From: a bacterium
GTDB taxonomy: Bacteria; Hinthialibacterota; Hinthialibacteria; Hinthialibacterales; Hinthialibacteraceae
Direction: 5' to 3'
Assembly (NCBI GenBank): GCA_963663405.2
Contig: CAXXSM010000095.1
Coordinates: forward strand, 1-28,099
Length of the DNA stretch: 28,099 nucleotides
Shown: piece by piece, positions 1 to 28,099 of the stretch
How the letters are laid out: every line of letters begins with the position of its first letter
Numbering within the stretch: the first letter of the stretch is position 1
Notes under the pieces: generated by a model
The model's input: the letters and a program-made list of their open reading frames with translations, nothing else
The model's database searches: none
What the model was told of the DNA's origin: nothing
Position numbers and translations under genes: made by a program

Positions 1-50
1 AACAGAAGCGATATTGTTAGAAAAAGTATAAGATAATCCAGCGTTTTCAT
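1..50 (-). CDS. Possible 5' end of a secreted/membrane protein running off the left edge
   Basis: ATG at 50 on the minus strand opens MKTLDYLILFLTISLL, a signal-peptide-like stretch with no stop before the edge; divergent from the porin gene. Confidence 0.35.
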   Translation of the reverse strand, partial: MKTLDYLILFLTISLL

Positions 51-296
51 TGTTTTTGTACTGCTTCTTGCGTTGCATTGAGTTTTAGATCAAAATTTGT
101 AAGTCATATTTACGATGAAGTGGAGGGTTAATGAGTCTTTACTGAATCACTGAAGGGCTATAAAAACCTTTGCCTGCTTGTATATTAAAAAAATGTTAAG
201 ATACATACGGATGATTTGCAATAACTGTGTAAAACTATCGTATTAGAGGTTAAGGATTGCTCTCTTATGCGGAACTAGATTTCGGGGGATGATTTC

Positions 297-1670
297 ATGC
301 CGATTTTCCTTTTTCGTCTATTTATTGTTGTTTTTATTATTGCGGGAAATCTTTCTACTGCTTGGCCGCAAAGTTCATCAACGGAAAAACGATTAGAAAA
401 ACTCGAAAAAGAGAACAAAGAACTCCGGCAAATCATAGAAAAACTGCAGTCGAGACTGGACGCGCTCGACTCAAAAGCCAAAGAAGAACCGAAGGAAAAA
501 AAGAAGAAAGATAAAAAGGAAGATGACGAAAAAGAAACAAAAAAGGGAACCAAAAAAGAGCTGGAGCCGTCTATAGATAAAACGGATGAAGAAAAAGAGA
601 AAGAAAAGACTTCTTCGTGGCTTCCATCGCTCAGTGATGAAACCTTCCGGTTGGGAGGCCGTTTCCAAGTTGATTATTTTGACGCGGAAACCGATTCCAA
701 TCTCCGATCCGCGAATCCAGATAAAGGCGCGGAAGGATTTGAAATTGATGAACTTCGTCTTCGAATCGACGCGGATTTTAAAAATAAAATCCGGTTTTAC
801 AGCAAAATCGATATTGAGAACCAAATCGATGAGCAGGGACTCAAAGAAGCGTATCTAGCGTTCGAGGACTTGCCGTTGTCGACGGAACTTCTCGTAGGTT
901 TACAGCCCCGCTTTTTCCGTTCTGACCGGTATACGGAAACGATGCCTATACCGGGGATCGCGTTCTGGAGAAGCCGGGATGTGGGGATCACGTTAAAAGG
1001 CGATTACGATCCTCTTTACGGATACCTCACCCTGCAAAATGGTCCGGAATTAGATACTCGCAGGCTGGGAAAGAGTGACACCGCGTGGATGATCAGCGAT
1101 GACCCTACCAATTATGATTTTGGCTCGAACAAAGAATTCAGCGCGGGTCTTGGATTCGATCTGGATTTCGAAAACTGGGGCAAATTAGATCTCCTTGGTT
1201 TCGGCGCCATCGGCCGGTTGAACCAGGATGATATAGATTTCCTGCAACAGGACGTGCCAGGCTATGGCCAGTCCAACGAAGATCAGAAACGATTTGCTGG
1301 GATCAATGTCGATTACAAGATTGGGGAATGGGACATCTTCGGCCAGGCGATTGGAGGGCAAGATGGAGAAATGGAACGCTTCACTTGGTCCATGGAATTG
1401 TCTCGCAAATTCGAGATTCAAGGCTGGCGTTATCTGGATTCAATTCGCCCTCTGGTTCGTTATGGCTCTCTCGATACAGATTTAAACGCGAGGCCTTTTT
1501 CCGAAAAAGGTTCGCTGACGTGGGATCGGCGTCAATGGTTGTTTGCTCTGATTTCCGAGATTACCGACAATGTGCTCTTTCGTTTCGAATATCTGCTCAA
1601 TGACGAAGACACTGGGGGGCCGGACGCTGATAACAATGAGTTGTTGTTCCAATTGCAAATCGCGTTCTAA
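297..1670 (+). CDS. Outer-membrane beta-barrel porin (phosphate-selective porin OprO/P-like), with N-terminal coiled coil and K/E-rich linker
   Basis: Signal peptide, LEKLEKENKELRQIIEKLQSRL coiled coil, FRLGGRFQVDY and LKEAYL segments typical of this porin group, amphipathic strands, C-terminal Phe (FQLQIAF). Confidence 0.7.
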   Translation: MPIFLFRLFIVVFIIAGNLSTAWPQSSSTEKRLEKLEKENKELRQIIEKLQSRLDALDSKAKEEPKEKKKKDKKEDDEKETKKGTKKELEPSIDKTDEEKEKEKTSSWLPSLSDETFRLGGRFQVDYFDAETDSNLRSANPDKGAEGFEIDELRLRIDADFKNKIRFYSKIDIENQIDEQGLKEAYLAFEDLPLSTELLVGLQPRFFRSDRYTETMPIPGIAFWRSRDVGITLKGDYDPLYGYLTLQNGPELDTRRLGKSDTAWMISDDPTNYDFGSNKEFSAGLGFDLDFENWGKLDLLGFGAIGRLNQDDIDFLQQDVPGYGQSNEDQKRFAGINVDYKIGEWDIFGQAIGGQDGEMERFTWSMELSRKFEIQGWRYLDSIRPLVRYGSLDTDLNARPFSEKGSLTWDRRQWLFALISEITDNVLFRFEYLLNDEDTGGPDADNNELLFQLQIAF

Positions 1671-1785
1671 TAAATTTTGTTTTGAATAGAAATATACAGT
1701 TTTAACTGGCTATATCTTTTGGCTTTTCATCTGGGGTTTTAACGATGTAGTTTAGTACTATTGAATACGATTTTTTGGAGTACGT

Positions 1786-2541
1786 ATGCAAAACGGTATT
1801 ATTGGCAGTGTGACTCAAACCATCGGCAATCTTGCTCAAAACGGACAGCATCCATTCAGCGCATGGATGCTGGACGCCAATCCTCCAGCGAATTTTGCGA
1901 ATGAATTAAACTATGCGGAAATCATTGTTTCCCTTTCACTCGCCGCCATTTTGGGAGGATTGATCGCCTATCATCCCCGGCGGCAAATCGATGTCGGGGG
2001 AGAGGTGAGTGACATCGATCTCAAGAAAACGAAAATTCTCATCTGCGTCGCCGGGGCGATTCTTGTTCCTTTAATCCAAGGAAGCCTGGAACTCGCTTTC
2101 GGATTAGTCGGCCTGGGAGGTTTGGTCCGGTACCGAACGGTTTTAAGCAATCCAGTCGATCTCTCTGTTGTGTTTATTCTTATCGGTTTGGGCATGGCTT
2201 GTGGTTTGCATCTGTATAAATTCGCCTTCACGATGGTCGCGTTCGTCTATTTCCTGCTCTATATTTTAGATCTGGGCAACAGCCACAAACGCGTGGTCTG
2301 GACCCTTAAGGTTGACGCGACCGATCCAGCCTCCGTTAATGAAGCGTTTCAAATCCTTGCGGAGAAGCATCGGCTGGAAATCCTTCGGAAACGCTCCAGC
2401 AACGAACGAGGTGGTTTCCGCTGTCAATTTTTCGCGTCGAAGCGATTAAATACAGAACAACTCTCTCAGGAAATCCGCGATCACTGTGGACAAAGAATCA
2501 TCTTTACGCGGTTTGAATGGGAGATGAAGGAAGGGAAATAA
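1786..2541 (+). CDS. DUF4956 / MgtC-SapB-like membrane protein with C-terminal ACT-like domain
   Basis: Motif AFGLVGLGGLVRYRT...NPVD...LIGLGMACG, several TM helices, soluble C-terminal ~80 aa. Confidence 0.7.
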   Translation: MQNGIIGSVTQTIGNLAQNGQHPFSAWMLDANPPANFANELNYAEIIVSLSLAAILGGLIAYHPRRQIDVGGEVSDIDLKKTKILICVAGAILVPLIQGSLELAFGLVGLGGLVRYRTVLSNPVDLSVVFILIGLGMACGLHLYKFAFTMVAFVYFLLYILDLGNSHKRVVWTLKVDATDPASVNEAFQILAEKHRLEILRKRSSNERGGFRCQFFASKRLNTEQLSQEIRDHCGQRIIFTRFEWEMKEGK

Positions 2542-2597
2542 CCAACGCGGCGCAATGGATTTAGAGATAACGGCGCTTGGTTCGCAGCCAGTTTGAA

Positions 2598-3542
2598 CTA
2601 GGATGGATTCTTGCAGACCAAAAAGGCGTGATCGTGTTCAATCACACCGTAATCCAGTAGTATCTTTTCGAATTCGATCAGCATGCGGATCGTTAGCGCG
2701 TGTTCGCGATTCATTTCCTCGTCAAAGTTCCCCATAATCGCTTCGAATAAATTATGGAGAATCGTCCCGCCATAGTTTTTTTGTTCAACAATATCGAACC
2801 GTTTATGCAACGCGGGAATGATCCGGTCGGAACAGACGGATTCAAACGCTAGATGTTCTTTCATAAATTCCAGTGAATGGCGGACGAGGATATATTTATA
2901 CTTTCCCGGCTCCCGGATGTTGCGCCGTAATTCCATGGGAAGGCAGGCGATCAACCGGTTGGTGATATCGACCTGCGCGTCGGTCCATTGAAAACGATAT
3001 GGGCCGACAAACTCGTTCACAACGAGATATCCATCCGGTTTCAGCCACAATCGGAGATTGTCAAGGCATTTTTCCAGTTCGACGAAGTGATGCAGCGCCA
3101 TCGAGACAAAAATAACGTCGTATTGCTGCTCATGTGGTGTTTTTTCGAGGTAGTTCGCATCGGCGGTGTAGTAATGCACACAATCGCCCACACCCGCTTT
3201 CTCCGCCAGTTCGCGCGCAATATCAAGCGCTTGAGGGCTGATATCAAAGCCTTCCATACGCTGGGCGATGCCCCGCTTCAGGATATGCCGTTCCAGCTCG
3301 CCCTGCCCGCATCCGACATTCAAACCGAGTTTCATCGGCTTTTTACAGTATTCCGCCTTGAAGTGATCCAGCCAATCCCGGCTTGGATCGCCGGAGACGC
3401 AGGTATTGATGTACCGGGCGATCAAAGGGGAATTGCACCACGAGAGTGGAACTTCACCAGCTCCCACTCCCCACAATTCCGCCTCCCGTTCAGCAAGGAG
3501 ATTGTATTCCGTATGGGGATCGTTTTTCCGTAATTTTTTCAC
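2598..3542 (-). CDS. Class I SAM-dependent methyltransferase
   Basis: Motif I LNVGCGQG, acidic GFDIS, YDVIF..MALHH, LKPDGYL. Confidence 0.85.
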   Translation of the reverse strand: MKKLRKNDPHTEYNLLAEREAELWGVGAGEVPLSWCNSPLIARYINTCVSGDPSRDWLDHFKAEYCKKPMKLGLNVGCGQGELERHILKRGIAQRMEGFDISPQALDIARELAEKAGVGDCVHYYTADANYLEKTPHEQQYDVIFVSMALHHFVELEKCLDNLRLWLKPDGYLVVNEFVGPYRFQWTDAQVDITNRLIACLPMELRRNIREPGKYKYILVRHSLEFMKEHLAFESVCSDRIIPALHKRFDIVEQKNYGGTILHNLFEAIMGNFDEEMNREHALTIRMLIEFEKILLDYGVIEHDHAFLVCKNPS

Positions 3543-3931
3543 TGCTCTATTTCGTATCCTTTTCCCGCGTCACACAACATTTGTTCGTATCGGTAACATC
3601 GGGCTTCCAGTTCTTTGCATTTAACCTGGGTTTGCTTTAAATCACTGTCTTTTTCTTTGAGAAGGTGCTCAATGTTGCGGGTATGGGTAACGCTCTCCTG
3701 AAGCAGATGTTCCAGATTTTTCGCATGTTCCAAGAGCCCTTTATTGTGTTCAGCCAATCCCTTGCAGCGCTCTTCTAGATTTGAAAAGATTTCTTTTAAG
3801 AACGGATCAACTATTCCGTCTCTTATAGCGGCCAATTCCTCGCTGCGCTCTTCAATATGCATGGGTTTCTCATCCGAATCCCGCGGGATCATCTTATCTT
3901 TCATTTTTGAAAGCCACCATTTTACTTTCAT
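3539..3931 (-). CDS. Hypothetical coiled-coil protein, translationally coupled to the methyltransferase
   Basis: Heptad pattern (LAEHNKG LLEHAKN LEHLLQE); 4-nt ATGA overlap with the next gene; ATG at 3931 preferred over TTG at 3979 (start uncertain). Confidence 0.6.
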   Translation of the reverse strand: MKVKWWLSKMKDKMIPRDSDEKPMHIEERSEELAAIRDGIVDPFLKEIFSNLEERCKGLAEHNKGLLEHAKNLEHLLQESVTHTRNIEHLLKEKDSDLKQTQVKCKELEARCYRYEQMLCDAGKGYEIEQ

Positions 3932-3980
3932 GAATTTCAGCCATTTTACTAAATCGATTAATCTAAAAGTATGACACAAT

Positions 3981-4003
3981 GGAGCGCGGGCGTCCCTACC
4001 CGC
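3981..4003. repeat. GC-rich REP-like hairpin (single copy in window)
   Basis: GGAGCGCGGGCGTCCCTACCCGC: stem GCGGG/CCCGC in an AT-rich intergenic region; resembles, from memory, GGAGCGCGGGCGTCCCGCCCGC-type palindromic repeats. Confidence 0.4.
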
Positions 4004-4334
4004 AAAACAATTTACTTTAATAATCCGAATACAAAAAAGTATGACAGAGATGGAGATAGGAAAAAAGGGGCGCTTTTTTTTATATTTTTGTTTGGGAAAT
4101 ATCCAATATTATTTAAGAATAGCTCTTGAATTGACAGATCGTAGGTGAAGAGCGGTGAAGTCGACAATTTCACATTATGATTTCCTCGTTCAATCAAATT
4201 TTCAGCTACATCGTGTATTACAAAAGATTACTCTCACGATTTAAATTAGATATCAATTCTAAAAATAATAATAATAAATATAACAATTTTTTCCTATATT
4301 TATACATTTATATGCACATTTTGAGTATATATAA

Positions 4335-4351
4335 TTGGCATGTTTAATGCT
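4335..4351 (+). promoter_or_regulatory. Putative sigma-54 (RpoN) promoter of oprB-MCP
   Basis: TTGGCATGTTTAATGCT: GG(4337-38)-N10-GC(4349-50), close to YTGGCACG-N3-TTGCW, ~60 nt before the porin start and after a long AT-rich tract. Confidence 0.6.
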
Positions 4352-4412
4352 ATATGTTAATCGTATATTTTGTTGTAACTAAATTAAAATAGAAAGATAG
4401 ATTGTCATTAAG

Positions 4413-5642
4413 TTGAAAATGTTTAAAATCTCTTATTTGAAAAGAAGAATACAGCCATTTGTTTTTGTGAATTGTATAATATTGATTCTTGATAATTCTG
4501 GAATTACGCAAGAAAGACTAAGGGAGCGGGATTCTCTTTTTGGAGATTGCTGGGGATTCCGGTCGAGTTTGGCTGAACAGGGTTTGACTTACGATTTGAT
4601 CTATACAGCGGAATTTTTTCGGAATGTAAGTGGCGCCATAAAAAACGGTGGTGACTATCGGGGAGATCTCAGCCTTTTCCTTGAATTCGACACTGCAAAA
4701 GCGGGATGGTGGGACAATGGGACATTTTTTATCCATCTCCAAGAACAGCATGGCTATGGAATTACAGATCAGTATGTGGGTGATTTTCAAGTTCTTTCCA
4801 ACATTGACGCGGATGATTTTAAGCAGATATCCGAAATCTGGTACCGGCATATGTTTTTTAATGAACTCTTCTGGATCAAAATGGGGAAGATGGAAGCCAA
4901 TGAAGACTTTGCGTTTGTGGACTATGGTGGTGAGTTCATCAATTCCTCTCCTGGTTTCTCGCCGACAATTCCTCTTGTGACATTTCCCGATCAGGACTGG
5001 GGTATTGTATTCGGAATCGAGCCGGAAGAGTGGTTTTCCATGAATGTGGGAGTGTATCAAGGCCGTCCGGACGGCGGACGTTCTATCGGCTCTACACTGG
5101 ATAACCTATTCGGTCCCATGCTCATGATTGAACCCGCGTTTCACTATATCCTGGCCGGGCATCCAGGGCATTTCCGTATTGGGGGTTGGTGGAATGGAGA
5201 TCGATTCGATGAAATAGACGTTAACAATCCGAATCCGGGCGTATACAGCGAGAGTTACGGTTGGTATCTCACTTGGGATCAGGAAGTATGGAAAGAAAAT
5301 CCTGATGAGAATAGCGAGCAGGGAATTGGTGTTTTCGCTCAATTCGGCTGGGCTCCGGAAAAACGTTGGGAAATTGATCGATATATCGGCGGCGGCGTTC
5401 ATTGGACTGGCGCGATTCCATCACGGGATGACGATATTATTGGCCTCGGTGTCTTCAATGTTAATTTCAGTAATGGCATGGGAACCGTTGATGATGGGGA
5501 AACCGCGATCGAACTTTTTTATAAATGGCAATCTATGGCTTGGTTGAGTCTGAAACCGGAACTGCAATATATCATCAATCCTGGTGGCGCGGGAAGCGAT
5601 GACGCATTGGTGATCGGTCTTCGGTGTGAAATCGTTTTTTAA
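4413..5642 (+). CDS. oprB: Carbohydrate-selective porin, OprB family
   Basis: LFGDCWGFRSSLAEQG N-terminus, SNIDA, KMGKMEANEDF, ETAIELFY..LKPELQYIINPGG, C-terminal Phe; start TTG 4413 or ATG 4419. Confidence 0.85.
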   Translation: MKMFKISYLKRRIQPFVFVNCIILILDNSGITQERLRERDSLFGDCWGFRSSLAEQGLTYDLIYTAEFFRNVSGAIKNGGDYRGDLSLFLEFDTAKAGWWDNGTFFIHLQEQHGYGITDQYVGDFQVLSNIDADDFKQISEIWYRHMFFNELFWIKMGKMEANEDFAFVDYGGEFINSSPGFSPTIPLVTFPDQDWGIVFGIEPEEWFSMNVGVYQGRPDGGRSIGSTLDNLFGPMLMIEPAFHYILAGHPGHFRIGGWWNGDRFDEIDVNNPNPGVYSESYGWYLTWDQEVWKENPDENSEQGIGVFAQFGWAPEKRWEIDRYIGGGVHWTGAIPSRDDDIIGLGVFNVNFSNGMGTVDDGETAIELFYKWQSMAWLSLKPELQYIINPGGAGSDDALVIGLRCEIVF

Positions 5643-5716
5643 AATCTCCTTGGGGAGACAATGATTTAGGCGTTAATGCTGCTGAGATAAATTGAAAAAA
5701 CACAGGAGAGTAAATT

Positions 5717-7747
5717 ATGATTTGGAAACATTTCAAAATATGCGTGAAATTGGGGATTGGTTTTGGGTCGATTTTGATCTCGACGATTGCGATTGGGAGT
5801 GTGGCGCTTTATTCGTTATCCGTTGTGTGCCGCAACATGGATGAGTTGTCCGGTTGGAGTGAAATCGATGAAGGGATGAATGAAGACGTCATTCAGAACG
5901 TTATTAAACTTGAAACAGCGATGACCGCCTACCTATTGATGGACACAGAGGAAAATTGGACGCGGCTTCAATCTATAACAAGTCAACTGAATCAAGGCGT
6001 TTCGGAATGGAAAAATCTAGTTAGTCAGGATAAGGAATTAGTACAAACCACACAAAACATAGAAAATACGCTTATTGAATTTTCAAAGATCGAAAATCAA
6101 TTACGATCGAAAAATCTGGATCGGGCCGCAATTGAGAGGAAATGGGACGCGTCTGCGCAGAAAAGTCTGACTACGCTAATGACTACAATGGAAGAGGTGA
6201 TCGATCCCGCTAAAGAGAGAGCTGAGCAATCAGAAATTATCCCGGAGATGGTGAAATGGGGTGAAATTGACATGGTGATGAATGAGGGAGTCATTCAAAA
6301 AATACTCCTTCTACAAATGACCGCCCATGATTACGCGGCGCAAAGCACTGAAGAAAGTTGGAAACGCTTCCAAACGATGCTGACTGATGCAAGGAATGGG
6401 CTTGAGGAATGGACGGGATTGCTTTCGGGGGAGGCGGCTATGCGGCAATCGGCGCAAGTCATTCGCGAACAATTGGATGAATTCAGCGCCTTAGGGGATC
6501 AATACAACCAAATTCTCACCGGCAGTCAAGCCATAAAACAAGAATTCACGAATTCTGTTCAATCCGTTCTGGCGGAAGTTGAAACTGTGATGCAAGAAGT
6601 TCTTGATCCCGCGAAAGACGCCGTTATAGCGAACGCCTCCGCTACTAACCGGCGAGCGAATGCGACGATTCTTCTCGTCTCGATTCTCGCAGTTCTAATC
6701 GGAACGCTTCTCGCCTGGCGGATTACATGCGGCATCGTAACACCAATGACTATCGGGGTCGAATTAGCGCAAGAAATCGCCAGCGGGAATTTGACACGGG
6801 AAATAACAGTTCACCAAAATGATGAGATTGGAGAGTTGATCAACAATCTCAATTTTATGACGGGTAATTTAAGGACAGTAATCAGTGGGATTCAAACCGC
6901 GGCGAGCCAAGTCGCAGCCAGTAGTGAAGAGTTGTCTTCTTCGGCGCAAAGTCTTGCCAGTGGCGCGGCGGAACAAGCGTCGAGTCTAGAAGAGACATCC
7001 GCATCGATTGAAGAACTAAATCAATCGATCAAGATAAATTCGGAAAACGCGAAAAAGGCGAATACAGTAACGGCGGATGCGGTGGATCAAGCGAATGATG
7101 GTGGGCTTGTGGTCCAGGAAACAGTGGAGGCCATAAAGCAAATCGCCACTCAAATTACTATTATCGACGACATCGCCGATCAAACCAATCTTCTCGCGTT
7201 AAATGCGGCGATCGAGGCTGCCCGGGCGGGTGAATTGGGGAAAGGATTCGCTGTTGTCGCTGTGGAAGTCCGGAAATTGGCGGAACGGAGCCAACAAGCC
7301 GCCCGGGAAATTAGCGCGTTATCCATCAATACAGTTAAAAAAGCGGAGCAAACAGGCCTTCAAATACAAAGTGTAGTTTCCACGATCCAAAAGGCTTCAA
7401 CACTCGTCCAAGAGATTTATATATCCTGTACAGAACAGTCTTCTGGATTCGATCAAATTAAATCCGGGGTATCACAACTCGATGATGTAATCCAACAAAA
7501 TTCATCGGCCTCAGAAGAAACCGCGGCCGCTAGCGAAGAACTCGCAAGTCAGGCGCAGGCTATGCAGGAGATGGTTTCGACATTTAAAATCAACAAAGAG
7601 GAGAATCCGTATCATTTACACCGGGATTCATGCAGAAATCAACCAACCAATATACAAAGAGAAAAGTATGATTCCATAGCGGCGATATCTGATTCGAACG
7701 AGTACACACCTATGCGCGATGAAGATGAGTTTCGCCGTTTCGATTAA
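5717..7747 (+). CDS. Methyl-accepting chemotaxis protein (TM-periplasmic sensor-TM-HAMP-signalling domain)
   Basis: [40 protein letters not shown] hairpin motif, HAMP (DEIGEL), two TM helices, RBS AGGAG. Confidence 0.95.
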
Positions 7748-7933
7748 ATTCACCTCCTAAGGAAGATCTGTTTCCTTCTTCCTCTTGATTGTTTGCTAAG
7801 TGTCTTAATATACGAGAAATGAAGATGCCATAGGAAGAAAGGTGGATCGTTCTCTCAGGGTACAAAACATCCATAAAAAGGAATATAATAAAATAAAGAA
7901 CAATCTTCATTCTATCTTCTCTTTCAAACCACG

Positions 7934-9682
7934 ATGAAATCGTATCTTTCTCAAATCATTTCTCTCATTATTGTGCTCTTCATATATGTGTCTAATATCC
8001 CTTTCTCCATTGGCGCGTCTTCAACTTTGATTGGGCTCTACCCTACGGGGTACGAGAAAAATGAAAACGAGGACGGCTGGCTCTCGTTCGCGTATCAATC
8101 CAGCGCTATTTCGGTCCAGTCGAAAGAACTGCTATCAATTGATATTGACGCGCTGCGCCTTCGGAATTGGCGTATTGATGGATTCGAGATAATTGCGGGA
8201 GAGGAATCGATTCCCCTCACTCATCTCAAGGAATTATCCAAAGGCGCCCCCCCCTTTTTTCTTCGTTGCTGTGTGACATACAACGGCGCTTTGAAACAGA
8301 ATGGGAAAGCGCTCCCCTTCGCCAAGCAGAGGGCCTGCAGTCCAGAATTGCTGTTAATTCCCGCCAGCGGCGTATCCATCCAATCTCCTACACACCGGCG
8401 GGGATTGAACAATTCGGTTATGGCCATCAATCCATCTGGTTCAACGGATCGCGCTGGAACGCCGCCTGTGAATCTTGTCATGCTAATGGTGGATACGCTT
8501 CGATCCGATCATACGCCCCCCTACGGTCATCCCTTCGTGATCGCTCCGCATGTCGACATGCTCACGTCGTTGGGCGCCATGTTCACACAATCGTATGGCG
8601 CCTCTTCCTCCACCCGGCCCAGCGTCGGATCGATGATGACCGGATTGCAGCCGAAAGCGCATGGCGCGGTCCGGCACTCGACGCAAGGCGCGGCGCTGTA
8701 CAGCGGCGTTCCATTGCTGGCGGAAGCGTTTCAAAACGCAGGATTCACTACAGTTGGTATTTCGAGCAACGCCCAAGTTACCAGCAAATTCGGTTTTGCC
8801 CGTGGATTTGATGTTTACGAATGCCCTGTTTGGGAAACCGTGGTTACGCCGAAAGCGGTTAAACGGCTCAAAACGATTAAAGAACCGTTTTTCCTTTACC
8901 TGCATTATATGGCTCCCCATGCGCCGTATACGCCTCTCAAACCCTGGGCGGGGTTGTATGATGGGATGACGGAATATAAAGAGCAGGACGCCTACTGCGC
9001 GGAAATTTCTTTAGTGGATCGCCGTCTTGGCCGTGTGCTGCGTCAGTTGAGCGAACTGGATTTGCTCGATCACACGCTGGTCTGGCTGCTTTCCGATCAC
9101 GGGGAAGAGTTTTGGGAGCATGGCTGGAAAGAACATGGCGTCACTCTCTATGATGAAAGTACGCGAACCGTGTCGATTGGCATGTATCCACCGGTTATTC
9201 CCATGAACAAACGGATCGATCTCCCCGTGACACATGCCGATCTCTTTCCCACATTTTGCGACTTGATTAATTTAAAACCGCCCCAGTTGCTTCAGGGGAA
9301 AAGCCTTCTACCGCTTCTGCTTGGAAAACCGCCCGGCGAGCTGGCTTCCCGGCCGATTTTCCTGCATCACGGTGGAGGTCTTGGACCGGGAGTTCATTTC
9401 TCGGATAAAGACGGGGTGTTGTTGAATCACAAAAAACTGATCTGGTGGAATCAGAAAGATGAATGGGAACTTTACGATCTTCAATCCGACCCATTAGAAA
9501 AGAAAAATCTAGCCACCAGCGCGATCGATGCGAAAAGAGAATATGAAGGATTGATTCACGATCATGTTTCCGTATGCGAAACGATCGCCAAGCGGTACCA
9601 GATACCTGGCGATGGAGACACGGCTGTTGAATTAAGTCCGGAAGAGATCGAGAATTTGAAGGCGTTTGGGTATATCCAGTGA
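7934..9682 (+). CDS. Secreted sulfatase-like hydrolase/transferase (alkaline phosphatase superfamily)
   Basis: NLVMLMVDTLRSDH, STRPSVGSMMTG, PFFLYLHYMAPHAPY, SDHGEEFWEHG, ELYDLQSDP.E..NL, C-terminal LKAFGYI. Confidence 0.85.
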   Translation: MKSYLSQIISLIIVLFIYVSNIPFSIGASSTLIGLYPTGYEKNENEDGWLSFAYQSSAISVQSKELLSIDIDALRLRNWRIDGFEIIAGEESIPLTHLKELSKGAPPFFLRCCVTYNGALKQNGKALPFAKQRACSPELLLIPASGVSIQSPTHRRGLNNSVMAINPSGSTDRAGTPPVNLVMLMVDTLRSDHTPPYGHPFVIAPHVDMLTSLGAMFTQSYGASSSTRPSVGSMMTGLQPKAHGAVRHSTQGAALYSGVPLLAEAFQNAGFTTVGISSNAQVTSKFGFARGFDVYECPVWETVVTPKAVKRLKTIKEPFFLYLHYMAPHAPYTPLKPWAGLYDGMTEYKEQDAYCAEISLVDRRLGRVLRQLSELDLLDHTLVWLLSDHGEEFWEHGWKEHGVTLYDESTRTVSIGMYPPVIPMNKRIDLPVTHADLFPTFCDLINLKPPQLLQGKSLLPLLLGKPPGELASRPIFLHHGGGLGPGVHFSDKDGVLLNHKKLIWWNQKDEWELYDLQSDPLEKKNLATSAIDAKREYEGLIHDHVSVCETIAKRYQIPGDGDTAVELSPEEIENLKAFGYIQ

Positions 9683-9760
9683 ACGGCTTTTTTTATAAAA
9701 CCGGTATGATGGCCATTCATCCTTTATCCCATCTTCCCAAATTATTCAGAAACGGATAAG

Positions 9761-10540
9761 ATGGAAAAATTTGCAAAGGGAGGACGCAAGATGTCTCAGC
9801 ATACAATCCAAATAAATTGGAAGCGGATCATCCTCGCTGTGCTTGCGTTGAGTCTATTCCAATCCCCCGCGTTATGGGCGGCGGAGTGGAATGTGCGAAG
9901 CGGCGGGTGGTGTCAGTTAGTCGAAATTCCTCTCCCCCCACTTTCCGTTGAATCCGGGGATTCCACGGGGGATGATGAGGGTGAATTCATTCCTTTGTTC
10001 AATGGAAAAAACTTGGATGGCTGGATCATCCAAGGATTGGAAAAAGCCGGTCCTAAAATCAAAGAAGAAGGCGTTCTTCCGTTGGCCGGTTGGGACTATT
10101 GGGCGCTGGTTACAAAGCAGGATTTCAAAAACTTCATCCTGTGTTTCGATTGCAAATTCGATAAAAAAGGGAACAGCGGAATTCTGATCCACACCGCGAA
10201 AAAAGAGATTTACAAAAGCGCGTTTGAAATCCAGTTGGAATCAGGCGACGATCCAAAAATCATAAAACCGGAGCACAAAAGCGGCGCGATTTATGATCAT
10301 GTGGCGCCCCTTAGTAATCCCGCGAAACCGATCGGAGAATGGAATTCGGTCGAAATTAAATACGTTGAACCACTGTTAACCGTGATCATCAACGGGGTGG
10401 TTGTACAAGATAAAGTCGATCTCTCAAAAATCCCGGGATTAAAGCACAAATACAAAAAAGGGAGCGTCTCGATACAACGCAACGATTACAAAAAGGCTGT
10501 CTATTTTAGAAATATTCGTATACGCCGGCTGCCGGATTAA
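9761..10540 (+). CDS. DUF1080 (3-keto-disaccharide hydrolase-like) secreted protein, paralog 1
   Basis: LFNGKNLDGW, GNSGI, FEIQL, SGAIY, GEWN, FRNIRI; signal peptide; start may be ATG 9791. Confidence 0.85.
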   Translation: MEKFAKGGRKMSQHTIQINWKRIILAVLALSLFQSPALWAAEWNVRSGGWCQLVEIPLPPLSVESGDSTGDDEGEFIPLFNGKNLDGWIIQGLEKAGPKIKEEGVLPLAGWDYWALVTKQDFKNFILCFDCKFDKKGNSGILIHTAKKEIYKSAFEIQLESGDDPKIIKPEHKSGAIYDHVAPLSNPAKPIGEWNSVEIKYVEPLLTVIINGVVVQDKVDLSKIPGLKHKYKKGSVSIQRNDYKKAVYFRNIRIRRLPD

Positions 10541-10653
10541 TCCAAAGTCTCCGCTTCACGGTCCTTGAAAAAAATGACCAGCGAGTAAACATACTCTCTT
10601 TAAGGATTTTTTTCCGAAAGAGTGTACCGTTTAACATATACAAATCGTGTTTT

Positions 10654-10738
10654 GAGAAAACAACCTGCAAATGAAAATGAGTTGCGGGAGCTAATTCGAA
10701 CGAGAAAGCCTTAGGAACTCATTTTCATATAAATAAGG
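10654..10738. repeat. Intergenic inverted-repeat element, copy A
   Basis: Arms ATGAAAATGAGTT (10671-10683) and AACTCATTTTCAT (10716-10728), 32-nt spacer; homologous to copies B and C. Confidence 0.85.
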
Positions 10739-10785
10739 CGTTGGATTGTTTCACGCCACAACTAGACCAATCGATGGAGGTAACT

Positions 10786-11442
10786 ATGTTTTACCGTGTA
10801 AGAAATGTGTCCGTATTATGTCTGATTCTAATGACAGCGCTTTCGATCGTTCTTCCCCTGGAAAGTGTCTCGGCTGAAAATGAGGAAGGTTTTGAATCGC
10901 TTTTCAATGGCAAGAATTTGGATGGCTGGATCATCCAAGGATTAGAAAAAGCCGGTCCCAAAATTAAAGAAGAAGGCATTCTTCCCATGGCTGGTTGGGA
11001 TTACTGGGCGTTGATTACAAAGAAAGATTTCAAAAACTTTATTCTTCGCTTTGACTGCAAATTCGATAAAAAAGGCAACAGTGGAATTCTGATTCATACC
11101 GCGAAAAAAGAGATTTACAAAGGCGCGTTTGAGATTCAGTTGGAATCGGGCGACGATCCAAAAATCAAAAATCCCGAACAGAAAAATGGGGCGATTTATG
11201 GCCATGTGCCGCCTCTCGAGAATCCAGCCAAACCGATCGGAGAATGGAATTCCGTCGAAATCAAATACGTCGAACCTAAACTGACCGTGATCATCAATGA
11301 CGTCGTGGTCCAGAACGAAGTCGACATTTCCAAGATCGAAGATTTGAAACACAAATATGACAAGGGAAGCATCGCGATTCAGCGCAACGATTACAAAAAA
11401 GCGGTCTATTTCAAGAATATCCGGGTGAAACCTCTTCCCTAA
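10786..11442 (+). CDS. DUF1080 secreted protein, paralog 2
   Basis: Same motifs as paralog 1; GGAGG at 10776-10780 before ATG 10786; signal peptide ending VSA-E. Confidence 0.85.
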   Translation: MFYRVRNVSVLCLILMTALSIVLPLESVSAENEEGFESLFNGKNLDGWIIQGLEKAGPKIKEEGILPMAGWDYWALITKKDFKNFILRFDCKFDKKGNSGILIHTAKKEIYKGAFEIQLESGDDPKIKNPEQKNGAIYGHVPPLENPAKPIGEWNSVEIKYVEPKLTVIINDVVVQNEVDISKIEDLKHKYDKGSIAIQRNDYKKAVYFKNIRVKPLP

Positions 11443-11590
11443 ACTTCCTGGATCGCCATATGACTCTGGAATGATAAGTACGATAGGCCTCTTGGACGTT
11501 TCCGCGTCTAGGAGGTCTATTTCTTGCGTGTACTATGGGAATTCCATGTTTCATAATCTCTCTCATTGATTGTGTGAAAAGAATTAAATC

Positions 11591-11682
11591 ATCACGATCG
11601 AGATCACAACGTGCAAATGAAAATGAGTTGCGGGTGAAATCTAGAACGAGTAAGTCTCTGAAACTCATTTTCATATATAAGG
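11591..11682. repeat. Intergenic inverted-repeat element, copy B
   Basis: Arms 11617-11629 and 11662-11674, 32-nt spacer (21/32 identical to copy A by manual count); 5' part 37/38 identical to copy C. Confidence 0.85.
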
Positions 11683-11691
11683 GTACTGATA

Positions 11692-12357
11692 GTGGCAAGA
11701 AACAATCTACATGCGTTACTCTGGTCAGAATGGACCGAACCGAAAACTGTTTATCCAAATGGAATTCATGGGAAAATCGCTGAATTTCTTTCGGAACAAG
11801 GATTTACTACAACACTCGCTGATATGCAGGAGAAAGAGCAGGGATTGGATGAAAAACGGCTCCAAAAAGCCGATGTCCTTTTCTGGTTCGGCCATAAAAA
11901 ACACGATGATGTGAAGGATGAATACGTTCACCGTGTAGTCTGGCATGTGACGGAAGAAGGGATGGGATTTATCCCTCTGCATTCCTCGCATCTCTGCCGT
12001 CCGTTCCGGAAATTGATGGGAACGGCTTGCACGTTTCCCACATGGCAGGAAACGGCGGGGGAAGAGCGCATTGAAGTCCTTGCGCCGGATCACCCCATCG
12101 CGGAAGGCGTTGAGGATTTTTCACTGCCGCAGACGGAAATGTATGGAGAACCCTTCGATGTTCCCGAACCGGGCTCCGTCGTGTTTCATTCCCGATGGAA
12201 AACGGGGGAAGAATTCCGGTCCGGCTGCTGTTGGACGTGTGGGAAAGGAAAGATTTTTTATTTCCGTCCGGGACACGAGACATATCCCATATTTATGAAT
12301 CGAACGGTCCAGCGGATTCTGACGAATGCGGCGCATTGGGCGGTTAAGGAGAAATGA
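11692..12357 (+). CDS. thuA: ThuA-family trehalose utilization protein
   Basis: LWSEW..VYPNGIHG.IA, DVLFWFGHKKH, GMGFIPLHSSH, EMYGEPFDVPEP, GEEFRSGC, FYFRPGHETYP. Confidence 0.85.
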   Translation: MARNNLHALLWSEWTEPKTVYPNGIHGKIAEFLSEQGFTTTLADMQEKEQGLDEKRLQKADVLFWFGHKKHDDVKDEYVHRVVWHVTEEGMGFIPLHSSHLCRPFRKLMGTACTFPTWQETAGEERIEVLAPDHPIAEGVEDFSLPQTEMYGEPFDVPEPGSVVFHSRWKTGEEFRSGCCWTCGKGKIFYFRPGHETYPIFMNRTVQRILTNAAHWAVKEK

Positions 12358-12393
12358 TTCGTTCGATATAATTCTGGCCGTATGACTAACTCC

Positions 12394-12421
12394 TTGACAG
12401 ATAGAAAAAAAAAGGTATTCT
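12394..12421 (+). promoter_or_regulatory. Putative sigma-70 promoter of the rpmH operon
   Basis: TTGACA (12394-99), 16-nt spacer containing an A9 run, TATTCT (12416-21). Confidence 0.55.
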
Positions 12422-12467
12422 ATTTTACTTGTTGTTTTTCAGTGTAAAATTGTGGAACATAAGAACT

Positions 12468-12550
12468 ATCACGATCGAGATCACAACCTGCAAATGAAAA
12501 TGAGTCATGATCTGGATTTTTAGAGGATGATTTATTAGGCTCATTTTTTA
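12468..12550. repeat. Intergenic inverted-repeat element, copy C (diverged spacer)
   Basis: ATCACGATCGAGATCACAACCTGCAAATGAAAATGAGTC, 31-nt spacer, right arm GGCTCATTTTTTA (12538-12550). Confidence 0.8.
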
Positions 12551-12581
12551 CCAATATTTGAATGAAATGTGAATAGAAAGA

Positions 12582-12734
12582 ATGAAACGAACCTATCAAC
12601 CAAGTAGAATTAAACGAGTTCGAACTCATGGTTTCCGCGCGCGTATGAAGACACGTGGTGGACGAGATATCATGAACCGGCGCCGCAGAAGAGGCCGGCG
12701 CGCTCTGACAGTGTCCGATTCCATGCAGAAATAA
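12582..12734 (+). CDS. rpmH: 50S ribosomal protein L34
   Basis: Manual translation [50 protein letters not shown] (50 aa; absent from the ORF track); upstream of rnpA. Confidence 0.98.
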
Positions 12735-12771
12735 GATATTTTTCGAGGATTGTCTCGAAAGAAGATAAGAA

Positions 12772-13182
12772 TTGGATAACCGATTTCGCAAAATCGAACG
12801 GTTGCGGAAACGAGAGGAAATTCGAAACGTTCTCCGGAAGCGCAGACTGGATGGGACCTATCTGATTCTTCACGCTCTGCCTATAGAAGAGGCGGTGTCC
12901 CGTTTAGGAGTGATTGTCAGCCGCGCCGTCGGGAACGCAGTGACTCGGAACCGGGTGAAGAGGCGGCTTCGAGAGGTATTTCGGTGTATCAAGAATGATC
13001 TGAGTGGAAGGGTATCTATCGTCATCCGGGCAAAACCGAAAAGCCGTTCCGCCAGCTATTGGGATTTGGCGGAAGAGATTGAATTCCTCCTAAAGCGGCT
13101 GCGATTGCTGAAACGCGATGCGGCGGCGGAATCGGCGCAATGCCCAAACCCTTCCGGCGAAAAGCGCCAAGAGCGGGTTTAA
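12772..13182 (+). CDS. rnpA: Ribonuclease P protein component
   Basis: [25 protein letters not shown] (RNR motif); conserved synteny. Confidence 0.95.
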
Positions 13183-13195
13183 AGTTCAGGACAGA

Positions 13196-13468
13196 ATGGT
13201 CAAGATTGGGCGCTCCCTCATCAACATGCCGGCGCGGTTTGTTGTTTTGTTGTTGAACGTGTTTCACCGGCGAGTATCACCCCTGTTGGGACCGCTTTGC
13301 CGTTTTCATCCTTCCTGTTCCGTTTATGCGATGGAAGTGATCACCTCCTTCGGCTTACTTAAAGGGGGCTGGTTTGCTATTAAACGCCTCGCAAAATGCA
13401 ACCCGTTTCATCCGGGCGGATATGATCCACCACCTCAACCACCCTCTTCCGCGCTGAAAAACCAGTAG
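13196..13468 (+). CDS. yidD: Membrane protein insertion efficiency factor
   Basis: [18 protein letters not shown]...GLLKG...[16 protein letters not shown]; ATG 13196 avoids overlap with rnpA (start uncertain). Confidence 0.92.
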
Positions 13469-13562
13469 TGGGCTGAACCGTTCTTTTTCAGGGAACCAAT
13501 AAGGCCGAATTGCTGAAATCGATTATTCAATCGATATACTTTCATCCTGGTAATGGAACAAA

Positions 13563-15458
13563 ATGGAAACAGAAAAACGATTGGCTTTATGTTTCGCGTT
13601 GTCGATGCTTATCATCGTCGCGTTCAGCTGGTACAACGCGAAAATGCATCCTCCCCTCCCGCCGGATCAGACAACCGATGAAATCACGGACACAAACACC
13701 CCCGGAGGCGCCCAAACACCGCTTCCTTCTCAGGAAGACCAGCCGGAATCAGAGAAAAGTGTTGCAGCGCCTGTGGTCACTCAAAGTGAGTGGAACTGGA
13801 TCCCCGGCACACCGCCGGAAACGGATCCCGGCGCCGTGGTTATAGAAAGCGATCTCTATCAAGTCACTATTTCCAAAGCGGGCGCGATTCCCACCTCTTG
13901 GCTTCTTCTCCACTATGATGAACTCTATGAGGATCCTCGAAAACTCAACCTTCAAGTCAGTAATGGAACTCCCGCGGAACAGGAAAAAGCCCAATTGGAA
14001 TTAGACCGGCTCCAAAGCGTTCCGGAAGATGGAACCCGCCCGATGGAATCCGTCAATCCTACCTATGAGAAGGGGGAAGCCGGTTTGATTCTGAGATGGG
14101 GCTCAAATCGTTCTGACCGGTATATTCCCTATCAATGCGGCGTGGATAGAATCACCGTTCAGCAATCAACGCCGATCCGGTTTGTCTATACAAACGCGGG
14201 TGTCACGATGGAAAAAATTTACACATTCCATCCGGACCGGTACGATGTTGACCTGGAAGTAAAAATATCGAATCAATCCGGACAGCCACTCTCTTTCAGT
14301 AAAGACGGATTTTATGACATCAACTGGATGGGCGGATTTGGGTTCGCCTCAGAACGTTACGACGCGCAAAACAACGCGCTTCTACAACTGGATGGAAGCA
14401 CCTCGATTCTCACGACCGACATGGTGAAGAAAGAGTTTTCGTCCAGCGAAACGCGGCCGCTCCAGAGTTATGAGGAGCCCACCCTGATGACAACGGGGAA
14501 AACCGTCAACTGGATCGGGGTCGGACAAAAGTATTTTTTAGCCGCTATTGTTCCAAAAACACAAACAAACGACTCGTTGAAGGGGGTCTCCAGCCCAGGC
14601 AATGGATTGTCGGACCTGCTTAGACCCCACACCGGTATACGGATGCCGATGCGCGCCGAAATTATCAACAATGCGAATCAATCCGATAAATTCACGATTT
14701 ATGTAGGGCCGATGCAAGAAGATCAATTGGTCCAAGCGTCCCCCTCTCTGGTAGAAGCGAGGAAGATCTTCCTGCGCCGGTTTACCGGCCCCATCGCTGG
14801 ATTGATGTTGAGCCTGCTCCAAGGATTTCACTACATCGTTCCAAACTATGGAGTTTCGATCATCCTGCTGACGTTGTTGTTGAAAATCATCATGTTGCCC
14901 TTGTACACAAAGCAAGTGCAATCGATGCGGAAAATGCAGGCGCTCCAACCCCAGATCAATGCGTTGAAAGAACAGTATAAAGACGATGCGCAAAAACTGC
15001 AAAAGGAACAGATGGAGCTGTTTCGAAAGAATAAAGTCAATCCGCTGGCCGGTTGTTTGACCATGTTGCCGACGATCCCACTGTTCATCGCTCTCTATGC
15101 GACATTCAGTATGGCGGTGGAATTGCGGGGATCGGAATTTTTTGGTTGGATACAGGATTTATCGACTCCGGACAGCGCGTTTTATATTCCGATCGGCAGT
15201 TATATCTTCACGGTGAATATCCTGCCGCTCACCTACGCGGCGCTGATGCTGTGGAGTTCCAGCCAACAAAAGGTGGAAGGCCCTAACGCCGCGATGATGA
15301 AATATATGCCCTTGATGTTTGTCTTCTTTTTCTGGTCGTTCGCATCAGGGGTCATTCTCTATTTTGTAATCAGTATGTTCATTGATGTGATTCAGCGATT
15401 ATTGATGGAGAAATTCAATCCTTCCGAGCCGCCGCTAGCAAGCGCGAAAAAAACATGA
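13563..15458 (+). CDS. yidC: Membrane protein insertase YidC
   Basis: N-terminal TM, large periplasmic domain, NYGVSIILLT..K, SMRKMQALQP, NPLAGCL, FFGWIQDLSTPD. Confidence 0.97.
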   Translation: METEKRLALCFALSMLIIVAFSWYNAKMHPPLPPDQTTDEITDTNTPGGAQTPLPSQEDQPESEKSVAAPVVTQSEWNWIPGTPPETDPGAVVIESDLYQVTISKAGAIPTSWLLLHYDELYEDPRKLNLQVSNGTPAEQEKAQLELDRLQSVPEDGTRPMESVNPTYEKGEAGLILRWGSNRSDRYIPYQCGVDRITVQQSTPIRFVYTNAGVTMEKIYTFHPDRYDVDLEVKISNQSGQPLSFSKDGFYDINWMGGFGFASERYDAQNNALLQLDGSTSILTTDMVKKEFSSSETRPLQSYEEPTLMTTGKTVNWIGVGQKYFLAAIVPKTQTNDSLKGVSSPGNGLSDLLRPHTGIRMPMRAEIINNANQSDKFTIYVGPMQEDQLVQASPSLVEARKIFLRRFTGPIAGLMLSLLQGFHYIVPNYGVSIILLTLLLKIIMLPLYTKQVQSMRKMQALQPQINALKEQYKDDAQKLQKEQMELFRKNKVNPLAGCLTMLPTIPLFIALYATFSMAVELRGSEFFGWIQDLSTPDSAFYIPIGSYIFTVNILPLTYAALMLWSSSQQKVEGPNAAMMKYMPLMFVFFFWSFASGVILYFVISMFIDVIQRLLMEKFNPSEPPLASAKKT

Positions 15459-15546
15459 ACCACCGGCAAGACGGGGAACATTAAAATGAACCACCGGCGT
15501 CAGCGGCTCAACGTCCGGTACGGACATAAAAGATGGAGGAGACATA

Positions 15547-16302
15547 ATGAAAGCAGCAATTGGAATTGGCGCTTCTCTTGATGACGCGACACAAGACGCG
15601 TTGAATCAACTTTACGCCACACGGGACGAAGTCGAAATCCAACCGATCGATGCGGGATCGAAAGGATTTCTCGGATTTGGCAGAAAAAAAGCGAAAGTGG
15701 AGGCGATACTCCGGCCCGATGAAAAAATTCGCGCGACGGTTTTTATGCGGACGATCCTCACTCATATGAAAATCGACACCAAGCTTGAAGTGACTGAGAA
15801 TGGGGAGTCTATCAATATCACTCTCGGTGAAGAAGCCTCGCCCCTCATTGGTCATCATGGGCAGACATTGGACGCTATGCAGTATCTCATCGCCCGGTAC
15901 CTGAATGAAGATAAAGATGAATGGCGCAAAGTCTCAATCGATATTGATAATTACCGGGATCGCCGGGAGGATAATTTACGGAATTTGGCGACGCGTTTGG
16001 CGGAACAGGCCCTCAGAACAAAACGTAATATCCGCACAGAACCCCTCTCCGCGCCCGAACGGAGAATTATCCATTTAGCGCTGAAAGAAAATAACGCCGT
16101 TACAACCTTCAGTATCGGTAATGGAGATCGCAAACGGGTCGTGATCGCTTCCACGAGTAAATACAACGGCTCACCCCGCCGTGGACAACGGCCCCAACGG
16201 CCTCGCCGTGGAGGAAATAGCGGCCGCCGGGGTGGGGGGAGTGGACACCCTAGCTCTCGCAGACGGCCACCACGCGAGCATTCCGATTCGCGCCGGGATT
16301 GA
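15547..16302 (+). CDS. jag: Jag/KhpB/EloR RNA-binding protein (Jag_N, KH, R3H) with R/G-rich tail
   Basis: KGFLGFG, LIGHHGQTLDAMQYL, ERRIIH; RBS GGAGG; follows yidC. Confidence 0.93.
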   Translation: MKAAIGIGASLDDATQDALNQLYATRDEVEIQPIDAGSKGFLGFGRKKAKVEAILRPDEKIRATVFMRTILTHMKIDTKLEVTENGESINITLGEEASPLIGHHGQTLDAMQYLIARYLNEDKDEWRKVSIDIDNYRDRREDNLRNLATRLAEQALRTKRNIRTEPLSAPERRIIHLALKENNAVTTFSIGNGDRKRVVIASTSKYNGSPRRGQRPQRPRRGGNSGRRGGGSGHPSSRRRPPREHSDSRRD

Positions 16303-16601
16303 ACCGTATTCTATAAATTCCTGATTCTATACGAATCTTTTCCTATATCATCCTGCCCCATACGTGTTTGAAACATGTTATGCCGCCGATTCAATGCTTA
16401 TATCCAGCTTCTCATAGAGAATCCCCGCTTGGATTTCGCTCTTCCCTTATATTGCTGATCTCTTGTACTCATGATAAACTATGAGAATCTCTTGTTCTAT
16501 GTTAGAGCGATCAGTACTACTCGGTTATCCATGTCTTATGAAGGATTGGGGGGCGGTTTGGTCGTTATTTAAGTGCGATTCTAGAATGTGAAGGCGTCGT
16601 C

Positions 16602-18812
16602 ATGGTGTCGCGTCCAGTGATTGAAGAACAGCCCGGATTGAATCCGGATGTGGAAGATGATTTTCCCATCCTGGAAATGATTCTGCGTAATTATCTCAAG
16701 GACGAAGACATTATGAGGATCCGGAAAGCCTATTTCTTCGCCTATGATAAGCATGGGGATCAGAAACGGGCGAGTGGGGAGCCTTACATTATCCATCCGA
16801 TTTCTGTCGCCGAGATCCTCGCCGAATTTGAATTGGACGCGGATACAATCACAGCGGCGATTCTCCATGATATTTTAGAAGACACGGAAGTGATCTACGA
16901 GCAATTGGCGAACGAGTTCGGAGAACGTGTGGCCATGCTCGTTCAAGGCGTTACAAAAGTCGGTAAAATCGGTTCGGCGTACCGAAGCGAGGAAGAGGTT
17001 GAAAATCTCCGGCGCATGCTCGTGGCGACCGCGAAAGATCTGCATGTCATCATCATTAAACTCGCCGACCGGCTTCACAATATGCGCACACTCCATCATC
17101 TGTCCCGTGAGAAACAGCAACGAATCGCGAGAATGACGCTGGATATCTACGCGCCGCTTGCGCATCGTCTAGGTCTAGGACGCATCAAATGGGAGTTGGA
17201 AGATAATTGTTTGATGTATCTCAATCCACAGGCCTATGAAACAATCAAAAAAAAGGTCGCCAATAAACGAAAAAAACGTGAAGATTATATTCAAGTCGCT
17301 TGTTCCCAACTCAAAGAAGCCCTGAAAAAGAGAGGAATTCACGCGTCCGTCGAAGGACGCGCAAAACATTTTTACAGTATCTACCGGAAAATGCGCCGCG
17401 ATCATAAAACGTTTGAAGAGATTTATGACCTGACCGCCATCCGTGTGATCTGTGAAACGATCGGTGATTGTTATGCGATTCTGGGGGAAGTCCATACGAT
17501 GTGGAGACAGATAGAAGGCCGATTTAAAGACTACATCTCCACACCAAAACCGAACAATTATCGTTCGATCCATACTACAATTCTTGGTCCCAACGGCCGG
17601 ATGATTGAAATTCAAATCCGCACACAGGAAATGCACTACATCGCCGAACATGGGATCGCCGCGCATTGGCGGTACAAAGATGAAGGAAACCGGCGCCTCA
17701 GTCAAGACGCGAAATGGCTTGAGCCTTTCTCACAAGAATTGATCGATACATATAATCCAGAAGAATTCATTCAATCCATGCGCACCGATTTCTTCTCGGA
17801 TGAGGTATATGTCTACACACCTAACGGTGAATTGATCCGTCTTCCAATTGGCGCCACGCCGATTGATTTCGCTTATAAAATCCATACGGAACTGGGGCAC
17901 CGTTGCGGCGGCGCAAAAATCAACGATCGGATTGTCTCTCTTAATCATCCTCTCAAAACCGGCGATACCGTTAAAATCCTCTCCAGTAATAATAGCCATC
18001 CTTCCCCCGCCTGGATCGACATCGTTAAAACTTCTTCCGCGAGGAACAAAATCCGCCGTTATCTGCTCGAATCCCGCCGGGATGAGCTGCAGCGGATTGG
18101 TCAATCCAATCTCTCACGGGAACTGCAAAAAGCCGGTTTCAATCCGCTGGAGTTTTACAATTCTCCCCGCGCCCAAGAGGTGGCGGAATCACTGTCGCAG
18201 AAAAATCTAGAAGGTCTTTTTGTCAATATCGGCTTTGGCCGTATCTCCACCAAGCAAGTCATCGCCCGGCTATTGCAGCCGAAACAGAAATTGGATTCAC
18301 CGGCTAAAAAAGAAGCGTCCCGCGAGGAACCACCCGCCAAAGAGGAGCCTGGTTCTCGATCCATTGTTCGGATGGGAGATATCGACGATATCATGTACCG
18401 CCGCGCGCGTTGTTGCAATCCGCTTCCGGGCGATGAAATCATTGGATTTGTGACACGGGGGCGGGGCGTTACGATACACAAAGCCGTCTGCCGGAATGTG
18501 AAACTGATTGACAATGAACCCGGCCGTATTTTATCGCTGTTTTGGGAAGGCAATCAGAAAGATCGCATTTCGGTCAGCATCGAAGTGAAAGCCCGTGATC
18601 GAACGAACCTTCTCAGCGACGTCTCCCAAATGATCGCCTCGACTGGCACGCATATCATGCGGTGTGAATCCAACGCGGTCCCCCCCCATGCGACGCTGGT
18701 CTTTACGATTGAAGTAACGAACTCAAATCATCTAAATACAGTGATGCAGCAATTACTCGGTGTCGAAGGCGTTAAAAATGTACGCCGTTATAAAGGACGG
18801 AATAATAAATAA
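16602..18812 (+). CDS. rel: Bifunctional (p)ppGpp synthetase/hydrolase, long RSH
   Basis: HD hydrolase (RASGEPYIIHP, LHDILED), synthetase (GRAKH, RFKDYI, YRSIHT, EIQIRT), TGS (TPIDFAY), CC domain, ACT. Confidence 0.96.
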   Translation: MVSRPVIEEQPGLNPDVEDDFPILEMILRNYLKDEDIMRIRKAYFFAYDKHGDQKRASGEPYIIHPISVAEILAEFELDADTITAAILHDILEDTEVIYEQLANEFGERVAMLVQGVTKVGKIGSAYRSEEEVENLRRMLVATAKDLHVIIIKLADRLHNMRTLHHLSREKQQRIARMTLDIYAPLAHRLGLGRIKWELEDNCLMYLNPQAYETIKKKVANKRKKREDYIQVACSQLKEALKKRGIHASVEGRAKHFYSIYRKMRRDHKTFEEIYDLTAIRVICETIGDCYAILGEVHTMWRQIEGRFKDYISTPKPNNYRSIHTTILGPNGRMIEIQIRTQEMHYIAEHGIAAHWRYKDEGNRRLSQDAKWLEPFSQELIDTYNPEEFIQSMRTDFFSDEVYVYTPNGELIRLPIGATPIDFAYKIHTELGHRCGGAKINDRIVSLNHPLKTGDTVKILSSNNSHPSPAWIDIVKTSSARNKIRRYLLESRRDELQRIGQSNLSRELQKAGFNPLEFYNSPRAQEVAESLSQKNLEGLFVNIGFGRISTKQVIARLLQPKQKLDSPAKKEASREEPPAKEEPGSRSIVRMGDIDDIMYRRARCCNPLPGDEIIGFVTRGRGVTIHKAVCRNVKLIDNEPGRILSLFWEGNQKDRISVSIEVKARDRTNLLSDVSQMIASTGTHIMRCESNAVPPHATLVFTIEVTNSNHLNTVMQQLLGVEGVKNVRRYKGRNNK

Positions 18813-18822
18813 GGGGGGAGAA

Positions 18823-19542
18823 TTACGCCAAAAGATTAATTGTCGTTTGATTCATTTCATCCGCTGTCTTTGCGACGGCCGCATTCGCCCGGAAAATGCT
18901 CTCTTCATTTTGAAGCGCAATCATTTCACGAGGAATGTCAACATTTGAGTTTTCCAGGAATCCACTCACGAGGATTCCCCGCCTGTTTGTTCCCGGCGCG
19001 CCAACCTGTGGCGCTCCCGAACTTCCGGTTTGCGTAAGGAGATTGTTCCCCCCGCGCGATAAGCCTCCAGGATTGCTGAATTGCGCAATTTCAATCTGAC
19101 CGGCGTTCATGGTTTCTCCATCCGCCATCTGTGCGGAAATAGAGCCGTCGCTTCCTATTGTCACTGATGCCGCATCGGGTGGGATTGCGGTGGGAGGTTG
19201 AAGAACCAATCCTTGAGAATTGACCAACGCGCCATCCGTTCCGCGTGAAAAAGCCCCATCCCGTGTATAAAACGTATTTCCATCACCGTCCATCACTTGA
19301 AAGAATCCCTGCCCAGAAATAGCCAAATCAAGAGGATCGCCAGTCGGTTTCAAGACGCCCATCTCTTCCAATGAAGAGATGGCTGACACAACGGCGTTCT
19401 TCCCGGATGGACCTGTACTGCTCTGGGCGCGCTGGGTCCGGTAACCAGCCGTATTCACATTCGCCACATTATTTGCGGCGGTCTCTGCGCGGATCCGAGA
19501 CGCGTTTAAACCGGATAGGGCTGTGGATAGGATATCAATCAT
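18823..19542 (-). CDS. flgG: Flagellar basal-body rod/hook family protein (FlgG-like)
   Basis: ANNVANVNTAGY, TGDPLDLAISGQGFF, YTRDGAF, LENSNVD..EM; shorter than typical FlgG, orthology to flgG vs flgF/flgE uncertain. Confidence 0.7.
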   Translation of the reverse strand: MIDILSTALSGLNASRIRAETAANNVANVNTAGYRTQRAQSSTGPSGKNAVVSAISSLEEMGVLKPTGDPLDLAISGQGFFQVMDGDGNTFYTRDGAFSRGTDGALVNSQGLVLQPPTAIPPDAASVTIGSDGSISAQMADGETMNAGQIEIAQFSNPGGLSRGGNNLLTQTGSSGAPQVGAPGTNRRGILVSGFLENSNVDIPREMIALQNEESIFRANAAVAKTADEMNQTTINLLA

Positions 19543-19561
19543 CAGTATTTACCTCTTTGTT

Positions 19562-19590
19562 ATTTTACATTCTTTATTGTATTATGTCAA
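19562..19590 (-). promoter_or_regulatory. Near-consensus sigma-70 promoter of the flgG-like gene
   Basis: Minus strand TTGACA-17 nt-TAAAAT, then AGAGGT RBS and ATG. Confidence 0.75.
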
Positions 19591-19738
19591 AAATTTTTCC
19601 AGAAAACTAAATATTTATGCGTTCTTATTGCTATTCTTATCAAATGAGTTCTTAACGGAGTCTCATATCGTTTCCCTTACAGTGCTAGAATGGGTGTCGG
19701 AAGTTAAAGCAAAACGATTTAGATTTAACGGGGCTCCA

Positions 19739-20956
19739 GTGAATCGAATTAATTATTTATTGATCGGGATGGTCTTGATCTTAGTGCTGATCGCGCTTCT
19801 CTTTGCGGCGAAAACGCATGATGAAACCGTTCGCGCGCTGCCTGGCAGCCTCGCGATTGAAATGCGTCAGCTGCTTACGGCCGAGAATGTTTGGGATATC
19901 AAAATCGTATCTATCCATAGCCGTATAGAAGAACTAAAGAAGAAATACCCTTACATCGAGTCCATTATTCTCCGGAAATTTTACGGGGAAGGAAAAACCT
20001 GTACACTGTATCCATTCGCTTACGATTGGGATCATCCGGATTTCCCGCCGGATGAGGACAATTCCTATTTAACCAACGCGTTGAAGGCGGATGATGGTTC
20101 ACCGCTAGGCGTTCTTTATATTAAATTCAATTCCGCCCGCCTCCGTTTATTCAACGCCGCGATTCTTGGCAGCATGGCCGCGCTGATTATTGTCAGCATC
20201 TTGGGCCTCTACACCATCCAAACCAAAGACGAAGAAGTGCGGAAGACCACTTCACTCTTGGAAGAGAAGCAGCGTGAGTTGATCCATCTCGAACGTTTAT
20301 CACTCGTCGGTCAAGTGACCGCTAATCTGTTGCACGATCTTAAGAAACCTGTCTTAAATATCCGTGCGGAATCGGAATCGCTTCCCCCTGATGGCGTGCG
20401 GGACGCGATTCTGGAAGAGACGGATCTGTTTCTCCGCATGATCCGCGAATTGCGGCTGGAAGGATTTCTGCGGCAGGATTTAGAACACGCTGAGTTTGTG
20501 GATTTGGGCGAGATCCTGGATCGATCGCTGCGGCTGGTGAAATATGCGAGAAACAATGTTCAAGTGCAAATTGACTTACCCGGAGACTTGCCGTTTCTTT
20601 TTGGACAGCGCCATCAACTGATCCAAATTTTCTCAAATATCCTACTAAATGATTTCCAAGCGCTGGAAGGCAATGGTACCATCCTGATTAACGCCTCGCA
20701 GATCGACGAAGACGGCAAACCCTGGCTGGAAATCCACATCACCGATGATGGGCCGGGCATGTCGTTCGATGTTCTCACCCATATCTTCGAACCATTCTAT
20801 TCCACCCGGAAAACCGACGAGTCCGCGGGATTGGGCTTATACATCACTAAATCCATCGTAGAAACCATGGGCGGCGTCATCCATGTCAAAAGCATCCCCA
20901 AACATGGAGCCACCTTCACCCTCCGCTTTCCTATTACATCGGAGGAGACGGTATAA
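19739..20956 (+). CDS. Membrane sensor histidine kinase (two TMs, HisKA, HATPase)
   Basis: H-box LLHDLKKP, N-box QIFSNILLN, G1 DDGPGM, F-box IFEPFY, G2 GLGL; GTG 19739 chosen because the longer ORF overlaps the flgG-like gene and its promoter. Confidence 0.9.
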   Translation: MNRINYLLIGMVLILVLIALLFAAKTHDETVRALPGSLAIEMRQLLTAENVWDIKIVSIHSRIEELKKKYPYIESIILRKFYGEGKTCTLYPFAYDWDHPDFPPDEDNSYLTNALKADDGSPLGVLYIKFNSARLRLFNAAILGSMAALIIVSILGLYTIQTKDEEVRKTTSLLEEKQRELIHLERLSLVGQVTANLLHDLKKPVLNIRAESESLPPDGVRDAILEETDLFLRMIRELRLEGFLRQDLEHAEFVDLGEILDRSLRLVKYARNNVQVQIDLPGDLPFLFGQRHQLIQIFSNILLNDFQALEGNGTILINASQIDEDGKPWLEIHITDDGPGMSFDVLTHIFEPFYSTRKTDESAGLGLYITKSIVETMGGVIHVKSIPKHGATFTLRFPITSEETV

Positions 20957-20996
20957 AATAGAAATCATTATTCTCTGTACGGAAAGAGATGATGAA

Positions 20997-22175
20997 ATGA
21001 AATCGACAGCACACATTCAATCCATAAAAATTCAAGGATACCGGCCGTTCCGGGATTTCACTGCTGATTTTGGATTATTAGAGGTTTTAGTTGGGGCGAA
21101 CGGTTCGGGAAAATCGAGTTTGTTTGAATTTCTTAAATTTCTTCGCGATAGTGTGTATCTTGATATTCCCCCAGAAATCATTCCGGGTTCGATAGGTCAG
21201 CAAATCTTCCATATACCCGGTCCTGAAAAATTCTGGTGGAGTCTTAAGATTAATACTGGAAAAACAATTCCCATTCTTTATCAAGGAGAATTGATGGGGC
21301 CTGTGGGGAAAACTCATATTTCATTTGAGAGAGTAGAATTTGAAAAACCTTTCCCGAAATACAAAACACCGATACGTTTCATGGATATTAAAGAACGCAA
21401 AGGTGTGATTAAAGATCCTGAGACAAATAAATTTATCAAACAAAAAATCGCATTATCCCGTCCGAATCAACTGGCGTTAAGCACAATTACGAATCCTGAG
21501 ATGAAGACTCTCTACAACATGCGTGAATATATACGCGGTTGGCGGATTTACAGTTCCTTCAACATCGCTCATGAGAAAATACGTAAATCAGTTCCCATCG
21601 AACAAGAACCGATTCTCCATGAAGACGCAGGGAACTTAAGTTCCGTCTTGCATTATCTAATGACGGAGCATCTGCAAATATTTGATGAATTGAAAACGCA
21701 TCTCCGTTCCATGATTCCCGGATTTCAAAATCTAAACGTGAAAGCTCGTGGCGGCCCAGGAGAGGTCATCGCATTTTGGCAGGAATCGGGGATCGATCAA
21801 GATCTAAGCCTTGCTGATTTATCGGATGGGATTCTCCGTTTAATCTGTTGGTGTGTGCTCTGTCTGCAACCCAATCCGCCCACTCTCATCTGTATCGATG
21901 AACCTGATCAGGGAGTACATCCCAGGACGCTGCCCATCCTTGCCGGGCTATTCGAAAAAGCCTGCGAACGTACACAGTTGTTTTTGGCTACTCACGCCTC
22001 ATATTTCCTTCAACAATTCGATTTAGAAAGAATCGCGGTTTTTCGGAAAGAGAGCGGAGAAGCGAAATTTATTAAACCTCATAACTCGAAGGCATTGCAG
22101 GAGAATCTGAAAGATTTTGGAGCCGAAGAGTTAGAAATCATGCATCGTAGTGACGAACTGGAGTTACTGGCATGA
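20997..22175 (+). CDS. AAA_21-like ABC-type ATPase
   Basis: IKIQGYRPF, Walker A GANGSGKS, signature LSDG, Walker B ICIDEP, H-loop ATH. Confidence 0.85.
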   Translation: MKSTAHIQSIKIQGYRPFRDFTADFGLLEVLVGANGSGKSSLFEFLKFLRDSVYLDIPPEIIPGSIGQQIFHIPGPEKFWWSLKINTGKTIPILYQGELMGPVGKTHISFERVEFEKPFPKYKTPIRFMDIKERKGVIKDPETNKFIKQKIALSRPNQLALSTITNPEMKTLYNMREYIRGWRIYSSFNIAHEKIRKSVPIEQEPILHEDAGNLSSVLHYLMTEHLQIFDELKTHLRSMIPGFQNLNVKARGGPGEVIAFWQESGIDQDLSLADLSDGILRLICWCVLCLQPNPPTLICIDEPDQGVHPRTLPILAGLFEKACERTQLFLATHASYFLQQFDLERIAVFRKESGEAKFIKPHNSKALQENLKDFGAEELEIMHRSDELELLA

Positions 22176-22303
22176 AAAAGGTGATCGTATACGTCGAAGG
22201 ACCTTCCGACCGGCTTGCGATGTCTGAGGTCTTTCTTTCATTCATTGATAGAGAGAAAATAAAAGGAAGTGTGTCCATATTCTTTTTAATTGGTGAGTTG
22301 TGA
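22172..22303 (+). pseudogene. Truncated TOPRIM-like (DUF4276-type) partner of the ATPase
   Basis: ATGA overlap with the ATPase; MKKVIVYVEGPSDRLAM... carries the VEGxxD motif but stops after 43 aa. Confidence 0.65.
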
Positions 22304-22518
22304 TGGATACAAAAATATCGAAATCAAAGTTTAAGTCGAAAGCATTTGAATATTTTCGTCAGGTGGAGCGGACCGGCCAGGAATTAATTATTACGAATCA
22401 TGGGAAACCGGTCTTGAAAATCGTTCCATATGAAGATGATCCTTTTATAAAATTTAAAGCGCTGCGGAATCCAGTTTTGAAGTATGATGATCCGACCGAA
22501 ACCTGTGGGATTGGATGA
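22303..22518 (+). CDS. Phd/YefM-family antitoxin, copy 1 (C-terminus frameshifted)
   Basis: ISKSKFKSKAFEYFRQVERTGQELIITNHGKPVLKIVP; one extra A at 22499-22501 relative to copy 2. Confidence 0.75.
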   Translation: MDTKISKSKFKSKAFEYFRQVERTGQELIITNHGKPVLKIVPYEDDPFIKFKALRNPVLKYDDPTETCGIG

Positions 22519-22528
22519 TTGGGAAGAA
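22460..22528 (+). repeat. Direct repeat copy 1 (69 nt), 3' end of phd copy 1
   Basis: Matches 23452-23519 apart from one substitution and one indel. Confidence 0.9.
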
Positions 22529-22553
22529 TCGGGATATTTGTTGCGATAAATAC

Positions 22554-22582
22554 TTGTTTTGTATATACGTTTTGTGTATACT
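22554..22582 (+). promoter_or_regulatory. Putative promoter/operator of brnT-brnA
   Basis: TTGTTT-17 nt-TATACT overlapping palindromes GTATATAC and GTATAC; ATG follows 6 nt after the -10. Confidence 0.55.
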
Positions 22583-22588
22583 AGTGAT

Positions 22589-22897
22589 ATGAAGTTTGAA
22601 TGGGACGAAAATAAGAATCTCCTAAACCGTGAAAAACATGGTGTCAGTTTTTCCGAGGCAAAAGAAATATTTAATAGACCTGTTCTGACGTGGACGGATA
22701 ATCGGCGGGATTACGGGGAAATCCGGGAAATTAGTATTGGTTCTATCGAAGGAGTTCTGGTTGTTGTCGTTGTTCATACGAAGCGGGATAAGAGGATTCG
22801 AATCATCTCCGCCCGTAAAGCAAAAGCGAAAGAAAGAGAAAAATATCATGCCTATCTCGAAAGAACGTTTGGAGGAGATGAAATCGATAAAGGATGA
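22589..22897 (+). CDS. brnT: BrnT family toxin
   Basis: MKFEWDENKNLLNREKHGVSF...DYGEIR...IRIISARKA. Confidence 0.92.
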   Translation: MKFEWDENKNLLNREKHGVSFSEAKEIFNRPVLTWTDNRRDYGEIREISIGSIEGVLVVVVVHTKRDKRIRIISARKAKAKEREKYHAYLERTFGGDEIDKG

Positions 22898-23102
22898 TGA
22901 TATTGATACCTCCGATATTCCCGAATTGGATGAGCGTTTTTGGAAAGAGGCCCGATTGGTCATGCCCCAGCCGAAGACGTCAATTTCTTTGCGGATCGAT
23001 CCTGAAGTTTTGGATTGGTTTAAATCTCTTGGACGGGGATACCAAACGCGGATGAATGCTGTTTTACGCTCTTACATGGAGGTTCATAGAGGAAAACAAT
23101 AG
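22848..23102 (+). CDS. brnA: BrnA family antitoxin
   Basis: IDTSDIPEL...KTSISLRIDPEVLDWFKSLGRGYQTRMNAVLR; overlaps the brnT 3' end; ATG 22848. Confidence 0.92.
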   Translation: MPISKERLEEMKSIKDDDIDTSDIPELDERFWKEARLVMPQPKTSISLRIDPEVLDWFKSLGRGYQTRMNAVLRSYMEVHRGKQ

Positions 23103-23294
23103 CGTCCCATGCGACGAGATAATATGTTCTCATTTTCGACTTTTCTCAAAAGATAAATAGATTTTTTCGGAGAAGCCTTCCCTTAGAAAACCATTTTTGG
23201 GGGACTGCGAGATTCAAACTTATGTAGAATAATATTGTTGAAATTTGATTATTTATCTCTAATATGTAATAAATTGAAAGAGGTTTGGTTCTGG

Positions 23295-23528
23295 ATGTGT
23301 GAAAAAGTCTCGATAAAGATATTTGTACTGAATGCCATGGGATATTTGCGTCATGTTAAACAAACAGGCCAGGATTTAATCATAACCGATCATGATAAAC
23401 CTGTGTTGAAGATTGTCCCTCTCGAGAAAGGTCCTATGGAAATAGTAAAATCGCTGCGGAATCCAGTTTTGAAGTATGATGATCCGACCGAACCTGTGGG
23501 ATTGGACGATTGGGAAGAACTAGGATGA
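23295..23528 (+). CDS. Phd/YefM-family antitoxin, copy 2
   Basis: TGQDLIITDHDKPVLKIVP...YDDPTEPVGLDDWEELG; paralog of copy 1. Confidence 0.7.
   Translation: MCEKVSIKIFVLNAMGYLRHVKQTGQDLIITDHDKPVLKIVPLEKGPMEIVKSLRNPVLKYDDPTEPVGLDDWEELG
23452..23519 (+). repeat. Direct repeat copy 2 (68 nt), 3' end of phd copy 2
   Basis: Matches 22460-22528. Confidence 0.9.
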
Positions 23529-23553
23529 ATATAGGTATAAACGGAGGGAAATT

Positions 23554-24655
23554 ATGAAGGGCTTTTTCTTCTTGTTTTTTTTCGATGTTATATCTGTAAG
23601 CGCATTTCCTCAGAATATTAATACCCCAGTAAATTTTCCTGATCCGAACTTCAGAGCGGCGGTTGAGGAATATATGGGAGTGCCTTCGGGTGGGGAATTT
23701 TCGGCGCTGGAAGCCTCTATGAAAGATGGGGAATTGATTTGTTCTGGACTTGGTATCGAAGATCTGACCGGGATTGAACGTTTCCCCCGCTTTGGAATAT
23801 CTCTACTGCTGGGGCAATAAATTATCCAGCCTTGATGTTTCCAATAACACAGCTTTGATCGAGTTTGACTGTTTCGGGAACCAATTAACAAGTTTGAATG
23901 TCACTAACAACACTGCTTTGGTGGGGCTTAGTTGCTGGGATAATCAATTAACCAGCCTAAATGTCTCCAATAATTCCGCTTTGGAGTGGCTTATATGTGG
24001 TTACAATCAACTAGCCAGCCTCGATATATCCATGAACACTGCTTTGATTAAACTCACATGCAGTTACAATCAATTAATCAGCCTGGATGTTTCCAACAAC
24101 ACCGCTTTGAAATATCTCTACTGCAGTTATAATCGATTAACCAGCTTGAATGTTTCCAACAACATTGATTTGGAAAGGCTTTCCTGTGAGTTCAATCAGC
24201 TAACTATCTTAGATCTCACCAACAACACCGATTTGATTGAACTCAGCTGCAGTTATAATCAATTATCAAATCTGAATATTTCTAACTGCATTGCTTTAAC
24301 TCATCTTTTCTGTTGGGGGAATCAATTAACCTGCTTAGATATCTCTAAAAACACCGCTTTGGAGTGGCTGGAATGTCAGGAAAATCGATTATCCAGCCTA
24401 GATGTTTTTAACAACATTGCTTTGGAGAGACTCGTCTGCAGAAAGAATCAACTAACCAGCCTATCAAGTTTTGTTGATAATGTAGATATTGGTTTTAGGA
24501 ATGGTTTGGATGTCCGATATAATTATATAGGGTGTAATGATCCAGAATCCGCTATAAGAGATTTCCGAATTCTAAAAGAACGAATTGGTACTGGTTTTAG
24601 ATTCGAGCCCCAAAACGCATGTGAAACACTAGTGTCCAGTTGGTCATTGCATTGA
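23554..24655 (+). pseudogene. Secreted leucine-rich-repeat protein split by a +1 frameshift (or a sequencing error)
   Basis: ORF 23554-23820 has a signal peptide and internalin-like cap (FPDPNF...IEDLTGIERF); ORF 23774-24655 has the LRRs; deleting one C from C5 at 23784-88 joins them as ...IERFPALEYLYC, 366 aa. Confidence 0.8.
23789..24481 (+). repeat. Eleven 63-nt coding tandem repeats (21-aa LRRs)
   Basis: Consensus ALxxLxCxxNQLTSLDVSNNT. Confidence 0.9.
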
Positions 24656-24680
24656 GAAAAAAGTGCAACTCACTTATCTC

Positions 24681-25502
24681 TCACACCGCGTTCTCCCCAC
24701 TCGGTAGTTCTTTTCCTCGAAGCACGACAGTTGTCAGCGCGACGCAGACGATGGCGATTAGGCATAAAATCAGCACGGATTGAAGGAATGGATCGTGGGG
24801 GTGGGGACTCAGCAGGGCGGCGATGCCTTTTTGGGTGGCTTCGTGGGGGAAGATGGACTGCAAGTAGTGTTTGACCGTCAGTTTATTGGCCATGCCAGGT
24901 AGAAACGCCGCGTTCGCGTCCCATATGAAGAGAATGAGAATCCCCGTGATAAAAGGGCGTTTGAAGCGAATCCCAATCAGCAGCATCACCGCGCCATACG
25001 CCGCCAATCCAAGCCACAAAACCCAAAGGTCTTTGAATAATATGGGCAGATCTTCGATCAACATGTTCGATTCGGACGCGCTCCCCAAAATGACAAAGGT
25101 AATAATGACCGATCCCGCCAGAATGATCCCCGATGAGAACACGAAGGAGAGATATTTTCCGAGTACGATCACCCAAGGATACGGAGGGCGCAGGTTTAAA
25201 TAGATCAGCGTTCCATCCTCCACTTCCTCTGACAGAGGCGTCATCCCTTTCAGCAATGCCAACAGGGGAACGAGGAACTGCATGTACATTGAGGCGCAAA
25301 GGATCGCAAAATGATTGAAGGGATCTCCCGAGTGGTTGAATGCGTAATAGATGAAGAACCGCCAGATCGACGCCAAAATGATCGGCAGAGAGACCAATAG
25401 GATCTGAAAAAAGGCCTTCCGCGTCCGAAGCGACAAACGAGTGTTGACCGCGATCAAGGCGGTGAGTGGATAGAGGATTCGAGAAAGTACATGCGGATTC
25501 AT
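24681..25502 (-). CDS. ABC-2 type transporter permease
   Basis: Six TM helices, EEVEDGTLIYLNLRP...VLGKYL motif. Confidence 0.85.
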   Translation of the reverse strand: MNPHVLSRILYPLTALIAVNTRLSLRTRKAFFQILLVSLPIILASIWRFFIYYAFNHSGDPFNHFAILCASMYMQFLVPLLALLKGMTPLSEEVEDGTLIYLNLRPPYPWVIVLGKYLSFVFSSGIILAGSVIITFVILGSASESNMLIEDLPILFKDLWVLWLGLAAYGAVMLLIGIRFKRPFITGILILFIWDANAAFLPGMANKLTVKHYLQSIFPHEATQKGIAALLSPHPHDPFLQSVLILCLIAIVCVALTTVVLRGKELPSGENAV

Positions 25503-25503
25503 T

Positions 25504-26424
25504 TTATTTCACCAGGTATTCAAATATGGATTCAAGGTTGTCGTCCGTCGCCACGAGTTGCTGAATCTTGATTCCCTCATCCAAGACTAAGGAATCGAGA
25601 CGGTTGTAAAAATCATCGGGTGAGGTGATTTGGACGATCAATTCATTTTCCTCTTCGCCGAAACTGAGCGTCTGCACTTCGGGATAGGTTACCAACCGGT
25701 TGGAGAGCGTCTGCCGGTCCGGTGTCAAGATTTGGATGTGGCGAGGCTGTTCGTCGATCAATTCACGGATCTCCTGCACTGTGCCTTCCGCCAATAACAT
25801 CCCGTTGTTCAATACCAATACACGATTGGTCATCTCCTGGACTTCGTGGAGAATGTGACTCGATACCAAAACGATTTTTTCCTGCCGTCCGAATTCACGG
25901 ATCAATTCCACCAACGCGTTCCGTCCTATCGGATCCATCCCCGATAGCGGCTCGTCAAGAAAGAGGTATTCTGGATCGTGTAGAATCGACTGGGCGTATT
26001 TTACCCGCTGCCGCATGCCTTTGCTGTAAGCTCCGATGCGTTTATTCGCCGCTTCGGTCAAACCAACCCTTTCTAAACCTCGTTCCGCGGTTTTCTGCGC
26101 GTTCTGTTTGGACTGACCATTGAGACGGGCGATATAGCAGAGGAACTGAAAGCCGGTCATATAGTCGTAGAGGGATTCCGTATCCGGGCAAAATCCGATT
26201 TTTGCATAGATAGAATTGTTGTTCCAGACCGGTTCGCCACTGATCCGGATGGTTCCCGCGCTCGGTTTGATTTGACCGGTGAGCAGCTTTAATAGGGTGG
26301 ATTTACCCGCCCCATTGGCGCCGAGTAAGCCGGTCACGCCCGGTTCAATGCGGGTATGGATCTCACTTACCCCAAGCACTTCGTCATACCATTTGGAGAC
26401 ATTGTCAATCTCGATAACCGCCAT
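25504..26424 (-). CDS. ABC transporter ATP-binding protein
   Basis: GANGAGKST, YSKGMRQR, LFLDEP, SSH. Confidence 0.95.
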   Translation of the reverse strand: MAVIEIDNVSKWYDEVLGVSEIHTRIEPGVTGLLGANGAGKSTLLKLLTGQIKPSAGTIRISGEPVWNNNSIYAKIGFCPDTESLYDYMTGFQFLCYIARLNGQSKQNAQKTAERGLERVGLTEAANKRIGAYSKGMRQRVKYAQSILHDPEYLFLDEPLSGMDPIGRNALVELIREFGRQEKIVLVSSHILHEVQEMTNRVLVLNNGMLLAEGTVQEIRELIDEQPRHIQILTPDRQTLSNRLVTYPEVQTLSFGEEENELIVQITSPDDFYNRLDSLVLDEGIKIQQLVATDDNLESIFEYLVK

Positions 26425-26427
26425 AAT

Positions 26428-27336
26428 TTATTTCACCACCTCCACCGCCCGGATTTGCCTATGCAGGATGAACGCCGACACGGCGCAGATCAATATCAAC
26501 ATCCCCAAATGCCAACTCCAATGGAGGTCGTACGTCATTTCGGAATAGAAAATCACGGAACCCATTTGCGTCCATAGATGTTGGAAGGTAAAGAGCGATA
26601 ATAGGCCTTCATTCATGAAAGGCTGCTGACGAGTCATCTCTTGTAGAATACCCACCATAGCCGGTGGGATTAAATACGCTACGCATATCATCGTCGCAGA
26701 TCCGACACGGGATTTAGTCAATGAGGAGATCGCTAACACGAGCATCACCAGAGGAATGGTCACCACATTGCAATATAAAAAAATCTTTAGTATTAATGAC
26801 AGACTCGTAAAAAGATAATTCCATTGATCGTTAAAAAATGCGTAGAAGAACATGAGAAGCAGGGTAGGGAATAATGTGATTGAATAGAGATAAAAGAGAA
26901 TCACTGATCCTTTCCCGAATAAATAATCCACTTTGCTCATTGGTTTGGCCAAATAGAGAGTCAATGCTTTACACCGCTTATCCGAAGAGATAATGTCGGC
27001 GCCAGTCACTAAAGCGATTAGATAGCAGAAACTGAGTTGGATATAGAGAAAATTATAATAGAACTCCGCGTCGATGGTTAAGTAATTCTTCAACCACCGG
27101 GCGAACTCATTGAAATCCCTGCCTCCCCCCAAATTTTCCAGGAATTCCAAATTTGCCTCCAAGTAAATGACGCAGATATTGTAGAGAAACGGTGTTAAGC
27201 AGAAGATCAGAATAATCCAGAATATCCTTCCTTGCCAGATTCGATGGATTCCCCGCCGCGCAATCAGCGACCAGACGATTGAACGGGGGAGGTAGGTTCC
27301 GGAGTAATGACGATAACTTTGTTCGTAAACCGGCAC
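26428..27336 (-). CDS. ABC-2 type transporter permease
   Basis: GTG start with AAGGAG RBS; ISSDKRCKALTLYLAKPMSKVDYLFGK; multiple TMs. Confidence 0.85.
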   Translation of the reverse strand: MPVYEQSYRHYSGTYLPRSIVWSLIARRGIHRIWQGRIFWIILIFCLTPFLYNICVIYLEANLEFLENLGGGRDFNEFARWLKNYLTIDAEFYYNFLYIQLSFCYLIALVTGADIISSDKRCKALTLYLAKPMSKVDYLFGKGSVILFYLYSITLFPTLLLMFFYAFFNDQWNYLFTSLSLILKIFLYCNVVTIPLVMLVLAISSLTKSRVGSATMICVAYLIPPAMVGILQEMTRQQPFMNEGLLSLFTFQHLWTQMGSVIFYSEMTYDLHWSWHLGMLILICAVSAFILHRQIRAVEVVK

Positions 27337-27422
27337 GGTTTTTTCTCCTTACACAAGGGATCGAATTGTATAGCAACGCATGCGCGCATGCAGGATTTTA
27401 GAGTGAAAATCTATCTTTATTC

Positions 27423-28099
27423 TCATACAGTTTGAATGGCGGAGGAAAAAATATCCTTTAGCGTCATTTCTTCGTGTGTGAGTTGGCGAATTTGCGCGCC
27501 CGCTTCCCGCGCGGCGGTGAAAATCGCTTCCGTCCCGCGTTCTTCCGACACACGGACCTGTAATAAATCATTCTTTTTATGATTGCATTCCCCTCCTTGG
27601 TTCTGGATGGCTTTGCGAAACTGGTTTTCATCGCCTTTAATCCGCACTTCGTATGAGATCTGGGCCAGCTGTTTCAATTCCTGAATTCGTCCCGCTGTCG
27701 CCAGTTTCCCTTTAAAGAGCACCATCACATGCTCGCAAACCGATTCCACATCATGCAAGAGATGACTCGATAGAATTACGGAGATTTCTTTGTTCATTGA
27801 GATATCTTTGATCAATTCCAGCATGGCTTTGCGCCCATGCGGGTCCAGGCCGTTTGTGGGTTCATCAAGAAGAAGGATCTGGGGATCGTGAACCAGCGCC
27901 TGGGCCAGTTTTACACGTTGGCGCATTCCGGTGGAGTAGGTTTCAACTTTCCGGTATCGGGCCTCCCCGAGGCCGCAGTAGTGCAGGGTGATATGGGCGC
28001 GAAGCATGGCCTCTTTGTACGGCAGCCCACAGAGGCGGCCGCAAAATGCGACAAATTCAACGCCGCTCATCCCTGGGATATAAGAGTCCTCTTCCGGCA
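27423..28099 (-). CDS. ABC transporter ATP-binding protein (5' end outside window)
   Basis: Frame stays open to the edge (PEEDSYIPGMSG); YSTGMRQR, LLLDEP, SSH; Walker A lies outside the window. Confidence 0.93.
   Translation of the reverse strand, partial: PEEDSYIPGMSGVEFVAFCGRLCGLPYKEAMLRAHITLHYCGLGEARYRKVETYSTGMRQRVKLAQALVHDPQILLLDEPTNGLDPHGRKAMLELIKDISMNKEISVILSSHLLHDVESVCEHVMVLFKGKLATAGRIQELKQLAQISYEVRIKGDENQFRKAIQNQGGECNHKKNDLLQVRVSEERGTEAIFTAAREAGAQIRQLTHEEMTLKDIFSSAIQTV

Follow-up and report, generated by a model that had tools for sequence, protein, structure and literature searches.

Three local copies of an inverted-repeat element upstream of DUF1080, thuA, and rpmH genes: a candidate two-site operator

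Three copies of an inverted-repeat element lie in three consecutive intergenic regions of a single bacterial contig, each ahead of a different gene. The element is genuine, apparently under selection, and so far strictly local: three copies on one contig. It is not a member of a known family by any test run. The reading we tentatively prefer, while giving it somewhat less than an even chance, is that the element is a two-site operator for a putative DNA-binding dimer and that it was spread by local duplication and conversion. Throughout, "the window" denotes the whole stretch of DNA analyzed, 28,099 nt long, which is a complete contig. Among the matches listed, the closest named homologs of its proteins come from 'Candidatus Omnitrophota bacterium' and Candidatus Hinthialibacter, labels that may point to the OLB16/Hinthialibacterota lineage. 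The relevant features are as follows.

9761–10540, + strand: DUF1080-1, DUF1080 / 3-keto-disaccharide hydrolase family, long form (Pfam PF06439)
10654–10731, + strand: copy A, with conserved left flank 10654–10670, left arm 10671–10683, 32-nt spacer 10684–10715, right arm 10716–10728, and, at its 3' edge, a 3-nt flank common to A and B
10786–11442, + strand: DUF1080-2, DUF1080, short form (Pfam)
11483–11520, + strand: 17-bp hairpin downstream of DUF1080-2 that runs into a short T-rich tail
11591–11677, + strand: copy B, with left block 11591–11628 (near-identical to that of C), left arm 11617–11629, 32-nt spacer 11630–11661, right arm 11662–11674
11692–12357, + strand: thuA-family gene, GTG start (Pfam PF06283)
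12394–12421, + strand: sigma-70-like promoter match (10/12), upstream of copy C
12468–12550, + strand: copy C, with left block 12468–12505, left arm 12494–12506, unrelated 31-nt spacer 12507–12537, degenerate right arm 12538–12550
12582–12734, + strand: rpmH (L34; Pfam), first gene of rpmH-rnpA-yidD-yidC-jag

The geometry that a preliminary description had given for the element was recovered when we returned to the sequence. Specifically, the three copies share one orientation (+), their left arms begin at 10671, 11617, and 12494, at intervals of 946 and 877 nt, and realignment of A and B gave perfect 13-nt arms around a 32-nt spacer. The arm–gap–arm pattern occurs three times in the window and not once in 100 of 100 dinucleotide shuffles. 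The window holds 31 inverted repeats with arms of at least 8 nt and loops of 3–60 nt. Perfect arms of at least 13 nt exist only in A and B, and none of 10 shuffles produced a perfect inverted repeat of that arm length. When the window was searched with a profile of all three copies, nothing resembling a fourth emerged (best additional match E=1.3), and no copy was detected upstream of DUF1080-1. The window has 13 intergenic regions longer than 60 nt, and the copies occupy three consecutive ones. From the previous stop codon to the start of the copy there are 130 (A), 174 (B), and 136 nt (C), and from the end of the copy to the next start codon there are 57, 17, and 31 nt, respectively.

Pfam confirmed that the genes following the copies are DUF1080-2, thuA, and rpmH, as first described, within the order DUF1080, DUF1080, ThuA, L34, RnpA, YidD, YidC, Jag. 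The catalytic domain of DUF1080-2 is 84% identical in protein sequence to DUF1080-1. The hairpin at 11483–11520, which 0 of 200 shuffles match in folding, is terminator- or stabilizer-like and parts DUF1080-2 from copy B. A second local duplication is also present in the window.

A and B are 82% identical over 78 nt. Their arms are identical at 26 of 26 positions and their spacers at 21 of 32 (Fisher p=6e-4). By comparison, the paralogues DUF1080-1 and DUF1080-2 agree at 27 of 52 four-fold sites, a level from which the A/B arms depart (p=4e-6) and with which the A/B spacer is compatible (p=0.26). Because arm identity between A and B is so far above spacer identity, the arms look constrained. 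Copy C keeps both arm cores and their spacing (31 versus 32 nt) despite a spacer that cannot be aligned. Left of the arm, the blocks GAGA, ACAAC, and TGCAA are unpaired and invariant in all three copies. Nothing speaks more strongly for a functional element recognized by its sequence than the constraint on the arms together with these invariant unpaired blocks.

B is a mosaic, as the preliminary description had it: its left block matches that of C (37 of 38 nt identical), its spacer and 3' flank match those of A, and the spacer of C matches neither (A–B spacer alignment, p ~0.002; C versus A and B, p of 0.55 and 0.69). The sequence switches sharply in B at the end of the left arm. Ungapped identity between A and B stops exactly 3 nt past the right arm and extends more than 7 nt on the left. 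The sharing of a 5' block by B and C thus stands; that the flank of A is unrelated does not, given that GAGA, ACAAC, and TGCAA lie in register in A too. Recent conversion without selection could account for the 38-nt identity between B and C. The DNA between stop codon and copy is unalignable between A and B (p=0.69), and we can therefore only infer that these copies were duplicated together with the DUF1080 genes.

Could the element be neutral debris? Local duplication and gene conversion would have left it where DUF1080 paralogues get repeatedly homogenized, and template-switch correction would have kept the palindrome perfect. The copies were not found outside the locus in a GTDB pattern scan, plasmids, or phages, and the second local duplication in the window is likewise in keeping with this account. 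So is a quick tree of 69 proteins of this family, which pairs same-contig paralogues as sisters in 3 of 7 cases, DUF1080-1 and DUF1080-2 with support of 99. This pairing points to repeated duplication or conversion in the DUF1080 family. However, neutrality does not predict arms preserved at 26/26 beside spacers at 21/32. Moreover, palindrome correction maintains complementarity within a copy, not identity between copies, and the right-arm core of C sits at the correct distance despite the unalignable spacer. We regard neutral debris as unlikely.

A double-stranded DNA site acting in cis, bound by a putative sequence-specific protein, would accommodate these observations. The element would consist of two inverted 12–13-bp sites, ~45 bp from center to center, the left of which is lengthened by an additional invariant block. 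The notion is that a dimer or a dimer-of-dimers could span the two arms, close to the promoter or on its downstream side, and repress or tune transcription of DUF1080-2, thuA, and rpmH. A and B may descend one from the other alongside the DUF1080 paralogue pair, and B and C may later have been homogenized across 38 nt by conversion or short-tract recombination. In this scheme, DNA, not RNA, would be recognized, and transcriptional control would be the outcome. The arms of A and B show no compensatory change, and this, combined with the 3/3 invariance of the unpaired GAGA, ACAAC, and TGCAA blocks, indicates recognition of sequence. Consistent with an operator, C retains its arm cores and spacing around the unalignable spacer while its arms are unpaired in context.

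What might bind? On the left side, three hexamers can be read in a 6-bp register, TGCAAA TGAAAA TGAGTT, and because this register resembles Fur-family arrays, a Fur-family regulator may be considered the leading but unproven candidate. In PMC545781, the dFUR-box consensus is WTGAAAATNATTTTCAW, a 17-bp palindrome, and Table 3 of that paper contains overlapping boxes shifted by 6 bp as well as paired boxes upstream of some genes. Analogous to those boxes, each arm here bears a TGAAAAT half-site, and the left side has 6-bp periodicity. Unlike the dFUR-box, five of the six arms match the second palindrome half poorly, with a fixed asymmetric GAGT in its place; the downstream genes are DUF1080, thuA, and rpmH, not iron or metal genes; and no regulator occurs among the 26 proteins scanned.

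Exactly the A and B arms, 4 of 2533 intergenic 17-mers in the window, come within four mismatches of the delta-proteobacterial Fur consensus, which was picked post hoc and tested on arms that are non-independent. Across the six arms, mismatches to WTGAAAATNATTTTCAW number 4, 3, 4, 2, 5, and 6, against a consensus that is delta-proteobacterial while the host belongs to a different phylum. Only the right arm of B is a near-complete box (2 mismatches), making it the one arm of six at two or fewer. Window-wide, matches with at most three mismatches are at chance level (3 found versus 2.16 expected). Given the post hoc consensus, the non-independent arms, the single near-complete box, the chance-level window matches, and the non-iron genes, we do not file the element as a Fur box. 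A and B might alternatively be bound by a sugar regulator. According to PMC8121099, DUF1080 and ThuAB both function in 3-keto-disaccharide catabolism, so joint control of DUF1080 and thuA would be reasonable. rpmH fits neither Fur nor sugar control.

The operator reading faces several difficulties. No regulator gene appears among the 26 proteins scanned (two long ORFs, at 18823–19542 and 19523–20956, lie outside the scan), and co-control of rpmH and sugar genes has no obvious logic. If the 12394–12421 promoter is real, C would lie ~65–125 nt inside the transcribed region, a long way downstream for simple repression; and if that promoter is the one serving rpmH, C lies in the rpmH leader. Sigma-70-like matches are common by chance (3 found versus 5.0 expected). 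A and B also fold stably as sense-strand RNA, the unalignable stop-to-copy DNA weakens the duplication history, recent conversion could yield the B/C identity with no selection, and the GTDB exact-pattern scan revealed no homologous site in another species. Should the element nonetheless be an operator, an uncultured lineage would gain a candidate regulatory motif, and the locus would be an example of a control module copied between adjacent 5' regions. It would, unexpectedly, tie rpmH-rnpA-yidD-yidC, encoding ribosomal-protein and membrane-biogenesis functions, to 3-keto-glycoside catabolism.

The stable folding of A and B raises the alternative that the element acts as RNA, via a long AU-rich stem in a leader or intercistronic region. 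Its roles could be as an endonuclease cleavage site, in stabilization of downstream mRNA, or in translation gating, with C as a switchable version in the rpmH leader. A and B, folded with their surroundings, show arm pairing at probabilities near 1 (0.5–1.0). Sense folds beat antisense folds (-21.6 versus -17.8 and -18.3 versus -13.2 kcal/mol), and the fold z-score of A is -3.07. By contrast, B (z -1.90) and C (z -0.32) fold no better than shuffles, and the inner folds of A and B differ.

The preliminary description had held that C, with its 31-nt unrelated spacer, keeps the pairing. The spacer was as described; the pairing is retained only in part, with 9 of 13 positions complementary and the two outer pairs broken. 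In register, the outer positions are A.A and T.T, the third is G.T, eight are Watson–Crick, one is T.G, and one is a double change to C-G. In favor of RNA, sense-strand pairing is feasible at every one of the inner 11 positions of C, counting one double change and two G.U, and three different folds of C lie within 4 kcal/mol of each other. However, with 70 nt of upstream and 60 nt of downstream sequence included in the fold, the arms of C pair with probability 0.00. Covariation among the three sequences comes down to this one double change, at the inner edge of the stem, and the unpaired 5' flank shows the same invariance as the arms. Thus, of the structured cis-regulatory RNA that had been put forward, the general regulatory role holds up (the arms are constrained, and the copies lie 17–57 nt before start codons). 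The RNA structure is left doubtful by the one compensatory pair in three copies, the invariant unpaired 5' flank, and the failure of C to fold arm-to-arm in context.

As first described, no riboswitch pattern is evident: an Rfam scan of the window gave 0 matches at gathering score, which counts against RNA, and relaxing the threshold to E of 10 over 9600–12800 gave a single chance match, inside a gene. The intergenic stem-loops of the cip-cel operon, which the abstract of PMC10311766 presents as cleavage and stability signals, offer a precedent. As there, stem-loops here lie in consecutive intergenic regions between co-oriented genes. The cip-cel signals, according to that abstract, require GC-rich stems, whereas the element here is AU-rich with a 31–32-nt interior. 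Also unlike the cip-cel stem-loops as presented there, the copies here are homologous in sequence, and C is without a stem in context. Several GTDB loci that match the pattern share the stem base but stand as long, isolated hairpins, which would suit an RNA function. On balance, we hold an RNA function to be possible but rather doubtful. Separately, the copies were considered as intrinsic terminators (short GC-rich stem, 3–8-nt loop, U-tract) and rejected: none is among the six terminator-like sites in 9500–12800.

Two further alternatives invoke mobility. In the first, the copies derive from a miniature inverted-repeat transposable element (MITE), a non-autonomous remnant of an insertion sequence with A and B intact and C decayed; one example would be a member of the IS1111 family that has lost all but its sub-terminal inverted repeats and went into a favored target site. 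The IS1111 family is compatible with a missing target duplication. IS1111 elements, according to PMC11187229, have 11–13-bp sub-terminal repeats with extensions of 7 bp on the left and 3 bp on the right. MITEs, according to PMC10969869, are AT-rich, intergenic, and fold into stem-loops, and their target-site duplications decay with age. The element here has arms of IS1111 repeat size (all 13 positions complementary in A and B, 9 of 13 in C), an end to A/B identity 3 nt beyond the right arm that would correspond to the IS1111 right extension, and the AT-rich, intergenic, stem-loop character of MITEs. Judged by PMC11187229 and PMC10969869, the 13-bp inverted repeats, the 3-nt right extension, and the AT-rich intergenic site are points of likeness; the lack of a transposase (of the DEDD type for IS1111) among the contig's scanned proteins, the longer left identity, and the lack of dispersal within the contig are points of difference.

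The left identity far exceeds 7 nt, the interior of C is unrelated to those of A and B, and no transposase is among the 26 proteins scanned. No direct repeats of at least 4 nt flank B or C, and A has one distant 4-mer. Dispersed insertion would be expected to hit three consecutive, same-orientation sites among 13 regions only rarely (~0.01). Finally, arms that outlast the spacer over a long divergence imply ongoing selection. The earlier suggestion of a non-autonomous mobile repeat therefore survives as an improbable one, set against the missing target duplication, the absence of a common interior in C, and the placement in three consecutive of 13 intergenic regions. By Pfam, the 26 window proteins scanned include no recombinase, transposase, or transcription regulator.

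In the second alternative, site-specific recombination built an array, each copy marks one of its junctions, and the core common to them lies in the left block. The structures of A, B, and C would be X-core-P', P-core-P', and P-core-Y, respectively, as if DUF1080-2 and thuA circles had integrated in tandem before rpmH. The mosaic B, with its sharp switch, fits this tandem-integration pattern exactly. Each interval (946 and 877 nt) holds one gene, and, as ssDNA, A folds better than 199 of 200 shuffles. C, however, retains a right arm that would be dispensable for a pure chromosomal Y half, no recombinase is among the 26 proteins scanned, and phages and plasmids yielded no DNA match. Such an array is very unlikely, in our estimation.

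Integron attC sites, according to PMC5027507, have RYYYAAC/GTTRRRY boxes pairing at the hairpin foot, extrahelical bases, and an unpaired central spacer. The statement that the element matches no attC pattern was borne out: RYYYAAC and GTTRRRY boxes occur together in one of the three intergenic regions, where neither strand, folded as ssDNA, pairs them. Boxes are absent around B and C, and the pair around A is unpaired, which tells against cassettes. Extrahelical bases are lacking in the A and B arms, which form perfect 13-bp stems without bulges. Relative to attC arrays as portrayed in PMC5027507, the locus is alike in having one palindromic site between successive single genes and a uniform orientation. 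It is unlike them in having no paired R boxes, no extrahelical bases, no integrase among the 26 proteins, and an old gene linkage, and in placing its sites closer to the next start codon than to the previous stop.

The age of the linkage was gauged from relatives, with equal size of the longest reported contig among homologs as a proxy that does not see gene order. Compared were 69 close DUF1080 homologs (of at least 120, with the window's two and 49 distant ones excluded), 35 close YidC homologs (of at least 120), and at least 119 ThuA homologs. Among the 69, seven contig sizes are common to two DUF1080 proteins, mostly a long and a short form, as here. Among the matches listed, a contig size of 61,307 nt is common to DUF1080, ThuA, and YidC homologs under the same organism label, 21,844 is common to ThuA and YidC, and 32,460 to DUF1080 and YidC. 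One more recurring size, 1,394, involves different sources and is probably a coincidence. Since the size-sharing relatives are 45–55% identical in YidC, the neighborhood would be old in at least some lines, again counter to cassettes. In their favor, 2 of 22 distinct DUF1080 contig sizes of at least 15 kb recur among the listed YidC homologs, and with only this number recurring, DUF1080–YidC linkage does not appear to be universal. Single-gene cassettes, which the preliminary description had entertained, are thus poorly supported: there is no recombinase among 26 proteins and no attC fold, and DUF1080, ThuA, and YidC homologs have contig sizes in common in relatives. If the copies were recombination junctions, they would represent a new cassette system. 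That this is an undescribed, non-integron single-gene cassette system, with a ~23-bp core plus an inverted accessory arm, a recombinase elsewhere in the genome, and two sugar-catabolism genes parked before rpmH, strikes us as highly improbable. More generally, a new mobile system is probably not what the locus holds.

Beyond the contig, we scanned GTDB species genomes for the positions invariant in all three copies. The pattern requires exact arms, its short gap would not capture a full-length insertion sequence, and the scan did not return the window itself, so this genome is apparently outside the species representatives. It yielded nine loci, all single-copy and in unrelated taxa. None of the nine has the TGCAA flank, and none shares the flanks of the element. 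Their best profile E is 0.016, although they were preselected for the pattern. As gene starts they were rejected, with 1 of 9 opening a long ORF. Several have this A-tract/T-tract foot but belong to longer hairpins that stand alone. Because the scan demands exact arms, the result is limited to the exact element: it shows that this form is not widespread, and a diverged form in relatives is compatible with it.

The blastn searches gave chance-level results. Copy B returned 0 records from plasmids and one from phages (21% cover, E=1). Copies A and C returned 6 and 14 plasmid records, respectively (cover at most 25%, best E 0.05), and the region 10540–12600 returned 6 phage records (2% cover). 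Confinement to this locus had been named as a mark of simple duplication debris. Indeed, no copies outside the locus were found in the GTDB exact-pattern scan, plasmids, or phages, a statement that extends to those collections and the 28,099-nt contig. Judged by titles and the openings of abstracts, literature matches to 12–16-nt arm strings include no bacterial-repeat paper, and a listing of literature on rpmH promoter operators with an inverted repeat contained nothing relevant. At present, the element is genuine but a curiosity of this one locus, with all three copies on a single contig.

Other possibilities were examined and set aside. All three left arms open ORFs of 6–9 codons. As leader peptides these were rejected: depending on the copy, 42–51% of shuffled spacers give a stop within 10 codons, and a Shine-Dalgarno sequence is lacking. 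A CRP-like site in the left flank of B and C has 3/10 mismatches, is one of eight such sites in 3.1 kb, is missing from A, and is therefore not supported. Regarding an oriC/parS cluster near rpmH, a motif search gave no perfect DnaA box in 9600–12700 and no parS within four mismatches, dnaA is absent from the 26 proteins scanned, and GC skew shows no origin signal. The same 9600–12700 interval contains 11 one-mismatch DnaA boxes, about half of them inside genes.

The sequences upstream of copies A and C of the inverted-repeat element, which precede the short-form DUF1080 gene and rpmH, respectively, show a weak collinear alignment of ~100 nt (10541-10644 versus 12358-12467; p about 0.04). Both a TTGA box and a sequence resembling a -10 box fall within the alignment. 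This similarity may reflect either a deeper homology or promoter features common to the two regions. Copy C (12468-12483) and copy B, upstream of thuA (11591-11606), each contain a pair of GATC sites with 2 nt between them, absent from A. The paired sites of B and C sit within a CRP/FNR-like half-palindrome, which A lacks.

Copy C (12468-12550) can adopt three mutually exclusive folds, of -16.5, -13.8, and -12.5 kcal/mol. One is a 10-bp stem in which the left arm pairs with the copy's own spacer, including two G.U pairs. The A-tract/T-tract foot of the element's stem also occurs on long lone hairpins in unrelated genomes, at loci identified by an exact arm-pattern scan of GTDB species genomes:

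L002, 9383-9438, long lone hairpin
L003, 4059-4115, long lone hairpin, flanked by convergent ORFs
L005, 10001-10056, long lone hairpin
L008, 10001-10057, long lone hairpin, 10 nt from a tRNA-Pro gene

Among the genes adjoining the element, the long- and short-form DUF1080 pair (9761-11442) is found repeatedly across the lineage, with the following homologous protein pairs:

P0009/P0029
P0019/P0044
P0011/P0014
P0016/P0017
P0030/P0038

Because the long and short forms are mutual closest relatives in some contigs, we suggest that the DUF1080 catalytic domain has been repeatedly homogenized while the N-termini remained different. A ThuA protein, P0121, is 99% identical to that of the window but is encoded by another contig, of 5,067 nt; therefore, a second assembly of the thuA locus exists.

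Typically, rpmH neighbors a divergent dnaA gene. Here, the gene preceding rpmH is thuA (intergenic region 12358-12581), and no DnaA-box cluster was found in 9600-12700. Thus, the replication origin probably resides elsewhere.

Farther along the window, a Phd/YefM-like antitoxin gene is present twice (22302-22550 and 23294-23541), bracketing the brnT-brnA pair (22559-23102) as direct repeats ~990 nt apart. The copies are 71% identical over 199 nt; their 3' ends are nearly the same, with a single-base gap in one. A leucine-rich-repeat gene containing nine 63-nt units lies at 23554-24655. Two overlapping frames seem to divide it near 23774-23820, a split that appears to be a frameshift or an assembly error.
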